The notes beneath the pieces were generated by a model. That model was not told where the DNA came from, made no database searches, and saw nothing but the letters and a program-made list of their open reading frames with translations. Positions 1 through 64,000 of a stretch of DNA of 64,000 bases are shown here, one piece after another. Within the stretch, counting starts at the first letter, position 1; the number at the start of each line of letters is the position of its first letter. The DNA is from an uncultured Lentisphaerota bacterium (lineage in GTDB: Bacteria; Verrucomicrobiota; Lentisphaeria; Victivallales; UBA1829), in the NCBI GenBank assembly GCA_900320095.1, contig ONQZ01000007.1, positions 534-64,533 on the forward strand, read 5' to 3'. The position numbers were made by a program, and so were the translations under genes.

Positions 1-440
1 TCGTCATGATCGTCTTCGGCGTCGTGGTCATGGTCGTCGTCATCGTCGCCGCCAATCACTTCGATCCCGGCGCCGGTGTCGATCACCACGATGCCTTTGC
101 CAGCGCTCAACGCCGCCTTGCAGATGTGGTCGTCGAGCCCGGCGCCGTTCTTGAACAGCAGAAGCGGTTTGCGGGCGGCGGAGACCTTCATGAGGTCGTT
201 CGGGGTCAGGACATAGTCGTGGGGACATCCGGCGTCCGGCGGGGTCAGCAGCTCCGCCTCGATCCCGGTCCCGTCCAGGACTTCGCGAGTCAGCACCCAG
301 ATCGGATATGTGGTCGCGGCGACGCCGTAGCCTTCCTGAGCCGTGGTGTGCACCGCCGACGTGATCCTGCCGGGCAGGAAGTACAGGACGGCGCACAGCG
401 CGACGAGCGCGAGCAGAAAACTGATGGTGAAGAATTTCAT
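1..440 (-). CDS. Zn/Mn ABC transporter substrate-binding protein (ZnuA/TroA family), truncated by the window start
   Basis: Absent from the ORF track; translated by hand from ATG at 440 (AAGGAG RBS upstream): MKFFTISFLLALVALCAVLYFLPG...AATTYPIW...PPDAGCPHDYVLTPNDL...NGAGLD...DDDDDHDHDAEDDHD. The PHDY-LTP-D motif and His/Asp-rich loop are typical of cluster A-I metal SBPs. Confidence 0.85.
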   Translation of the reverse strand, partial: MKFFTISFLLALVALCAVLYFLPGRITSAVHTTAQEGYGVAATTYPIWVLTREVLDGTGIEAELLTPPDAGCPHDYVLTPNDLMKVSAARKPLLLFKNGAGLDDHICKAALSAGKGIVVIDTGAGIEVIGGDDDDDHDHDAEDDHD

Positions 441-506
441 TCTGTCAAAACTCCTTTTTCGGTCTTGCGTTGAGGATATGAGCCGGTCAAACAAAATGAA
501 TCAATT

Positions 507-534
507 ACTATACACGAAAAAAAGAAAAAAGCAA
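507..534 (-). promoter_or_regulatory. sigma70-type promoter of the ZnuA-like gene
   Basis: TTGCTT-16-TATAGT on the minus strand, about 65 nt upstream of the ATG at 440. Confidence 0.55.
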
Positions 535-643
535 ATCCCGGCCTCGTTTTCCGCTCCGTGTCCGAGCTCGGCCGGACACTGTTCCGTGGAGACTTCGTCT
601 CCTCAGGCGGCCGGGACGTGTTGTTTTGTGCGAAGATGCTTTT

Positions 644-2965
644 TTACGCGGCGGGAACGGTCTCTTCGGACTGCCCCTTGACATTCTGCTGCTTGATGAG
701 ATTCTGAACTTTCTCCAGATTCTCCTTGCCGAACGCATCGTCGGGCGCGATGACCAGCAGATGCTTGCACTGGTCTTCCGCCTGCATGTATCTTTCGGCG
801 GCGATGCTGTTTTCGATGACGTGGCGCATGCAGTCGGCCCACAGCTCGACGACGTCTTCGCGGTAGTTCACAGCGTGACGCGGGAAACTGAGAACATTCA
901 CGGCATCCTCATAGCGCTTTGCCTCGGACAGCCTTTTCGCATAGATGAACGCCGGAAGCATGGATGTCTTTTCCATATCGCAAGCCTCTTTTGCGGTCTC
1001 CAGCGCCTTTGCCTCGTCTCCTTTTTCGTGATAGAGTTCCGAGAGATTTACGAGAATCAGTGACGGGAAGCGGTAGGTCTTCAGGATCGCCTTGTATCTC
1101 ATCTCAGCCTCATCGAACCGCTCATATTCGCAGAGGCGGTTCGCCGCATAGAATGTGAATTCAGGATCGCCGGTCGGCGTCGACGCCAGCAGATCAAGCG
1201 CTTCGTTTTCTTTTTCTTCGTCTTCGGTCGCGAGCAGTGCCGCCGCACGGAAGAATTTTCCGAAATGCTCCAATTTGCCGTCCTGCAAGGGGGTCAGTTT
1301 GTCGGCCATAGCCAGCAGGTCTTCCACTCTTTTATTCTCCACACAGAATTGGAAATACAGGTTCAGCAGCTCCAGATTGAACTCGGAGTGTTCCACCAGT
1401 GTACGGAAGATGACGGAGGCCTCGTCGTAACGTCCGAGCTGATCCAGCGCCAGCATATACAGGAAAAGAAGCTCCCGGTTTTGGTCCTGTTCTTCTTCCG
1501 CGACGGGAAGAACCGACTCTATCATGGGAATCGCCTGTTCCGCCTTGCCGTTGAAGATCAGGTGTTCCACGGTCAGTTGCAGCAGCAGGGCGTCATCGGG
1601 GAATTGCTCCAGGGCCTCCATCAGGTCGGCCTCTTTTGCCAGTCCTTTTTTACACTGGTCCATGATAATGATCTCGGTAAGCATCCGGTTGCCATGCAGA
1701 TAGCCCGAAAGGATCTTCGCAAGGTCGGCCATCTGCGTCGGATCTTTGCTGATCTCCGGCTTTTCCATTTCTCCGGAAATATAATCCATGCAGATAAGCA
1801 TAGCGCGGTTGTGCAGATCATGGAACGGCGCCGAAGAGAAGATTTCCTGAGCTACGTTCCTGATTTCGTTGAATGCGCCGTTTTTTATTGCTACACGCAA
1901 CCGGACAAGACGGGAAAGCGGGGAGATAATGATGTTTCCCGTTTTTCTGACAGCGGAAACGAGTTTTTCCTCATCGTTCTCCATATATGCGACCAGGATT
2001 TCACAGTAATCCGCCAGAACGGGCAGAACACCCGGTTTCCGGCGCAGTTTCTTTTCCAATGCCTTGAGTTCGTCCAGTTTCCCCTCGAAAACGCAACTCT
2101 CTGCATACAGCAGATACATGTTGACGTCGTCGATCGTTTTCAGGTATGGTTCGAGAATGCTGATCACATCGGCGAACCGGCATTGGGAATAAGAGAAATC
2201 CGCCAGGTACAGCGTTCCCGCGAAATAGTTTGTGGCCACAGCCTGTTTCAACAAAGCCTCTATTTCTTCCAACCGGTCTGTTTCTGTGCCGAGCTGAGCT
2301 CGGATGCGCCTGATGGAATAGAGGATTGCTTCGAGACGCACAACGGGATCCTCCGACTGCATGGCGATGCTCAGATACGTGTTCCGTTCGGCATCGGAAA
2401 GGGAATCATACAATGCCATGAATTCCGCCAGTCGCCCCAGGTCGTTTTTGTGGAACGCCTCGGGATCGGCTTTCACGGCTTTCTGGTACACATCTTTTCC
2501 ATCCTTCGGGTGGCCGGAACGGCAGGACGAAATCACATACAGGTAAAGCTCCTGGTCGGTGAACGGTTCGTCCACTTTTGTTTTCCGTCCCAGAATACTG
2601 TGCAGAAGCGCATAGTTCGCGGATCGAGCCGCGCTGGTCAGCATGTTTTCGTAATACTCCGGATTCAGCGGGTTCAGGGAATTGGCCGTCTGCCACATCT
2701 GCGCCTCCATCCCGGCGTTGTCGAATTCATGGTAAATGTTTGCCAGCGCAACGAACTCCGCTTCTGCGTTCGGGTCTTTGGAAACGTACTGGAGCAGAAG
2801 ACGCTCCGCCGCCGAATAATCTTTGTTTTCGTATGCCGCCATCGCGGCGCGGCGCAGTTTCGTGCGGCGTATCGTCTTCACTCCGAAATATCCGCATGCC
2901 AGAAGACTTGCCAGAAGGATAAGCCCCAGCACGATGACCGCGATGTTTTTCCGGTTCATTTTCAT
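644..2965 (-). CDS. Membrane-anchored TPR-like alpha-solenoid protein, paralogue 1 (773 aa)
   Basis: N-terminal hydrophobic anchor, then helical repeats (AAERLLLQYVSKDPN, ERYMQAEDQCKHLLVIAPDD); alignable end to end with 4743-7058. Confidence 0.8.
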   Translation of the reverse strand: MKMNRKNIAVIVLGLILLASLLACGYFGVKTIRRTKLRRAAMAAYENKDYSAAERLLLQYVSKDPNAEAEFVALANIYHEFDNAGMEAQMWQTANSLNPLNPEYYENMLTSAARSANYALLHSILGRKTKVDEPFTDQELYLYVISSCRSGHPKDGKDVYQKAVKADPEAFHKNDLGRLAEFMALYDSLSDAERNTYLSIAMQSEDPVVRLEAILYSIRRIRAQLGTETDRLEEIEALLKQAVATNYFAGTLYLADFSYSQCRFADVISILEPYLKTIDDVNMYLLYAESCVFEGKLDELKALEKKLRRKPGVLPVLADYCEILVAYMENDEEKLVSAVRKTGNIIISPLSRLVRLRVAIKNGAFNEIRNVAQEIFSSAPFHDLHNRAMLICMDYISGEMEKPEISKDPTQMADLAKILSGYLHGNRMLTEIIIMDQCKKGLAKEADLMEALEQFPDDALLLQLTVEHLIFNGKAEQAIPMIESVLPVAEEEQDQNRELLFLYMLALDQLGRYDEASVIFRTLVEHSEFNLELLNLYFQFCVENKRVEDLLAMADKLTPLQDGKLEHFGKFFRAAALLATEDEEKENEALDLLASTPTGDPEFTFYAANRLCEYERFDEAEMRYKAILKTYRFPSLILVNLSELYHEKGDEAKALETAKEACDMEKTSMLPAFIYAKRLSEAKRYEDAVNVLSFPRHAVNYREDVVELWADCMRHVIENSIAAERYMQAEDQCKHLLVIAPDDAFGKENLEKVQNLIKQQNVKGQSEETVPAA

Positions 2966-3171
2966 CTCATCTTTCTTTTCAGCTCAATGGTTTCTATCGG
3001 ATATCCGCGATGGAACCAGCGAATACTTGATTGTTTTTTGTTTCCCCGTTTCATCTGTCAGGATATAAAACAGCAGGCCGTCCGACCGGGGAAGGACGAA
3101 CCGTCTGCCTTGACGCCGTTACCTTCTTTCGGAAGACGCGGCTTTCATGATTCTGTCAAATTCATCCTGAT

Positions 3172-3197
3172 GGGAAAGCCGCGGCAAACGGCTTCCC
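3172..3197 (-). terminator. Hairpin after the 3216-3896 gene (possible terminator or attenuator)
   Basis: GGGAAAGCCG-CGGCAAA-CGGCTTCCC stem-loop 19 nt past the stop; no U-tract. Confidence 0.4.
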
Positions 3198-3215
3198 CTG
3201 TCAGGATTATCAGAT

Positions 3216-3896
3216 TCAGGCTTTCACCTGCTTGCGGTTGCGGTACATCACCAGGGCGGCGCCGAAGCCGAGAGCGATGAGGAGCGTCACGACCGGAGCC
3301 GGCAGCGGAGCGCCGAAGGGTTCGCCGCCAACGAGGAACATTGCGCCGTTGTTGTACTGGCCGACCCAGTTGCCCTTGCCCATATAAATGATATTGCCAT
3401 CGCCGATGGACCAGAAGTCGTTGCCGTTGGTCGCGGATCTCTGCCAGACCGATTCGACGAACGCGCCATTTCCGTTGCCGCCGGCAAGGCCGATCTCGAT
3501 GATGTCGTCCGTAACAGGGATGGAGAACTCATAGATGCCGATAGCATGCTGGTTCAGACCCGCTCTCACATCTTCGGGCAGGTTTTCCATGCCGGCGATA
3601 ATCTTCTGGATCTTCGACTTGTCGGAGGAGACCAGATACTGGTCGTCCTTGCTCAGGAGAGATCTGTAGGAAAGAACGGGATCGGCATTTTCGCCTGTAC
3701 CCTGGGTATAGCCGTTCACATAATAATTCCAGCCGTTATTCATGCGGAACATTTTAATGTTCAGCGTATTCGTGCTTTCGGAGCGCTCCATCGTGAGAAA
3801 ATCGGACACGTTCGACATGTCGACTTTCGGTTTTGCAAAGGCGATGGTGGCGGAAACGAAGAGGGCGGCGGTGAGAAGGAGGTTGCTAAGTTTCAT
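3216..3896 (-). CDS. Secreted protein with G-x-PLP-CTERM sorting signal (cargo B, 226 aa)
   Basis: Signal peptide MKLSNLLLTAALFVSATIAFA; Gly/Asn-rich body; C-terminus GAPLPAPVVTLLIALGFGAALVMYRNRKQVKA. Confidence 0.8.
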   Translation of the reverse strand: MKLSNLLLTAALFVSATIAFAKPKVDMSNVSDFLTMERSESTNTLNIKMFRMNNGWNYYVNGYTQGTGENADPVLSYRSLLSKDDQYLVSSDKSKIQKIIAGMENLPEDVRAGLNQHAIGIYEFSIPVTDDIIEIGLAGGNGNGAFVESVWQRSATNGNDFWSIGDGNIIYMGKGNWVGQYNNGAMFLVGGEPFGAPLPAPVVTLLIALGFGAALVMYRNRKQVKA

Positions 3897-4090
3897 GGTA
3901 GATTACCTTTCGTTTGTTTGGGGGTGGCGGGTTGTCCGCCGTGCTTCCGGTTTGTTTTGTGTTTTGTTGGAAGTTTTCCGGAAGCGGTTTCGGGGCATTC
4001 GTTTGCTATGGAATCCGACGCGCGGCGCCCCGTGGGCCGCGACCGCAGAACTCCGGCGTCAGTCGTGTCCGATGCGCCGGGAATCCCGCC

Positions 4091-4558
4091 TCATTCCCTC
4101 TGACAGAATAAATCCGGTCCTGGGGAGATCGTGTGAATCGTATTAGGCGGATATGAATACAAAATCTTCATGCGGAGAAGACGTGCCGTGAGCAGAAGCA
4201 CGCTCTCCGTCGTTTGTTCGGAGTGATCGTTGCGGCGGCCGTTGCGGAGTTTCCGGGCGAGCCCGAACGCTGCGCCGAGGAGCAGGGAGATCAGCACGCC
4301 GGGGAGCGGCTGCCCGTGGACGGTGTTGATGCCGAGTTCGCGGTGCAGAAATTCCGAGGCGGCGGACCTGATGGAGTCGGTGAAGAGGAAAAGCGAAGCG
4401 GCGGCTTCATCCTGCGAGGCGGATTCAGCCTCGACGGCTTCCGCGGATACGGCGTATTCGCCCGCTCTGGACGCGTCGAACGCATCCACGGCGAGGGTCT
4501 CGAACGAGAAGCCCGCCGCGAACAGGAAGATCGCCAGGATTGTCAGAAGTCGTTTCAT
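4091..4558 (-). CDS. Small secreted protein with G-x-PLP-CTERM signal and a C-terminal extension (cargo C, 155 aa)
   Basis: Signal peptide MKRLLTILAIFLFAAGFSFETLA; internal GQPLPGVLISLLLGAAFGLARKLRNGRR; RBS (GGAGA) and a good promoter upstream. Confidence 0.65.
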   Translation of the reverse strand: MKRLLTILAIFLFAAGFSFETLAVDAFDASRAGEYAVSAEAVEAESASQDEAAASLFLFTDSIRSAASEFLHRELGINTVHGQPLPGVLISLLLGAAFGLARKLRNGRRNDHSEQTTESVLLLTARLLRMKILYSYPPNTIHTISPGPDLFCQRE

Positions 4559-4596
4559 GAAGCCGTATTCTCCGTTTCTTGCAGTTCAATTATATA

Positions 4597-4625
4597 AATA
4601 TACACCCGCGAATCATTATTTTCAA
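4597..4625 (-). promoter_or_regulatory. sigma70-type promoter for cargo C (and probably cargo B)
   Basis: TTGAAA-17-TATATT, 39 nt upstream of the ATG at 4558. Confidence 0.7.
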
Positions 4626-4742
4626 GGTTATTTAATAAAAAACCAAGTTTTTCTAACAAAGTCTGGGAATGAAGGATTGCGAATGGGAAAATGCCCGTTG
4701 TGTTAGGAACAATTGTCCTTGCTTTTTGAGAATAAGAACTCT

Positions 4743-7058
4743 TTATTGCATGGGAGTTGCGGGCTTGGGCGATTCGATCCGCTTTCCCGTGCTTCTCTGC
4801 CCGAGTTTTTTCCGGGCTTTCTCCAGGTTTTCTTTTGCCATGGCATCATCCGGCGCGAAGATGAGCAGGTGCTTGCACTGTTCTTCCGCCTGCATGTATC
4901 TTTCGCCGGTCATGCTGGCCTCGATGACGTGGTGCATGATGTCCGTCCAGAGATTCATGATCTCATCCGGCAGCTCGACTTTGCGATTCGGGATGCTGAG
5001 GACTTTTTCCGCATCCTGATACTGTCCGTTTGCCGCGAGCATTTTCGCATAGATGAATTGGCCGCCCCCGTTGTCCTGATCCGTTTCCCACGCCTGTTTC
5101 GCATAGGAAAGGGCTTCCGCCTTCATTCCTTTGGCCAGATAGACCTCGGCGATATTGGCGAAAATCAGACGATTGTCGGGATACTTGTCAACCAATGCGA
5201 GATAGCAGGAAAGCGCCTGGTCCGGCAAGTCGTATTTTGAGAACAGATTTGCCGCGCGGAGTGCGAAGTCCGGAAGGTCCGTTTTTGTGGTTTTGAGCAG
5301 GGAAAGCGCATCATCCTTCTTTCCCTGCAGAAGCAGTTCCTCCGCCCGGAAGAACGAGGCCAGCGCCTTCAGGTCCGGTACGTCCGAGGCGGCCAGTCGT
5401 TCCGCCATTTTCGACAGTTCCTCTTTGCGCTCATGTTTGATGCAGAACCTGAGATAGCGATAGAGAATTTCACGGTCCATTTCATTATTGTCGACCAGGG
5501 CGGCGAATTCCTTCGCGGCTTCGTCGATCTTTCCCGTAAGCTCCAGTGCGAGCATGTGCAGGAGGTCGAACGAAATGGAACGTTCTTTTTTCTCAAGCGC
5601 ATAGAACCGTTCGACGTAATCGAGACACTGTTCCGGATTGCCGTTGAAAAGCTCGAATTCGGCAGCAACTTCCAGAAGATACGGGTCCTGCGGAAATGCC
5701 TCCAGATTTTCCTGAAGGATCTGGCGGGTCAGCACATTCCTCTTGCGCATATCTGAGATGATTATCCGTATCACTAAAGGATCCTTTTTGTCGGAACCGG
5801 AAATAAGCTGGGCAAGTTTAATGATCCGGGAATCTTCGGCACAATCCGGGTTTTCCTGGATTTTGCTCCATAGATAGTACTGGACTGCGGCACGGGCTCT
5901 ATCCCGCAGGTCGTAGAACGGCGGTTTTTTCATGATCGTTTCGAGGATGTTGACGATCTTTTCCACATTGTCGTTATTGAGCGCGATCTGGAGATTCATC
6001 AGATTGGCGAGGTCCGTCTGTGCTGCACCGACTTCCTGCATGTGCTTGGCGAGGTCGTCGTTATTGTCCTGAGTGAAATCGTACAGCGCTTCAAAATAAG
6101 CAATCTGCATCCTGTATTTCTGTCCGAGGGAACGGGAATGTTCGATCAGCGGTTTCAGCTTCTCCGGCTGTGCGCCGTACACGCAGCTTTCCGCATAAAG
6201 AATGGATAGCAGATTATGATCAATATTCGCCAGATAAGGCTCAGCGATCTCGATTACGGAACCGAATTTCATGTGGGAATAATAGAAATCGACCAGAAGC
6301 GGGGTCGCGGCGAACCGGTTCAGTTCGACCGCCTGTTTCAACAGTTTTTCCCTCTGTTCCAGGATGGAGGATTCTGTGCCGTCTCCGGAAACAGCAAGAG
6401 ACGCGGTGCGAAGCAGGATGGATTCCAGCCGGACGAAAGGATTGTCCGACTTGATTCCGTCGTCTATAAATTTCCTGCGCTCGTCATCGGTACGTTTTCC
6501 GATTGTTACAAGGAACTCCGCAAATCGACCGAGATCATCCTTTCGGAATACCTCCGGATCCGCCTTGAGCATACGTTCATAATACTTTTCGGCATCCCTG
6601 GCACGGTCTGTGATAACCGCGCTGATGAGGTACAGCATCATTTCCTTCGGAGCCAGTTTCGTATTCAGGACGGCCTTGCGGTTCAGGGCCGTGTAAAGGT
6701 GCTGGAAGTTGCGAGCGTTCATGGCGCACGTTGTGTAATTGTCCCAGTACTCCGGCTTCAGCGGATTCAGCGTGCTGGCTCGATGCCAGCATCGCATTTC
6801 CTCGCCCGTATTGCCGAAATGGTTATAGACCTTAGCAAGGCGGACGAAATCCTCCTCGCTGTCAGGATCCTTCCTCACGTATTCGTTCAGAAGTTTCTCC
6901 GCTTTTTTCCAGTCCTCCGCGGCAAAAGCCTTCCTCGCTTCCATCCGCAGATGGCTCCGGCGCATCGTCTTGATCCCGAAATACCCCAGGAATCCGAGAC
7001 ACGCGAGCAGAACGACCGATACAAGGACAATTACAAGAACAAGTTTGGTCTTTTTCAT
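4743..7058 (-). CDS. Membrane-anchored TPR-like alpha-solenoid protein, paralogue 2 (771 aa)
   Basis: Start moved to MKKTKLVLV (ATG at 7058, [15 protein letters not shown]); same architecture as 644-2965 (GYFGIKTMRR, YVRKDPD, DLGRFAEF, ERYMQAEEQCKHLL). Confidence 0.8.
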   Translation of the reverse strand: MKKTKLVLVIVLVSVVLLACLGFLGYFGIKTMRRSHLRMEARKAFAAEDWKKAEKLLNEYVRKDPDSEEDFVRLAKVYNHFGNTGEEMRCWHRASTLNPLKPEYWDNYTTCAMNARNFQHLYTALNRKAVLNTKLAPKEMMLYLISAVITDRARDAEKYYERMLKADPEVFRKDDLGRFAEFLVTIGKRTDDERRKFIDDGIKSDNPFVRLESILLRTASLAVSGDGTESSILEQREKLLKQAVELNRFAATPLLVDFYYSHMKFGSVIEIAEPYLANIDHNLLSILYAESCVYGAQPEKLKPLIEHSRSLGQKYRMQIAYFEALYDFTQDNNDDLAKHMQEVGAAQTDLANLMNLQIALNNDNVEKIVNILETIMKKPPFYDLRDRARAAVQYYLWSKIQENPDCAEDSRIIKLAQLISGSDKKDPLVIRIIISDMRKRNVLTRQILQENLEAFPQDPYLLEVAAEFELFNGNPEQCLDYVERFYALEKKERSISFDLLHMLALELTGKIDEAAKEFAALVDNNEMDREILYRYLRFCIKHERKEELSKMAERLAASDVPDLKALASFFRAEELLLQGKKDDALSLLKTTKTDLPDFALRAANLFSKYDLPDQALSCYLALVDKYPDNRLIFANIAEVYLAKGMKAEALSYAKQAWETDQDNGGGQFIYAKMLAANGQYQDAEKVLSIPNRKVELPDEIMNLWTDIMHHVIEASMTGERYMQAEEQCKHLLIFAPDDAMAKENLEKARKKLGQRSTGKRIESPKPATPMQ

Positions 7059-7118
7059 TTCTTTTTCCTGGGCGCATCGTGGTACTGTCTTCCCGATGCG
7101 TATCATTGTCAGTGGTTC

Positions 7119-7150
7119 AAAAAAGCCCCGGTCAGTTTCCCAACCGGGGC
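7119..7150 (-). terminator. Rho-independent terminator between cargo A and TPR paralogue 2
   Basis: Minus strand GCCCCGGT-loop-ACCGGGGC followed by TTTTTT. Confidence 0.75.
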
Positions 7151-7196
7151 GAATTTCATCAATAAACGTTTAGAAAATGCTTTTGCCGTGAACGGT

Positions 7197-8057
7197 TCAA
7201 GCCGTGATGGCTTTTCTGCGGCGGACATACCAGAATCCGAGCCCGAAGAGTCCGGCGATCAGAGCGATCTGAAGGCCACCGGGAAGCGGAGAACCGACAG
7301 CTCCCGGATCTGAAGCGATAATTCCGAAAAAGACACGGCTGCCATTCGGGTCAAGCGCGGCAAGAGGCATCGCCAGTCCAGCTTCTGTGGCATTTCCATT
7401 CTTATAAAGCAGCATCAGCTGGTCCGTGGCATCAGTGGTGGTAATGCCATCGCCATATCCGCCTTTGTACCATGTGGAATAGGACCAGGCCCCTTCCTCA
7501 AGATTGTTAGTGCGATTCAGATAGATTTCGATTTCGTCGCCCGCCGAGAAAGTTCCAAGATAATACTTATTGCGGGTCACGTCATATTGGTAGTACTCAT
7601 TGGGGGCAAAATGCACGCTTTCGAAAGGAACGGCTTCGGCCTTAAGAGGATTGATTTCTTCCTTACCGATTAGGGCCTCGTTCTGGGAGTCCAGATAACG
7701 GAATCCGACATAAGAGATGCCTTTTGCCATCAGGGAATCAACGTTAGTGCTGCTTCCTACATTATCAATATAGTCACCGAGGTAAAGACTGACACTCTCT
7801 CCCGTAATGCGAATCGTGTAAAGAGAATCGTGCTGGAGAGTTTGATTCGGGTAGTTGCTTCTGACAACCTGATAGGAACCATAATCGGTGATGATGCCAT
7901 TGACAGCATACGTATGACCCGCCCAATTGAGATTGTCTGCGACATCAGTATAGGGTTTGTTCGACGCGCTTTCAAAATAGTCGTAATAAGTTCCGGCGGA
8001 TGCGGTAGCTGCCGTGAGCGCAAGTGCGGCGGTGAGGATCGGAAGAATGTGTTTCAT
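7197..8057 (-). CDS. Secreted protein with G-x-PLP-CTERM sorting signal (cargo A, 286 aa)
   Basis: Signal peptide MKHILPILTAALALTAATASA; Tyr/Asn/Gly/Ser/Thr-rich; C-terminus GSPLPGGLQIALIAGLFGLGFWYVRRRKAITA; visibly lower GC than core genes. Confidence 0.8.
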   Translation of the reverse strand: MKHILPILTAALALTAATASAGTYYDYFESASNKPYTDVADNLNWAGHTYAVNGIITDYGSYQVVRSNYPNQTLQHDSLYTIRITGESVSLYLGDYIDNVGSSTNVDSLMAKGISYVGFRYLDSQNEALIGKEEINPLKAEAVPFESVHFAPNEYYQYDVTRNKYYLGTFSAGDEIEIYLNRTNNLEEGAWSYSTWYKGGYGDGITTTDATDQLMLLYKNGNATEAGLAMPLAALDPNGSRVFFGIIASDPGAVGSPLPGGLQIALIAGLFGLGFWYVRRRKAITA

Positions 8058-8320
8058 GTGGTTCCTGTCTCGTTTCTGTCCAGCTCATTTGAAGCCGGAC
8101 GGTTGTAAGTTGTTCCCCTCTTAGAACGTCCAGGGATGATTCATCTTATACGATTTAATATAATGTTTCTTAGATAATAAATGTCTTTACAAGAAAAATA
8201 ATTAAGCTCAAATCATAAAAGTGACGGTAGCCTTTTTTGTTCAATCGATATTTTTTTATCTTTTCCGCTGTCCGAAAGACTTGCCCGGATGTCATGAACA
8301 TCTTTTCTTCAGAAACGCCG

Positions 8321-9781
8321 TCACTCGTGGAAGACGATCGCCTCGAACACGGTGAACGACGCCCCCTCGCGCCAGGCATCAGGCGGAAGCCCGGCCTTCA
8401 TCGAGAGGTTGGTCAGCGTCTCCTCGATGCCCCAGCCCTGTTCCGGCGCGACCTGCGGAAGGAAGACCGCGGACCGTCCGTTTTTGGTCAGGGTCATGCC
8501 GTGGCGGCCGATCACGATGTCGTGCCAGGAGCCGACCGGGACGGCGGGCGTGAGGGCGGAGATCTCGATCTCGACGCTGGCGAATTCCTGCGCGGTGAGC
8601 GGGAGGAACCTCGGATCGCGGAACGCGGCGTCGACGGCGCGCCCGAGGACGGCTTTCCAGAGCGGGCGGTACGGCTGGATTTCGCCGATGCAGCCGCGCA
8701 GCCGATGGTTCTGTTTGAGGCTGAGCGTTACGAACGCGCCCATGTTTTTGCGGAGCGCGGGGGACAGCGCGGCCTGGTTCACGCCGAGCGCGTCCGCCGT
8801 GGGGACCATGCGCGTGTTCAGGGCGTACTGGATGGCGCGGCGGGCGAGGTCAAGCAGGAAGGACTTGTCAACGGCGGAGAGCGAGCCGGAATCCGCTTCC
8901 GAAGCTGTTTCGGTCCGCTCCGGCGCGGGCGGGAACTCAGCATGGAATCCGATGGAGCAGTAGCAGACGAACCGGGAGAAGTCGCGGGATTCGTCCGAGC
9001 TGGTGGCGTAGTGGAGCACGGAGCCGGTGCAGCCGGTCGGGAGCATCCGGAGCGCGGCGCGGATCGGCTCGCGTCCGCAGATGGTCGCGCCGGATTCGTC
9101 CACGATGCGCTCGAACTGGGCGGTGTCATGGCGGGCGATTGCGTCGGCGGCGTCGAGGTTGAGCGCGCGCGTCTTCGCCTCGGTGTCCTGCGGGAAGGGT
9201 TCGTAGTCGAAGTCGCTGCCGTAGTGGATGAAATCCGAGCTGACGACCAGGAGCACGTCGTCGAAGAGGAACGGCTTCAGCGCGGCGGCGAGGGCGTCGG
9301 CGGCGCGCGGGCTCAGATTGCCGACGATGACCGGCAGGAGCTTGAAGTCGCCGAGGCAGTGCTGAAGGAACGGATACTGGATCTGTGTGCTGTGTTCGAC
9401 CCGGTGCACGCCGTCGTCCGCGCGGAACATCGCTTCGCCGAGCAGGGCGTTGCGCATGGCGGTGTCCAGCGGGATCGTGCCGAGCGGCGTGGAGACGGCG
9501 TCGGACATCGGCAGGACCGCGAGGTCGCGGATGCCGTAGCGGTGGCTCGGCGCGAGCAGGATCACGCGGCGGATCTTTTTGCGGTCGATAGCGGCGTAGG
9601 CGCAGCCCGCGGTCGGCCCGGAGTACGGATACCCGGCGTGCGGCACGACGAGCACGTTGCACGGCGTATCCGGCACGGGGCAGGGGGCCAGGAACGAGTC
9701 GATCATGGCTTTGAGGCGGGCGGGGTTGCCGGGATACCAGGAACCGGCGATGGTCGATGCGAGAGTCTGGGATTCGGACAT
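8321..9781 (-). CDS. AmmeMemoRadiSam protein B (MEMO1-like) fused to protein A (AMMECR1 domain), 486 aa
   Basis: Start MSESQTLASTIAGSWYPG (AAGGAG RBS). MEMO motifs VVPHAGYPYSG, EHSTQIQYPFLQ, SSDFIHYG, TICG. AMMECR1 motifs GAFVTL, LRGCIG, AAFRDPRF, IEISALT, GRHG, FLPQVAPEQGW, LSMKAGL. Confidence 0.92.
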   Translation of the reverse strand: MSESQTLASTIAGSWYPGNPARLKAMIDSFLAPCPVPDTPCNVLVVPHAGYPYSGPTAGCAYAAIDRKKIRRVILLAPSHRYGIRDLAVLPMSDAVSTPLGTIPLDTAMRNALLGEAMFRADDGVHRVEHSTQIQYPFLQHCLGDFKLLPVIVGNLSPRAADALAAALKPFLFDDVLLVVSSDFIHYGSDFDYEPFPQDTEAKTRALNLDAADAIARHDTAQFERIVDESGATICGREPIRAALRMLPTGCTGSVLHYATSSDESRDFSRFVCYCSIGFHAEFPPAPERTETASEADSGSLSAVDKSFLLDLARRAIQYALNTRMVPTADALGVNQAALSPALRKNMGAFVTLSLKQNHRLRGCIGEIQPYRPLWKAVLGRAVDAAFRDPRFLPLTAQEFASVEIEISALTPAVPVGSWHDIVIGRHGMTLTKNGRSAVFLPQVAPEQGWGIEETLTNLSMKAGLPPDAWREGASFTVFEAIVFHE

Positions 9782-9831
9782 GATGTGTGTGCTCCTTCCG
9801 TGGAAACCGATAAAATGCGTTTTTAACGGAA

Positions 9832-9859
9832 AACATATCACAGGTTCCGGGAAATGCAA
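9832..9859 (-). promoter_or_regulatory. Promoter of the MEMO-AMMECR1 gene
   Basis: TTGCAT-16-TATGTT with an extended TG. Confidence 0.55.
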
Positions 9860-9883
9860 GCCGGAAACCGAAAAACTTGCGCG

Positions 9884-9968
9884 CGTGGCGCGGACGGATG
9901 GGGTGTTTCGAGCCTGATCCGTGGCGCGGACGGATGGGGTGTTTCGAGCCTGATCCGGGGCGCGGACG
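9884..9968. repeat. 36-bp tandem repeat, two perfect copies plus a partial third
   Basis: CGTGGCGCGGACGGATGGGGTGTTTCGAGCCTGATC at 9884-9919 and 9920-9955, then CGGGGCGCGGACG; no spacer. Confidence 0.95.
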
Positions 9969-10024
9969 CCGTCGCTTTTCTCCGCCTCACAGCAAGTTTT
10001 TTCCGTAAAAAAACACTTCCGCGC

Positions 10025-10052
10025 TTGATTTTTCCGGATTCGGGGGTATAGT
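10025..10052 (+). promoter_or_regulatory. Promoter of tRNA-Cys
   Basis: TTGATT-16-TATAGT, 19 nt upstream of the tRNA. Confidence 0.6.
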
Positions 10053-10071
10053 AAAATGATTGCTTTGCAAC

Positions 10072-10147
10072 GGCGTGATGGTCGAGCGGCTAAGGCAACG
10101 GTTTGCAAAACCGGTTCTGGTGGGTTCAACTCCCACTCACGCCTCCA
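10072..10147 (+). tRNA. tRNA-Cys (GCA)
   Basis: Acceptor stem GGCGTGA/TCACGCC, U73 discriminator, encoded CCA, anticodon loop TTGCAAA, T-arm GTGGG-TTCAACT-CCCAC. Confidence 0.95.
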
Positions 10148-10162
10148 ATTCGCCCCCTCCTT

Positions 10163-10207
10163 GAGGCGGCAGGGTTCCCCCTCATTTTCCCTGCTGCCTC
10201 TTTTTTT
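10163..10207 (+). terminator. Rho-independent terminator of tRNA-Cys
   Basis: GAGGCGGCAGGG...CCCTGCTGCCTC followed by T7. Confidence 0.8.
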
Positions 10208-10360
10208 GTGTCCGCGTCTCCCGGAGCATTTCCTTCTGCGAATGATCAAAGAAACTTTTTTCGTTCAAAACATATGGATTCCTCTTGTTTTTTTCGTTCT
10301 TTGGTGGTACATTATTAAGAAGAAACAATTCACACTGCATTCGGAGTTTTCAGGTTTACC

Positions 10361-11596
10361 ATGAGGACGGCACATATCATCCGTCGCTTTGCTTTCTCGG
10401 AATGGGGCGGTACCGAAAGCGTTGTCTGGAATACGGCCCGTACCTTGCAGGAGAAGGGCAATCCGTCCGAGATCTTTGCGACCCGGGCTCTTTCGTCGGT
10501 TCAGGACGAGGTGAAGAACACGATCCAGATCCACCGGTTCAACTACCGGTATCCGCGTTTCCCTCTGTCGAAGGAGAAAATCCGTGCCCTTGACAAAAAA
10601 GGCGGAGACCCCGTCGTGCCAGGACTTCAAAGAGCGCTGAGGAAAGGCGAGTTCGATATCCTGCACTGTCATACCATGGGACGCATGGCCGCCACGGTCC
10701 GCGCCGCCGCGAAACAGCTGCATGTCCCGTACATCATGACGCTTCACGGCGGATATTTCGATGTGCCTGCCTCGGAACTCCAGCAGATGATGAAGCCGAT
10801 GAAGGGGACGATCCCCTACGGCAATATTATAGACCGTATGTTCGGACGCCGGGTCGATGCGCTGAAGCTCGCCAACGGCATCGTGTGCGTCGGCGAGAAC
10901 GAGCTTCAGCCCGCGAAGGAGCATTTCCCGGACAAGCCGGTCATTCATCTGCCGAACGGCGTGAACTACCAGTATTTCCATGACTACGCCAGCACCGATT
11001 TCCGCAAGCAGGTCGGGATTCCTCAGGACCATAAGATACTGCTTTGCGTTTCCCGTCTCGACTATCAGAAAAACCAGCTCATGCTTCCCGAAGTTCTGGC
11101 GATTCTCGGGGAACCGTGGCATCTTGTGTTTATCGGCGCGTCCACGGCGGAATGGTATGTAGACAAACTCCGCGAAAAAATCAATCTCATGAAGCTCGCT
11201 GACCGCGTGACTCTTCTCAACGGCGTGCCGCCGGATTCCTCCATGCTGCCTGCCGCCTACCACGCGGCGTCGGCTTTCCTGCTGCCCTCCCTGCACGAAC
11301 CGTTCGGCATCGTGGTGCTGGAGGCGTGGAGTTCCGGGACACCGGTGATCGTGTCGCCGGTCGGCGGACTGAAGACGCTCGTCCGCGACGGGGAAACCGG
11401 GTTCTTCGCTCCCGCGGAAGGCGCGCCCGACGAATGGGCCGCCCTGATCCGGAAACTGGATGAGGACGCCGAGCTGCGCGGCAGGATCACGGAAGCCGCC
11501 GACACCGAGGTCCGGGAGCATTATTCCTGGGACATCATCACGGACCGGCTGCTGGATTTCTATCAGGACGTTCAGCGTCTCTATCGCCGCCGCTGA
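10361..11596 (+). CDS. GT4-family glycosyltransferase
   Basis: WGGTESVV, DILHCH, CVSRLDYQKNQ, PSLHEPFGIVVLEAWSSGTPVI (EX7E motif); upstream TTGTTT-17-TACATT at 10285-10313. Confidence 0.93.
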   Translation: MRTAHIIRRFAFSEWGGTESVVWNTARTLQEKGNPSEIFATRALSSVQDEVKNTIQIHRFNYRYPRFPLSKEKIRALDKKGGDPVVPGLQRALRKGEFDILHCHTMGRMAATVRAAAKQLHVPYIMTLHGGYFDVPASELQQMMKPMKGTIPYGNIIDRMFGRRVDALKLANGIVCVGENELQPAKEHFPDKPVIHLPNGVNYQYFHDYASTDFRKQVGIPQDHKILLCVSRLDYQKNQLMLPEVLAILGEPWHLVFIGASTAEWYVDKLREKINLMKLADRVTLLNGVPPDSSMLPAAYHAASAFLLPSLHEPFGIVVLEAWSSGTPVIVSPVGGLKTLVRDGETGFFAPAEGAPDEWAALIRKLDEDAELRGRITEAADTEVREHYSWDIITDRLLDFYQDVQRLYRRR

Positions 11597-11689
11597 CGCG
11601 GCCGGTATGATGGTGTCCGGCAGGTCTTTGTCCGCTGCCTGAAAAACTCAGATTCCTTCCCTCGTTTTTATTCCGGGGGAGGACTGTGC

Positions 11690-12463
11690 TTACATGTTCG
11701 TCGGGATGTCGACGAATGCCGTTTCGATGCCGAACTTCGACTTCACGAGGTCCATGACGGCGAACACGCCGGGCGTCTCGGAACGGTAATGTCCGAGTGT
11801 GAGAATGGTCGTTCCGCTTTCCTTCGCGGGGTGGAAGACCTCATGCGTGGCTTCGCCCGTGATGAGGCAGTCCACCTGGTCCTCTTCATCGAACATGTCC
11901 GGCCATGCGCCGCCGCCGGAAATGACGCCGACGGACTTTACAGATTGCGCGGGATCGCCGACGAACCCGAACGGCCCGCTCGACGGCAGCGCCTTGTCGA
12001 GGGCCTGCGCGAGCTCGGAAACGGTCTTTTGTTCGGGCAGGATCCCCTGGAACCCGATCTGCTTGCCGTGATAGGAACCGAAGGTGCGGCGTTCGGTGAG
12101 CCCGATCATGTCCGCGAGGCGCGCGTTGTGTCCGAACCTCGGATTCGCGTCGAGCGGGAGGTGCGCGGCGTAGAGAGAGATGCCGTTCGCGGCGAGCAGC
12201 CTGATGCGTTCCGCCAGAATGCCGTCGATGCGGCGGATGCCGGAGCCCCAGGAGATGCCGTGATGGACAAAGATGAAGCCCGCGTCGAGATCGGCGGCCC
12301 TGCAGAAGAGCTCGGCGGAGGCGTCGACCGCGAAGACCGCCTTTTCGACCTCGGCGTCGCCCTCGAACTGAAGGCCGTTGTTAGACGGGTCGTCGGGCCA
12401 CTGGTCGAGTTCGAGGATGTGGTCGAGAAAGCGGACGATGTCATTCCGGGATGCTGTTTTCAT
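11690..12463 (-). CDS. Nif3-like dinuclear metal centre protein (YbgI/NIF3 family)
   Basis: NNGLQFEG, AVDAS, VHHGISW, LYAAHLPLD, HNARLA, ITGE, GHYRSE. Confidence 0.93.
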   Translation of the reverse strand: MKTASRNDIVRFLDHILELDQWPDDPSNNGLQFEGDAEVEKAVFAVDASAELFCRAADLDAGFIFVHHGISWGSGIRRIDGILAERIRLLAANGISLYAAHLPLDANPRFGHNARLADMIGLTERRTFGSYHGKQIGFQGILPEQKTVSELAQALDKALPSSGPFGFVGDPAQSVKSVGVISGGGAWPDMFDEEDQVDCLITGEATHEVFHPAKESGTTILTLGHYRSETPGVFAVMDLVKSKFGIETAFVDIPTNM

Positions 12464-13403
12464 GCGGAGTCTCCGTTGTCTGGTGTTGGAACCGGTGAAT
12501 CAGAATCTGCCAGCGCAGTTCGGTATTGGATTTGTTTTCGAGGTATTGTTGGATTTCGCTGTCCGGGGTCCGGGCGAGCGTGCGGATCTCGTCCGCGGTC
12601 ATGCGGAACATCGCGGCGTCCGGATTCGCGAATCCGTTCTTTTCGAGCTTTGACCGTGCCGCGAAAAACCTGCGCCGGTCCGGGATGTTCCGCGCGATCA
12701 GGAACACAGGGAACGCGAACGCAAGGATCCAGAACGGCCAGATCGGAAGGCGCAGAAGGCCGGAATACACGACGATCTGGGCGACGAGCAGCAGGACGAC
12801 CGGGATCAGGAACGCGATCGCGTCCCATTCGCGGCGGAAACAGTTTCCCGTCCAGCGCCGGAACGCGCTGTCCGAGGTCATGTAGGCGAAATGCTCCTCG
12901 TAGGGTTCGTTCTCCAGGCAGCCGCGCACCGCGTGGCAGAGCTCGTGCGCGAGGAGTTCGTCGCGGCGGTAGATGAACCATTTCGGTTTCGAGCGAAACC
13001 CTCGGCGCAGAAAGAAGACGGGAAAACCGGAGTCGGTGATGACCGTGCAGCCGCCCCAGAGCAGTCCGAGGCCGCGCGTCGGGAAGAATGCCGGGACCCA
13101 GTCGGCGCGGAATCCGAAGAGCTTCTCCGTTTTATCGGCGGCTTCTGCGACGATCTCCGTTCCGATCGGCTCGACGGTCCCGACCTTGAACCCGATCTCT
13201 GCCTCCAGCGATTCGGAGCCGCCCCGGTCGTCTTCCGTGCAGAGATCGAACCTGGCGCGCGTACGGAGCAGTTCGTCGATGCGTGCCGCGAACGCCTCCA
13301 GCGTCTCTCCGGGCGCGGCGATCAGCCCGTGCGAATCAAGTTCGTACGGAGTCTCCGGGTTGTCCCAGTTGACGGACCAGTTTTCTGTACCGTTGAATAT
13401 CAC
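12441..13403 (-). CDS. HExxH-containing membrane protein, putative zinc metallopeptidase (320 aa)
   Basis: DELLAHELCHAVR...YEEHFAY followed by two TM helices; GTG start; overlaps the Nif3 start by 23 nt. Confidence 0.7.
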   Translation of the reverse strand: MIFNGTENWSVNWDNPETPYELDSHGLIAAPGETLEAFAARIDELLRTRARFDLCTEDDRGGSESLEAEIGFKVGTVEPIGTEIVAEAADKTEKLFGFRADWVPAFFPTRGLGLLWGGCTVITDSGFPVFFLRRGFRSKPKWFIYRRDELLAHELCHAVRGCLENEPYEEHFAYMTSDSAFRRWTGNCFRREWDAIAFLIPVVLLLVAQIVVYSGLLRLPIWPFWILAFAFPVFLIARNIPDRRRFFAARSKLEKNGFANPDAAMFRMTADEIRTLARTPDSEIQQYLENKSNTELRWQILIHRFQHQTTETPHENSIPE

Positions 13404-13686
13404 GAAAAGGCTTTCAGTTTGTAGTTGTGTTAAACCGGAATGCGGTTCCTGCCCGTGAGCTTGACGGAAAAAACTGCGAACCGCACTTTCATCTATAATG
13501 TTGTACCCGATGTCCGATTTTTCAAGCCGTATTTCCTCAAAAAAAAGAAAAAAGACCTGTCCCGCAGAAAAAAAAGCCCAATTTCCGTGTGATTCCGGCT
13601 ATGGGCTGTTCTATCTGTCACCCGCTTCCCCATGATCCTGCCTGCATTTTTCCTCCGTTTTTGAACAAAAAAAGAAAGAAATATGA

Positions 13687-13715
13687 TTGACTTTGAAAGA
13701 TACACCGGATATATT
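13687..13715 (+). promoter_or_regulatory. Promoter of the flippase gene
   Basis: TTGACT-17-TATATT; the ORF-track TTG start at 13687 is this -35 box. Confidence 0.75.
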
Positions 13716-13782
13716 ATATCGTTTATACATTTTTTTCCCGAAGTCTAAAACTCTTTTCCAGTTCAAAACGCATCTTCCGCCC

Positions 13783-15318
13783 ATGCAAGTGTCCGTCGCA
13801 AAGAATACCGCCACGAATTATCTGGTGATCCTGGTCCGCTTTTTTCAGGGACTTCTGGTCACTCGCTGGTTGATCGGTTACCTCGGCGACAGCGGTTATG
13901 GTTTCTGGATGCTGCTCTGGTCTTTCTTCGGATATGCGATCCTTGTTGACTTCGGTTTCGGTATTGCCGGGCAAAAATACACCTCGCAGGAGCTTTTCAA
14001 GCGGGACATCCGGCATTACAATGCCATCATTTCCATGATTTTTACGTTTCATACCCTGATGGCGCTTCTGATTGTCTTCGGAGCGTTCATTGCATCGTTT
14101 TACCTGGAAAAACTGTTCAATGTCCATGATCCGGTTCTGCTTGCATATTACCGGAAATGTTTTTTCGTTTTCTCGTTTGGAACCGCGGTGATTTTTTCCT
14201 TCAGCGTTTTGAATGAGGTTCTGATCGGCTTGCATAAGATTTATGTGAACAATTATATTCTTACTGTGGGCCGTCTCTTTGAGCTTTTCGGATTCCTTAT
14301 CATCCTGAAATGCCGGGGCGGCTTGCTCGGGATCATTTGTTACGAATTGTGTGTCATGGCTGCTGAACGGATCGTTGCATGGATTTGTATCGTACGCATG
14401 ATTCCCGGATTCCGGATGCGGCTCCATCTTTTTGACCGTGAAGTGTTTCGCGAGGTGTTCGGTTTTTCAAGCGGCACCTATTTTCTGTCGCTGGCGAGGC
14501 TTCTTCGAGGCCAGACGCGAAACCCGATTATCAGTAAATACTGCGGACTGGATTTCGTGGGTATCTTCAGTATCTCCAACCGCCTGTCCGAACTGTGCAA
14601 TCAGGCGATCGGGCAATATAACAACAATGTTCGTCCCGTGACTGCGCAGCTCTTTCACCGCAGACGTTTCCGGATGCTGCGGGAATTCATAGTGAAATCC
14701 ATGCAGTGGAATATGTTTATGAGCTGTCTGATCATTATTCCCGCCTTTTTTTTGCGTGACGAGGCCATTACAGCTCTTTTTAAGAAGGAAGTTACTCCAT
14801 TGATCCATGATTTGAGCTTTCTTTCTCTGCTGGGGGTCTTCGCGTGGCTTGTCATGACTCAGATTCCGGCATCTGTGCTGCTGATGTGCGAAAAACATCA
14901 GCTTTCGGCTTGTGTCTCAATGATTGAAGCGATTATAATAATCACTCTGAACATCCTGTTCCTCCGGAGGGGGACCAGTATCGTCTGTATTGAGATCATT
15001 TCTTTGATAACAAGCGTTTTCTTCTTTGCGGTTGTCCGGTTCCCTGTTATGGAGAAGCTCATTCATGGAAGAATTCTGCGTGATATATGGAATATCTATG
15101 TCCCGTCTCTGCTGGCCGCCGTTCCCGCGGTCCTGGCCCTGCTTCTTTGCAGGAAGGTCCTGCTCGGACACGTTCACAATTTCCTGCTCTGCGCCGTCTG
15201 CGGAAGCGTCTACGCCATTATCTACGTGCTGACCGCCTGGCAGTTTCTGCTCGGACGGACGAAGAAAGAGCTGTGGAAACGCCGCGTGATGATCCGCGTG
15301 CGGAAATACCTGAAATGA
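13783..15318 (+). CDS. Wzx/MOP-superfamily oligosaccharide flippase (511 aa)
   Basis: MQVSVAKNTATNYL..., YLGDSGYGFW, VDFGFG; about 12-14 hydrophobic segments. Confidence 0.8.
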   Translation: MQVSVAKNTATNYLVILVRFFQGLLVTRWLIGYLGDSGYGFWMLLWSFFGYAILVDFGFGIAGQKYTSQELFKRDIRHYNAIISMIFTFHTLMALLIVFGAFIASFYLEKLFNVHDPVLLAYYRKCFFVFSFGTAVIFSFSVLNEVLIGLHKIYVNNYILTVGRLFELFGFLIILKCRGGLLGIICYELCVMAAERIVAWICIVRMIPGFRMRLHLFDREVFREVFGFSSGTYFLSLARLLRGQTRNPIISKYCGLDFVGIFSISNRLSELCNQAIGQYNNNVRPVTAQLFHRRRFRMLREFIVKSMQWNMFMSCLIIIPAFFLRDEAITALFKKEVTPLIHDLSFLSLLGVFAWLVMTQIPASVLLMCEKHQLSACVSMIEAIIIITLNILFLRRGTSIVCIEIISLITSVFFFAVVRFPVMEKLIHGRILRDIWNIYVPSLLAAVPAVLALLLCRKVLLGHVHNFLLCAVCGSVYAIIYVLTAWQFLLGRTKKELWKRRVMIRVRKYLK

Positions 15319-15333
15319 GTCTGATGAAGGTAT

Positions 15334-15364
15334 AAAAAAAGCGCCGGATCTCAAACCCGGCGCT
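15334..15364 (-). terminator. Terminator between the convergent flippase and 15440-16054 genes
   Basis: AGCGCCGG/CCGGCGCT stem with an A7 tract on the plus side (U-tract on minus). Confidence 0.7.
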
Positions 15365-15439
15365 GAAGCATGATTGGATGATTTGTCCCTGTGCCGGAGC
15401 GCAAGCCCGGCACAAACGCAGTGAAGGCTGTGCCTTCCC

Positions 15440-16054
15440 TCAGGTGCTGTGAAGCAGATCCCGGAATTCGTTTGTCGCGTCGTGCATGGTGCGCACGAAT
15501 TCGCCGATTGTGGCGTCCTCTTCCGGCGTGAGATACTGCTCCACGATGCCGCTGAAGAACGTCTGTTCCGCCGCGTCCGAAAATCTGTCGAAGTCGTCGC
15601 GGATGCGGTCGAGCTCTTCCGGCGGGATCTCATGGATGTTCTCGCGCATCATGTCGAGGCCGCTCCGCACGAAGAGCGTCGTCTGGTGCATCTGGTCGTT
15701 CAGGCGGGCGCGTTCATGCGGCGCGAGGGCACGGTATTCCTCCAGCCCCTTCACGAGTTCCTCCTCGAACTCCTCCGGCGTCGGCACTTGGCCGAAGTCA
15801 TCGCCGTCGGGCAGGAGGCGCGTCACGTCGCCGCGTCTGCTGTCGTGGAATCCGCCTCCGCCTCCTCGTCTTCCGCGCCGGCGCGGACGGTCCTGATTCT
15901 GCTGTTCCTCTTCCCGCGGCTCCTCGACCGCGGTCACTTCGGCCTGCGGTTTCCGGTTGCGCGCGTTGATCGTGAGGATGACGGCTGTGGCGGCGGATAT
16001 GATACAGGCGCAGAGTCCCAGTGAATACAATGCCGTTCTGGTTTTCTGATTCAT
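15440..16054 (-). CDS. Hypothetical single-TM protein with Arg/Gly-rich linker and helical acidic domain
   Basis: N-terminal TM, RPRRRGRRGGGGGF linker, host-like codon use; own promoter TTGAAA-16-TATATT at 16105-16132. Confidence 0.7.
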   Translation of the reverse strand: MNQKTRTALYSLGLCACIISAATAVILTINARNRKPQAEVTAVEEPREEEQQNQDRPRRRGRRGGGGGFHDSRRGDVTRLLPDGDDFGQVPTPEEFEEELVKGLEEYRALAPHERARLNDQMHQTTLFVRSGLDMMRENIHEIPPEELDRIRDDFDRFSDAAEQTFFSGIVEQYLTPEEDATIGEFVRTMHDATNEFRDLLHST

Positions 16055-16085
16055 TTTTTTTCCCTTCCGATAGACAAGCAGCTTA

Positions 16086-16892
16086 TTATTTCGGTAATCC
16101 AGTTAATATAGCATCCCCCTCATGGATTTCAAGCGGCGATTCGTTGTTTTTGATCGTTTTTGCGGAAACAGCCGCATCCGGAGGTTCGCTGGCCCGGTCT
16201 TCGGGTGAGCCCGGAGTAGCCTTCTGTTCCTGACGGTCCTCATGCTCCGCGCTGAACAGGTCGGGCGACAGGAACATCACCTCTCTGGAGAGCGCGAAGA
16301 TGTCGTCGGCGAGGAAAAACAGCAGGAAGATCAGGAAGATCGTGACGCCCTTCGCGAATTCGGAATGGACGTTTCTCAGGCGCGGCACGTATTCCGTCAG
16401 CGCGTTCCAGCCGTCGAGCCCGGGGATCGGGAGCAGGTTGAAGATGCACAGGAAAAGGTTGTAGACGCCGAGCAAAAGAAACAGCTCCAGGATCGTTATC
16501 CCGGCGTCTTCGTTTTCGACCAGGTTCCAGATGCGCGTCGAGAGGAATCCGAAGAAGAAAAAGCCGACCAGGAAGAGCCCGAAGTTGGTCGCCGGGCCCG
16601 CCAGCGCGACGATCGCCGGCGCATGGCGGTTTCTTGCCCGAAGAAGCGGCGGATTGACCGGGACGGCGCCCCACGCGAATCCGAGCAGCAGGAACATGAT
16701 GATGGACATCGGCCCCATCTGCTTCAGCGGGTTCAAGGTCAGGTGTCCGCGGTCGGCCGCGGTCGTGTCGCCGAACTTCAGCGCGGTCCACGCGTGGAAG
16801 AACTCGTGCAGGCAGATGGAGAAGACCACGACGAGCGTGATCATGAAGAACATTTTGGTGTCTTTGTATACCAGAAAAAGGAAGATGTCCAT
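16086..16892 (-). CDS. Site-2 protease, peptidase M50 family
   Basis: LHEFFHA (HExxH in TM), LTLNPL, VALAGP, FNLLPIPGLDG (NxxPxxxLDG). Confidence 0.92.
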   Translation of the reverse strand: MDIFLFLVYKDTKMFFMITLVVVFSICLHEFFHAWTALKFGDTTAADRGHLTLNPLKQMGPMSIIMFLLLGFAWGAVPVNPPLLRARNRHAPAIVALAGPATNFGLFLVGFFFFGFLSTRIWNLVENEDAGITILELFLLLGVYNLFLCIFNLLPIPGLDGWNALTEYVPRLRNVHSEFAKGVTIFLIFLLFFLADDIFALSREVMFLSPDLFSAEHEDRQEQKATPGSPEDRASEPPDAAVSAKTIKNNESPLEIHEGDAILTGLPK

Positions 16893-16898
16893 GGAGCG

Positions 16899-17801
16899 TT
16901 ATGCCTTTGCCGGTTTGACGGGGATGATAATTGCCGGTTCGCCGAGGCGGTAGGAGCATTTCGGATGTTCGTGCCCGAACGCGAGCCCGGTGCAGACCGG
17001 TTTCCCTGTCTGCGCGGCGAAATCACGCAGCAGACGCCGTATCTGCGGCTTCGGTCCGCATTTGGTGAAATACCCGAAGACGACCGCCCGCGTCTGTTCG
17101 ATGATCCCCGCCTGGATCAGGTGCGTCAGGTGGCGGTCCAACACGCGTACCTCCTCGTGTACGTCCTCCAATGCCAGAATCGTGCCGTTCAGGTCCGGCA
17201 TCCAAGGCGTGCCGCAAAGCGTGGTCATGACCGTGAGATTGGAGAGCACGAGCGGGCCGGAGATAGTGGAATCTGCGGTGCTTTCCCCCACCGGGATGAG
17301 CTTGAGCTTGCGCGGCACGGTGCGTTTCAGAACGGTGCCAAAAGATGCTCTTGCCGCGGACCAGGCCATCGCATCAGGAAGGCCATCGGCCATCGGTGCG
17401 CAGACCGGGATTCCGGCGTGCTCCGCCAACATGGCCAGGTGAAGCGCAGAGATATCACTGTACCCATAGACCGGCAGGTTTCGCTCGCGGAGCAGGTCGA
17501 AGTCGAGCTTCGGCAGGATGTGCGCGCTGCCGAATCCGCCGCGCGTGCACAGGATAAGGTCGACGCGCGGATCGTTCAGCAGCGCGTGGAAATCCGCCAG
17601 CCTCGATTCCGGCGTGCCGCAGCAGTATTTCATCGGGCCGTGCTTGAGCGCGCCCGGCGCGAGCACGGTCTGCACGCCGCAGACGTCCTCCAGATAACGC
17701 CGCGCCTCGGCGATCCGGGCGGCGTCGGGCAGGCTCGCGGGCGAGGTCAGGCCGACGGTTCGGACGGAGGCGGGGAAGAGACGTTCCGGTTTTGCGGACA
17801 T
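16899..17801 (-). CDS. ldcA: LD-carboxypeptidase, peptidase S66 family
   Basis: RGGFGS, GYSDIS (catalytic Ser), ILALEDVHE, FGHEH; start MSAKPER; promoter TTGCAA-17-TATAGT at 17843-17871. Confidence 0.88.
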   Translation of the reverse strand: MSAKPERLFPASVRTVGLTSPASLPDAARIAEARRYLEDVCGVQTVLAPGALKHGPMKYCCGTPESRLADFHALLNDPRVDLILCTRGGFGSAHILPKLDFDLLRERNLPVYGYSDISALHLAMLAEHAGIPVCAPMADGLPDAMAWSAARASFGTVLKRTVPRKLKLIPVGESTADSTISGPLVLSNLTVMTTLCGTPWMPDLNGTILALEDVHEEVRVLDRHLTHLIQAGIIEQTRAVVFGYFTKCGPKPQIRRLLRDFAAQTGKPVCTGLAFGHEHPKCSYRLGEPAIIIPVKPAKA

Positions 17802-17930
17802 GATGCGGATTCCTTCATTCGGGGACAAAACAGATTAAAAATACTATACCCCGTTCAGGTGTGTTTTGCAACCCGGTCCGGCGTTTTTCCGGCAAAAAAC
17901 AGCGCGGTTTCCGCTTCCCGCGCGTCCGCG

Positions 17931-20426
17931 TCAGAGCAGGGGCGGCGTGGTCTCCGGGAACACGATCTCGCCGTCGCGCTCCACGGCGCGTTCGAGCTTG
18001 GCGAAGAGCTGGTTTTTGCCCCGGTTCTTGAGGCAGTCCAGGTCGCCGATGATGACGAGTTCGCTGCGGCAGCGCGTGTACGCCACGTTGATGCGGTTGG
18101 CGTTGTCCGTGAACCCGATCCCGTGGCGTTCGCTGCTGCGCACGTAGGAGATGATGACTGCTTCGCTTTCGCCGCCCTGGAAACTGTCCACGGTCGCGAT
18201 ATTTTTCAGCAGGAAATGGTTCCAGCGGTCCGTCGCGAACCGGCTGGCGAAGAGGTCGGAAAACGTTTTCCTGAGCAGCACGATCTGCCGCCGGTACGGG
18301 CTGATGACCGTGATGTCCTCCAGCTCGTAGCGCGTCAGCATCGACCGGAACGTCTCGGCGGCGAGGCGGACTTCGCCCGGATTCCAGATGCCGGGCCGCC
18401 CGTTCTCGTAGACGAACCGCTCCGAACGTTTCTTGAGCGGCAGATGCGAGGTCGAGATGAACTGGAGCGTGGACTTCGGGAACTGCTGTTCGCGTTCGGC
18501 GGGCGGCAGCTTGTAGTAGTCGGCGTCCGGGTTCGGCAGGAGTTCGGCGTTGTAGAACATCGTGGAGGCGAACCTGAGGAGGCGCGGATTGCGGCAGCGG
18601 TAGGAGAGGTTCAGCACGTACACCGGGAACTTCCGGTAGCTGATGAGCCATTCCATGATGCTCTTCGTCGCGAGCGTGGCGGCTTCGCTGTCGTCCGACG
18701 GATTGTCCTTCAATATCTCCTCGAGCACGCTCTTGTGGCGCGGGAAGGGCGGGAGCTGCCTGTGGTCGCCGAGCAGCACGATCCGGTTCGCCAGCCGGGC
18801 GGCAAGGATCGCCTCGTCCGGCGCGGCCATGCCCGCCTCGTCGATCAGGATCACGTCGAACTCGGTCCCGGTCTTCTGGAAGTTCTCGATCGTGTAGTCG
18901 CGCAACAATCCGGGCAGCGTCCCGGCGAAGATGATCCCGGCCGCCTTCTCGCTGCAGCGCGACCGGATCTTCCGGTAGTTGCCGGGCGTGCCGACCCAAT
19001 GGCTTTCCATCAGCACGGGGTCCACGTTGTCGCGGTTCCGGGCGCAGCGCAGGAACGGCAGGTCCATGATCCGGCGGCACAGGTTGTCGACCGCCGCGTG
19101 CGACGGCGCGCCCACGAGGATGCGGAGCCCCTGCCGCTGCATCCGCCTCACGATCTGCTCAAGCAAGTACGTCTTGCCCGTGCCCGGCGGCCCCTGGATC
19201 AAAACGATTTTGTTCGCGCCCGAACACGCCGCTTCCAGCGCGGCGCGCTGAGGTGCGTTGAGGCGGCTCCCCGGCGCGGGCGGAGGGCAGGGCGGCGCGA
19301 TAAAAGACGTGGCGGACACGCCGAGCAGTCCGGCTGCCGCCCCGAACGAATCGGTTACGCCGTTGTCAAGTTCAAGTTTGAGGTCGCGAATGCTGTTCGC
19401 GTACTGTTCCAGCGGACTTTTCGGCATGCGCGCGGTAAGAAATGCCTTTTCCCGTTCGAAATCCACCTTGCGGTCCGTCCGGATCCGCCCCGCGATCATG
19501 TCGCCGTCCGCCAGGTCCACGTGCAGGAACCCGATCCGTTCGCCGTCGTCCCGGACCACGGCCAGCACGTCGTCCTGCCGGACCGGAGCGTCGGGTTTCG
19601 CCTGGATCTCCACGACGAGCTCGCGGTCGCGCGACCGCAGCAGCCCGGCGTCGGCGAGCTTCAACGAGAAATCGCGTTCGAGTTCCGCCTGAAGCCGCGC
19701 GGACCGTTCGATCAGCTCCAGACGCTGCTTCACGCGCCAGACCGTCTCCGATCCGATCACGTCGCGCCGGTTTTTCAGGTATGTTTCTCCGCCGTCGAGC
19801 TCGCGCGCGTAGGTCCCGTCGAGCGGCAGGACCAGCTGGTCGTCGAGCTCGTCACCGGCGAGGTCGGCGAGCGCGCTCTGGATCAGCTCGTGCACCTGCT
19901 GCGCCCCGAGCGACTTGATCGCCTTCACGGTGCTTTCCGGGAAATCGTCCGCGACACGGTCGGCGTATTCGTGAAGCTCCTTCAGTTTGAGCTTGGAGTC
20001 GACCGCCGCCTTTCCGTCCTCCTTCATCATCCGCGCGATCTCGCGCATCGCGTCGATCATTTCCGCCACGCCGTCGCTCGTGAGCGACACCGTCTCCTGT
20101 TCCTCCCAGTCCGCCGTGCCGTCCTGCTTCATGCGGATCAAGTAGCTTTTCTCCCAGTCGGCGGTCCGGACGCGCAGACGCGGACACCCTTCCGCCTCGT
20201 CCCAGCAGTACACGCACTCGGCGTCCGTGCCGCGGTGGCGCGGGAATCTGAGGAGAGTCCCGTTCAGGACGAGCGTGCTTTTCGACACGGGGAACGGCTG
20301 AGGGCAGCAGAGTTTTTCCCACAGCTCGTAAAACGCCCGCGAGGCCGCATGCGCGGGATTGCGCGAAAACATGCGGGCGCGCTCCATTAAATAACTCTCT
20401 ATGATCTGAGCTTCGGGCGAGTTCAT
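17931..20426 (-). CDS. Superfamily 1 UPF1/DNA2/NAM7-like helicase with unknown N-terminal region (831 aa)
   Basis: GPPGTGKT, APSHAAVDNL, DEAG, GDHRQLPP, SYRC, TVDSFQGGE, RINVAYTR; start MNSPEAQ; promoter TTGACT-17-TATATT at 20498-20526. Confidence 0.88.
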   Translation of the reverse strand: MNSPEAQIIESYLMERARMFSRNPAHAASRAFYELWEKLCCPQPFPVSKSTLVLNGTLLRFPRHRGTDAECVYCWDEAEGCPRLRVRTADWEKSYLIRMKQDGTADWEEQETVSLTSDGVAEMIDAMREIARMMKEDGKAAVDSKLKLKELHEYADRVADDFPESTVKAIKSLGAQQVHELIQSALADLAGDELDDQLVLPLDGTYARELDGGETYLKNRRDVIGSETVWRVKQRLELIERSARLQAELERDFSLKLADAGLLRSRDRELVVEIQAKPDAPVRQDDVLAVVRDDGERIGFLHVDLADGDMIAGRIRTDRKVDFEREKAFLTARMPKSPLEQYANSIRDLKLELDNGVTDSFGAAAGLLGVSATSFIAPPCPPPAPGSRLNAPQRAALEAACSGANKIVLIQGPPGTGKTYLLEQIVRRMQRQGLRILVGAPSHAAVDNLCRRIMDLPFLRCARNRDNVDPVLMESHWVGTPGNYRKIRSRCSEKAAGIIFAGTLPGLLRDYTIENFQKTGTEFDVILIDEAGMAAPDEAILAARLANRIVLLGDHRQLPPFPRHKSVLEEILKDNPSDDSEAATLATKSIMEWLISYRKFPVYVLNLSYRCRNPRLLRFASTMFYNAELLPNPDADYYKLPPAEREQQFPKSTLQFISTSHLPLKKRSERFVYENGRPGIWNPGEVRLAAETFRSMLTRYELEDITVISPYRRQIVLLRKTFSDLFASRFATDRWNHFLLKNIATVDSFQGGESEAVIISYVRSSERHGIGFTDNANRINVAYTRCRSELVIIGDLDCLKNRGKNQLFAKLERAVERDGEIVFPETTPPLL

Positions 20427-20700
20427 CGGCTGTATCTGTTGCGTGGGATGTGATGCGGACGTCCGCGATTGTCGCGCCGCCGTATGTCTGACGGGATAAT
20501 ATAGGCCGCCGGAGGGCAAAAGTCAAGGCGGAATCCGGAAAAGCGTGCGGCGAAAATAGAACCGTATTCCGGCGAACATGAGATATTTCCCCGGATCGTT
20601 TGTCATTTTTGGCGAAACTTTTCTAAACGTCTTTTGAGGTTAGACAATTTAGAAACTGAACAAAATCAATGTTTTTTCAGTCTTTTTTCGGGAAAATCGT

Positions 20701-20729
20701 TTGACAACGTTAGAAAACAGAGTTATATT
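20701..20729 (+). promoter_or_regulatory. Strong sigma70-type promoter of the lipoprotein gene
   Basis: TTGACA-17-TATATT. Confidence 0.8.
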
Positions 20730-20811
20730 AATCCCCACAGACAAAAAACTTGGACCACCCGGGTCTGAGTAAACATCTATTCAAACCTCAAAAAGAAAGG
20801 TCTTTTCTCAA

Positions 20812-21201
20812 ATGAAAAAGATGATTCTTGGCATGGGCGCCATCCTCGCCGCCTCTATCGTCACCAGCTGCGCTGCTGTCGGCATCAACAACGGCATGCC
20901 CGCCGTCACCAGCCTCGGCCCGAACTTCTTCACGGAAGCCAAAGCCAACTCCTTCATCGGCGATGTCCAGAGCAGCTACACTGTCGTGAAGCACGGCGTC
21001 ACGGCTGAAGCCAGCCTCAAGAGCTTCTTCACCTGCGTCAACTTCGGCGATGCCTCCTTCGAAACCCTCAAGAGCAAAGCCCTCGAAGGCCTCGCTGCCG
21101 ATGATCTGATCGACGTCCGCGTCGACTACGACCAGACCTGCATCTGCGGTATCAACAACATCACCGTCAAGCTGACCGGCACCGCGATCAAGTACAAATA
21201 A
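20812..21201 (+). CDS. Small lipoprotein (129 aa), possibly TRL-like family
   Basis: Lipobox VTS-C20; AAAGAAAGG RBS; ribosomal-protein-like codon usage; GDASF...IDVRVD...TVKLTG pattern; monocistronic. Confidence 0.8.
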   Translation: MKKMILGMGAILAASIVTSCAAVGINNGMPAVTSLGPNFFTEAKANSFIGDVQSSYTVVKHGVTAEASLKSFFTCVNFGDASFETLKSKALEGLAADDLIDVRVDYDQTCICGINNITVKLTGTAIKYK

Positions 21202-21228
21202 TTGAATTAAGTTCAATTTGTGCTTTTG

Positions 21229-21263
21229 TCCCGGGCCCCTCACCGGACCCGGGATTTTCTTTT
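21229..21263 (+). terminator. Rho-independent terminator of the lipoprotein gene
   Basis: TCCCGGG...CCCGGGA followed by TTTTCTTTT. Confidence 0.75.
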
Positions 21264-21427
21264 GAATCCTCGCGTTTGCCGAAGGAGGCGGCGCCTCCAC
21301 TGAGACAGTGTCCGGCCGCGCCCGGACACGGTTGACGGCGGAAACGGCATTGGTTTTTTCAACGCCGCCGGCACGCTCCGTTTTCAGGATGGTGTACTGT
21401 TTTGTCCTCCGCCAAACGCGAGAACTC
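21264..21427 (-). ncRNA. Candidate 6S (SsrS)-like structured RNA, 164 nt
   Basis: The 23-nt ends pair 22/23 on the minus strand using three G-U wobbles (19/23 on plus); A-rich single-stranded 5' bubble, inner irregular stem, 3' bubble hairpin. Confidence 0.5.
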
Positions 21428-21545
21428 GAAAGTCAACCTCAAAATGAGGTGAAAGGCCGAGGCGTTCCGATCATGGATTCCGGCGTTTTTTCCGGGTTCG
21501 GCCCGAAAAAATCGGAAAAAACTTTGAAAAAACGCGAAAAAGTGC

Positions 21546-21573
21546 TTGCATTTCCCGAAATTCGTGGTATATT
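21546..21573 (+). promoter_or_regulatory. Promoter of the tRNA-Thr-tuf operon
   Basis: TTGCAT-16-TATATT with extended TG and an upstream A-tract UP element. Confidence 0.75.
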
Positions 21574-21634
21574 AAAGTCTCATTACGCTTCGAAACAAAG
21601 CGGCCAGCTTCAGTTTTGAGTGTGATACCGTGAT

Positions 21635-21710
<76 letters not shown>

Positions 21711-21791
21711 CTTTTCCCCGGATCATACAACACCTTTAACATAAACAACACACTTCGGCAGACCGCCGAAAAACTCCTAAGGAGAAAGAAA

Positions 21792-22997
<1,206 letters not shown>

Positions 22998-23101
22998 CAT
23001 CAACTCCGTCCCGTTGCGGATTTCTCTGCCGCCGGTTCGCCTCAAATGGAGAGCCGGCGGCGTGAATCAATCAACAGGGGACGAAGAAAGCAGATACCGC
23101 C

Positions 23102-23251
23102 ATGCGCGAAATCATCATTCTTGAATGCACCGAGTGCAAACGCCGGAACTACACGACGACCAAGGAGAAGAAGAATACTCCCGGCCGTTTCGAGATCAAG
23201 AAGTTCTGCAAGTTTGAACGGAAGCACACCATTCACAAGGAATGCCGCTGA
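23102..23251 (+). CDS. rpmG: 50S ribosomal protein L33 (49 aa)
   Basis: Hand translation [49 protein letters not shown]; canonical position after tuf. Confidence 0.96.
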
Positions 23252-23318
23252 CCTCGCAGGCGCGCCTTCGCGGTGCGCCGCATGAGGCCGGGCGTTCCGG
23301 CAAATCAGTTCGTTACGC

Positions 23319-23394
23319 AGGAGTGTAGCTCAGTTGGTAGAGCAGCGGTCTCCAAAACCGCAGGTCGTGAGTTCGAGACTCTCCGCTCCTGCCA
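23319..23394 (+). tRNA. tRNA-Trp (CCA)
   Basis: AGGAGTG/CGCTCCT acceptor, anticodon arm GCGGT-CTCCAAA-ACCGC, CCA end; canonical position before secE. Confidence 0.97.
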
Positions 23395-23478
23395 TTTCAT
23401 TTTCAGACAGAGGATTCGAGTAACGGGTTCCGGACGGGGCCCGGGCGGCGCAAAAAGCCGCGAAATCAACAGCAAGCT

Positions 23479-23685
23479 ATGGACAACAACCTCAGTTTTT
23501 TCGGAAAAATACGGTCTTTCATCGAACGGACCATGGATGAGATGAGAAAGTGCACCTGGCCGACCCGGGAGCAGCTCCTGGAGTCCACGGTGCTTGTCCT
23601 CGTTGTCATGGCTGTGTCCTCCGCGTACATCGCCGGAGTCGACCAGATCCTCTATCGCATCATCAATTACTTAATCTCTTTCTGA
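23479..23685 (+). CDS. secE: Preprotein translocase subunit SecE
   Basis: EMRKCTWPTREQL plus one TM helix, between tRNA-Trp and nusG. Confidence 0.95.
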   Translation: MDNNLSFFGKIRSFIERTMDEMRKCTWPTREQLLESTVLVLVVMAVSSAYIAGVDQILYRIINYLISF

Positions 23686-23704
23686 TCCGGTTCCGGTGAA
23701 TCCC

Positions 23705-24313
23705 ATGAAGACAGACGAAGAAAAACAGCTCGAACCTGTTGACCGCAGCAAAGGCCAGTGGTACGTCCTTCAGACCGGTACCGGCCGCGAAAACAAGGTC
23801 AAGGAAGCGATCGAAGGAAAACTTCTGCAGGATCCCGGCGCGGTTCCCGTGTACGAAGTGATCATCCCCGTTCACAAATACATTGACCCGAAAACGCAGC
23901 GTACCGTCACCACCAAGATCCATCCGAACTACGTCTACGTGAGAATGGACCTGTACAAGGAAGACGGCGAGATCAACGAGGTCGTGTGGTATTTCGTCCG
24001 CGGCATCGCGGGCGTGACCCGTTTCGTCGGCGATCCCGAGCATCCGATGCCGATCACGGACGACGAGGTGAAGGACCTCCTCCACACGGTCGATACGCTG
24101 AAAGACGGCGCGACGCTTCCGCCTCCGCCCTCGTGGCTGGTGGTCGGCACGCGCGTCAGAGTCGAGGACCGCGACTGCGTGTTCAACGGTTCCGACGGCA
24201 AGATCATAGAGGTCGATCCCGAACATGCGAAACTCAAACTGATGATTTCGATCTTTGAGCGGGATACTCCTGTTGAATTGGAGTTTGGGCAGGTCGGTCC
24301 GTGCGAAGATTGA
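23705..24313 (+). CDS. nusG: Transcription termination/antitermination factor NusG
   Basis: WYVLQTGTGRENKV, HPNYVYVRM, GVTRFVG, SIFERDTPVELEFGQV. Confidence 0.96.
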   Translation: MKTDEEKQLEPVDRSKGQWYVLQTGTGRENKVKEAIEGKLLQDPGAVPVYEVIIPVHKYIDPKTQRTVTTKIHPNYVYVRMDLYKEDGEINEVVWYFVRGIAGVTRFVGDPEHPMPITDDEVKDLLHTVDTLKDGATLPPPPSWLVVGTRVRVEDRDCVFNGSDGKIIEVDPEHAKLKLMISIFERDTPVELEFGQVGPCED

Positions 24314-24406
24314 CGCACAGGCCGAACAAACATACTAAACATATCGTAGTCCGCAAGGTGGAAGAATTCCTGCCGGTTCGTACCAGCTTGCGGTTTGGAG
24401 ACAGAA

Positions 24407-24835
24407 ATGGCGAAAAAGGTAACTGCGGAAATCCGTTTGCAGATCCCGGCCGGCGATGCGAAACCGTCGCCCCCGGTAGGCCCCGCGCTCGGCCAGGCCG
24501 GCGTGAACATCATGGGCTTCTGCAAGCAGTTTAACGCTGCGACTCAGTCACAGGCCGGAATGATCATCCCGGTCGTGATCACCGTCTACCAGGATCGTTC
24601 TTTCACATTTGTCACGAAGTCTCCGCCGGCTGCTGAGCTCATCAAGAAGCTGGCGAACATCCCGAGCGGGTCCCACAACCCCGGCCGCGAATCGGCCGGA
24701 AAGATCACCCGCGCGCAGATCAAGCAGATCGTGGAAATGAAAAAGAAAGACATCAACGCCCGAAGCGAGGAAGCCGCGATGCGCGTCATCGAAGGCACTG
24801 CCCGCAGTATGGGTATCGAGGTGGTAGATGCCTAA
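24407..24835 (+). CDS. rplK: 50S ribosomal protein L11
   Basis: [33 protein letters not shown]. Confidence 0.99.
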
Positions 24836-25538
24836 AAGAAGCAAACTCTACAGAGCACAGCTGGAGCGTTTCGACAAGCTCAAACGCTACTCGCTGGCCG
24901 AGGCGGCCGCGCTGCTCAAGGAACTCCCGAGCGTGAAGTTCGACCAGACGGTCGAAATCGCTTTCAAGCTCGGCGTCGACCCGAAGCAGACCGACCAGAC
25001 CGTCCGCGGAGCCGTCGCGCTCCCGCGCGGTACCGGCAAGGAAGTGCGTGTCGTGGTCATCGCGGACGACGACAAGTTCCGCCAGGAGGCTGAGGCCGCC
25101 GGCGCGAACGTGGTCGGATTCGAAGATGTCATCTCCAGGATCAAAGGCGGATGGCTCGACTTCGACGTCCTCATCGCGACTCCCTCCTCCATGTCCCAGA
25201 TCCGCCCCCTGGGCCGTCAGCTCGGCCCCCGCGGCCTCATGCCGAACCCGAAGACCGGCACCGTCACCGAGAAGGTCGGCGATGCCGTCCGCGAGGCGAA
25301 GGCCGGCCGTGCGGAATTTCGTGCCGACCGCGGCGCCTGCGTGCAGGTTCCCATCGGAAAGCTCTCGTTCGAGGCCGATGCCATCGTCGAGAACGCCGTT
25401 GCGGTCATCAAGGCTCTCATCAAAGCGAAACCGTCCTCCGCGAAGGGTGTCTACATCCAGTCGATCACGCTCAGTGCGACCATGACCCCCGGCGTGAAGG
25501 TTGACATTCGCGAAGCATCGGTGAAGGAGACAGCATGA
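24828..25538 (+). CDS. rplA: 50S ribosomal protein L1
   Basis: [23 protein letters not shown]. Confidence 0.99.
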
Positions 25539-26062
25539 GACAGGAACGCATCCAGCTCGGACAGGACGTCGCTGCCCTCCTTACAGGTTCGGACTATCTG
25601 TTCTTTGTGACCTACAAGGGACTGAAGGTCAAAGACGTCGACTCGTTCAAAAAACAACTGGCGCCGCTCGGCGCGGAGTGCCACGTGCTGAAGAACCGCT
25701 TCATCAACAAAATGGCGGAACTCAACGGCATGGACGCTCTCGCCGGATTCAAACTCACCGGTGATACCGCTATGATCTCCGGGAAAGGCGATGCCGGCCC
25801 CGTTGCGAAGGCTATCAAGGCCTTCTCCACTGAAACCAAAGGTGTTCTCTCCGCCAAGGGCGGCTATTTCGATGGCGAAATTCTGAATTCGGAACAGGTC
25901 ATCGCGATCGCCGATCTCCCCGGCAAGGACGCGCTCCGTGCTCAGCTGCTTGGTCTCCTCGTGGCTGTCCCGACCGGCCTTGTCCGCGTGCTGAACGCCA
26001 AGGCTTCCAGCATCGTCAACGTTATCAACGCTTACAAAAACAAACTCGAAGAAAACTCTTAA
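25535..26062 (+). CDS. rplJ: 50S ribosomal protein L10
   Basis: YKGLKV, VLKNR, IADLPGKDALRAQL; position in the operon. Confidence 0.97.
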   Translation: MRQERIQLGQDVAALLTGSDYLFFVTYKGLKVKDVDSFKKQLAPLGAECHVLKNRFINKMAELNGMDALAGFKLTGDTAMISGKGDAGPVAKAIKAFSTETKGVLSAKGGYFDGEILNSEQVIAIADLPGKDALRAQLLGLLVAVPTGLVRVLNAKASSIVNVINAYKNKLEENS

Positions 26063-26086
26063 TTCAACTCATATGGAGGTCATACA

Positions 26087-26491
26087 ATGACTGAACAGGC
26101 TAACGTGGAAGTAACGCAGGAAATGGAACAGTTCATCTCCTACGTTGAGAAACTCTCCGTCCTCGAGCTCTCCAAGCTCGTCAAAGCTCTCGAAGACCGT
26201 CTCGGCGTCTCCGCCGCTGCTCCGGTCGCCGTCGCCGCTGCTGCTCCGGCTGCCGCCGCTGCCGCTCCCGCCGAAGAAAAGACCGAATTCGACGTCATCC
26301 TCTCCGACGTCGGCGCGAACAAGATCGCGGTCATCAAGGTCGTCCGCGAGATCGCGGGCCTCGGCCTCAAGGAAGCCAAAGAGCTCGTCGAAGGCGCTCC
26401 GAAGGCTGTCAAGGAAGGCGCTTCCAAGGAAGAAGCCGACAAGATCAAAGAGCAGCTCACTGCCGCCGGCGCCAAGGTCGAAGTCAAGTAA
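26087..26491 (+). CDS. rplL: 50S ribosomal protein L7/L12
   Basis: Ala-rich hinge, [25 protein letters not shown]. Confidence 0.99.
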
Positions 26492-26521
26492 TGACTTCGC
26501 TTTGAAAGAAGTACATTTGTT

Positions 26522-26566
26522 GACGGCGGGATTCCCTCACGGGAGTCCCCCGTCCTTTCCTCGTTT
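26522..26566 (+). terminator. rplL-rpoB attenuator or terminator hairpin
   Basis: 14-bp stem GACGG(C)GGGATTCCC/GGGAGTCCCCCGTC followed by CTTTCCTCGTTT. Confidence 0.6.
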
Positions 26567-26649
26567 AAATCCGCAACGGGCTTTGCGGATTTTGCGGCAG
26601 ACGGTTCTGCCGTGAAAAATTGCCTTCTCAACTAAGCACAGGGTGGAAT

Positions 26650-30468
<3,819 letters not shown>

Positions 30469-30488
30469 CCGAAGGGGGAAGAGATACC

Positions 30489-34964
<4,476 letters not shown>

Positions 34965-35020
34965 AACCATTCAAAACGAGCAAAAATCAAAAAAAATAAC
35001 GAAAAACTGGGAAAATTGAT

Positions 35021-35049
35021 TTGATTATCCGCGGAAATGACGGTATATT
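35021..35049 (+). promoter_or_regulatory. Promoter of the rpsL (str-S10) operon
   Basis: TTGATT-17-TATATT with an upstream A-tract. Confidence 0.75.
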
Positions 35050-35108
35050 ATATGCTTGAATTTTTGCACACAATCATCAATTAACCAGAATACAGGTGGA
35101 AAACAAAC

Positions 35109-35495
35109 ATGCCGACAATCAACCAGTTGGTCAGAGCCGGTCGCAGCCCGAAACCCTGCAAGAGCAAATCCAAAGCTCTTACCAAATGCCCGCAGAGACG
35201 TGGCGTTTGCCTTCAGGTTACGACGAGAACCCCGAAAAAGCCGAACTCCGCTATGCGTAAAATCGCCCGTGTCCGTCTGACCAACGGACTCGAAGTCACC
35301 GCCTACATCGGCGGCGAAGGCCACAACCTCCAGGAACACAGCGTCGTCCTCGTGAAGGGCGGCCGTGTCCGTGACCTCCCGGGCGTCCGCTACCACGTCG
35401 TGCGCGGCGCACTCGACAGCATGGGCGTCGACGGACGCCGCCAGGGCCGTTCCAAGTACGGCGCGAAGCGTGCCAAAGACGACAAGAAGAAATAA
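35109..35495 (+). CDS. rpsL: 30S ribosomal protein S12
   Basis: [23 protein letters not shown]. Confidence 0.99.
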
Positions 35496-35519
35496 TCACG
35501 ATAAGGTAACGCATACACC

Positions 35520-35990
35520 ATGAGAAGACGCAGAACCACGAAACGGGAACTCATCCCGGACGTCAAATACAACAGCGAACTCGTCGCCCGCCTCATCAAC
35601 ACCCTGATGAAGTGCGGCAAGAAGTCCATCGCCCAGAAGATCGTTTACGGCGCTTTCGACTACATCGCGACCCAGAAGAAAGACATGGAACCCCTCGAAG
35701 TCTTCATCCAGGCCGTCGAAAACGTCAAGCCCAAAGTCGAAGTCAAGTCCCGTCGCGTCGGCGGCGCCAACTACCAGGTGCCCATCGACGTCGCGCCGGA
35801 ACGCCAGGTCGCTCTCGCCATCCGCTGGATCACGACCTATTCCCAGGCCAAGAAGGGCAAACCCATGATGATCGCCCTCGCCACGGAACTCCTCGACGCC
35901 TTCGACAACACCGGCTCCTCCGTGAAGAAAAAAGATGATACCCACAAGATGGCGCAGGCCAACAAGGCGTTCGCCCACTACCGCTGGTAA
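35520..35990 (+). CDS. rpsG: 30S ribosomal protein S7
   Basis: [27 protein letters not shown]. Confidence 0.99.
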
Positions 35991-36017
35991 TCATCCGAAG
36001 CTCCCAAGTTCTACCCT

Positions 36018-38134
<2,117 letters not shown>

Positions 38135-38138
<4 letters not shown>

Positions 38139-38470
38139 GCACAAAGCCCGCTCCCCGTCAGGTCCAGAAGTTCCGCATTAAACTTCAGGCCTACGAACAC
38201 CGCATCCTCGACCAGTCGGTCGCGGAAATCCTCAACACCGCCCGCCGCACCGGATCCCGCGTTGCCGGTCCGATCCCGCTGCCGACCCGGGTGGAACGTT
38301 TCACCGTCAACCGCTCTCCTCACGTGGACAAGAAGTCCATGGAGCAGTTCGAGATCCGCACGCACAAGCGGCTGATGGACATCATCGATCCTACCGCCAA
38401 GACGGTCGACGAGCTGAAGAAGCTCAGCCTCCCCGCGGGCGTGGATATTTCCATCAAGATCGGCGGCTGA
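38135..38470 (+). CDS. rpsJ: 30S ribosomal protein S10
   Basis: [27 protein letters not shown]. Confidence 0.99.
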
Positions 38471-38578
38471 TCCGCAGCCGCTGAACAGGTCGTCGCCCGA
38501 ACGGTTCGGGCGCTGACCGGCAATCCGGCACCAAGGTCCTTTTTCCGATTGAGGACATGTGCCTGAAAGGAGAACAAC

Positions 38579-39205
38579 ATGAAAGGTTTGATCGGAAAGA
38601 AAGTCGGGATGACTCAGCTTTACGACGACAAGGGTGTGCTGACCCCTGTGACGGTCGTTCAGGCTGGCCCGTGCGTCGTGATCGACGTGAAGAATGTGGA
38701 ACGCGACGGCTATTCCGCCGTGCTTTTCGGATTTGGTTCCCGGAAAGCGAAAAATGCAGGCAAGGCAGTTGCCGGCCAGGCCGCAAAGGCCGGAGTCAAC
38801 ACTCCGTCCATCATGAAGGAATTCCGCATTACCGACGATTCCAAGTTCGAGATCGGAGCCGAGATCGGCGCCGGCATCTTCGAAGAAGGTGAATATCTCG
38901 ACGTCACCGGCGTGACCAAGGGACGCGGCTATCAGGGCGTCATGGTCCGCCATCATTTCAAAGGCGGTCGTGACGGACACGGCGGCGGCTGGCACAGAAA
39001 GCCCGGCTCCATCGGATGCCGTGAATCCCCCGGCAACATCATCAAAGGCAAGAAAATGCCCGGTCAGCACGGCAGCGTGAAGCGCACTGTGCAGAACCTG
39101 CGCGTTGTCAAAGTCGATTCCGCGGAAAATCTGATCTTTGTAAGTGGGGCGATCCCCGGACCTAACGGCGGCACCGTACTCGTCAGAAAAGCGATCAAGA
39201 AATAA
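38579..39205 (+). CDS. rplC: 50S ribosomal protein L3
   Basis: GKKVGMTQ, TKGRGYQG, KGKKMPG. Confidence 0.99.
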   Translation: MKGLIGKKVGMTQLYDDKGVLTPVTVVQAGPCVVIDVKNVERDGYSAVLFGFGSRKAKNAGKAVAGQAAKAGVNTPSIMKEFRITDDSKFEIGAEIGAGIFEEGEYLDVTGVTKGRGYQGVMVRHHFKGGRDGHGGGWHRKPGSIGCRESPGNIIKGKKMPGQHGSVKRTVQNLRVVKVDSAENLIFVSGAIPGPNGGTVLVRKAIKK

Positions 39206-39230
39206 TCCCAAACTTACAAGGTGACACGTT

Positions 39231-39863
39231 ATGAATCTCGATATTCTCAATATGAAGGGCGAAAAGGTCGGAGTCTACGAGCTCCCCGATACCGCCCTCG
39301 AACTGGAGAAGGGCTCCCAGGCGGTCAAAGACACCGTCGTGTCCTTCCTCAACGCGTGCCGCGCAGGCACTGCCTCCACCAAGACCCGCGGCCAGGTTTC
39401 CGGCGGCGGCCGCAAGCCCTTCAAGCAGAAAGGCCTCGGCCGTGCCCGCAGCGGTTCCTCCCGTAATGCCTCCTGGCGTCACGGCGGTGTGGCGTTCGGC
39501 CCCACCCCCCGCAGCTTCGCGACCAAGATCAACGCCAAGGTCCGCAGACTCGCGCTCCAGCGTTCGTTCTCCGAATCCGTGAAGAACTCCGGCGTCATCG
39601 TCGTCGACGACGTCAAGTTCGAAAGCCCGAAGACGAAGGAAGCGGTCGCCGCTTTCAACGCCCTGAAGGCCACCGGCAAAATCCTTTGCGTCGTTGCCGA
39701 CTACGAGGAAAACTCCATCCTCGCCACCAGCAATCTCCCCGCCGTCTGCCTCATGAAGGCTTCCGCGGTCAACACCTACCAGGTCCTCTGGGCGGACATG
39801 CTCGTTTGCAGCAAGGATGCCATGGATGTGATCGTCAAGCGCATTGAGAAGGTGACCAAATGA
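39231..39863 (+). CDS. rplD: 50S ribosomal protein L4
   Basis: TKTRGQVSGGGRKPFKQKGLGRAR, GGVAFGP. Confidence 0.99.
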   Translation: MNLDILNMKGEKVGVYELPDTALELEKGSQAVKDTVVSFLNACRAGTASTKTRGQVSGGGRKPFKQKGLGRARSGSSRNASWRHGGVAFGPTPRSFATKINAKVRRLALQRSFSESVKNSGVIVVDDVKFESPKTKEAVAAFNALKATGKILCVVADYEENSILATSNLPAVCLMKASAVNTYQVLWADMLVCSKDAMDVIVKRIEKVTK

Positions 39864-40144
39864 AATCTTCCTACGACATCATCAAGCACATCATGATGAC
39901 TGAGAAGTGCACGCTTCTCAAGGGCGCCAACCAGTATTCCTTCAAGGTCTGCTCCTGCGCCACGAAGACCGAGATCGCCGCCGCCGTCGAAGACATCTAC
40001 GAAGGCGTGAAGGTCAAGTCCGTCAACATCATGAACTACACCGGCAAGCTCAAACGCGTCGGAAAATCCCCCGTCCGCGGTCGCCGTTCCAACTGGAAAA
40101 AAGCCATCGTCACCCTCGCCGAGGGCACGATCGAGCTCGCATAA
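39860..40144 (+). CDS. rplW: 50S ribosomal protein L23
   Basis: MTEK, YSFKV, WKKAIVTL. Confidence 0.97.
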   Translation: MKSSYDIIKHIMMTEKCTLLKGANQYSFKVCSCATKTEIAAAVEDIYEGVKVKSVNIMNYTGKLKRVGKSPVRGRRSNWKKAIVTLAEGTIELA

Positions 40145-40156
40145 GGAGACACGCAA

Positions 40157-40984
40157 ATGCCGATCAAAACCTACAAGCCCACGACGAACAACCGCCGCTA
40201 CATCGGCGTCGTCGACTACTCCGCCGAGCTCACTAAGAAGGCTCCCGAGAAGGCTCTCACCAAGGGCATCCGCTCCACCGGCGCCCGCAACAACGTCGGC
40301 CGCATGACCGTCCGCTTCCGCGGCGGCGGCAACAAGCGCGCCTACCGCCAGATCGACTTCAACCGCACCAAGACCGGTCCCGCGACCGTCAAGGCGATCG
40401 AGTACGATCCGAACCGCTCCGCGTTCATCGCCCTCATCTGCTACGAAGACGGCACGAAGTCCTACATCCTCGCGCCCGTCGGCCTCAAGGTCGGTCAGGT
40501 CATCGCTTCCGGCGCGGGCGCCGAGATCAAGCCCGGCAACGCCCTCCAGCTGAAGAACATCCCCCTGGGACTCCAGATCCACAACATCGAAATGACCCCC
40601 GGCCGCGGCGGCAAGATCGTCCGTTCCGCCGGTCAGTACGCCGTCCTCCGCTCCCGCGAAGGCGACTACTGCCAGGTCAAGCTTCCCAGCGGTGAAGTCC
40701 GCATGTTCCACATCAACTGCCTCGCCACCATCGGCCAGGTGGGCAACCTCGATCACATGAACGTCTCCCTCGGCAAGGCCGGCAAAGCCCGCTACAAAGG
40801 CTTCCGCCCCCACGTCCGCGGCGTCGTCCAGAACCCGATCGACCACCCCATGGGCGGCGGCGAAGGCCGTTCCTCCGGCGGCGGTCACCCCGTGTCCCCC
40901 TGGGGTCAGCTTGCCAAGGGCAAACGCACCCGTCACCCGAAGAAGCCGAGCAACAAGTTCATCGTCGAACGCAGGAGAAAGTAA
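40157..40984 (+). CDS. rplB: 50S ribosomal protein L2
   Basis: [21 protein letters not shown]. Confidence 0.99.
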
Positions 40985-40987
40985 CCT

Positions 40988-41266
40988 ATGGGCAGATCAA
41001 TCAAAAAAGGTCCGTTTGTGGACTATCATCTGGTCGAAAAAGTCGAACGCATGGAAAAGGCCGGCGGCAACAAGAAGCCGATCAAGACCTGGTCCCGCCG
41101 TTCCATGGTACTCCCCGAGTTCGTCGGGTATACCTTCAACGTGCACAACGGCAAGATCTTCGTTCCCGTGTTCGTCACGGAGAACATGGTCGGACACCGT
41201 TTCGGCGAATTCGCCCCGACCCGTACCTTCCACGGCCACGGCGTCATCTCCGGCAAGACTGTCTAA
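40988..41266 (+). CDS. rpsS: 30S ribosomal protein S19
   Basis: [28 protein letters not shown]. Confidence 0.99.
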
Positions 41267-41302
41267 TCCGCAGTTTTCCGGGTACCGTTTACGGTATTCT
41301 CT

Positions 41303-41338
41303 TCCGGGATCCCCCTCAAAAGGGACCCCGGTTTTTTT
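41303..41338 (+). terminator. Rho-independent terminator ending the S10 transcript after rpsS
   Basis: CCGGGATCCC...GGGACCCCGG followed by T7. Confidence 0.8.
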
Positions 41339-41362
41339 ATGTCGCCTCAATTCATTTCCCTT

Positions 41363-41553
41363 CGGCGGCTTTTCGTGTCCGGGCAAAGTCCAACTGGTAA
41401 GATTCTCGGTGGTTACGTTTTCAGGTAGCCACGCTCGAATCTTCCTGCATTGGCCTTTATGCCCGTACGCTGAAAATCCATCCGAACTGAATTCATTGAG
41501 GCTCCCTTCGTTTTTACAGCGGCGGCGGTCCGGCGGCTTTTCGTGTCCGGGCA
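41363..41553. repeat. 23-bp perfect direct repeat, 168 bp apart
   Basis: CGGCGGCTTTTCGTGTCCGGGCA at 41363-41385 and 41531-41553; partial CCGGGCAAAG at 41673-41682. Confidence 0.9.
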
Positions 41554-41764
41554 TCGCTTTGCCGAGTTACGATGTAAAATGGCAGGAAACGGCCTTGCGG
41601 CGCGATTTGCGCGCCGAAACGGGCGTAGACGAGTATTGATGCGTCCGGAGTGTCAAGGCCGCCCGAAACGGCCCGGGCAAAGCCGGGTGCTGCCGCAGTG
41701 GAGACCCCGCCTCCCGTGCGCAAGCGAAGCTGAGCGCACTGCATCAGTCCAGGACTTGTCCTGG

Positions 41765-42304
41765 TTACGGTGTAGGAAATATGAATTCCTTCCGCGGGAT
41801 GCGCGGCGTGAGCCCGATCTCGTGCAGGATCTTCGCGCAGGTCAGCGCGTCCTCCAGCGCATCGTGGTGCCGGAAGGTGATGTTGAAATACGCGGCGACG
41901 TTGTTCAGCGAATGCGAGGCGAGTTCGGGCAGGGCGCGGCGGCTGGCGGCCAGGCTGCACACGTACGGGAAGCGCACCGGCGGCAGATTATAAAGCCCCA
42001 GCACGGCGCGCAGGTGGCTCAGGTCGAACGGCGCGTTGTGGATGACCACGCAGTCCGCCGACAGCAGCATGTCGCGCAGTCCCGGCCAGATCGACGGGAA
42101 TTCGTCCGCGTCCTCCAGGTCGCACGCGCCGATCCCGTGCACGCGGTAGCAGAACGATGCGATCCAGTTCATGTCCGGATGCGGCCGGACCAGACGTTCG
42201 AACGTTTCGGCCTCCTCGCCGTCCTGGATGATGCCGCATCCCGCCGCGCAGATGCTCCCCGCGCAGCCGTTCGCCGTCTCGAAATCAAGTCCCGCCAGCC
42301 TCAT
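41765..42304 (-). CDS. DEDDh 3'-5' exonuclease (DNA polymerase III epsilon-like)
   Basis: GLDFETAN, IHNAPFD, HHDALEDA; promoter TTGACA-16-TATATT at 42361-42388. Confidence 0.92.
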   Translation of the reverse strand: MRLAGLDFETANGCAGSICAAGCGIIQDGEEAETFERLVRPHPDMNWIASFCYRVHGIGACDLEDADEFPSIWPGLRDMLLSADCVVIHNAPFDLSHLRAVLGLYNLPPVRFPYVCSLAASRRALPELASHSLNNVAAYFNITFRHHDALEDALTCAKILHEIGLTPRIPRKEFIFPTP

Positions 42305-42384
42305 TTCCGCCTGAATGATTCCTCTGTTTTACTTTGATTTGTTCGCACAAATATCAGGTAAATATAGTGCGTGTTTTTCGTTTG

Positions 42385-42786
42385 TCAAACTGCTTTTCCC
42401 CCTAACAGAAGGTCCTGCCTCCTGTCTTCCGCGAGCGCGCCGCACAGCTCCAGGATCGACTGGAACGCGGCCCAGTGTTCCGGCAGGACGCTGCCGCCGT
42501 TCACCTGTTTCACGGATTTTCCGCCGTCGAACAGCTCCAGACCCCATCGGGCTCCGTTCGTGCCCGGCGCGGGGGCATCGTCCCGCCACGCCTCGAACTC
42601 GCAGGCGTCGAGTTTCAGTTTCAGCACGTCCAGCACGGGGCGCGTGAGGCGGCGCCAGTTGACTTCGCCGCGGATGCCGGACCTCACCGTGAGCTCGCCG
42701 ATCCCGCCGAAGTCGACGGTCAGCGTGCTCCCCGGCTCCGATCCGGGGGATTCGCGGTACACCAGTTTGTCGAAGGTCATGCGCAT
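42385..42786 (-). CDS. Hypothetical protein (133 aa)
   Basis: Host-like codons, GAAAGG RBS; no recognisable family. Confidence 0.65.
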   Translation of the reverse strand: MRMTFDKLVYRESPGSEPGSTLTVDFGGIGELTVRSGIRGEVNWRRLTRPVLDVLKLKLDACEFEAWRDDAPAPGTNGARWGLELFDGGKSVKQVNGGSVLPEHWAAFQSILELCGALAEDRRQDLLLGGKAV

Positions 42787-42821
42787 ATTCCTTTCCGTTC
42801 ATTTTCCTGTTTCTGTCCTGT

Positions 42822-42941
42822 TCAGGCGCAGGCGAGTTTGAGGATGACGGCGAGTGTGACGGCGCAGACGGCGACGAATCCGAGGTTTTCGGCTGTGAGG
42901 TCGAACAGGACGTGCAGGGCGGCGGCGGTCTTTTCTTTCAT
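42822..42941 (-). CDS. Small hydrophobic protein (39 aa)
   Basis: Hand translation MKEKTAAALHVLFDLTAENLGFVAVCAVTLAVILKLACA; AAGGAG RBS; extended -10 TG-A-TATAGT at 43017-43025. Confidence 0.6.
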   Translation of the reverse strand: MKEKTAAALHVLFDLTAENLGFVAVCAVTLAVILKLACA

Positions 42942-43029
42942 GGCAGGTACTCCTTGTGAAATGTTTGTCGGTTTTGTGCGGAAACAGCTTTTATGCTCTT
43001 TCGTGTTTGCGAGTATACTATATCATCGA

Positions 43030-43046
43030 ACACTGCCATAGAGTGT
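43030..43046. promoter_or_regulatory. Palindromic operator candidate ACACT-N7-AGTGT
   Basis: Perfect 5-bp inverted repeat overlapping the expected -35 position of the small-protein promoter. Confidence 0.35.
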
Positions 43047-43115
43047 CAGTTTCAATCGCCGGAATCAAAAAAAGACAAAAAAAAACCACCTCAAAGGGCG
43101 GATCGTGCATAAATA

Positions 43116-43153
43116 AATCCCGCAAGTTGTCAGAAGATGACACTTGCGGGATT
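43116..43153 (-). terminator. Hairpin terminator after the aldo/keto reductase
   Basis: AATCCCGCAAG(T)TGTCA-GAAGA-TGACACTTGCGGGATT, 16-bp stem. Confidence 0.6.
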
Positions 43154-43174
43154 CGTTGTCAAACGGAAAAGAAA

Positions 43175-44113
43175 TCAGAAGCGGAAGAGGGCGTCTTCGG
43201 GGAAGGGATTGTCGAAGGAGGCGCAGAGCTCGCGGAGGTTCTTTTCCGTGGAGGCGGTAAAGACGGGGATCATCTGAATCCCAGGGTAGTCCGTCTGGAA
43301 CCGGATGCAGATCTGAGCGGGCGTGAGGCCGGTTTCCCGCGCGAGGCCGTGGATCTTTTTCGCGAGCAGACGCGCCGCGCCGGAATCGTACATGGTCCCG
43401 GCGAAACGCTCGTTGTCCGGGTCGGAGAGGAAGCCCTCCGCGAGCGAGGAGGAGCCCATGACGGTCATTCCGGTCGCGCGATGGTAGTCCGCGTAATTCC
43501 GGTTCCACATGGACATCGTGTCGTCGGGCATGGGATTGGTGAGGCCGACCGCCGGATGCGTGGTGAGCTGGTTCACGCGGAATCCCTCGAAGCCGTGTTC
43601 CTGCGCGGCCTTGTCGGCGGCGGTGAGCCGCTGGACGCGCCAGTTGGACGAGCCGTAGTAACGGATCTTGCCCTCCGCCTTCGCCTTTTCGCAGACCTCC
43701 AGCAGAGTCGCGACGGGCATGCGCATGTCGTCGCGGTGGAAGAGATACAGGTCGATGCGGTCGGTGCGGAGCGCCTTGAGCGAGGTTTCCAGGTCGGCCA
43801 TGAAGTCGGCGGGCGTCACGCGGTCCGCCTTCGTTTCCAAGTCGTAGTGGCAGCCCTTCGTGCAGACGACGAACTTGTCGCGGTTGCTGCGCGATTTGAA
43901 ATAGTCGCCGAGGACGCGTTCGCTGCGGTGGAGTTCGCCGGGCACCCAGTTCGAGTAGACGGACGCGGTATCGACGAAATTGCCGCCAAGCGAGGCGAAC
44001 AGGTCGAGCAGGCGCATGCCTTCGGCTTCGTCCGGCCGGAGCCCGAGTTTGACCTGTCCGTAGCAGATTTGCGAGACTTCGAGGTCTGTGTTGTGTATCC
44101 GTATGCGGTTCAT
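43175..44113 (-). CDS. Aldo/keto reductase
   Basis: GGNFVDTASVY, VVCTKG, SLKALRTDRIDLYLFHRD, GKIRYYGSSNW. Confidence 0.93.
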   Translation of the reverse strand: MNRIRIHNTDLEVSQICYGQVKLGLRPDEAEGMRLLDLFASLGGNFVDTASVYSNWVPGELHRSERVLGDYFKSRSNRDKFVVCTKGCHYDLETKADRVTPADFMADLETSLKALRTDRIDLYLFHRDDMRMPVATLLEVCEKAKAEGKIRYYGSSNWRVQRLTAADKAAQEHGFEGFRVNQLTTHPAVGLTNPMPDDTMSMWNRNYADYHRATGMTVMGSSSLAEGFLSDPDNERFAGTMYDSGAARLLAKKIHGLARETGLTPAQICIRFQTDYPGIQMIPVFTASTEKNLRELCASFDNPFPEDALFRF

Positions 44114-44168
44114 ATCGCACAAAAAAAGCTGTCGGGCGGCTCAATGTCGAACCGCCCGGAGCCGGGGA

Positions 44169-44702
44169 TCAGTAGTTGTCGGCCTCGATCTGGAAATAAG
44201 CCCGCGGATGGTTGCAGACGGGGCAGACTTCCGGCGGAGTGGTGCCGATGTAGATGTGGCCGCAGTTGCGGCATTCCCAGCGGTTTTCGCCGGTGCGGAC
44301 CCAGATTTCTCCGGTTTCGATGTTGGAGAGGAGCTTGCGGTAGCGTTCCTCGTGGCGCTTCTCAATGGCGGCGACGCCCTCGAACTGGGCGGCGATGTCG
44401 TTGAAGCCTTCTGCGCGCGCCTCTTCGGCGAAGCGCTTGTACATGTCGGTCCATTCCTCGCGTTCGCCTTCGGCGGCGGCCTTCAGGTTTTCGACGGTGG
44501 AGCCGATGCCGCCGAGGTGCTTGAACCAGAGCTTGGCGTGTTCCTTTTCATTGTCGGCGGTCTCGAGGAAGAACGCGGCGATCTGCTCGTAGCCTTCCTT
44601 CTTCGCCTTGCTGGCGAAGTAGGTGTATTTGTTGCGTGCCTGGGATTCGCCTGCGAACGCGAATGCGAGGTTCTTTTCGGTCTTGCTGCCTTTCAGTTCC
44701 AT
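44169..44702 (-). CDS. rbr: Rubrerythrin
   Basis: [27 protein letters not shown]-terminal CRNCG...CPVC; terminator hairpin plus T6 at about 44120-44160. Confidence 0.97.
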
Positions 44703-44775
44703 GATGAAAATCCTTTCATGGGTTTGAGGGTGTGGATTGGAGAAAGTGAGGGTAAATTGTCAGTTCGGTTCGAGG

Positions 44776-45324
44776 TCATCTTCTGCCGCGCTGGGGCGGC
44801 GGATCGGGGATGAACGGCTTGACCTTGTCGACGAGCTGGCGGGAGTTCAGCCCGAGTTCGCTGCAGAGGTCGAGCACGCGGATGAGCTTGCGGTACTTCA
44901 CGTTCGGGTCGCACTTGATGATGATCGTGGAGTTCGCGTCGGCCGCGGCGACGGCGGCAAGGCGTTCGCGGAGGCGGGAGACCTCCATCGGGGCGGAGCC
45001 GTTGAACGAATAGTACAGGCGTTCGTCCTTCAGGACCTCGTTCGGGTCGTCGCGGTCGCCGAGCGCGGCCAGGCGCGCGTCGATCTCGTCGATATTGTCG
45101 CGCGAATACTTGTCGACGTCGATGGTGATTGGGATGAGCGGGTCGGCGGCGACGGTCGACATGTCGGGCGCGGGCAGTTCCACGTTGATCATGACTTCCT
45201 CGGTGATCGGTTTCTGTGTCACGAGGAAGAAGATGAGCAGCAGGAAGACGACGTCGATCATGCTGGACAGGGGGAAGCTGGCGTCCGGGGGCGGATTGAG
45301 CTTGGTGGATTCTTTTCTTGCCAT
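44776..45324 (-). CDS. ExbD/TolR family protein (copy 2)
   Basis: PLSSMIDVVFLLLIFFLV (TM Asp), IIKCDPNVKY...VLD. Confidence 0.92.
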   Translation of the reverse strand: MARKESTKLNPPPDASFPLSSMIDVVFLLLIFFLVTQKPITEEVMINVELPAPDMSTVAADPLIPITIDVDKYSRDNIDEIDARLAALGDRDDPNEVLKDERLYYSFNGSAPMEVSRLRERLAAVAAADANSTIIIKCDPNVKYRKLIRVLDLCSELGLNSRQLVDKVKPFIPDPPPQRGRR

Positions 45325-45336
45325 GTTGCGCCTCCG

Positions 45337-45762
45337 TTATTCCTGCACGCCCGCGAGGCTGACTTTGTACAGCCCGGTCTTCTTGATCGCATCCAGGGCC
45401 TTCGCGCCGTAGTAATACTGCACCTGGCGGTCGCCGCGGATCACGATGGGGATCGACAGCGGATCGGGCGCGGTGCGCTTCACGTCCTCCAGCAGGGCGG
45501 TGAGTTCCGGGCCGGTCATGGCGCGGCCGCCGACGGTCATGGAGCCGTCCATGCGGAGGTTGATCGTGATGGTGCGCGGATCCTGCTTGACGACGGGGCG
45601 TCCGTTGGGGGCGTCGGCGAGGAGGACGCTTTCGTCCTGCATGTCCTTGTCAAGCGTGGCGGTCACGATGAAGAAGATGATGAGGAGGAAGACGATGTCG
45701 ATCATGCTGGAGATCGGCACCGATGCGGCTTCCTCGGTCATGAGTCTGGTTTTCTTGGCCAT
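45337..45762 (-). CDS. ExbD/TolR family protein (copy 1)
   Basis: PISSMIDIVFLLIIFFIV, VIRGDRQVQY. Confidence 0.93.
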   Translation of the reverse strand: MAKKTRLMTEEAASVPISSMIDIVFLLIIFFIVTATLDKDMQDESVLLADAPNGRPVVKQDPRTITINLRMDGSMTVGGRAMTGPELTALLEDVKRTAPDPLSIPIVIRGDRQVQYYYGAKALDAIKKTGLYKVSLAGVQE

Positions 45763-45798
45763 TTGTGATGCTCCTTTGAGCGGGATTCACGGGTGCGG

Positions 45799-46563
45799 TC
45801 ACTGTTCCTTGACTTCGGAGTTCTTCAGCGTGTTGATGAGTTCGTAGGTCATTGCCTCCATCATGAGGATGATCTTGGAGGCGTTGTTCTTGATGAACGT
45901 GAATCCGAGGATGGCGGGGACGGCGATGAAGAGGCCGACGGCGGTGGTGTAGAGTGCGGAGGAGATGGACTGCGCGAGCGCGGCGGTCTGCGCGGCGCCC
46001 TTCACGGTGCCGAGGCTGCCGAACGCGGACACCATGCCTGTGACCGTGCCCATGAGGCCGAACATCGGGGCGAGCTGGCCGCAGAGGTTGAGGTAGTTCA
46101 CGCGCTGCATGAGCTTTTCGGTCTCAATGCTGGCCTGCGAGGACACGGAGTCGAGCACGACGTCGTAGCCCTCGGTGATGCTGTTGAAGCCGGACATCAG
46201 GATGTTGGAGAGCGGGCCGGGGGTGGCTTCACAGGCTTCCATCGCGGCGCCCAGGTCGCCCTCGGCGAGCGAGTTCTTCACGGTCTCGATGAGGTCGGCG
46301 GGCATGATCTTCACCGCGCGAATGCAGACGCAGGAGTCGATGATGAGCGCGAGCGTGGCGAGCGAGGTCAGGAAGATCATGAGCCAGACGATCAGGTCCA
46401 TCGCCGTGCCGCCGAAGACGACCGACAGGAAACTGGTGCCCTTGGCAGCCGGTTCTTCCGCCGCTTCCGCGGCTTCCTGCGCCCAGGCGGGCATGGAGAG
46501 CAGAAGACCCGTGGCGGCGACGGCCGCGGCCGTCAGGAACGCTGAGGTGCGATTGAGTTTCAT
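45799..46563 (-). CDS. MotA/TolQ/ExbB proton channel protein
   Basis: Signal peptide, then APMFGLMGTVTGMVSAF and ALYTTAVGLFIAVPA. Confidence 0.94.
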   Translation of the reverse strand: MKLNRTSAFLTAAAVAATGLLLSMPAWAQEAAEAAEEPAAKGTSFLSVVFGGTAMDLIVWLMIFLTSLATLALIIDSCVCIRAVKIMPADLIETVKNSLAEGDLGAAMEACEATPGPLSNILMSGFNSITEGYDVVLDSVSSQASIETEKLMQRVNYLNLCGQLAPMFGLMGTVTGMVSAFGSLGTVKGAAQTAALAQSISSALYTTAVGLFIAVPAILGFTFIKNNASKIILMMEAMTYELINTLKNSEVKEQ

Positions 46564-46626
46564 ACGAATGATTCCTTTATGTTGAAAGTTTCGATTTGAT
46601 GACTTTTTCAGGTGGGGCAGGGGGGA

Positions 46627-47451
46627 TCAGAGCTGCTTGGCGTAGTCGCTCTTCGGGTAGTCCTTCTTCAGCTTGTCGGCGAAGATCTTCGCGCGGGCGT
46701 CGTTCAGCACGGTGAGCGTCTGGTAGGCGCGGAACGTCGCTTCGGCGGCGCGGCTGGACTTCGGGAAGAGAAGGCTGATCTGGGCGTAGGCGTTGAACGC
46801 GTCGCGGCGGTCATCCTGGGAGTTCGTTTCCGAGGCGCGGGCGGAGAGGATGTCGCCGCGTGCGAAGAGTGCGCTCACGGCCGCGGCGTCGCCGGCGTAC
46901 ATGAGTTTCTTGGAGAGTTCGAGCCCCTTGTCCCACGCCTTGATGTTGGCGTAGAACTTGATGAGGAGCTCGTATGCCGCGCTCAGGTCCGCCTCGTTGC
47001 GCGGACTGGCGTTCGAGTAGTCCTTCAGCGTCTCGAGCACCTTGATCGCCTCGGACTGCTTCCCGGAGGCGTCGAGCGCCTCGGCCTGGCGGAGCTTGCA
47101 GTAGGGTTCCCAGCCGAGTGGACCGAACGGCTTGACGAGTCCGGCGAACGTGGTGGCGGCTTCGTCGTATTTCTTGTTCGTGATGAGCTTGTCGGCGGCG
47201 GTGATCTCCTCCGGTTTCGGAATCCACGCCCAGCGGACGCGGTTTTTGCGGATGGAGAGTTTCGGGGAGCCGTCTTTCAGGGATTCAGCATAGCGGAAAT
47301 CGCCGCTCTGCGTGAGCTCGACGGACGCGGCGCGGATCTCCTCGCCGTCGGTCGTCATGATCACGGGTTTGGCGGAGGCGGCGGACTGCGCGGAGAGCTG
47401 GACTGCCGCCAGCAGGAGTCCGCCTGTGAGGAGCGTCATCAGTTTTTTCAT
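46627..47451 (-). CDS. Secreted TPR protein with BamD/CpoB-like C-terminal repeats (274 aa)
   Basis: Start MKKLMTLL (ATG at 47451, GAGG RBS); signal peptide; YAQISLLFPKS...KLKKDYPKSDYA. Confidence 0.75.
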   Translation of the reverse strand: MKKLMTLLTGGLLLAAVQLSAQSAASAKPVIMTTDGEEIRAASVELTQSGDFRYAESLKDGSPKLSIRKNRVRWAWIPKPEEITAADKLITNKKYDEAATTFAGLVKPFGPLGWEPYCKLRQAEALDASGKQSEAIKVLETLKDYSNASPRNEADLSAAYELLIKFYANIKAWDKGLELSKKLMYAGDAAAVSALFARGDILSARASETNSQDDRRDAFNAYAQISLLFPKSSRAAEATFRAYQTLTVLNDARAKIFADKLKKDYPKSDYAKQL

Positions 47452-47483
47452 CTGGTTACCTCGTTGTATGGATGATGTTTTGA

Positions 47484-50400
47484 TTATTGAGCCTGGGATG
47501 CCGGGAGGGAGCCGATTTCGGCGGCGTACTTCCCGTCGGGGAAATGCCTGCGGTATTTCCTGACCATGCGGTCGCGTTCTTCGGTGTTGCCGAGCAGGGC
47601 CGCCGTGTAGGCGGTACGGTAGATCGCCTGTTCGATCCACTGCATCGCGGCGGGATCAAACTCCTCTTCGGCGGCGGATTCTGTCTGCTGTCCGTCCACG
47701 GTCGCTCCTTCGGCCGTTTCGGCGGATCCTTCGCCGGTTTCGGGGACCGTCTCCGGTGCTATATCGGCGGAGGCGTCGTCCTCGTCTTCGGGGAACGCGG
47801 TCGCGGCGATGATGCTGAAGCATGCGTAAGCCTTGTTGATCGCGCCGGACTTCAGGAACGATTCGCCGGTCAGGACCTGCGCCTTGTTGTAGAGTTCGAA
47901 GTTTTCGGTCTGGTTGGCGCGCACGGAGATCTTTGCGAGTTCGGCGCGCGCTTCCTCGGCGCGTCCCTGCAGCTCGCGAGCCTCCGCCATCGCGAAGTGC
48001 ATGTCGTAGAAATAGGGCGAATCCTTCTCCAGCATTTCGATCTTCTCGAGCTCCGCGACCGCCTTTTCGAACTGCCCGGCCTTCGCGGCGGCGCGTCCGG
48101 CGTCCAGATGCAGGCGCTGTTCCAGCCTCGAAATGGCGGTCCGTGCGGCGGCCTTGTCGGATTTGAGTTCGGCGGCGCGCTGTTCGGAAAACCATTCGTC
48201 GAGGTTCGGATCCTGTATCGCCATGATGAGGCGTTCGCAGACCTTCAGTGCGATCTCCGCCGCTTTTTTCGCCTGGGATTCGTCGGGGCACTGGGAAAGC
48301 GTGGAGGCGATCCAGCGCAGATTCGTGATGGAGAGGTTCTTTGCCTGTTCCCCGGCGAAGAGCTTGTCGAAGATGTCGAGCGCCTTGGCGTAGTTGCCGG
48401 CGGTGTAGAGTGTGCGCGCAAGAACATACTGGGCGTTTTTCGCCTCGGCGGAATCCGGATAGCGGTTCACGAGCGTGGTCAGGATCTTCTGCGCCTCGCT
48501 GTCGCGGCCCATGTCCATGTGGATGATGCCGATGCGCATGAGGTAGGCCGAGGCGAGCGGATCGTCCGGATGCTTGCGCACGAACGACTCGAATTCGGAG
48601 ATCGCCTTGTCCCATTTTCCGGCGCCGTTGTACAGCCACGGGAGCAGGGAATCCGCGCGGCTGGCGGCCTTCTGCACCTCGGGCGTCTTCGCGACGGACG
48701 CGTATTTGCCGCCGTCTTCGAGTTCGCGGCGAAGCGCGAAGATCTCTTCCGCCGCCTCGTCATAGATCGTCGCGGCCTGCGCCTTGAGCTTGTCCGCCTT
48801 TTCGATCAGCGAGGCGTCCCCGGCGGCCTCGTCGCGGATGGACGCGGCCTGGTCGGCGAGACGGTCGGCCTCACGGGAAAGCATTTCGGGGATGATCTCC
48901 CGGACCACGGCGGCGACGGCCAGCGAGCTGGGGCCGAACGCGATGAATTTGCGGAGCGTGTTTGCCGCGCCATCGTAGTCGTCCTGCATGGCGAGGCAGT
49001 CGGCGTACTTCATGTATGCCTCGTCGGTCAGCTCGGGATTGTTGCCGAAATTCTCCATGATGACCTTGTAGGACGCCGCGGCTTTGTTCACTTGCGCCTG
49101 CCACTGCTTCTTCAGCGCGACGCGTTCGGCGGGATCGGACGAGGCGTTCAGGCGCTTGCCGATGGCGCTTGCCGAGTTCAGGTGTTCGCGTGCCACTCGG
49201 AGCGAGACGACGCCCGCGTAGGGATTCAGCATGTCAATGTCGAGCAGGAGCCTGTAAAGCGTGAGCGCGTCGCCCTTGAGCTGGGCGGCCTTCGCCGGAT
49301 CGGACGATGCCGCTTCGGCGGCCTGTTTCCACAGGATGTGTCCGGCGTTCAGGAGCGCGGTCGTGACGAAATCGTCCTTCGGGAGAAGCGCGGCATAGCT
49401 GCCCAGCACGACGGCGTTCGTGGAGTCGCCCATGTAGGCGTAGGAGAGGACAAGGCGGTTCACGAGCTCGGAGAGGCCGGGCGTGTAGCGGGACGCCATG
49501 CGCTGGAGGATGGGCAGGAGCTCCTCCACGACCAGATTGTACTGTTTGCTGGCGTAGTTCTGTTCCGCCCAGGCGGAAACGAGCGCGGACTGGTCGCTGG
49601 TCATCTCGGGCGCCTTGACCTTGGCGAATTCGGACTGATACGTGGATCGCTTGTCCGTGTCGATCGCCATGGCGCTTTCGGTGACCTGCTTGAAATCCTT
49701 GTACGCGGCCGGGGCGTCCTTGAACTGCGGATAATATTTCACGAGCTTGCCGAGGTACTTGAACGCGCGCCGGTAGTATGTGACCGCCTGCTTCTTGAGG
49801 TCGTTGTTCTTTTTCTCGTTGTATGCGGCCTCCGCCTGTTCGGCGAGCGCGAGGTAGGACCGCCCGGTCCAGAACTTTGCGTCCGCGGCGGGCGATTCGC
49901 TCTTCTTGCCGTCTTTTTCCAGCGCCTCGTCCGAAGCCTCGAAGAGGTCGGGATAACGCCGGACCTCCTCGCCGGCCTCCTCATATTCGCCGAGGAGGTA
50001 GAAACAGTGGATGATCTGGGCTGTGGCGTAGGCGGTGAGCATGTCCTGTCCGCCCCACTGGATGTCGTGGAAATCGACGGCGGAGGCGAGCACGGCGGTC
50101 TGCCAGTCGTTGGGGTCGACCCTGCGGAGACGGCTCTTGTCGCCGGAATTCCACTTGTCGCGGTTCTTCACCTCGCCGGAGGTCTTTTTGCGCGCGAGCT
50201 CCATTTCGTCGATCTTCATGACACGGTCGAGGTCCATGCCGAGGATTTCGCCGAGCTGCTTGTACGCCTTGATGCGGTCCTGCTGCTTGCCGGTGTTGCC
50301 GGGATTGTTCACGACCTCCTTCGTGAGGTCCGCGATGCGTTTCTGGAGGACGGTCAGTTCGGTCTGCTTGCTCTTGTCCTTCATCAGGTCGGAGAGCCTG

Positions 50401-51011
50401 CGCTGGAACGCCGCCTTCTCGCGCTGTTCGGCGCGACGGTTGTTCTCCGCGGTGGCGAGCTGCATGACGGCCTTGGTGTACATGGTGGCGCGTTTATCCG
50501 AGGTGGTGCCGCGGGTCCAGTCCATGAGCGAGGCGGCGTCGTTCTCGCGTCCCTCCTGGTAGTAGATGTTCAGCAGGGCGGTGAGGGGGCGCTCGAAGTC
50601 GGTCGGGTCGACCTTCTCGCGTTTCAGGTGGTTGTAGAGTTCCTCCAGCGGCTTCAGCGCCTTCTGGTTGTCCTTTTTCATGAAGTGGTACACGCCGAGC
50701 GTGCCGAGGGACTGGTAATAGGCGGGGTCGGTCTTCGGGATGCCGTCGATGATCTTCTGGGCTTCCTCGTTTTTCCCGGAGGCGAGATAGGTCTCCGCGA
50801 GCTGGACGCGGTAAAAATTCGCCATGTCCTTGCTCTTGTTTTCCGCCAGGCGTTCCGTGAGGAACCGCGTCGAGAAGTCGTACAGCCCCAGGGCGTTGAG
50901 CTCGCGCGAATATGCCATGTCGCGTTTGACCGCGCCCGACTGCGCGAACGCGGCCGCGCCCGGGAGCGTCAGCATCGCCAGTATCGCCAAATAACTGATT
51001 TTGTTCAGCAT
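47484..51011 (-). CDS. Large secreted TPR protein (1175 aa)
   Basis: Signal peptide MLNKISYLAILAMLTLPGAAAFA; many TPR-like units (FVRKHPDDP, LVNRYPDSAEAKNAQY, YRRHFPDGKY). Confidence 0.85.
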   Translation of the reverse strand: MLNKISYLAILAMLTLPGAAAFAQSGAVKRDMAYSRELNALGLYDFSTRFLTERLAENKSKDMANFYRVQLAETYLASGKNEEAQKIIDGIPKTDPAYYQSLGTLGVYHFMKKDNQKALKPLEELYNHLKREKVDPTDFERPLTALLNIYYQEGRENDAASLMDWTRGTTSDKRATMYTKAVMQLATAENNRRAEQREKAAFQRRLSDLMKDKSKQTELTVLQKRIADLTKEVVNNPGNTGKQQDRIKAYKQLGEILGMDLDRVMKIDEMELARKKTSGEVKNRDKWNSGDKSRLRRVDPNDWQTAVLASAVDFHDIQWGGQDMLTAYATAQIIHCFYLLGEYEEAGEEVRRYPDLFEASDEALEKDGKKSESPAADAKFWTGRSYLALAEQAEAAYNEKKNNDLKKQAVTYYRRAFKYLGKLVKYYPQFKDAPAAYKDFKQVTESAMAIDTDKRSTYQSEFAKVKAPEMTSDQSALVSAWAEQNYASKQYNLVVEELLPILQRMASRYTPGLSELVNRLVLSYAYMGDSTNAVVLGSYAALLPKDDFVTTALLNAGHILWKQAAEAASSDPAKAAQLKGDALTLYRLLLDIDMLNPYAGVVSLRVAREHLNSASAIGKRLNASSDPAERVALKKQWQAQVNKAAASYKVIMENFGNNPELTDEAYMKYADCLAMQDDYDGAANTLRKFIAFGPSSLAVAAVVREIIPEMLSREADRLADQAASIRDEAAGDASLIEKADKLKAQAATIYDEAAEEIFALRRELEDGGKYASVAKTPEVQKAASRADSLLPWLYNGAGKWDKAISEFESFVRKHPDDPLASAYLMRIGIIHMDMGRDSEAQKILTTLVNRYPDSAEAKNAQYVLARTLYTAGNYAKALDIFDKLFAGEQAKNLSITNLRWIASTLSQCPDESQAKKAAEIALKVCERLIMAIQDPNLDEWFSEQRAAELKSDKAAARTAISRLEQRLHLDAGRAAAKAGQFEKAVAELEKIEMLEKDSPYFYDMHFAMAEARELQGRAEEARAELAKISVRANQTENFELYNKAQVLTGESFLKSGAINKAYACFSIIAATAFPEDEDDASADIAPETVPETGEGSAETAEGATVDGQQTESAAEEEFDPAAMQWIEQAIYRTAYTAALLGNTEERDRMVRKYRRHFPDGKYAAEIGSLPASQAQ

Positions 51012-51073
51012 AAAAACTCCGGCCGTGTCAGGTTTTCTTTATAAAATATGGACGTCAGAAAAAAATACCCCAT

Positions 51074-51102
51074 ATTATATCACAGTTTTTGTCAAATGTC
51101 AA
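51074..51102 (-). promoter_or_regulatory. Perfect-consensus promoter of the TPR-ExbBDD operon
   Basis: TTGACA-17-TATAAT with an extended TG. Confidence 0.85.
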
Positions 51103-52574
51103 GCGTATTTTGTCAGGCTTTTTGCCCAAATCGACAGACTTTCGTCGCGCGCGCCCGCCACGATCACCACGTCGCCGCGTTTCACGGCCTGGTTCAGATA
51201 CTTTTCGCACTCCTGGCGGTCCTCGAAATCCAGGACGGAAGCGGCTCTGGCGCCCGACGCCTCACGGCAGGTCACGGCGACCTCGGCGCTGGTCGGGCTG
51301 AACGACGCCGTGCCGCCCGCGTAGTAGACCGGCAGGAAGATGAACTGGTCGGCGGGACGCAGGATCGAGGGCAGGGCTTTCGCGAGGGCTTCGCGCATGA
51401 ACCTCAGCGGGGCGAATCCGTGCGGCTGGAAGACCGTAATCACGCGGCCGTCCGGGGCGAGCTCCTGCGCCGCGCCGATGCACGACGCCAGCTTCTCCAC
51501 ATTGTGCGCATAGTCGTCGATGACCTGCGCGCCGTTCGCCATGACGCCCGCGCGGTCGAACCGACGCGCCACGCCGCTGAACTCGGAAACCGCCTTTAGC
51601 GCCTCCGTGGAATCGTAGCCGCGCGAGGTCAGCACGGTATGCACCGCGAGCGCGTTCATGGCGTTGTGACGGCCCGGCATCGGGAGACGGATCTCCGGCA
51701 GGCCGTTGAACGCGCACCACGCGCTGCCGTCCGCCACGCGGTAGGAATCCAGCCGCAGGACGGGGCGTCCGGCGCAGGAGACGGGCGCGTCCGGATCGCC
51801 GCTGAAGAGCAGGATCATTTTTCCCGAGGGGAATTTTTCCGGGCCGATCTCCTGAAACGCCGCCAGCTCCATGACCACGCACGAGCGCGCCGAGTCGGCG
51901 AATTCCAGGAAGACTTCGGCGAGCTCCTCGCGGGAATAGTGGTCCGTGCCGATGTTCAGGATGAGCGCGGCGTCCGGCACATAATTCAGCAGACTCTTGT
52001 CGCTCTCGTCCGCCTCGATCACGAAATCGCGCCCGAATCCGCCGCGGTAGTTCCCCGCCGCGCCGCCCTCGCGGAAGCGTTTCACATAGCCGCCGCTCAG
52101 CATCCCCGGATCGCCGCCGAGACGGTCCAGCGAGTCCGCCAGCCAGGCGCTCACGGTCGTTTTGCCGCATGTGCCTGTCACGGCGATCGTGAAGCGTCCG
52201 CGCAGCGCCTTGATCCCGAGCGACAGCGCCTCGCTCCTGTGGAGACGGCGCGTGCCCGGCGGCGCGCATCGGAAGTCGGGGTTGTCCTCCTCGATCGCGG
52301 TCGAGTAGACGATCGCGTCCGGCACATAGCCGTCCGCGTAGACCGAGCCGTCCTGCGGACAGAGTTTCGCGCCGCATTTGCGGAGCGCCGCGAAGATGCG
52401 TTCATTCTCCGGGTGTCCGAGCGCACGGTCGCTGCCGGTTACGGTGCAGCCGAGGTCGCGGAACATCTGTGCGAGTCCGCTCATGCCGATGCCGCCGATG
52501 CCGACGAAGTGGATGGATTTCGGGAGATCCGGATGCGCTCCGGAGGAAGATTTGACGGTCGGTTCCGATGTCAT
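51099..52574 (-). CDS. MurC/Mpl-like amino acid ligase (divergent)
   Basis: HFVGIGGIGMSGLA, VTGSD, GTCGKTT, VIEADESD, MPGRHNAMNA, IDDYAHN, VFQPH. Confidence 0.85.
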   Translation of the reverse strand: MTSEPTVKSSSGAHPDLPKSIHFVGIGGIGMSGLAQMFRDLGCTVTGSDRALGHPENERIFAALRKCGAKLCPQDGSVYADGYVPDAIVYSTAIEEDNPDFRCAPPGTRRLHRSEALSLGIKALRGRFTIAVTGTCGKTTVSAWLADSLDRLGGDPGMLSGGYVKRFREGGAAGNYRGGFGRDFVIEADESDKSLLNYVPDAALILNIGTDHYSREELAEVFLEFADSARSCVVMELAAFQEIGPEKFPSGKMILLFSGDPDAPVSCAGRPVLRLDSYRVADGSAWCAFNGLPEIRLPMPGRHNAMNALAVHTVLTSRGYDSTEALKAVSEFSGVARRFDRAGVMANGAQVIDDYAHNVEKLASCIGAAQELAPDGRVITVFQPHGFAPLRFMREALAKALPSILRPADQFIFLPVYYAGGTASFSPTSAEVAVTCREASGARAASVLDFEDRQECEKYLNQAVKRGDVVIVAGARDESLSIWAKSLTKYA

Positions 52575-52666
52575 AAAAAGCAGCCTCAGATGAATTGTGT
52601 TTCAAGTTCAGAAAACAATAGCATCATCCGGCTGAAAAATCAATCCGTTCCGCCTGAAAAAACGCA

Positions 52667-52702
52667 AAAAAAACAGGGCCGGAAACGATTTCCGGTCCTG
52701 TG
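52667..52702 (-). terminator. Terminator of rplM-rpsI-argC
   Basis: Minus strand CAGGACCGGAAA-TCG-TTTCCGGCCCTG followed by T8. Confidence 0.8.
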
Positions 52703-52741
52703 AGGTCCTTAACGAGTGGGAGTGCCGCGTTTCGCGGCGTC

Positions 52742-53770
52742 TCAGACCAGAGCCGTCTCCTCGGGGAACCCGAAGCGGATGTTGAAGTCCTGCACAGCCT
52801 GTCCCGACGCGCCCTTGGTAAGGTTGTCGATGCAGGAGAAGAGCAGGAGTTTTCCGGTGTGGGAGTCGAGCTTGAATCCGATCTCGCAGCAGTTCGTGAG
52901 CGTGACGTGCTTCGTGTCCGGGAGTTTTCCGGCGGGGAGCACGCGCACGAACCGTTCGTTTCCGTATGCCTTCGCGAAGGCGTCCGCCACGGCTTCCTCG
53001 GTGCAGCCTTCGGCGGCGTCCAGGATGACCGTGGACTGGATGCCGCGGTTGGTCGGCACCAGGTGCGGGATGAAGTTCATGCTGAGGGAGGGCAGCCCGG
53101 CGGCGACGGCGAGCTCCTGCTCGATCTCGGGCAGGTGGCGGTGGCCGCTCACACCGTAGGCGCGCACGCTCTCGTTGCATTCCGGGAAGATGTACGGCAG
53201 GTCGACTTTGCGTCCGGCTCCGGTCACGCCGCTCATGCTGCACGCCACGATGCCTTCGGGCGAGGCGAGCTTTGCCGCCAGGATCGCGGTCGTCGGGAGC
53301 AGGATGCTCGTGACATAGCAGCCCGGGCAGGCGATCAGCTTCGCGGTGCGGATCTGTTCGCGGTAGCGTTCGGGGAGGCCGTAGACCGCGCTGGAGAGCA
53401 GGGCGGGCGCGGGATGGTCGATCTTGTAGTACTTTTTGTACTGGTCGAGGGAGCGCAGACGGAAGTCCGCGCTGATGTCAATGACGGTGAGTCCGGCATT
53501 GATGAACGGCTCGGCGAATTCGTGCGCGAGGCCGTGGGGAAGCGCCAGGAAAGCGGCGTCGCAGCCGGATTTGATGGCCTCGACGTCCGGCATGGAGAAA
53601 CTCAGGCCGGTCCCGGCGAGACGGGGGAAAATCTCCGCGATGTCCTTGCCCGCGTTCTGGCGGGACGTGATCACGCGGATATCGGCATACGGATGACGGG
53701 AAAGCAGGCGGAGAAGCTCTTCGCCTGCATATCCCGCGGCGCCGACGATCGCGACGCGTACTTTGTCCAT
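52742..53770 (-). CDS. argC: N-acetyl-gamma-glutamyl-phosphate reductase
   Basis: VGAAGYAG, FLALPHG, DISADFRL, ACPGCY, SGVTGAGR, HRHLPEIEQ, DNLTKGASGQAVQ. Confidence 0.97.
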   Translation of the reverse strand: MDKVRVAIVGAAGYAGEELLRLLSRHPYADIRVITSRQNAGKDIAEIFPRLAGTGLSFSMPDVEAIKSGCDAAFLALPHGLAHEFAEPFINAGLTVIDISADFRLRSLDQYKKYYKIDHPAPALLSSAVYGLPERYREQIRTAKLIACPGCYVTSILLPTTAILAAKLASPEGIVACSMSGVTGAGRKVDLPYIFPECNESVRAYGVSGHRHLPEIEQELAVAAGLPSLSMNFIPHLVPTNRGIQSTVILDAAEGCTEEAVADAFAKAYGNERFVRVLPAGKLPDTKHVTLTNCCEIGFKLDSHTGKLLLFSCIDNLTKGASGQAVQDFNIRFGFPEETALV

Positions 53771-53785
53771 GACAGCAGTCTCCAA

Positions 53786-54181
53786 TTAGCGTTTGGAGAA
53801 CTGGAAGCGTCTGCGCGCGCCCGGCTGACCGGGTTTTTTGCGTTCCTTGACTCTGGAGTCGCGCGTCAGCATGCCGCTGCTCTTCAGCACGGACTTGTAG
53901 TTTTCGTCCGTGAGAACGAGGGCTCGGGCGATGCCGTGACGGATGGCGCCGGCCTGACCGGCTTTGCCGCCGCCAACGACGGAGGCGTCGATGTCATACG
54001 CTTCGGCTGCGCCGGAGACGTTCAGGGGCTGCATCACATAACCGCGGAGAGCTTCGGTCTCGAAATATTCTTCGAACTTCTGGCCGTTCACGGTAATCTT
54101 GCCGCTGCCGGCGTCGATGCGGACGCGGGCGCTGGCGCATTTTCTGCGGCCGGTGGCTGCGATGGCGTTCTTCTTATCCAT
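53786..54181 (-). CDS. rpsI: 30S ribosomal protein S9
   Basis: TGRRKCASARV, GQAGAIRHGIARAL, ERKKPGQPGARRRFQFSKR. Confidence 0.99.
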   Translation of the reverse strand: MDKKNAIAATGRRKCASARVRIDAGSGKITVNGQKFEEYFETEALRGYVMQPLNVSGAAEAYDIDASVVGGGKAGQAGAIRHGIARALVLTDENYKSVLKSSGMLTRDSRVKERKKPGQPGARRRFQFSKR

Positions 54182-54195
54182 ATCTCAATGCTCCA

Positions 54196-54621
54196 TTATT
54201 TCACGGGTTCGGGTTTCTGGGCCGCGTGCGGATGCTCCGCACCGACGTACACTTTCAGCTTGGCGTACTGGGCACGGCCAAGACGTCCCTTCGGCATCAT
54301 GCCCCACACGGCCTCGCGGACCAGGCGGTCGGCATGCTTCGCGCGGATCATTTCCGGCGTTTCGATTCTCTGGCCGCTGCGGTAGCCCGTCCAGCGGATG
54401 TACTTCTTGCCGGTTTCCTTGCTGCCCGTGAGGACGGCTTTGCCTGCGTTGATCACGACGACGAACGCGCCGGTGTCAACGTGGGGAGTATAGGTCGGTT
54501 TATCTTTGCCGCGCAGAGCGTTCGCGATCTTGACGGCAAGTCTTCCAAGCGGTTCGCCCGCGGCGTCGAACAGCACGAATTTGCGCTCGATTTCGCCGGT
54601 CTTGGCCAAATAGGTTTTCAT
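54196..54621 (-). CDS. rplM: 50S ribosomal protein L13
   Basis: LGRLA, KPTYTPHVDTG, GMMPK, HPHAAQKP. Confidence 0.99.
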   Translation of the reverse strand: MKTYLAKTGEIERKFVLFDAAGEPLGRLAVKIANALRGKDKPTYTPHVDTGAFVVVINAGKAVLTGSKETGKKYIRWTGYRSGQRIETPEMIRAKHADRLVREAVWGMMPKGRLGRAQYAKLKVYVGAEHPHAAQKPEPVK

Positions 54622-54747
54622 TTCAGGATTGCTCCTTGTTCAGTTCAGTTTGTATCAACAAATAATCGAAAAAAGGGCGTTCCGGAACTGCCAGATCCCG
54701 GGACTTTCCTGACGTCGTATTCGGGATATACCACATCGGAATCAATT

Positions 54748-54776
54748 ACTATACATCCTGTTCCCGTTTTTTTCAA
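54748..54776 (-). promoter_or_regulatory. Promoter of rplM
   Basis: TTGAAA-17-TATAGT. Confidence 0.75.
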
Positions 54777-55019
54777 GAAAATTCCGTATTTTTCCATGAT
54801 TTTTTCCGCCGATTCCGCTTTTTTCGTAAAACTTTCCGCCGGGGCATCGATTCATCGCAGGTCTTCCTTTTGCTGAACAATCGTAAAAAATGACAAATGT
54901 TCCGGTTTGCGTCTTGAAAGTCCGGCTACTCGAATATATATTACCGTATCTTTTTTTCAGGCGGAAGTGATTCTTCCGCCATCCATAAACCCGTACAGCA
55001 CGACCCTCGGGAGATCCTT

Positions 55020-57596
55020 ATGACACCACAAAACAATCCGGACCCGTCTCAAAAGAAATATATCATCGCGATCCCGCTGCTCTTCCTCTTAGCGGTTTGC
55101 TTTTATGCGGTCGCAGCACTAATCACGGGCGGTCCGGTGGACCCGGAGAATGCCGCTGCGGCGACAAAAATTGTTTGTGCGGAGCCCCCCGGTACGCCGA
55201 CAGAACCCCATGTGGAGACCACGCCTGCGGGACGCGGTGGCGGGCAGCGCGGAGATAGACCCTCGGGAGGCATTCCGGTGGAGTTCCAGCCCGGGGATAC
55301 CTCGCCCCTGGAAACCCTGCCCGAGGAAAAACCGCAGATGAAGAACACGCTGGCGGAAATTCAGGGGGATGTGGAACCGATTGTGGAGATCCTGCCGTTG
55401 GAAAGCGATCTGCCGGCAGAGGGCATCGTAAGAAACCGATTCGTCCGGCCGCAGCGATTCCTGACGGACGTCTGCCTGACGCGCGACGGTTCTCTGTGGG
55501 TGACCGCCGAGGCGGGCGGCGTCTGCCGTCTTGGCGACCCGGAAACTGACCGGGAATGGGAGGACATGCGGGCGCAGCCGGGATTCCCGGACACGTCGAA
55601 CTGCACGGCGGTCTGCGAGGATTCGCAGGGGCGGATCTGGGTCGGCACCGCGAGCATGGGCGTACAGGTGTTCGCCGGCGGGAAATGGCGGAGATATGAC
55701 CGGGATTCCGTGCTGGGCGGCAGCCATGTTCACGACCTGGCGAGTTCGGCATCCGGCCTGGTCGCCGTGGCGCACGAAGGGGGCGTGAGCGTGTACGATT
55801 CGAAACGGGACAGCTGGCGCGATTATACGGTCCTGGACGGGCTTCCGTCCGGCGGCGTGCGCGGCGTCTGCTTCGAAGGCGACGACTGGCTGCACTGCGC
55901 GATGGAAAGCGGCGGATATGCCCGGATCAATGTCCGCGATGTCGCGGATGATCATGCGGTGTCCTGTCTGACCGCGCCGGAAACCTGGGGCGCGGAACGC
56001 GCGGTGCTTTTCCCTCTCATGGAATCGGGAACGGGCCTGGGCTCGAATTTCTGCAACGGGATCACGGTTGACGGTTCGGGGCGGGTCTGCATCGCGGGGC
56101 TGAACGGGATAAGCTACGGCAAAGACGGGGATTTCCGGTTTTTGCAGGGACGCGACCTGAAGGCGAAGATGGACGGCGCCGCGTGGAAAGGGCTGATCGC
56201 CGATGAAATAAAGGTGTTCCGGGAGACCGATGCTGCGTTGAAGGAAAGCTATGTGAACTGCGTCCTGCACGGGAAATACGGACTTTGGATCGGTTACCGC
56301 ACACAGGGCGTCGAACAGCGCGCCTCGGGCGATCCGAAGATCATCCGGGATTATTCCTTTCCGAGGGTCAATTCCCCCGTGCGCGGGTTCGTGGAGCTTC
56401 CCGATGGCCGGGTGTTCGCCGCGACCTACGGGGCCGGACTTGTCAAGCTGATCAAATTCGATCCGCTCGACACACCGTCCGCGGCCGTCCGGCAAACGGC
56501 GGACGCGGCGCATCCCTCGTACAGGACCGTCAACCCCGTTTCAGTCCTCCGCGATATCAGGCGGTTCGTCCGGGTGCGCGAAAACCGGCCGGAATGCTGG
56601 GCGCAGTACCTCGGTGAAGACTGGGTCACCAAGGGCGACTGGTGCGGCCGCTACGGCGCGCGGAAACAAGTGCTGTGCGCGATGAACGCACCTTCGTCGA
56701 CCCGCCCCTGGGACGGCGGCGTCTCCAACTCGCAGATATTCGTCGCTGGCGGGATCGGCCCGCACCGGAATCCGAACGGCGACGGACGGAAATCCTGGGT
56801 GGACTGGGAACGCGCGGACGATAACCGTGACGTGCTGCTCCAGATGGAAGACGGCCACCGGACGCAGTCGGAGTGGAACGACAACGGCCAGGAGCACACG
56901 AGGACGTTCGAGGGGCCGGACCTGTGGCTTATGATCCGTCCGGAGCAGGAAAGCGCGGTCTGGCGGTTCTCGATGTATTTCTTCAACTCGAACGGCCGGA
57001 GCGGCAACAACGTCGAACGCGACTACATCATCGAGGTCTATGAATCATCCATGGGTGAGAGCGTCGCCGACTGCATGAAGAAAAAGCCGCTCTGCACGGC
57101 GCGCGTGGCGGATTTTGCCAGCGGCGGCGTGTACAAGACATTCCTCCTGCGGAACAGTTCCCGGCCGGGCATGTGCTTCCAGGTGCGGCTCGTCCGCTAC
57201 GGTTCCCTGAACGTGATCCTGAACGGCATCTTCTTCGACCGTCTGTTCGAGGCGCAGGACGTCAGAAAGGTCCCGGAATACGAGCGGATCGCCGAACAGG
57301 GCGACTACCGTGCGCCGAGGTGGTATGATTGCGGCTGCGAGGAGCTCGAAGGCACGGCCGGCCTTTTCCTCGACCGGTATTTCGACGCGGGCGGTTCGAC
57401 CCGCGGGATCGGCACGATGCCGCAGCTGCGGCTGGCGTTCTACCGGTATGTCCGGACCAGTCTGCCGTCCAACCGCAATCTCGCGGAACGTCTGCGCTGG
57501 GATGCGGCGATCTGGACCGACGCCGACCGCGCGGAATTCGACGCCGCCATGAGGAAATACGCGGAGGAGCGTCAGGCCGCCGGGGCCTCAAAGTAG
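55020..57596 (+). CDS. Membrane-anchored protein with regulator-propeller-type beta-propeller and unnamed C-terminal domain (858 aa)
   Basis: TM anchor, Pro/Glu linker, blades AVCEDSQGRIWVGT and YTVLDGLPSGGVRGV; promoter TTGAAA-17-TATATT at 54914-54942. Confidence 0.75.
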   Translation: MTPQNNPDPSQKKYIIAIPLLFLLAVCFYAVAALITGGPVDPENAAAATKIVCAEPPGTPTEPHVETTPAGRGGGQRGDRPSGGIPVEFQPGDTSPLETLPEEKPQMKNTLAEIQGDVEPIVEILPLESDLPAEGIVRNRFVRPQRFLTDVCLTRDGSLWVTAEAGGVCRLGDPETDREWEDMRAQPGFPDTSNCTAVCEDSQGRIWVGTASMGVQVFAGGKWRRYDRDSVLGGSHVHDLASSASGLVAVAHEGGVSVYDSKRDSWRDYTVLDGLPSGGVRGVCFEGDDWLHCAMESGGYARINVRDVADDHAVSCLTAPETWGAERAVLFPLMESGTGLGSNFCNGITVDGSGRVCIAGLNGISYGKDGDFRFLQGRDLKAKMDGAAWKGLIADEIKVFRETDAALKESYVNCVLHGKYGLWIGYRTQGVEQRASGDPKIIRDYSFPRVNSPVRGFVELPDGRVFAATYGAGLVKLIKFDPLDTPSAAVRQTADAAHPSYRTVNPVSVLRDIRRFVRVRENRPECWAQYLGEDWVTKGDWCGRYGARKQVLCAMNAPSSTRPWDGGVSNSQIFVAGGIGPHRNPNGDGRKSWVDWERADDNRDVLLQMEDGHRTQSEWNDNGQEHTRTFEGPDLWLMIRPEQESAVWRFSMYFFNSNGRSGNNVERDYIIEVYESSMGESVADCMKKKPLCTARVADFASGGVYKTFLLRNSSRPGMCFQVRLVRYGSLNVILNGIFFDRLFEAQDVRKVPEYERIAEQGDYRAPRWYDCGCEELEGTAGLFLDRYFDAGGSTRGIGTMPQLRLAFYRYVRTSLPSNRNLAERLRWDAAIWTDADRAEFDAAMRKYAEERQAAGASK

Positions 57597-57635
57597 GCAG
57601 CGGCGGCGCCCGGATCGGGATGTCCCTTAGCGCTG

Positions 57636-59051
57636 TTATTCCGCGGGAGCGGTCGGCGCGACGGGGACGTACCCCGTTTCTTCCACGAGCTTCTGCCCCT
57701 CCGGCGAAAGCATGAAGTCCACGATCTTCTGCACGTTTTCGGAGCGCGGGCCTTTCGTGACCATGTAAACCGTCGTGACAAGCGGATAGGAGCCGTCGCG
57801 GATGTTCTCGACGGTCGGCGCGACGCCGTCGACGGAGAGCAGCTTGATCTGGTCGTTGCGGAGCAGTTCCGTGGAGTAGTAGCGGAACGAGAACCCGAGG
57901 GCGGCCCTGTAGTTCCGGTAGTTCGCCGTGTCATTGATGATATCGCCCATGCCGCCGAGACGGTCCTCCTTCAGCGGCGGCATGATCGGCGTGTCGCCCA
58001 TGAGCTTCTGAAGCGTCGTCTGGCTGCCGCTCCCCTCGTTGCGCTGGAACGGGATGATCTTCGTGCTGAACGGCGCGCCGACTTCCTTCCAGTCCGTGAT
58101 CTTCCCGCTGTAAATCCCCTTGATCTGCTCCGTCGTGAGGTTGTCGACCGGGTTTTTAGCGTTCACGTAGAAGACGAAGGCGTCCATGCAGAACGGCGTG
58201 AGCTCGTATTTGACCCCGGCGGCTTCCGCCTCCTCCGCCTGCTTTTTCGACGGCGCCAGCGCGAAGATCAGGTCGCGTTCCCCGTTCAGCAATTCCTTGC
58301 AAATGAAGTCCGATCCGTCGGTCGTGACATATTGGGAATGCGCCGCGGTAGCATCCGGGTACATCCCCTGCGCCATGGCGGCGTAGATCGGGTAAAGCGC
58401 ATACGCGCCGTTCAGACGAGGGAGTTCGTTTGTCTTGTACCCGCTCTCCCCGCTGAACACCAGGGAATACTCCGCCGGGATCTCCACCTTCACCAGCTTG
58501 TTGCCCTCCCTAAACGGCCTGTATTGTCGCCAGTCGACCTCTTTTACGACCGGATAACGGTCGACCGTCCACCAGGTGTATGCGCGGAACCCGAAGAAAC
58601 CCAGGACGCAGGCGAGCAGGACGCAGACTGAAATGTTCCTGATTTTTCTCGCGCCGAATCTCCATGTCAGGAGACAAACACCCAGGCTCAGGATGAACAG
58701 GGACCAGAGGGGGAAATAAAAGCCTCTGTGGAGAGATCCCATGCTGATGCTGATGGTGCCCACAAACCATACGGGCCCAAGTCCCAGAAGCAAAAGAATC
58801 ACGAGCAAAGACAACAGCGTGCTCCAGACGGATACACGTTTCCTTTTGTATTGCATCCCCGCCGCGGCATCTTCGCGGAAGGCGCGTTCGATGGCAAGAC
58901 GTTTCCGCTCGGCTTCCTCTTCTTCGGCGGAACGCTGCGCGCCCTGTTCGCCGGTCGGTTTGTTTTTCAGGTCGTGCCCGGGGATGTATTCGGAGATATC
59001 GGGTCCGCCGGTTCCCGCCGGATTCGTTTTGTCCGTATTGTCGTCCTGCAT
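57636..59051 (-). CDS. PstS-like periplasmic binding protein with three N-terminal TM helices (471 aa)
   Basis: DAFVFYVNAKNPVDNLTTEQIKGIYSGKITDWKEVG, QRNEGSGSQT, LSVDGVAPT, GSYPL; promoter TTGCAA-17-TATATT at 59091-59119. Confidence 0.85.
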   Translation of the reverse strand: MQDDNTDKTNPAGTGGPDISEYIPGHDLKNKPTGEQGAQRSAEEEEAERKRLAIERAFREDAAAGMQYKRKRVSVWSTLLSLLVILLLLGLGPVWFVGTISISMGSLHRGFYFPLWSLFILSLGVCLLTWRFGARKIRNISVCVLLACVLGFFGFRAYTWWTVDRYPVVKEVDWRQYRPFREGNKLVKVEIPAEYSLVFSGESGYKTNELPRLNGAYALYPIYAAMAQGMYPDATAAHSQYVTTDGSDFICKELLNGERDLIFALAPSKKQAEEAEAAGVKYELTPFCMDAFVFYVNAKNPVDNLTTEQIKGIYSGKITDWKEVGAPFSTKIIPFQRNEGSGSQTTLQKLMGDTPIMPPLKEDRLGGMGDIINDTANYRNYRAALGFSFRYYSTELLRNDQIKLLSVDGVAPTVENIRDGSYPLVTTVYMVTKGPRSENVQKIVDFMLSPEGQKLVEETGYVPVAPTAPAE

Positions 59052-59357
59052 GTCGGTTTCCTTCCGTTCCTGTTTGATTGTCTGCACGCAAATATACCAT
59101 CTTCTTTTGCTCTTTGCAAGTTCTTTTTCGTAAAAAGAGACGGATAACCACGCCGACTGTCTCTGCCGCCGGATTCCGCATTACGTTAATTTCACGTTAC
59201 AGGCGGTGTTTTTCCATTCTTTTCTATAGGAAACACCGGGTCGGGCGCTTGTTTTTTTCGTGACGCGTGATATATTTCTACCAAATATAGTCTAAACGAA
59301 TTGCGCCGCGGGCCGAACTCGCGGCGTGCACCACCCTAAAATATAAGGAACACGATC

Positions 59358-62048
59358 ATGACACGTATGAAACGCCTCATCCCCGCGCTTCTCTGTGCCT
59401 CGCTCTCCATCGGTTCGCTCCGCGCCGCGGAATGGACCGCGGATCAACTGAGACTTTCGGCTCCGTACCTGCAGCTCGGCTATTTCGACCAGGGCCGCCA
59501 CAACGCTTCCGTCGAGGGCCGTCCCATCAGCATCGGCGGCGTCAGCTACCCCGCGAACTCCGTCGGCCTCCACGCAGAAGGCGAGTTCATCCTGAAGCTC
59601 GACGGCAAGGCGGTGCGCGCGACCGGCGCGGTCGGCATCGACGACGACACGAACGGGCAGGGCAGCGTCAATTTCCAGTGGTACGACGCCTCCGGCAGCA
59701 ACATGAAGCTGCTGTGGGAATCCAAGGAAATGAAAGGCGGCGACAAGGCCAAAGAATTCTCCATCAACCTCAACGGCATTACGCGGCTGCGTTTCGTGGC
59801 TGCCCAGGGAGCCGATATGGACTACGATCACGCAGACCTCGTGAACTTCAAGATCGAATACAACGGAGCGGCGCCCGAGCAGCAGTCTCTCGGCGGCGCG
59901 GCAGGCGCGTTTGAAACCAACCGCCTGACCTGGAACCTCACCGGCAACGTCGGCGCCGAGCTCCGTCAGGGCGTCTTCGGCGCGTTGAAACAGCCCGCCA
60001 ATCCCGCCATGGGCCAGGGCCGTCCCGGACAGGGCGGACGTCCCGGCGGATTCGGCGGCGGCCGAGGCGGATTCGGCGGCGGCACGCAGAGCGCCATCGC
60101 GGCGTGGCCGCGTCTGCCCTCCGAGGTCATGGAACCCTCCATCTACATCATTCAGGAAGACGGCACGCACAACCTCGAGCTCCGCATCGCGAAGAAGTCC
60201 GTCCGCCAGCTCGACGACGAGCGCACGGAAGCGGCGTATGAGCTGAAGGACCCGCTGTACCCCGTCACGGTCACCCTGATCGCCACGGCGTACAAGACCG
60301 CCGACGTCTTCACCTCGCAGATCATCGTGAAGAACAACGGCGAAAAGAACATCACGCTGCTCAACCGCGACGCCGCGTTCATCAACCTGCCGTTCACCAA
60401 CGACACCTACCTCACCAGCTTCTACGGCGACTGGGGCCGCGAAATGACCGAGATCCACGAGGACAAGGTCGGCCGCGGCGTGCTGAAGCACCTCACCAAC
60501 AAAGGGTCGCGCGTCGCCGTCCCGGACTATCCGGGCTGCTACATCTCCTTCGACGGCAAGCTCCAGGAGGAGAAGGGCCGCGTCTTCGCCGCCGCCATCG
60601 CATGGAGCGGCAGCTGGGAGTACAGCATCACCACCACGCAGAACAATACCGTGTTTTTCGCCGCCGGCGTCCCCGGCACCCCGACCATCTTGAAGCCCGG
60701 CGAGGACTACAACTCCCCGAAGATCGTCATGACGTTCTCCAACGAGGGCGCCGGCCAGGCTTCGCGCAACCTCCACAACTACGGCCGCATGTACGGCGTG
60801 TACAACGGCGACAAGCAGCGCCCGCTTGTGCTGAACAGCTGGGAAGGCACCTACATGGACTTCACCGAAGCCAAGCTTGACAAGTACATTCCCGCCGCCG
60901 CCAAGCTCGGCGTCGAATACTTCGTGCTCGACGACGGCTGGTTCGGCGACAAGTACCCGCGCAACAACGACCGTCAGGGCCTCGGCGACTGGATGGTCAA
61001 CAAGGCCAAGCTCCCGAACGGAATCGAACACCTCTGCGACCTGTGCGAACAGAACGGCATCAAGTTCGGCATCTGGGTCGAGCCCGAAATGGTCTGCCCG
61101 AGGAGCGAACTCTTCGACGCGCATCCCGAATACGCCACCGAGCTGAAGGGCCGCGGCGTCCAGCTCATCCGCAACCAGCGCGTCCTCGACCTCGCCAACC
61201 CCGTCGTCGAAGAATACGTCTACAAATGCGTCGCGGACATCCTGAGGGAGCATCCGCGCGTCGCCTACATCAAGTGGGACCACAACGCCACCCTCGGCGC
61301 CAACCCCGGCAGCCACGCCGACCTCGACAACCAGGGCGCGTTCTCCGATAAGTTCACCGAGGCCTATTATCGCATCATGGCGCGCCTCCGCAAGGAATTC
61401 CCGAACGTGATCTTCCAGGCCTGCGGTTCCGGCGGCATGCGCGGCGACATCGGCGCGTTGCAGTACAGCGAGGAGATCTGGGGCAGCGACCAGACCAACG
61501 GCATCAACCGCATCTCCATCCAGTGGGGCTGGAGCCACTTCCTCCCGGTCAAGGCCGTCGCCGCCCACGTCGGCTGCCTCGGCGAAGGCGACTACAAGTT
61601 CCGCACCGACGTCGCCATGACCGCACGTCTTGGCGTCGAGCTCGATCCGGATTCCCAGGGTGCCCGCAGGCTGGATAACGTCGACAACATCGCGAAGGGC
61701 ATCGCCGTCTACAAGCAGCTCCGTCCGCTCCTGCACAGCGCCGACCTCTACCGCGGCCGCAGCCCGATGGATTCCCAGACGACCGAACTCACGTTCGTCG
61801 CCCAGGATAAGTCCGAGGCCGTCTTCTTCGGCTTCAAGCGCGACCGCGGCGCGAGGACCGAGACTATCAAGGCATCCGGTCTCGACCCGAACGCGAAGTA
61901 CAAGCTGACCGAGATGAACCCCGACACCGAGCCTCGCATTGCAGCCGGACAGACCCTCACGGGTGCCCAGCTCATGCAGAACGGCGTCCAGGTCAAGTTC
62001 CCGGACAAAGTCTCCAGCGTGAACATCAAGCTCGACAAGGTCCAGTGA
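59358..62048 (+). CDS. GH36 alpha-galactosidase with N-terminal NPCBM domain, secreted
   Basis: Signal peptide; NPCBM (PISIGGVSY...GLHA...GAVGIDD); LNSWEG, VLDDGWFG, FGIWVEPEMV, IKWDHN nucleophile, WGSD acid/base. Confidence 0.93.
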   Translation: MTRMKRLIPALLCASLSIGSLRAAEWTADQLRLSAPYLQLGYFDQGRHNASVEGRPISIGGVSYPANSVGLHAEGEFILKLDGKAVRATGAVGIDDDTNGQGSVNFQWYDASGSNMKLLWESKEMKGGDKAKEFSINLNGITRLRFVAAQGADMDYDHADLVNFKIEYNGAAPEQQSLGGAAGAFETNRLTWNLTGNVGAELRQGVFGALKQPANPAMGQGRPGQGGRPGGFGGGRGGFGGGTQSAIAAWPRLPSEVMEPSIYIIQEDGTHNLELRIAKKSVRQLDDERTEAAYELKDPLYPVTVTLIATAYKTADVFTSQIIVKNNGEKNITLLNRDAAFINLPFTNDTYLTSFYGDWGREMTEIHEDKVGRGVLKHLTNKGSRVAVPDYPGCYISFDGKLQEEKGRVFAAAIAWSGSWEYSITTTQNNTVFFAAGVPGTPTILKPGEDYNSPKIVMTFSNEGAGQASRNLHNYGRMYGVYNGDKQRPLVLNSWEGTYMDFTEAKLDKYIPAAAKLGVEYFVLDDGWFGDKYPRNNDRQGLGDWMVNKAKLPNGIEHLCDLCEQNGIKFGIWVEPEMVCPRSELFDAHPEYATELKGRGVQLIRNQRVLDLANPVVEEYVYKCVADILREHPRVAYIKWDHNATLGANPGSHADLDNQGAFSDKFTEAYYRIMARLRKEFPNVIFQACGSGGMRGDIGALQYSEEIWGSDQTNGINRISIQWGWSHFLPVKAVAAHVGCLGEGDYKFRTDVAMTARLGVELDPDSQGARRLDNVDNIAKGIAVYKQLRPLLHSADLYRGRSPMDSQTTELTFVAQDKSEAVFFGFKRDRGARTETIKASGLDPNAKYKLTEMNPDTEPRIAAGQTLTGAQLMQNGVQVKFPDKVSSVNIKLDKVQ

Positions 62049-62083
62049 GCTGAATCCCGCTGACATATCTCGGCAAAAACAGC

Positions 62084-62118
62084 GCGGACGCCGGAATCGA
62101 AACCGGCGTCCGCTTTTT
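62084..62118 (+). terminator. Terminator between the convergent GH36 and hydrolase genes
   Basis: GCGGACGCCGG-AATCGAAA-CCGGCGTCCGC followed by T5. Confidence 0.85.
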
Positions 62119-62166
62119 GCGTCCGCGAGGGGAGGGGGATCTGAGGTGAAATGAGGGTAATAAATG

Positions 62167-62958
62167 TCAGCCCGTGATGCGGACCGCCGCGTTTCCGGCG
62201 TCCTCCGGCGGCTTCACGCCCGCGAGGCGCGCGAACCACTCGAAACTGTGCGCCGGATACTGTTCGTGTTCGCCGTCGAACACCTCGAAATACACCTCGT
62301 CTGCGCCCGCCGCCTCGAGTTTCCGCACGAACTCGGCGGAATGCCGGTACGGGACGACGGTGTCGTGTCTGCCGTGATGCACGGAGACGGGGAGGTCTTT
62401 CAGTTTTTCGAGGCGGGTCGAGGGGGACCGCAGCGCGTATTCGTCCGGCACGCCCGCCGGGGCGCCGCCCAGGCACGCCTCCATGTCATGCACATAATGC
62501 TGCCGCGTTTCCGTGAGGTATGCGTGCCACGCCGTGAGGTCGGATACCGGGCACCAGACGTCTACGGCGCGGAACACCTCCGGCGCGTCCTCGGCGGTCA
62601 GGAGCGCGGCGTGTCCTCCGCCCGAACACCCGAGCAGAAAGATGTTGTCGTAGTCGACCGCCGAAGTCCGCAGGACATGGTCCACGGCGTCGAGGATGTC
62701 GCGCCTCGCCCTGAGGCTGCCGCAGGCGTCGTGCCGATGCGGATTCGAGGCGAGGTTCGGCCCGCGGAATTCCGGCAGGAGCAGCGCCCAGCCGTACTTT
62801 TCGCACAACGGCAGATAATTGTCAGCCTGATTGAACCGGTCGTAGCTCCAGGTGTGCAGCCCGACGACGAGCGGGACCGGGGCGTCCGTCTCCGGACGGA
62901 AGAACAGCGACGGCTGAAGCGTGCCGTCGAGCGTGGATTTTACTTGGATCTCGTTCAT
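62167..62958 (-). CDS. Alpha/beta hydrolase, prolyl oligopeptidase (S9)-like
   Basis: VGLHTWS, FLLGCSGGG nucleophile elbow, HHGRHDTVVP, C-terminal FDGEHE. Confidence 0.85.
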   Translation of the reverse strand: MNEIQVKSTLDGTLQPSLFFRPETDAPVPLVVGLHTWSYDRFNQADNYLPLCEKYGWALLLPEFRGPNLASNPHRHDACGSLRARRDILDAVDHVLRTSAVDYDNIFLLGCSGGGHAALLTAEDAPEVFRAVDVWCPVSDLTAWHAYLTETRQHYVHDMEACLGGAPAGVPDEYALRSPSTRLEKLKDLPVSVHHGRHDTVVPYRHSAEFVRKLEAAGADEVYFEVFDGEHEQYPAHSFEWFARLAGVKPPEDAGNAAVRITG

Positions 62959-62992
62959 GGTCTCACCTCGTCCTGTGTTCATGTTCGGATTG

Positions 62993-63028
62993 AAAAAACT
63001 CCTCCCCGCGCGGCCGTGCGGAGAGGAG
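62993..63028 (-). terminator. Terminator of cysK
   Basis: Minus strand CTCCTCTCCGC...GCGGGGAGGAG followed by T6. Confidence 0.75.
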
Positions 63029-63054
63029 CGACTGCAAAGGAAAGCTTTCCGGTC

Positions 63055-63972
63055 TTACTCGAAGAGCCAGGTGGAAAGATAGCGTTCGCCGGTGTCCGGG
63101 AGCAGCGCCACGATGCGCTTGCCCGCGAACTCGGGACGTTTCGCAAGTTCGAGCGCCGCGAAGAGCGCCGCGCCGGAGCTGATGCCGACGAGCAGGCCCT
63201 CCTTCGCTGCCGCCTCGCGCGCCGTGCGTCCGGCGTCCGCCGCCGAGACGCCGATCACCTCGGAGATGAGGCCGGTGTTCAGCACTTTCGGCACGAATCC
63301 CGCGCCGATGCCCTGGATCTTGTGCGGACCGGGCGCGCCGCCCGCGAGCACGGGGCTGGTGTCCGGTTCGACCGCGAAGATCTTCACGCCGGGGTTCTTT
63401 TCGCGCAGGTACTCGCCGACGCCCGTCAGCGTGCCGCCCGTGCCGACGCCCGCCACGAACGCGTCGACCTTGCCGTCGGCGTCCGCCCAGATCTCCGGGC
63501 CGGTGTGCGCCTTGTGGTACGCCGGGTTCGCCGGGTTCTCGAACTGCTGCGGGATGAACGAGCCGGGGTTGGCATCGCGGAGCTCGAGCGCCTTCGCGAT
63601 CGCGCCCTTCATGCCCTTCGTGCCTTCGGTCAGCACGATCTCAGCGCCGTACGCCTGCGCCAGCTTGCGGCGCTCCACGCTCATCGTCTCCGGCATGGTC
63701 AGGATCAGGCGGTAGCCCTTCACCGCCGCCACGAACGCCAGCCCGATGCCCGTGTTGCCGCTCGTCGGCTCAATGATAAGCGCGCCCGGCTTCAGCGCGC
63801 CGGACTGTTCGGCGGCCTCGATCATGGCGAACGCGATGCGGTCCTTCACGGAGCCGCCGGGGTTGAAGTATTCGACCTTCACGACGACTTCCGCCGCGCT
63901 GGAGTTCAGTTTGTTGATGCGGACCAGAGGGGTGCCGCCGATCTTTTCGAGGATGTTGTTTGCGATGCTCAT
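63055..63972 (-). CDS. cysK: Cysteine synthase A
   Basis: [12 protein letters not shown] (PLP Lys), [39 protein letters not shown]. Confidence 0.98.
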
Positions 63973-64000
63973 AGGAAGTGTCTCCTTTCGGGGTTGATTT

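Follow-up and report, generated by a model that had tools for sequence, protein, structure and literature searches.

The closest described counterparts of the locus analysed here are the exosortase systems. In the PEP-CTERM/exosortase (EpsH) system (Haft et al. 2006, PMC1569441; models TIGR02595, TIGR02602 and, for EpsI, TIGR02914), a tripartite signal (a short motif with Pro, then a helix, then a basic cluster) strictly co-occurs with an exosortase that spans the membrane several times and has a Cys/Arg/His triad; an EpsI-like gene lies directly downstream of the enzyme, glycosyltransferase genes are neighbours, and the dispersed cargo genes are single units with terminators at their ends. 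A large TPR protein, PrsT (TIGR02917), tracks the XrtA form of the system and sometimes adjoins the exosortase (3 of 13 cases); exosortase systems are widespread, with little biochemistry so far, and the role of the TPR partner has been a question since PrsT was named in 2006. The VPLPA-CTERM/XrtD system (TIGR03370, TIGR04152) is that of the Alphaproteobacteria; its signal has a P-L-P core, and its exosortase is fused to EpsI in one protein of ~486 aa. The system reported here resembles the first in the features listed (with a putative EpsI-like partner), the second in the large TPR protein that accompanies it and the third in its P-L-P core, and it differs from each.

The window, which is the whole stretch of 64,000 nucleotides that was analysed, contains five open ORFs in the minus-strand order cargoA, TPR2, cargoC, cargoB, TPR1:

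7197–8057, minus strand: cargoA, ORF of 286 aa, secreted; signal peptide MKHILPILTAALALTAATASA, beta-sandwich domain and C-terminal tail GSPLPGGLQIALIAGLFGLGFWYVRRRKAITA
7278–7295, minus strand: GSPLPG motif of cargoA, 2–3 residues ahead of the hydrophobic helix
7119–7150, minus strand: terminator-like hairpin past the cargoA stop and ahead of the TPR2 start; 11-bp stem with 8 G-C pairs, then TTTTTT
4743–7106, minus strand: TPR2 ORF, likely true start 7058 (4743–7058); 771 aa, N-terminal membrane anchor and TPR repeats, clade I
4091–4558, minus strand: cargoC, ORF of 155 aa; signal peptide, acidic stretch of ~60 aa, GQPLPG, helix and RKLRNGRR, then a 46-aa extension
4298–4315, minus strand: GQPLPG motif of cargoC
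3216–3896, minus strand: cargoB, ORF of 226 aa, secreted; tail GAPLPAPVVTLLIALGFGAALVMYRNRKQVKA
3297–3314, minus strand: GAPLPA motif of cargoB
644–2965, minus strand: TPR1, 773 aa, N-anchored TPR protein, clade II

The TPR2 start at 7058 is consistent with the homologues and with a database entry of 771 aa. Two further hairpins lie in the 250-bp gap separating cargoB from TPR1. A first-pass annotation had given the coordinates of the three motifs exactly and had described the gene order and strand as we find them; the two TPR proteins that it took to be paralogues are 38% identical across ~750 aa (E = 1e-166). It had also seen no resemblance among the mature regions of the cargos, and BLAST between those of different families detects no similarity, whilst profile–profile comparison yields one weak 20-residue motif only.

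The tail pattern is far beyond chance. A hidden Markov model of the tail gave exactly five matches in the 2.75-Mb genome, at 45–71 bits (71 bits for cargoA), the next best scoring 13 bits, and G-x-P-L-P is invariant in alignments of 16 and of 17 tails from several genera. CargoA, cargoB and the C35 and C74 cargos all have an N-terminal signal peptide and, at the other end, the motif, the helix and a basic cluster 4–11 residues from the C-terminus. CargoC is the exception. The motif, helix and basic cluster attributed to it are present, but the ORF runs 46 residues beyond the basic cluster, making this an internal rather than a canonical C-terminal signal; the extension is kept in 9 genomes and has a third-codon-position bias.

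No exosortase is encoded within the window, as had been reported, and the genome encodes one on contig C15, scoring 94.7 bits with PF09721 (cut-off 25.7) and 47.4 bits with TIGR04178 (cut-off 23). Its triad, Cys189/Arg234/His255, is invariant in 43 orthologues, and it is the co-occurring sortase-like enzyme for which a search had been proposed. Three glycosyltransferase genes (two GT4 and one WecG/TagA/CpsF transferase) immediately precede it and the gene for an EpsI-like membrane protein lies downstream. An EpsI-like gene is kept beside the exosortase in all 30 loci compared. In the relatives it is recognised by TIGR02914 with E-values of 3e-9 to 1e-4, but with 13–36.5 bits against a cut-off of 42.8; the protein of this genome has no direct family match and was identified only through its 32% identity to those relatives. 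The EpsI-like domain sits behind a multi-helix membrane region of its own protein. The tails are in all likelihood genuine sorting signals belonging to a PEP-CTERM-type variant in rumen Victivallales whose enzyme is on another contig, and we consider it probable (roughly 80%) that the window encodes substrates and accessory proteins of an unnamed exosortase subtype that occurs in the Victivallales and elsewhere in their GTDB phylum.

The place of the TPR protein in the system is seen from gene order. Outside the genus the operon is [cargo]-TPR-exosortase-EpsI, with the TPR gene immediately upstream of the exosortase; the last three genes are contiguous in 11/11 non-genus genomes and, among 25 further loci, in 23, and the end of a tail gene is found ~3.1 kb ahead of the EpsI-like gene in many genomes. 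This comparison of genomes shows the ~770-aa N-anchored TPR protein to be a core component of the system, encoded ancestrally by one gene just ahead of that for the exosortase. In the genus the cassettes are not linked to the exosortase locus. This genome has four TPR paralogues, each immediately downstream of a tail gene, and across the genus 51 of the 53 tails are no more than 1.3 kb away from a TPR gene. The claim that variable cargo travels with a dedicated TPR gene is borne out for 41 of 48 genus TPR genes, which have a tail gene ending at most 360 bp upstream; the other 7 have no upstream tail gene. The TPR tree resolves three clades in the genus, with 100/100 support, each with its own tail subtype. 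In this genus, then, the TPR gene has left the exosortase locus and expanded to three clades, each inherited with one cargo/tail subtype as a cargo-hairpin-TPR cassette. One TPR per cargo is a peculiarity of this genus and not of the system.

By analogy with the known systems, we envisage that Sec would export each cargo by way of its N-terminal signal peptide and that the C-terminal helix would tether it in the inner membrane, with the basic cluster cytoplasmic and G-x-P-L-P-G at the outer face. The single exosortase of the genome and the adjacent EpsI-like membrane protein might then cut at or near PLP, and the variable beta-sandwich domain might be released or transferred to the cell surface or glycan layer. 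The TPR protein may act as an adaptor or chaperone. Between orthologous cassettes the TPR protein is 57–79% identical and the tail 69–88%, the mature domain just 23–46%; constant ends with a fast-changing middle are expected where phage, host or competitors select for diversity in surface proteins. If each TPR paralogue is a private adaptor, the constant tail subtype would be a likelier target than the fast-changing mature domain. Tentatively, we suggest a shared exosortase with several private TPR adaptors, each of which would recognise a tail subtype (helix and cytoplasmic end) and gate delivery of its hypervariable cargo to the enzyme; as an extension of this idea, cargoC may be a substrate-like regulator whose cleavage would free a cytoplasmic peptide. 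In that case the genus would offer a naturally dissected example of PrsT-like TPR function in exosortase systems.

The best surviving alternative accepts the exosortase and gives the TPR proteins a general scaffolding or regulatory role, such as has been proposed for PrsT together with PrsK/PrsR, the paralogues having simply come along in cassette duplication; this is a possibility to be taken seriously, though we would not expect it to be the right one. Most genera have a single TPR gene and often several dispersed cargos, co-duplication alone predicts the match of clade to tail by simple co-inheritance, and there is a hint of regulation in the C74-type cassette, which lies behind an anti-sigma gene that in this genome follows an ECF sigma gene. 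However, three diverged paralogues (32–38% identical) have stayed intact beside their own cargo types in ~14 species of the genus, mostly in direct adjacency, and this is hard to explain if one copy served all. With three diverged TPR paralogues, each tied to a single kind of cargo, this rumen genus lends itself to probing TPR specificity by simple swaps. Topology signals in the TPR proteins conflict: distant homologues favour a periplasmic TPR domain, whereas in the genus the segment after the anchor is at least as basic as the N-terminus.

It could also be that the tails and enzyme are ordinary PEP-CTERM or VPLPA-CTERM/XrtD members just below threshold, with nothing new to define, but we think this improbable. 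Some tails come close to the PEP-CTERM cut-off of 16 (best TIGR02595 scores 13.6–15.3 bits), VPLPA has the same PLP core, and XrtD, which is VPLPA-specific, and XrtA are the nearest exosortase models, XrtD ranking best or second best for the clade. Yet none of the named CTERM models reaches its cut-off with any tail, no PEP-CTERM tail above cut-off was found in this genome, and TIGR03370 gave no match with 13 tails even at E ≤ 10; the motif here is G-x-P-L-P-[GA], with P-L-P and not P-E-P. The signal had been proposed to be lineage-specific and outside the named families, which agrees with these scores. The exosortases fall far short, the clade scoring 47.5–79.4 bits with the XrtD model (cut-off 400) and, with XrtA (cut-off 208), 44.3 bits for this genome and 59–72 for relatives. 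They pass the generic signature only and reach no subtype, unlike those of PEP-CTERM/EpsH, and have the EpsI-like domain on a separate protein encoded by a second gene, unlike the fused XrtD. With TIGR02917 the TPR proteins score 49.3 and 26.2 bits against a cut-off of 312. Unlike PrsT they have an uncleaved N-terminal anchor and no lipoprotein signal (the N-terminal Cys, which is not conserved, falls within a helix of ~23 residues), their genes immediately precede that of the exosortase in almost all non-genus genomes, and in this genus they are multiplied and paired with cargo. A TPR gene in the core operon and just 1–9 cargos per genome further separate the system from PEP-CTERM/EpsH.

The exosortase/PEP-CTERM system with a PrsT-like TPR protein, the analogy originally drawn, is nonetheless the closest. 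The label of a new protein-sorting system goes too far: this is not a categorically new one, because the exosortase itself looks ordinary and has an EpsI-like partner, and the TPR gene is ancestrally the first of the TPR-exosortase-EpsI operon. What can be defined is a compact four-part system of G-x-PLP-G tail, N-anchored TPR protein, exosortase and EpsI-like membrane protein, with few substrates, in ~14% of the sampled genomes of the phylum. Three findings had been named beforehand as counting against the first-pass annotation (scores typical of known CTERM families, a missing sortase-like enzyme, and TPR genes unlinked from tails elsewhere), and in each case we find the opposite.

An unlikelier reading still is that the cargo–TPR pairs form a self-contained envelope module independent of the exosortase, the tail being a permanent anchor that docks a variable ectodomain on its own TPR scaffold. 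It would suit a window that has no exosortase, cassettes unlinked from the exosortase locus in the genus and tails below the CTERM cut-offs. Against it, tail, TPR and exosortase co-occur near-perfectly and are lost together. Of 61 relatives, 25 have the exosortase and 25 the TPR protein, with 24 having both; tails occur in 23, every one of them among the 25 exosortase-positive relatives and none among the 36 exosortase-negative ones; even within the genus, all three are missing from two members. Of 401 genomes in the phylum, a tail and an EpsI-like gene occur together in 48, the EpsI-like gene alone in 10 and a tail alone in 5, with neither in 338. Since many of the genomes are related, all of these co-occurrence counts overstate the number of independent events. 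The contiguity of TPR gene and exosortase outside the genus also speaks against a separate module. That the tails are LPXTG-like sortase signals is effectively refuted, for although three tails of other genera pass the LPXTG_anchor cut-off of 15.9 (16.1–19.5), the genome has no match to the sortase domain PF04203 at E ≤ 1, the motif is P-L-P-G and not LPXTG, and the tails track the exosortase. New family models would correct such occasional false 'LPXTG anchor' labels, and the 'hypothetical protein' ones, in Lentisphaeria genomes.

All 168 homologues of cargoA are annotated 'hypothetical' and have no Pfam domain. An AlphaFold2 model of cargoA (pLDDT 86) is all-beta, with no fold match in a comparison with the PDB. 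The cargos are transcribed in the rumen: cargoA is fully covered by one near-identical contig in each of three out of four rumen metatranscriptomes. The depth of the RNA contigs, a poor measure of expression, is 5–14 for cargoA and 0–5 for TPR2. The hairpin that follows cargoA recurs 3' of the family-A cargo genes in all the members of the genus that were examined, and it may keep expression of the TPR gene lower than that of the cargo.

The five genes that encode the signal-peptide cargo proteins and their TPR partners occupy positions 644-8057 of the minus strand in the order claimed by the first-pass annotation, and all five are open frames:

7197-8057, minus strand: cargoA, open gene, 286 aa
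4743-7106, minus strand: TPR2, open gene; start used by homologues and by the database entry at 7058, giving 771 aa
4091-4558, minus strand: cargoC, open gene, 155 aa
3216-3896, minus strand: cargoB, open gene, 226 aa
644-2965, minus strand: TPR1, open gene, 773 aa

Each of the three cargos starts with a typical cleavable signal peptide. The coordinates that had been assigned to the motifs are exact, and the paralogy of TPR1 and TPR2 is borne out by 38% identity across their entire length. An HMM of the tails (G-x-P-L-P motif, hydrophobic helix and basic cluster) run against all open frames of the 2.75-Mb source assembly (80 contigs, 60% G+C) gave five matches of 45-71 bits, the next candidate scoring 13 bits. 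Three are in the window (C34:534-64533) and the others are on two further contigs, at C35:6077-6832 and C74:35971-36702. A general scan of the genome found no second family of signals with a C-terminal helix and basic cluster. The genome has four TPR paralogues, every one in the same orientation as a tail gene and directly 3' of it.

One detail was wrong: cargoC does not end at the basic cluster, and 46 further residues follow, which makes the GQPLPG, helix and basic signal internal. This extension (window 4091-4231) is kept in nine genomes and its frame is open in nine orthologues; its end (...HTISPGPDLFCQRE) is strongly conserved. Substitutions over the final 28 codons number 84, 68 and 180 at the three codon positions, and because they concentrate at third positions the extension is probably translated. 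CargoC might be a regulator or decoy and not a normal substrate.

The source genome encodes a single exosortase, at C15:9755-10681, matching PF09721 with 94.7 bits and the exosortase/archaeosortase signature with 47.4 against a cut-off of 23. Its scores for the named subtypes are far under the cut-offs (XrtV, 51.6 against 313; XrtD, 47.5 against 400; XrtA, 44.3 against 208), and the orthologues of other genera are also below them (XrtD, 60-79; XrtA, 59-72). Cys189, Arg234 and His255 are invariant among 43 orthologues. Upstream are two GT4 glycosyltransferases and a WecG/TagA/CpsF transferase, and downstream is a 379-aa protein that has several membrane helices and whose C-terminal domain is soluble. 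In relatives this domain is matched by the EpsI model (E 3e-9 to 1e-4, under the curated cut-off), and the protein of the source genome is 32% identical to theirs over 365 aa. Downstream of this EpsI-like gene, at C15:11903-13704 on the minus strand, type II secretion pseudopilin-like genes converge on the pair; these assignments are based on a weak T2SSK domain match and a prepilin-type N-terminus. As for other enzymes, there is no sortase in the genome, and its one ordinary rhomboid is uninformative since all 14 of 14 control genomes also carry one.

The association of this enzyme with the tails extends well beyond the source genome. Among 61 relatives, taken to order level, an exosortase orthologue is found in 25 and the TPR family in 25, with 24 common to both; the lone TPR-only genome has a weak generic TPR match and in the lone exosortase-only genome (locus L057) the TPR gene is split by a contig end. 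Tails occur in 23 of the 61, all exosortase-positive, that is, in 23/25 compared with 0/36 exosortase-negative genomes, and in the two exosortase-positive genomes lacking a tail the TPR gene is at a contig edge. The tail, TPR and exosortase are all absent from two species of the source genus and several other genera are mixed for presence, the three parts always co-varying. Across 401 evenly sampled genomes of the phylum, an EpsI-like protein was found in 58 and tails in 53 (both, 48; EpsI-like gene only, 10; tail only, 5; neither, 338), the discordant cases being mostly contig edges or weak matches; these counts include related genomes and are therefore not independent events.

The tails themselves do not fall within any named class. 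Of 13 isolated tails from the source genome and other genera, none reaches a curated CTERM cut-off, the best scores being 15.3 for PEP-CTERM (cut-off 16) and 17.9 for Loki-CTERM (19.9), and VPLPA-CTERM gave no match even at E<=10. Nor did the PEP-CTERM model find anything above its cut-off in the source genome. Tail-only scans otherwise gave sub-threshold matches to Loki-, PEP-, MYXO- and Heimdall-CTERM and to LPXTG, which we put down to the generic helix and basic part. It is also this generic part that lets three tails of other genera (at L097, L101 and L103; some G-Q-PLPG tails) narrowly pass the NCBIfam LPXTG_anchor cut-off, so that the label 'LPXTG cell wall anchor' may be given by automated annotation to such proteins even where the organism lacks a sortase.

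An exosortase pathway is the best-supported model, every step being drawn from signal architecture, the catalytic triad, co-occurrence and operon structure. Once exported by Sec, the cargo would be tethered by its tail, G-x-PLP-G lying on the outer side of the membrane. Cleavage or transfer at this motif by the exosortase/EpsI pair would then free the variable beta-sandwich to the surface or glycan layer. The PEP-CTERM/EpsH system (Haft et al. 2006, PMC1569441) works in the same way and the two have parts in common, but the G-x-PLP system does not classify as PEP-CTERM proper, as XrtA/PrsT or as VPLPA-CTERM/XrtD. For Victivallales, Lentisphaeria or Kiritimatiellia, full-text literature searches turned up no published exosortase system; Akkermansia is reported to have an EpsH gene and PEP-CTERM proteins (PMC4960237). 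The observation made in the first-pass annotation is confirmed. Its interpretation holds as regards the sorting signal, the dedicated TPR and the co-occurring sortase-like enzyme, but the claim of a new system overstated the novelty, the kind being already known. What is genuinely unusual is the expansion of cargo-TPR cassettes (cargo, hairpin, TPR), which renders the role of the TPR partners testable.

Outside the genus the genes are arranged differently. TPR, exosortase and EpsI-like gene are directly contiguous, in that order, in 11/11 non-genus genomes of the first sample. In the best 30 loci of the phylum sample the exosortase and EpsI genes are adjacent in 30/30, and TPR and exosortase in 23 of the 25 non-genus loci. 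Many non-genus genomes have one or two tail genes ending ~3.1 kb 5' of the EpsI-like gene (order cargo-TPR-exosortase-EpsI), and elsewhere each cargo stands alone as a dispersed gene ending in a strong terminator. These gene orders point to an ancestral TPR-exosortase-EpsI core, its cargo genes either close by or dispersed. An exosortase-independent reading of the cargo-TPR unit is contradicted by this adjacency and by the co-occurrence of the parts. In the source genus, the exosortase and EpsI-like genes are at a glycosyltransferase locus that has no TPR gene, and the TPR family numbers 2-5 copies per genome. For 41/48 TPR genes of the genus a same-strand tail gene ends no more than 360 bp upstream, and 51/53 tails have a TPR gene within 1.3 kb. 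The organisms carrying these cassettes are uncultured rumen Victivallales/Lentisphaeria.

A maximum-likelihood tree resolves three TPR clades, with support of 100/100 each, and each is paired with one tail subtype:

Tail subtypes of the three TPR clades
First: ...PLPGG[LV]QIALIAGLFGLGFWY.RRRK
Second: ...PLPAPVVTLLIALGFGAALVMYRNRK
Third: GEPLPAPAVTLI.ALAAGALFLLYKNRRQR

A conserved hairpin separates every cargo gene from its TPR gene (window 7119-7150 and 3070-3207). That of family A (7119-7150; GCCCCGGTTGGGAAACTGACCGGGGC followed by a T-run) hardly varies, whether across every member of the genus or in the paralogous C35 cassette; it probably serves as an attenuator or as a 3' end that stabilises the mRNA. 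In the source genome, an ECF sigma factor gene and then an anti-sigma gene (C74:34276-35873) precede the C74 cassette, and an anti-sigma gene with a zf-HC2-like N-terminus is directly upstream of C74-type cassettes in 13/13 genomes examined (L082-L094).

Within a cassette it is the mature domain of the cargo that varies. Between orthologous cassettes, identity is 57-79% for the TPR, 41-91% for the signal peptide and 69-88% for the tail, compared with 23-46% for the mature domain. Between cargo families the mature regions have no BLAST-level similarity, as had been noted by eye, and we dropped remote homology since profile-profile comparison yielded a single weak 20-residue motif at a probability of 50% or less. 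Family scans found no Pfam or NCBIfam domain in the cargos, and the 168 database homologues of cargoA are all unnamed, none with a Pfam domain. The AlphaFold2 model of cargoA (51 sequences) is confident (pLDDT 86), with a beta-sandwich and, after it, the tail helix. No solved fold matches it; we regard the PDB matches listed for it as noise because none is below E 1e-3 and TM-scores are <=0.2.

CargoA is covered end to end by one near-identical contig in three of four rumen metatranscriptomes (cattle, sheep), and mostly by two contigs in the fourth. Its depth is the highest of the region in 4/4; cargoB is also covered and coverage of the TPR genes is patchy. Attenuation at the hairpin would fit this pattern; contig depth gauges expression weakly, so the RNA data establish cargo transcription alone. 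Other contigs, which come from different strains or from paralogues, match cargoA solely over the parts coding for the tail and signal peptide and then diverge (window 7298-7300 and 8010-8026), so that community RNA directly shows a swapped middle between constant ends.

The TPR protein is a core genetic component of the system, and we infer that it acts as an adaptor. Its profile gave nothing beyond generic TPR matches against PDB sequences, and a database query with a single TPR protein returned close relatives only. In distant homologues the N-terminal flank of the anchor is the more basic, so that their TPR domain would be periplasmic; in the source genus, positive-inside analysis finds the segment after the anchor as basic as the N-terminus or more. 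A lipoprotein N-terminus ('LLAC') was rejected because the Cys is unconserved and inside the helix. The match of TPR clade to tail subtype is possibly simple co-inheritance. Since mature domains change fast, and tails are constant and follow the clade of their TPR, the TPR more plausibly recognises the tail subtype than the mature domain.

In a few TPR paralogues, a minority, the upstream tail gene has been lost (G012:C35:79257-81557, G005:C8:316158-318398 (L032), L018, L077, L081 and L074:287). One of these has two in-frame TAA stops, and at L018 the tail of the upstream gene is degenerate, with neither G-x-PLP nor basic cluster; they look like decaying cassettes. Finally, a typical Victivallales cargo-TPR cassette, with a TPR 73% identical to TPR2, is found under the label 'uncultured Ruminococcus sp. 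RUG12874' (L062, CACZRJ010000047.1), probably through a binning or labelling error.

Follow-up and report, generated by a model that had tools for sequence, protein, structure and literature searches.

The 64-kb window analysed here carries a run of six co-directional minus-strand genes, encoding in order a 1175-aa TPR protein, a 273-aa TPR protein, ExbB, two ExbD and a rubrerythrin. Codon usage was coding-like in all six ORFs and not in the shadow ORFs overlapping them, 12-73 nt lie between neighbouring genes, and every assignment was backed by both Pfam and NCBIfam. The run lies downstream of a sigma-70 consensus promoter (TTGACA-17-TATAAT with an extended -10 TG; 51074 to 51102, minus strand), located by motif scan. 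This was the sole perfect match in the window, and none was obtained in 100 shuffles. The promoter overlaps the stop codon of the upstream murC-like gene, and the start codon of the giant TPR gene lies approximately 60 nt downstream of it. L039, the closest relative, has a perfect copy too, and the promoters of L041 and L042 come near the consensus. An intrinsic-terminator-like hairpin (44133 to 44158, minus strand), consisting of an 11-bp stem followed by a T-run, is located just after the rubrerythrin gene. A second minus-strand site in the same scan (44219-44200) falls within the rubrerythrin coding sequence, leaving the former as the only one outside a coding region. The first-pass annotation had described the six-gene run, its sole perfect promoter and the lack of a terminator before the end of rubrerythrin, and all three were recovered. 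The neighbours include the murC-like ligase, an aldo-keto reductase and an ORF that we take to be a putative argC; none of them concerns glycan use.

Five of the six genes form the unit of interest, and the locus is a rumen Lentisphaeria copy of a PVC-wide five-gene cassette composed of two exported TPR proteins, ExbB and two ExbD. The rubrerythrin (44169 to 44702, minus strand, 177 aa; NF045767 at 248 bits, above cut-off) had been counted earlier as part of the system. It follows ExbD2 in L039 only, and not in L038, L011 or L012. This synteny rules it out as a component and identifies it as an adjacent passenger that shares the terminator and is possibly co-transcribed with the cassette.

The ExbB/TolQ-family proton-channel subunit (45799 to 46563, minus strand, 254 aa; PF01618, 89 bits) begins with a cleavable-looking signal peptide (AWA-Q). 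Residues T173 and T207 are kept, both Thr being invariant across E. coli ExbB, E. coli TolQ and Akkermansia ExbB. Where E. coli has the acidic residue of its 'IAEAL' motif, in the last transmembrane helix, this ExbB has Ser, and no member of the cassette family is acidic at that position, unlike Ton and Tol. The first-position ExbD/TolR paralogue, ExbD1 (45337 to 45762, minus strand, 141 aa; PF02472), and the second-position paralogue, ExbD2 (44776 to 45324, minus strand, 182 aa; PF02472), each carry a transmembrane Asp at the position where the Asp of E. coli ExbD and TolR is invariant, and ExbD2 has in addition a periplasmic insert of about 40 residues and a Pro-rich C-terminal tail. Alignment with the E. 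coli proteins thus bears out the earlier statement that both ExbD copies keep the Asp and ExbB its Thr. On a 167-row tree, first-position ExbDs gave 3 label changes (shuffled mean 53) and second-position ExbDs gave 9 (shuffled mean 52.8). By this sequence criterion the two positions form largely separate groups and the pair is ancient.

The giant TPR protein (47484 to 51011, minus strand, 1175 aa; Pfam TPR families) is an exported, Mul1A-type putative scaffold whose signal peptide ends AFA-Q, without a lipobox Cys. Its AF2 model is an all-alpha solenoid of approximately 55 helices (mean pLDDT 82), with an acidic disordered insert at residues 1078-1117. There is one copy in this genome, and orthologues with 27-95% identity always lie within the same cassette. 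A word-based protein search with this query returned a narrow clade of 38 proteins with at least 60% identity, followed by 11 at 30-35%. Direct BLASTP against Mul1A of Akkermansia gave repeat-level similarity only, and profile chains were therefore needed to assess homology. The Lentisphaeria profile matched that of Kiritimatiellia with an E value of 3e-41 over 912 columns, and the Kiritimatiellia profile matched the Mul1A-type profile with an E value of 3e-33 over 753 columns; compared directly, the Lentisphaeria and Mul1A profiles matched only locally, over 242 columns (E 2.8e-15). A different ExbB-linked TPR protein (C29) is likewise matched by the Mul1A profile, at 97%. Judged from these transitive, full-length colinear profile matches through Kiritimatiellia, the giant TPR is homologous to Mul1A.

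The small exported TPR protein (46627 to 47448, minus strand, 273 aa) was assigned its start at MKKLM, matching its homologues; the mechanical GTG start of the ORF, at 47640, overlaps the giant gene. The signal peptide ends LSA-Q and is followed by a six-strand beta domain (residues 29-75), a conserved AWIPKP motif and ten TPR-like helices (AF2 pLDDT 92.4). Its match to the Mul1B model NF052542 reached 26.8 bits (cut-off 75) and covers the N-terminal 100 residues only, and whole-genome searches across the genus gave scores of 21.5-39.8 bits, so the protein lies outside the curated Mul1B subfamily. In hhalign, the protein aligned colinearly with Mul1B over 220-266 columns, with a probability of 95-97% and E values of 3e-10 to 2.6e-8. 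With only its N-terminal part, the match to Mul1B stood at 92.6%, versus 9-12% for CpoB and giant-TPR controls, and Mul1B itself gave 0.2-1% against those controls. At the profile level, the small TPR can accordingly be regarded as a distant Mul1B homologue, non-TPR N-terminal domain included. Fold searches with the models of both TPR proteins returned generic TPR scaffolds (BamD, LapB, IFT-A, Ski3). Low TM-scores were also obtained with a Campylobacter flagellar-stator scaffold and the T9SS protein SprE; no fold match, generic or low-scoring, is informative.

Related loci were gathered using an ExbB alignment as the seed. A TPR gene, ExbB and two ExbD occurred together in 43 of the 80 loci, which span Lentisphaerae, Kiritimatiellia, Verrucomicrobiota and Planctomycetota, in agreement with the initial description of a PVC envelope system. 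Weak Mul1B matches across the phylum were, in 13 of 14 cases, directly upstream of ExbB and ExbD genes (nearly always two ExbD). The small-protein family comprises 162 clusters at 50% identity among 1.8 billion representative proteins and is present in 230 of the 301 genomes of the phylum that were sampled. The murC-like ligase is also next to the cassette in two close relatives (L039 and L038), in the more distant cassette loci L011 and L012, and in L034. In the Verrucomicrobiae loci of the family, a vWA gene with an S-x3-H transmembrane helix lies directly after ExbD2, and in the Kiritimatiellia loci an alpha-toroid membrane protein occupies the vWA position. [quoted passage not shown] The difference is that neither a vWA gene nor any other membrane-anchored transducer is present at this locus or at those of its Lentisphaeria relatives; where that layout has an inner-membrane-tethered vWA protein with an SHLS-type transmembrane helix, rubrerythrin comes after ExbD2 here. 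No vWA or toroid homologue was found in the genome by tblastn (E 0.01) or HMMs (E 1e-4). Since the genome is 92.7% complete, this absence is likely and not certain. Judged from these searches, the locus is likely the minimal five-gene form of the cassette, lacking a membrane-anchored transducer both on the spot and elsewhere in the genome.

Within the operon, Pfam and NCBIfam detected no TonB, TolA, TolB, Pal or TonB-dependent receptor, which upholds the earlier view of a TonB-less ExbB/ExbD/ExbD motor with exported TPR partners. PF07715 (Plug) and PF00593 (barrel) gave zero matches in the genome, although control genomes did match. Nor were Plug domains found in five other genomes of Lentisphaeria, or in two more from the phylum that carry the cassette. 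TolB_N was not found in the genome, and one OmpA-family gene is located elsewhere in it. The only TonB_2/TonB_C-like protein of the genome (321 aa, contig C43; TonB_2 35.5 bits, cut-off 22) adjoins a separate ExbB-ExbD pair of its own, the ExbB of which clusters with E. coli ExbB/TolQ (98% support). The cassette ExbB is instead placed, with 99% support, within a Lentisphaeria and Kiritimatiellia cassette clade apart from E. coli ExbB/TolQ, so that the proposed position outside the canonical Ton and Tol families holds, and it is the paralogue that groups there. At depth the ExbB tree lacks resolution, and it neither establishes nor contradicts a single origin for the cassette ExbBs as a whole.

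The cassette shares with Ton and Tol-Pal the motor families PF01618 and PF02472 and the Asp and Thr of the proton pathway, and its TPR proteins weakly resemble CpoB/YbgF. It differs from both in having two ExbD and not one, and in the lack of a TonB/TolA arm, receptor, TolB and Pal at the locus. All equivalog models of these systems scored below cut-off: for Ton, TIGR02797 (37.7 vs 206) and TIGR02803 (38.8 and 32 vs 153), and for Tol, TolQ (79.9 vs 221), TolR (44 and 40 vs 127) and YbgF (58 vs 90). The possibility of anti-phage defence by a Zorya-like MotAB system was also considered and rejected, as PADLOC matched none of the five proteins.

The closest characterised counterpart is MUL1 of Akkermansia, the only cassette relative that has been genetically studied. 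In the original MUL study, MUL1 was reportedly needed for growth on, and import of, mucin. The locus is the MUL1 of Davey et al. 2023, as cited in PMC12570417, PMC12418764 and PMC13524802. One of its genes, mul1A (Amuc_0544), acts in mucin transport and is required for colonisation (PMC12570417), mucin products accumulate in internal compartments only with the MUL genes (PMC12418764), and large portions of mucin reach the periplasm by transport (PMC13524802). In type-strain Akkermansia, ExbB, two ExbD, Mul1A (~1080-1100 aa, TPR) and Mul1B (NF052542, 292 bits) are found in one locus. The two loci have in common a giant exported TPR protein, a small exported beta-plus-TPR protein, an ExbB with a signal peptide and two ExbD, with homology supported for every part, and TonB and the vWA transducer are absent from both. 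The two ExbBs are 33% identical, and both have a signal peptide followed by AQEAAEA. The loci differ in gene order, as the TPR genes lead here and in Akkermansiaceae come after ExbB-ExbD-ExbD (the type strain having a gap of 1.1 kb), in the length of the small protein (273 aa here and 347 aa in Akkermansia) and in the number of Plug-domain receptors (none in this genome and two in Akkermansia). The ExbBs also fall in different clades that track taxonomy. A MUL2-like secretin partner was sought, and no credible Amuc_1098-family member was present among the three secretins scanned, for which the best Amuc_1098_fam score was 61.5 bits versus a cut-off of 750 bits.

On the sequence comparisons above, homology of the cassette with MUL1 is well supported. 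It follows that the cassette is real and conserved but no new kind of system, and the label "uncharacterised" given to it in the first-pass annotation should be withdrawn in view of MUL1 and of the related layout in PMC12204202. Macromolecule uptake, one of the functions listed there, is what the only studied relative does. Two other suggestions, that the giant solenoid transmits force and that the system is linked to sorted surface proteins, were not supported.

On balance we lean towards the view that the cassette is the Lentisphaeria MUL1-type orthologue, a TonB-independent motor with an exported TPR scaffold that would power the uptake of large glycans or glycoproteins. The uptake function is extrapolated by analogy from one distant relative (33% ExbB identity, TPR similarity at the profile level), and in a rumen Victivallales bacterium any substrate there may be is not known to be mucin. 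By homology, ExbB and ExbD1/ExbD2 form a proton-driven inner-membrane motor of the Ton/Tol 5:2 type, with an ExbD1/ExbD2 heterodimer as the probable plug. Because there is probably no TonB/TolA-type arm, the periplasmic domains of the ExbDs are predicted to act on the two soluble periplasmic TPR proteins. These might in turn serve as scaffold or gate of a route by which large glycans or glycoproteins are taken up across the outer membrane. In this organism, with its dozen or so secretin-family genes and its lack of TonB-dependent receptors, that route could speculatively be a secretin- or pilus-type channel.

The consensus promoter and the near-universal PVC distribution look housekeeping-like, and count against an uptake function, as do the absence of glycan-related genes among the neighbours and that of a credible MUL2-type secretin among the three scanned.

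The main rival is Tol-like envelope maintenance, in which a TolQ/TolR-type motor and CpoB/YbgF-like TPR proteins would serve TolB-less PVC bacteria by coordinating outer-membrane stability or constriction with peptidoglycan synthesis, the mucin phenotype of MUL1 being an indirect envelope defect. We consider this unlikely, although a good part of the evidence is compatible with it. The best NCBIfam matches of the motor are TolQ (79.9 bits) and TolR, TolQ entries are the best solved-structure matches of ExbB, both TPR proteins match tol_pal_ybgF, and Akkermansia Mul1A exceeds the cut-off of that model (92.9 vs 90.1 bits). The lack of TolB_N in the genome, the adjacency to the murC-like ligase in the relatives named above, the near-universal presence in the phylum and the strong consensus promoter would fit as well. 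However, TolA, TolB and Pal are missing from the locus, every match of the cassette is under its equivalog cut-off, the similarity to CpoB is generic (hhalign 92% over the TPR region only), and grouping with E. coli TolQ/ExbB is a property of the TonB_2-linked paralogue and not of the cassette ExbB. Moreover, mutation of mul1A is not lethal, and the mutants have been described as affected in transport or utilisation (PMC12570417, PMC12418764).

Two further readings were weighed. The cassette could encode an ordinary ExbBD paralogue that energises the C43 TonB/TolA-like protein in trans, given that the genome does encode such a TonB_2 protein. In E. coli, ExbBD and TolQR are known to cross-talk. 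This reading is improbable, as the C43 protein has an adjoining ExbB-ExbD pair of its own, the genome offers no TonB-dependent receptor or TolB to act on, and the cassette is always accompanied by its own TPR pair, to which other PVC lineages add a vWA or toroid membrane protein. The first-pass annotation had also pointed to the gliding motor of Myxococcus, AglR/Q/S, which consists of one TolQ-like and two TolR-like subunits, as does the motor here. The analogy is one of stoichiometry, and a role in surface motility seems very improbable: no Glt-type partners are present at the locus, the two-ExbD clades of the sampled ExbD tree are mostly PVC sequences, and Akkermansia keeps the cassette yet is described as non-motile (PMC12418764).

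Beyond the MUL1-type uptake function favoured above, a broader reading is held only tentatively and is itself rather doubtful, namely that the cassette represents a third class of 5:2 motor beside Ton and Tol, in which an obligate ExbD1/ExbD2 heterodimer would act on soluble TPR proteins for receptor-independent import, perhaps via secretin-type channels. This equally tentative extension concerns the minimal form of Lentisphaeria and Akkermansia, which has no membrane-anchored transducer. If true, it would explain polymer uptake by PVC bacteria without TonB-dependent receptors.

What the analysis adds for the window by itself is a correct annotation. For the group as a whole, the parts list of MUL1 is that of a PVC-wide, vertically inherited cassette and not an Akkermansia speciality, and the persistence of this cassette in genomes with neither a TonB-dependent receptor nor TolB narrows the mechanistic options. 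The natural variants (no transducer, vWA or alpha-toroid) are suited to comparative and structural work. The finding bears on how MUL1 uses an ExbB/ExbD motor without TonB, and on how PVC bacteria without TonB-dependent receptors may import large glycans.

The six minus-strand open reading frames at 44169-51011 had codon usage in agreement with a self-trained coding model, by which the long plus-strand frames of the same interval were rejected as shadow frames. Using Pfam and NCBIfam, they were assigned to a giant TPR protein (1175 aa), a small, weakly TPR-like protein (273 aa, starting at 47448 with MKKLM, the start in all its homologues), ExbB (45799-46563, PF01618), two ExbD (PF02472), and rubrerythrin (NCBIfam score above the equivalog cut-off), with intergenic spacings of 12-73 nt. 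A TTGACA-17-TATAAT promoter with an extended -10 TG is located at 51102-51074 on this strand; it is the sole perfect match in 64 kb, none occurred in 100 shuffles, and the murC-like ligase gene upstream (51099-52574; 244 bits against TIGR01082, under the 335-bit cut-off) has its stop codon within the -35 box. The terminator scan gave two minus-strand terminator-like sites, one within the rubrerythrin coding sequence and one 3' of it at 44158-44133, the latter being the only one outside coding regions. Alignments placed the transmembrane Asp in both ExbD and the two conserved Thr in ExbB. The observations of the first-pass annotation, six co-directional genes behind the only perfect promoter, a terminator-like site after rubrerythrin and these motor residues, were therefore confirmed.

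Signal peptides of the form A-x-A|Q, without a lipobox, were found on both TPR proteins and ExbB. In the cassette ExbB, Ser replaces the Glu of E. coli ExbB/TolQ 'IAEAL' (last transmembrane helix, residues around 200-204), and this acidic position is occupied by Ser, Gly, Thr, Gln or Val in the cassette ExbBs, that of mucin utilisation locus 1 (MUL1) of Akkermansia muciniphila among them. The small protein was predicted as a six-strand beta domain with ten helices (pLDDT 92.4), and the giant protein as an all-alpha solenoid with about 55 helices (pLDDT 82), in which residues 1078-1117 form an acidic, disordered insert. Fold searches with both models returned generic TPR scaffolds only.

The small protein matched NCBIfam NF052542, 'Mul1B family putative transporter subunit', weakly. 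Among 301 genomes of the phylum, true members of this family were confined to Akkermansiaceae and matches elsewhere were weak and N-terminal; at 13 of 14 fetched weak loci the match was immediately upstream of genes for ExbB and ExbD, nearly always with two ExbD. In 1.8 billion representative proteins searched with phmmer, the small protein belonged to a discrete family of 250-280 aa (162 clusters), whose profile aligned colinearly with that of Mul1B over 220-266 columns (95-97% probability). Because the TPR half has a match to E. coli CpoB as well (92%), the N-terminal beta domain and first helix were compared separately, and gave 92.6% against the equivalent position of Mul1B versus 9-12% for two controls, CpoB and the giant TPR; the Mul1B profile itself matched neither of these. 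Giant TPR profiles were colinear over their full length from Lentisphaeria to Kiritimatiellia (E 3e-41, 912 columns) and from Kiritimatiellia to the Mul1A type of Verrucomicrobiota (E 3e-33, 753 columns), the direct match of Lentisphaeria to Mul1A-type profiles being local only. The cassette and MUL1 ExbBs are 33% identical, and both have a signal peptide followed by AQEAAEA. MUL1 has the same five parts as the window, but in the A. muciniphila type strain their order is ExbB (263), ExbD (168), ExbD (152), a 1.1-kb gap, Mul1A (about 1080-1100 aa, TPR) and Mul1B (347).

With the cassette ExbB alignment as seed, 80 loci were returned, and HMM annotation recovered giant TPR, small protein, ExbB, ExbD and ExbD in Lentisphaerae, Kiritimatiellia, Verrucomicrobiota and Planctomycetota; recurrence in four PVC groups is in keeping with the PVC machine first proposed. 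Planctomycetota cassettes have a small protein of 340-400 aa and sometimes the giant gene after ExbD2, and relatives outside PVC have just one ExbD. Members of the small-protein family were identified at E <= 1e-5 in 230 of the 301 phylum genomes sampled, a count that includes weak matches, some possibly generic TPR similarity; about 115-120 were strong and full-length, and one large family of the same order gave weak matches or none.

ExbB and TolQ of E. coli grouped in the ExbB tree with a paralogue adjoining the TonB_2 protein (98% support) and not with the cassette ExbB, in line with the initial reading. The window's copy fell in a 29-row Lentisphaeria and Kiritimatiellia cassette clade (99%), and MUL1 ExbB in a 22-row Verrucomicrobiota cassette clade (96%). 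Since its backbone is unresolved, this tree neither demonstrates nor rejects one origin for the cassette ExbBs as a whole. In the ExbD tree, first-position copies required 3 label changes versus a shuffled mean of 53, and second-position copies 9 versus 52.8, so the duplication appears to be older than the split between the PVC lineages sampled, which fits an obligate heteromeric pair.

Orthologues that share 60-95% identity with the giant TPR make up a narrow clade of Lentisphaeria; those at 30-35% keep the five genes and an upstream Mur ligase, with different genes after ExbD2. Adjacency to murC was also found in L039 (the closest relative), L038 (same genus), L011, L012 and L034 (same family, G082:C84). 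In L034 a full-length small-TPR homologue (HMM 282 bits) directly follows the murC-like gene, and the cassette appears split or partly lost because giant TPR, ExbB and ExbD are missing within 9 kb. Rubrerythrin follows ExbD2 in L039 only, among the relatives compared, and is absent there from L038, L011 and L012; it is therefore regarded as a passenger and, on synteny, not as a component of the motor system.

In Verrucomicrobiae loci ExbD2 is directly followed by a vWA gene whose product has an S-x3-H transmembrane helix, and in twelve Kiritimatiellia loci a 480-585-aa alpha-toroid membrane protein takes this position. The latter gave weak squalene-cyclase or prenyltransferase alpha-toroid matches (L043-L059, L077), and in six Kiritimatiellia loci is followed by a MacB-like permease (FtsX and MacB_PCD) and an ABC ATPase. 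Neither protein occurs in Lentisphaeria or Akkermansiaceae cassette loci. Unlike the described vWA layout (PMC12204202), with its transducer after ExbD2, the window's locus has none, and since no vWA or alpha-toroid homologue was found anywhere in its genome (2.75 Mb in 80 contigs, the window being on C34; 92.7% complete) it represents a minimal form. The cassette is real and conserved, a further MUL1-type copy in minimal form with permuted gene order.

The same genome has one copy each of the giant and small TPR genes, five MotA_ExbB genes and one OmpA-family gene. A second motor cluster (C43:1093-7103), preceded by an alpha/beta-hydrolase lipoprotein gene, encodes ExbD (160), a membrane-anchored protein of 958 aa that lacks a Pfam match and has long low-complexity stretches rich in Gln and Gly, ExbB (259) with a signal peptide, and ExbD (140). 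A third (C29:20313-25135) encodes a 976-aa TPR protein, ExbB (214), a single ExbD and a protein of 264 aa that has a transmembrane helix containing His but no match in Pfam; the ExbB of this cluster grouped with Omnitrophota TPR-ExbB-ExbD loci and an Akkermansia paralogue. At C17:5642-7932, an ExbB with a fused N-terminal extracytoplasmic domain (about 280 aa, no Pfam match) is followed by two ExbD. About twelve secretin-family genes were found (C43:58251-61423, C79:1121-4777, C27:27951-31189, C67:574-3839, others on C19 and C2 and two on C38); in four tandem pairs a gene of roughly 470-540 aa adjoins a longer partner (about 540 and 670 aa in the cases with a clear start), and one pair is ~6 kb from the ExbB-ExbD-TonB_2 cluster on C43.

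A Tol-like envelope role is the serious alternative, favoured by best matches to TolQ, TolR and YbgF, by the murC adjacency kept in related Lentisphaeria loci, by a housekeeping-like distribution and by the strong promoter; genome-wide domain searches found no TolB_N, and TolB is absent. It is less likely that the cassette works in trans with the distant TonB-like protein. The genome has one TonB_2 protein (321 aa; transmembrane helix with His, Pro/Lys-rich linker, TolA-like helical stretch), encoded on C43 directly after an ExbB-ExbD pair other than the cassette's. The same searches found no Plug or TonB-dependent barrel domain, and hence no TonB-dependent receptor; Plug domains were also absent from five other Lentisphaeria and two further cassette-bearing genomes of the phylum, which argues that the cassette does not serve such receptors. 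Agl-like motility, suggested originally by the gene layout, is less likely still.

Two exported soluble TPR proteins are encoded at the locus together with a Ton/Tol-family motor that is intact and includes two ancient ExbD paralogues. By the MUL1-type reading, an ExbD1/ExbD2 heterodimer would form the motor plug, and the ExbD periplasmic domains, instead of a TonB-like arm, would act on the TPR proteins. A secretin as uptake route is speculative; none of three secretins scanned was of the type of MUL2, the Akkermansia pilus/secretin genes. In A. muciniphila, mul1A is described as a gene for mucin transport whose mutant is a poor coloniser (PMC12570417), accumulation of mucin products inside the cell depends on MUL genes (PMC12418764), and large mucin portions enter the periplasm (PMC13524802). 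On the analogy that these findings provide, the output of the cassette may be energised uptake of large glycans or glycoproteins.
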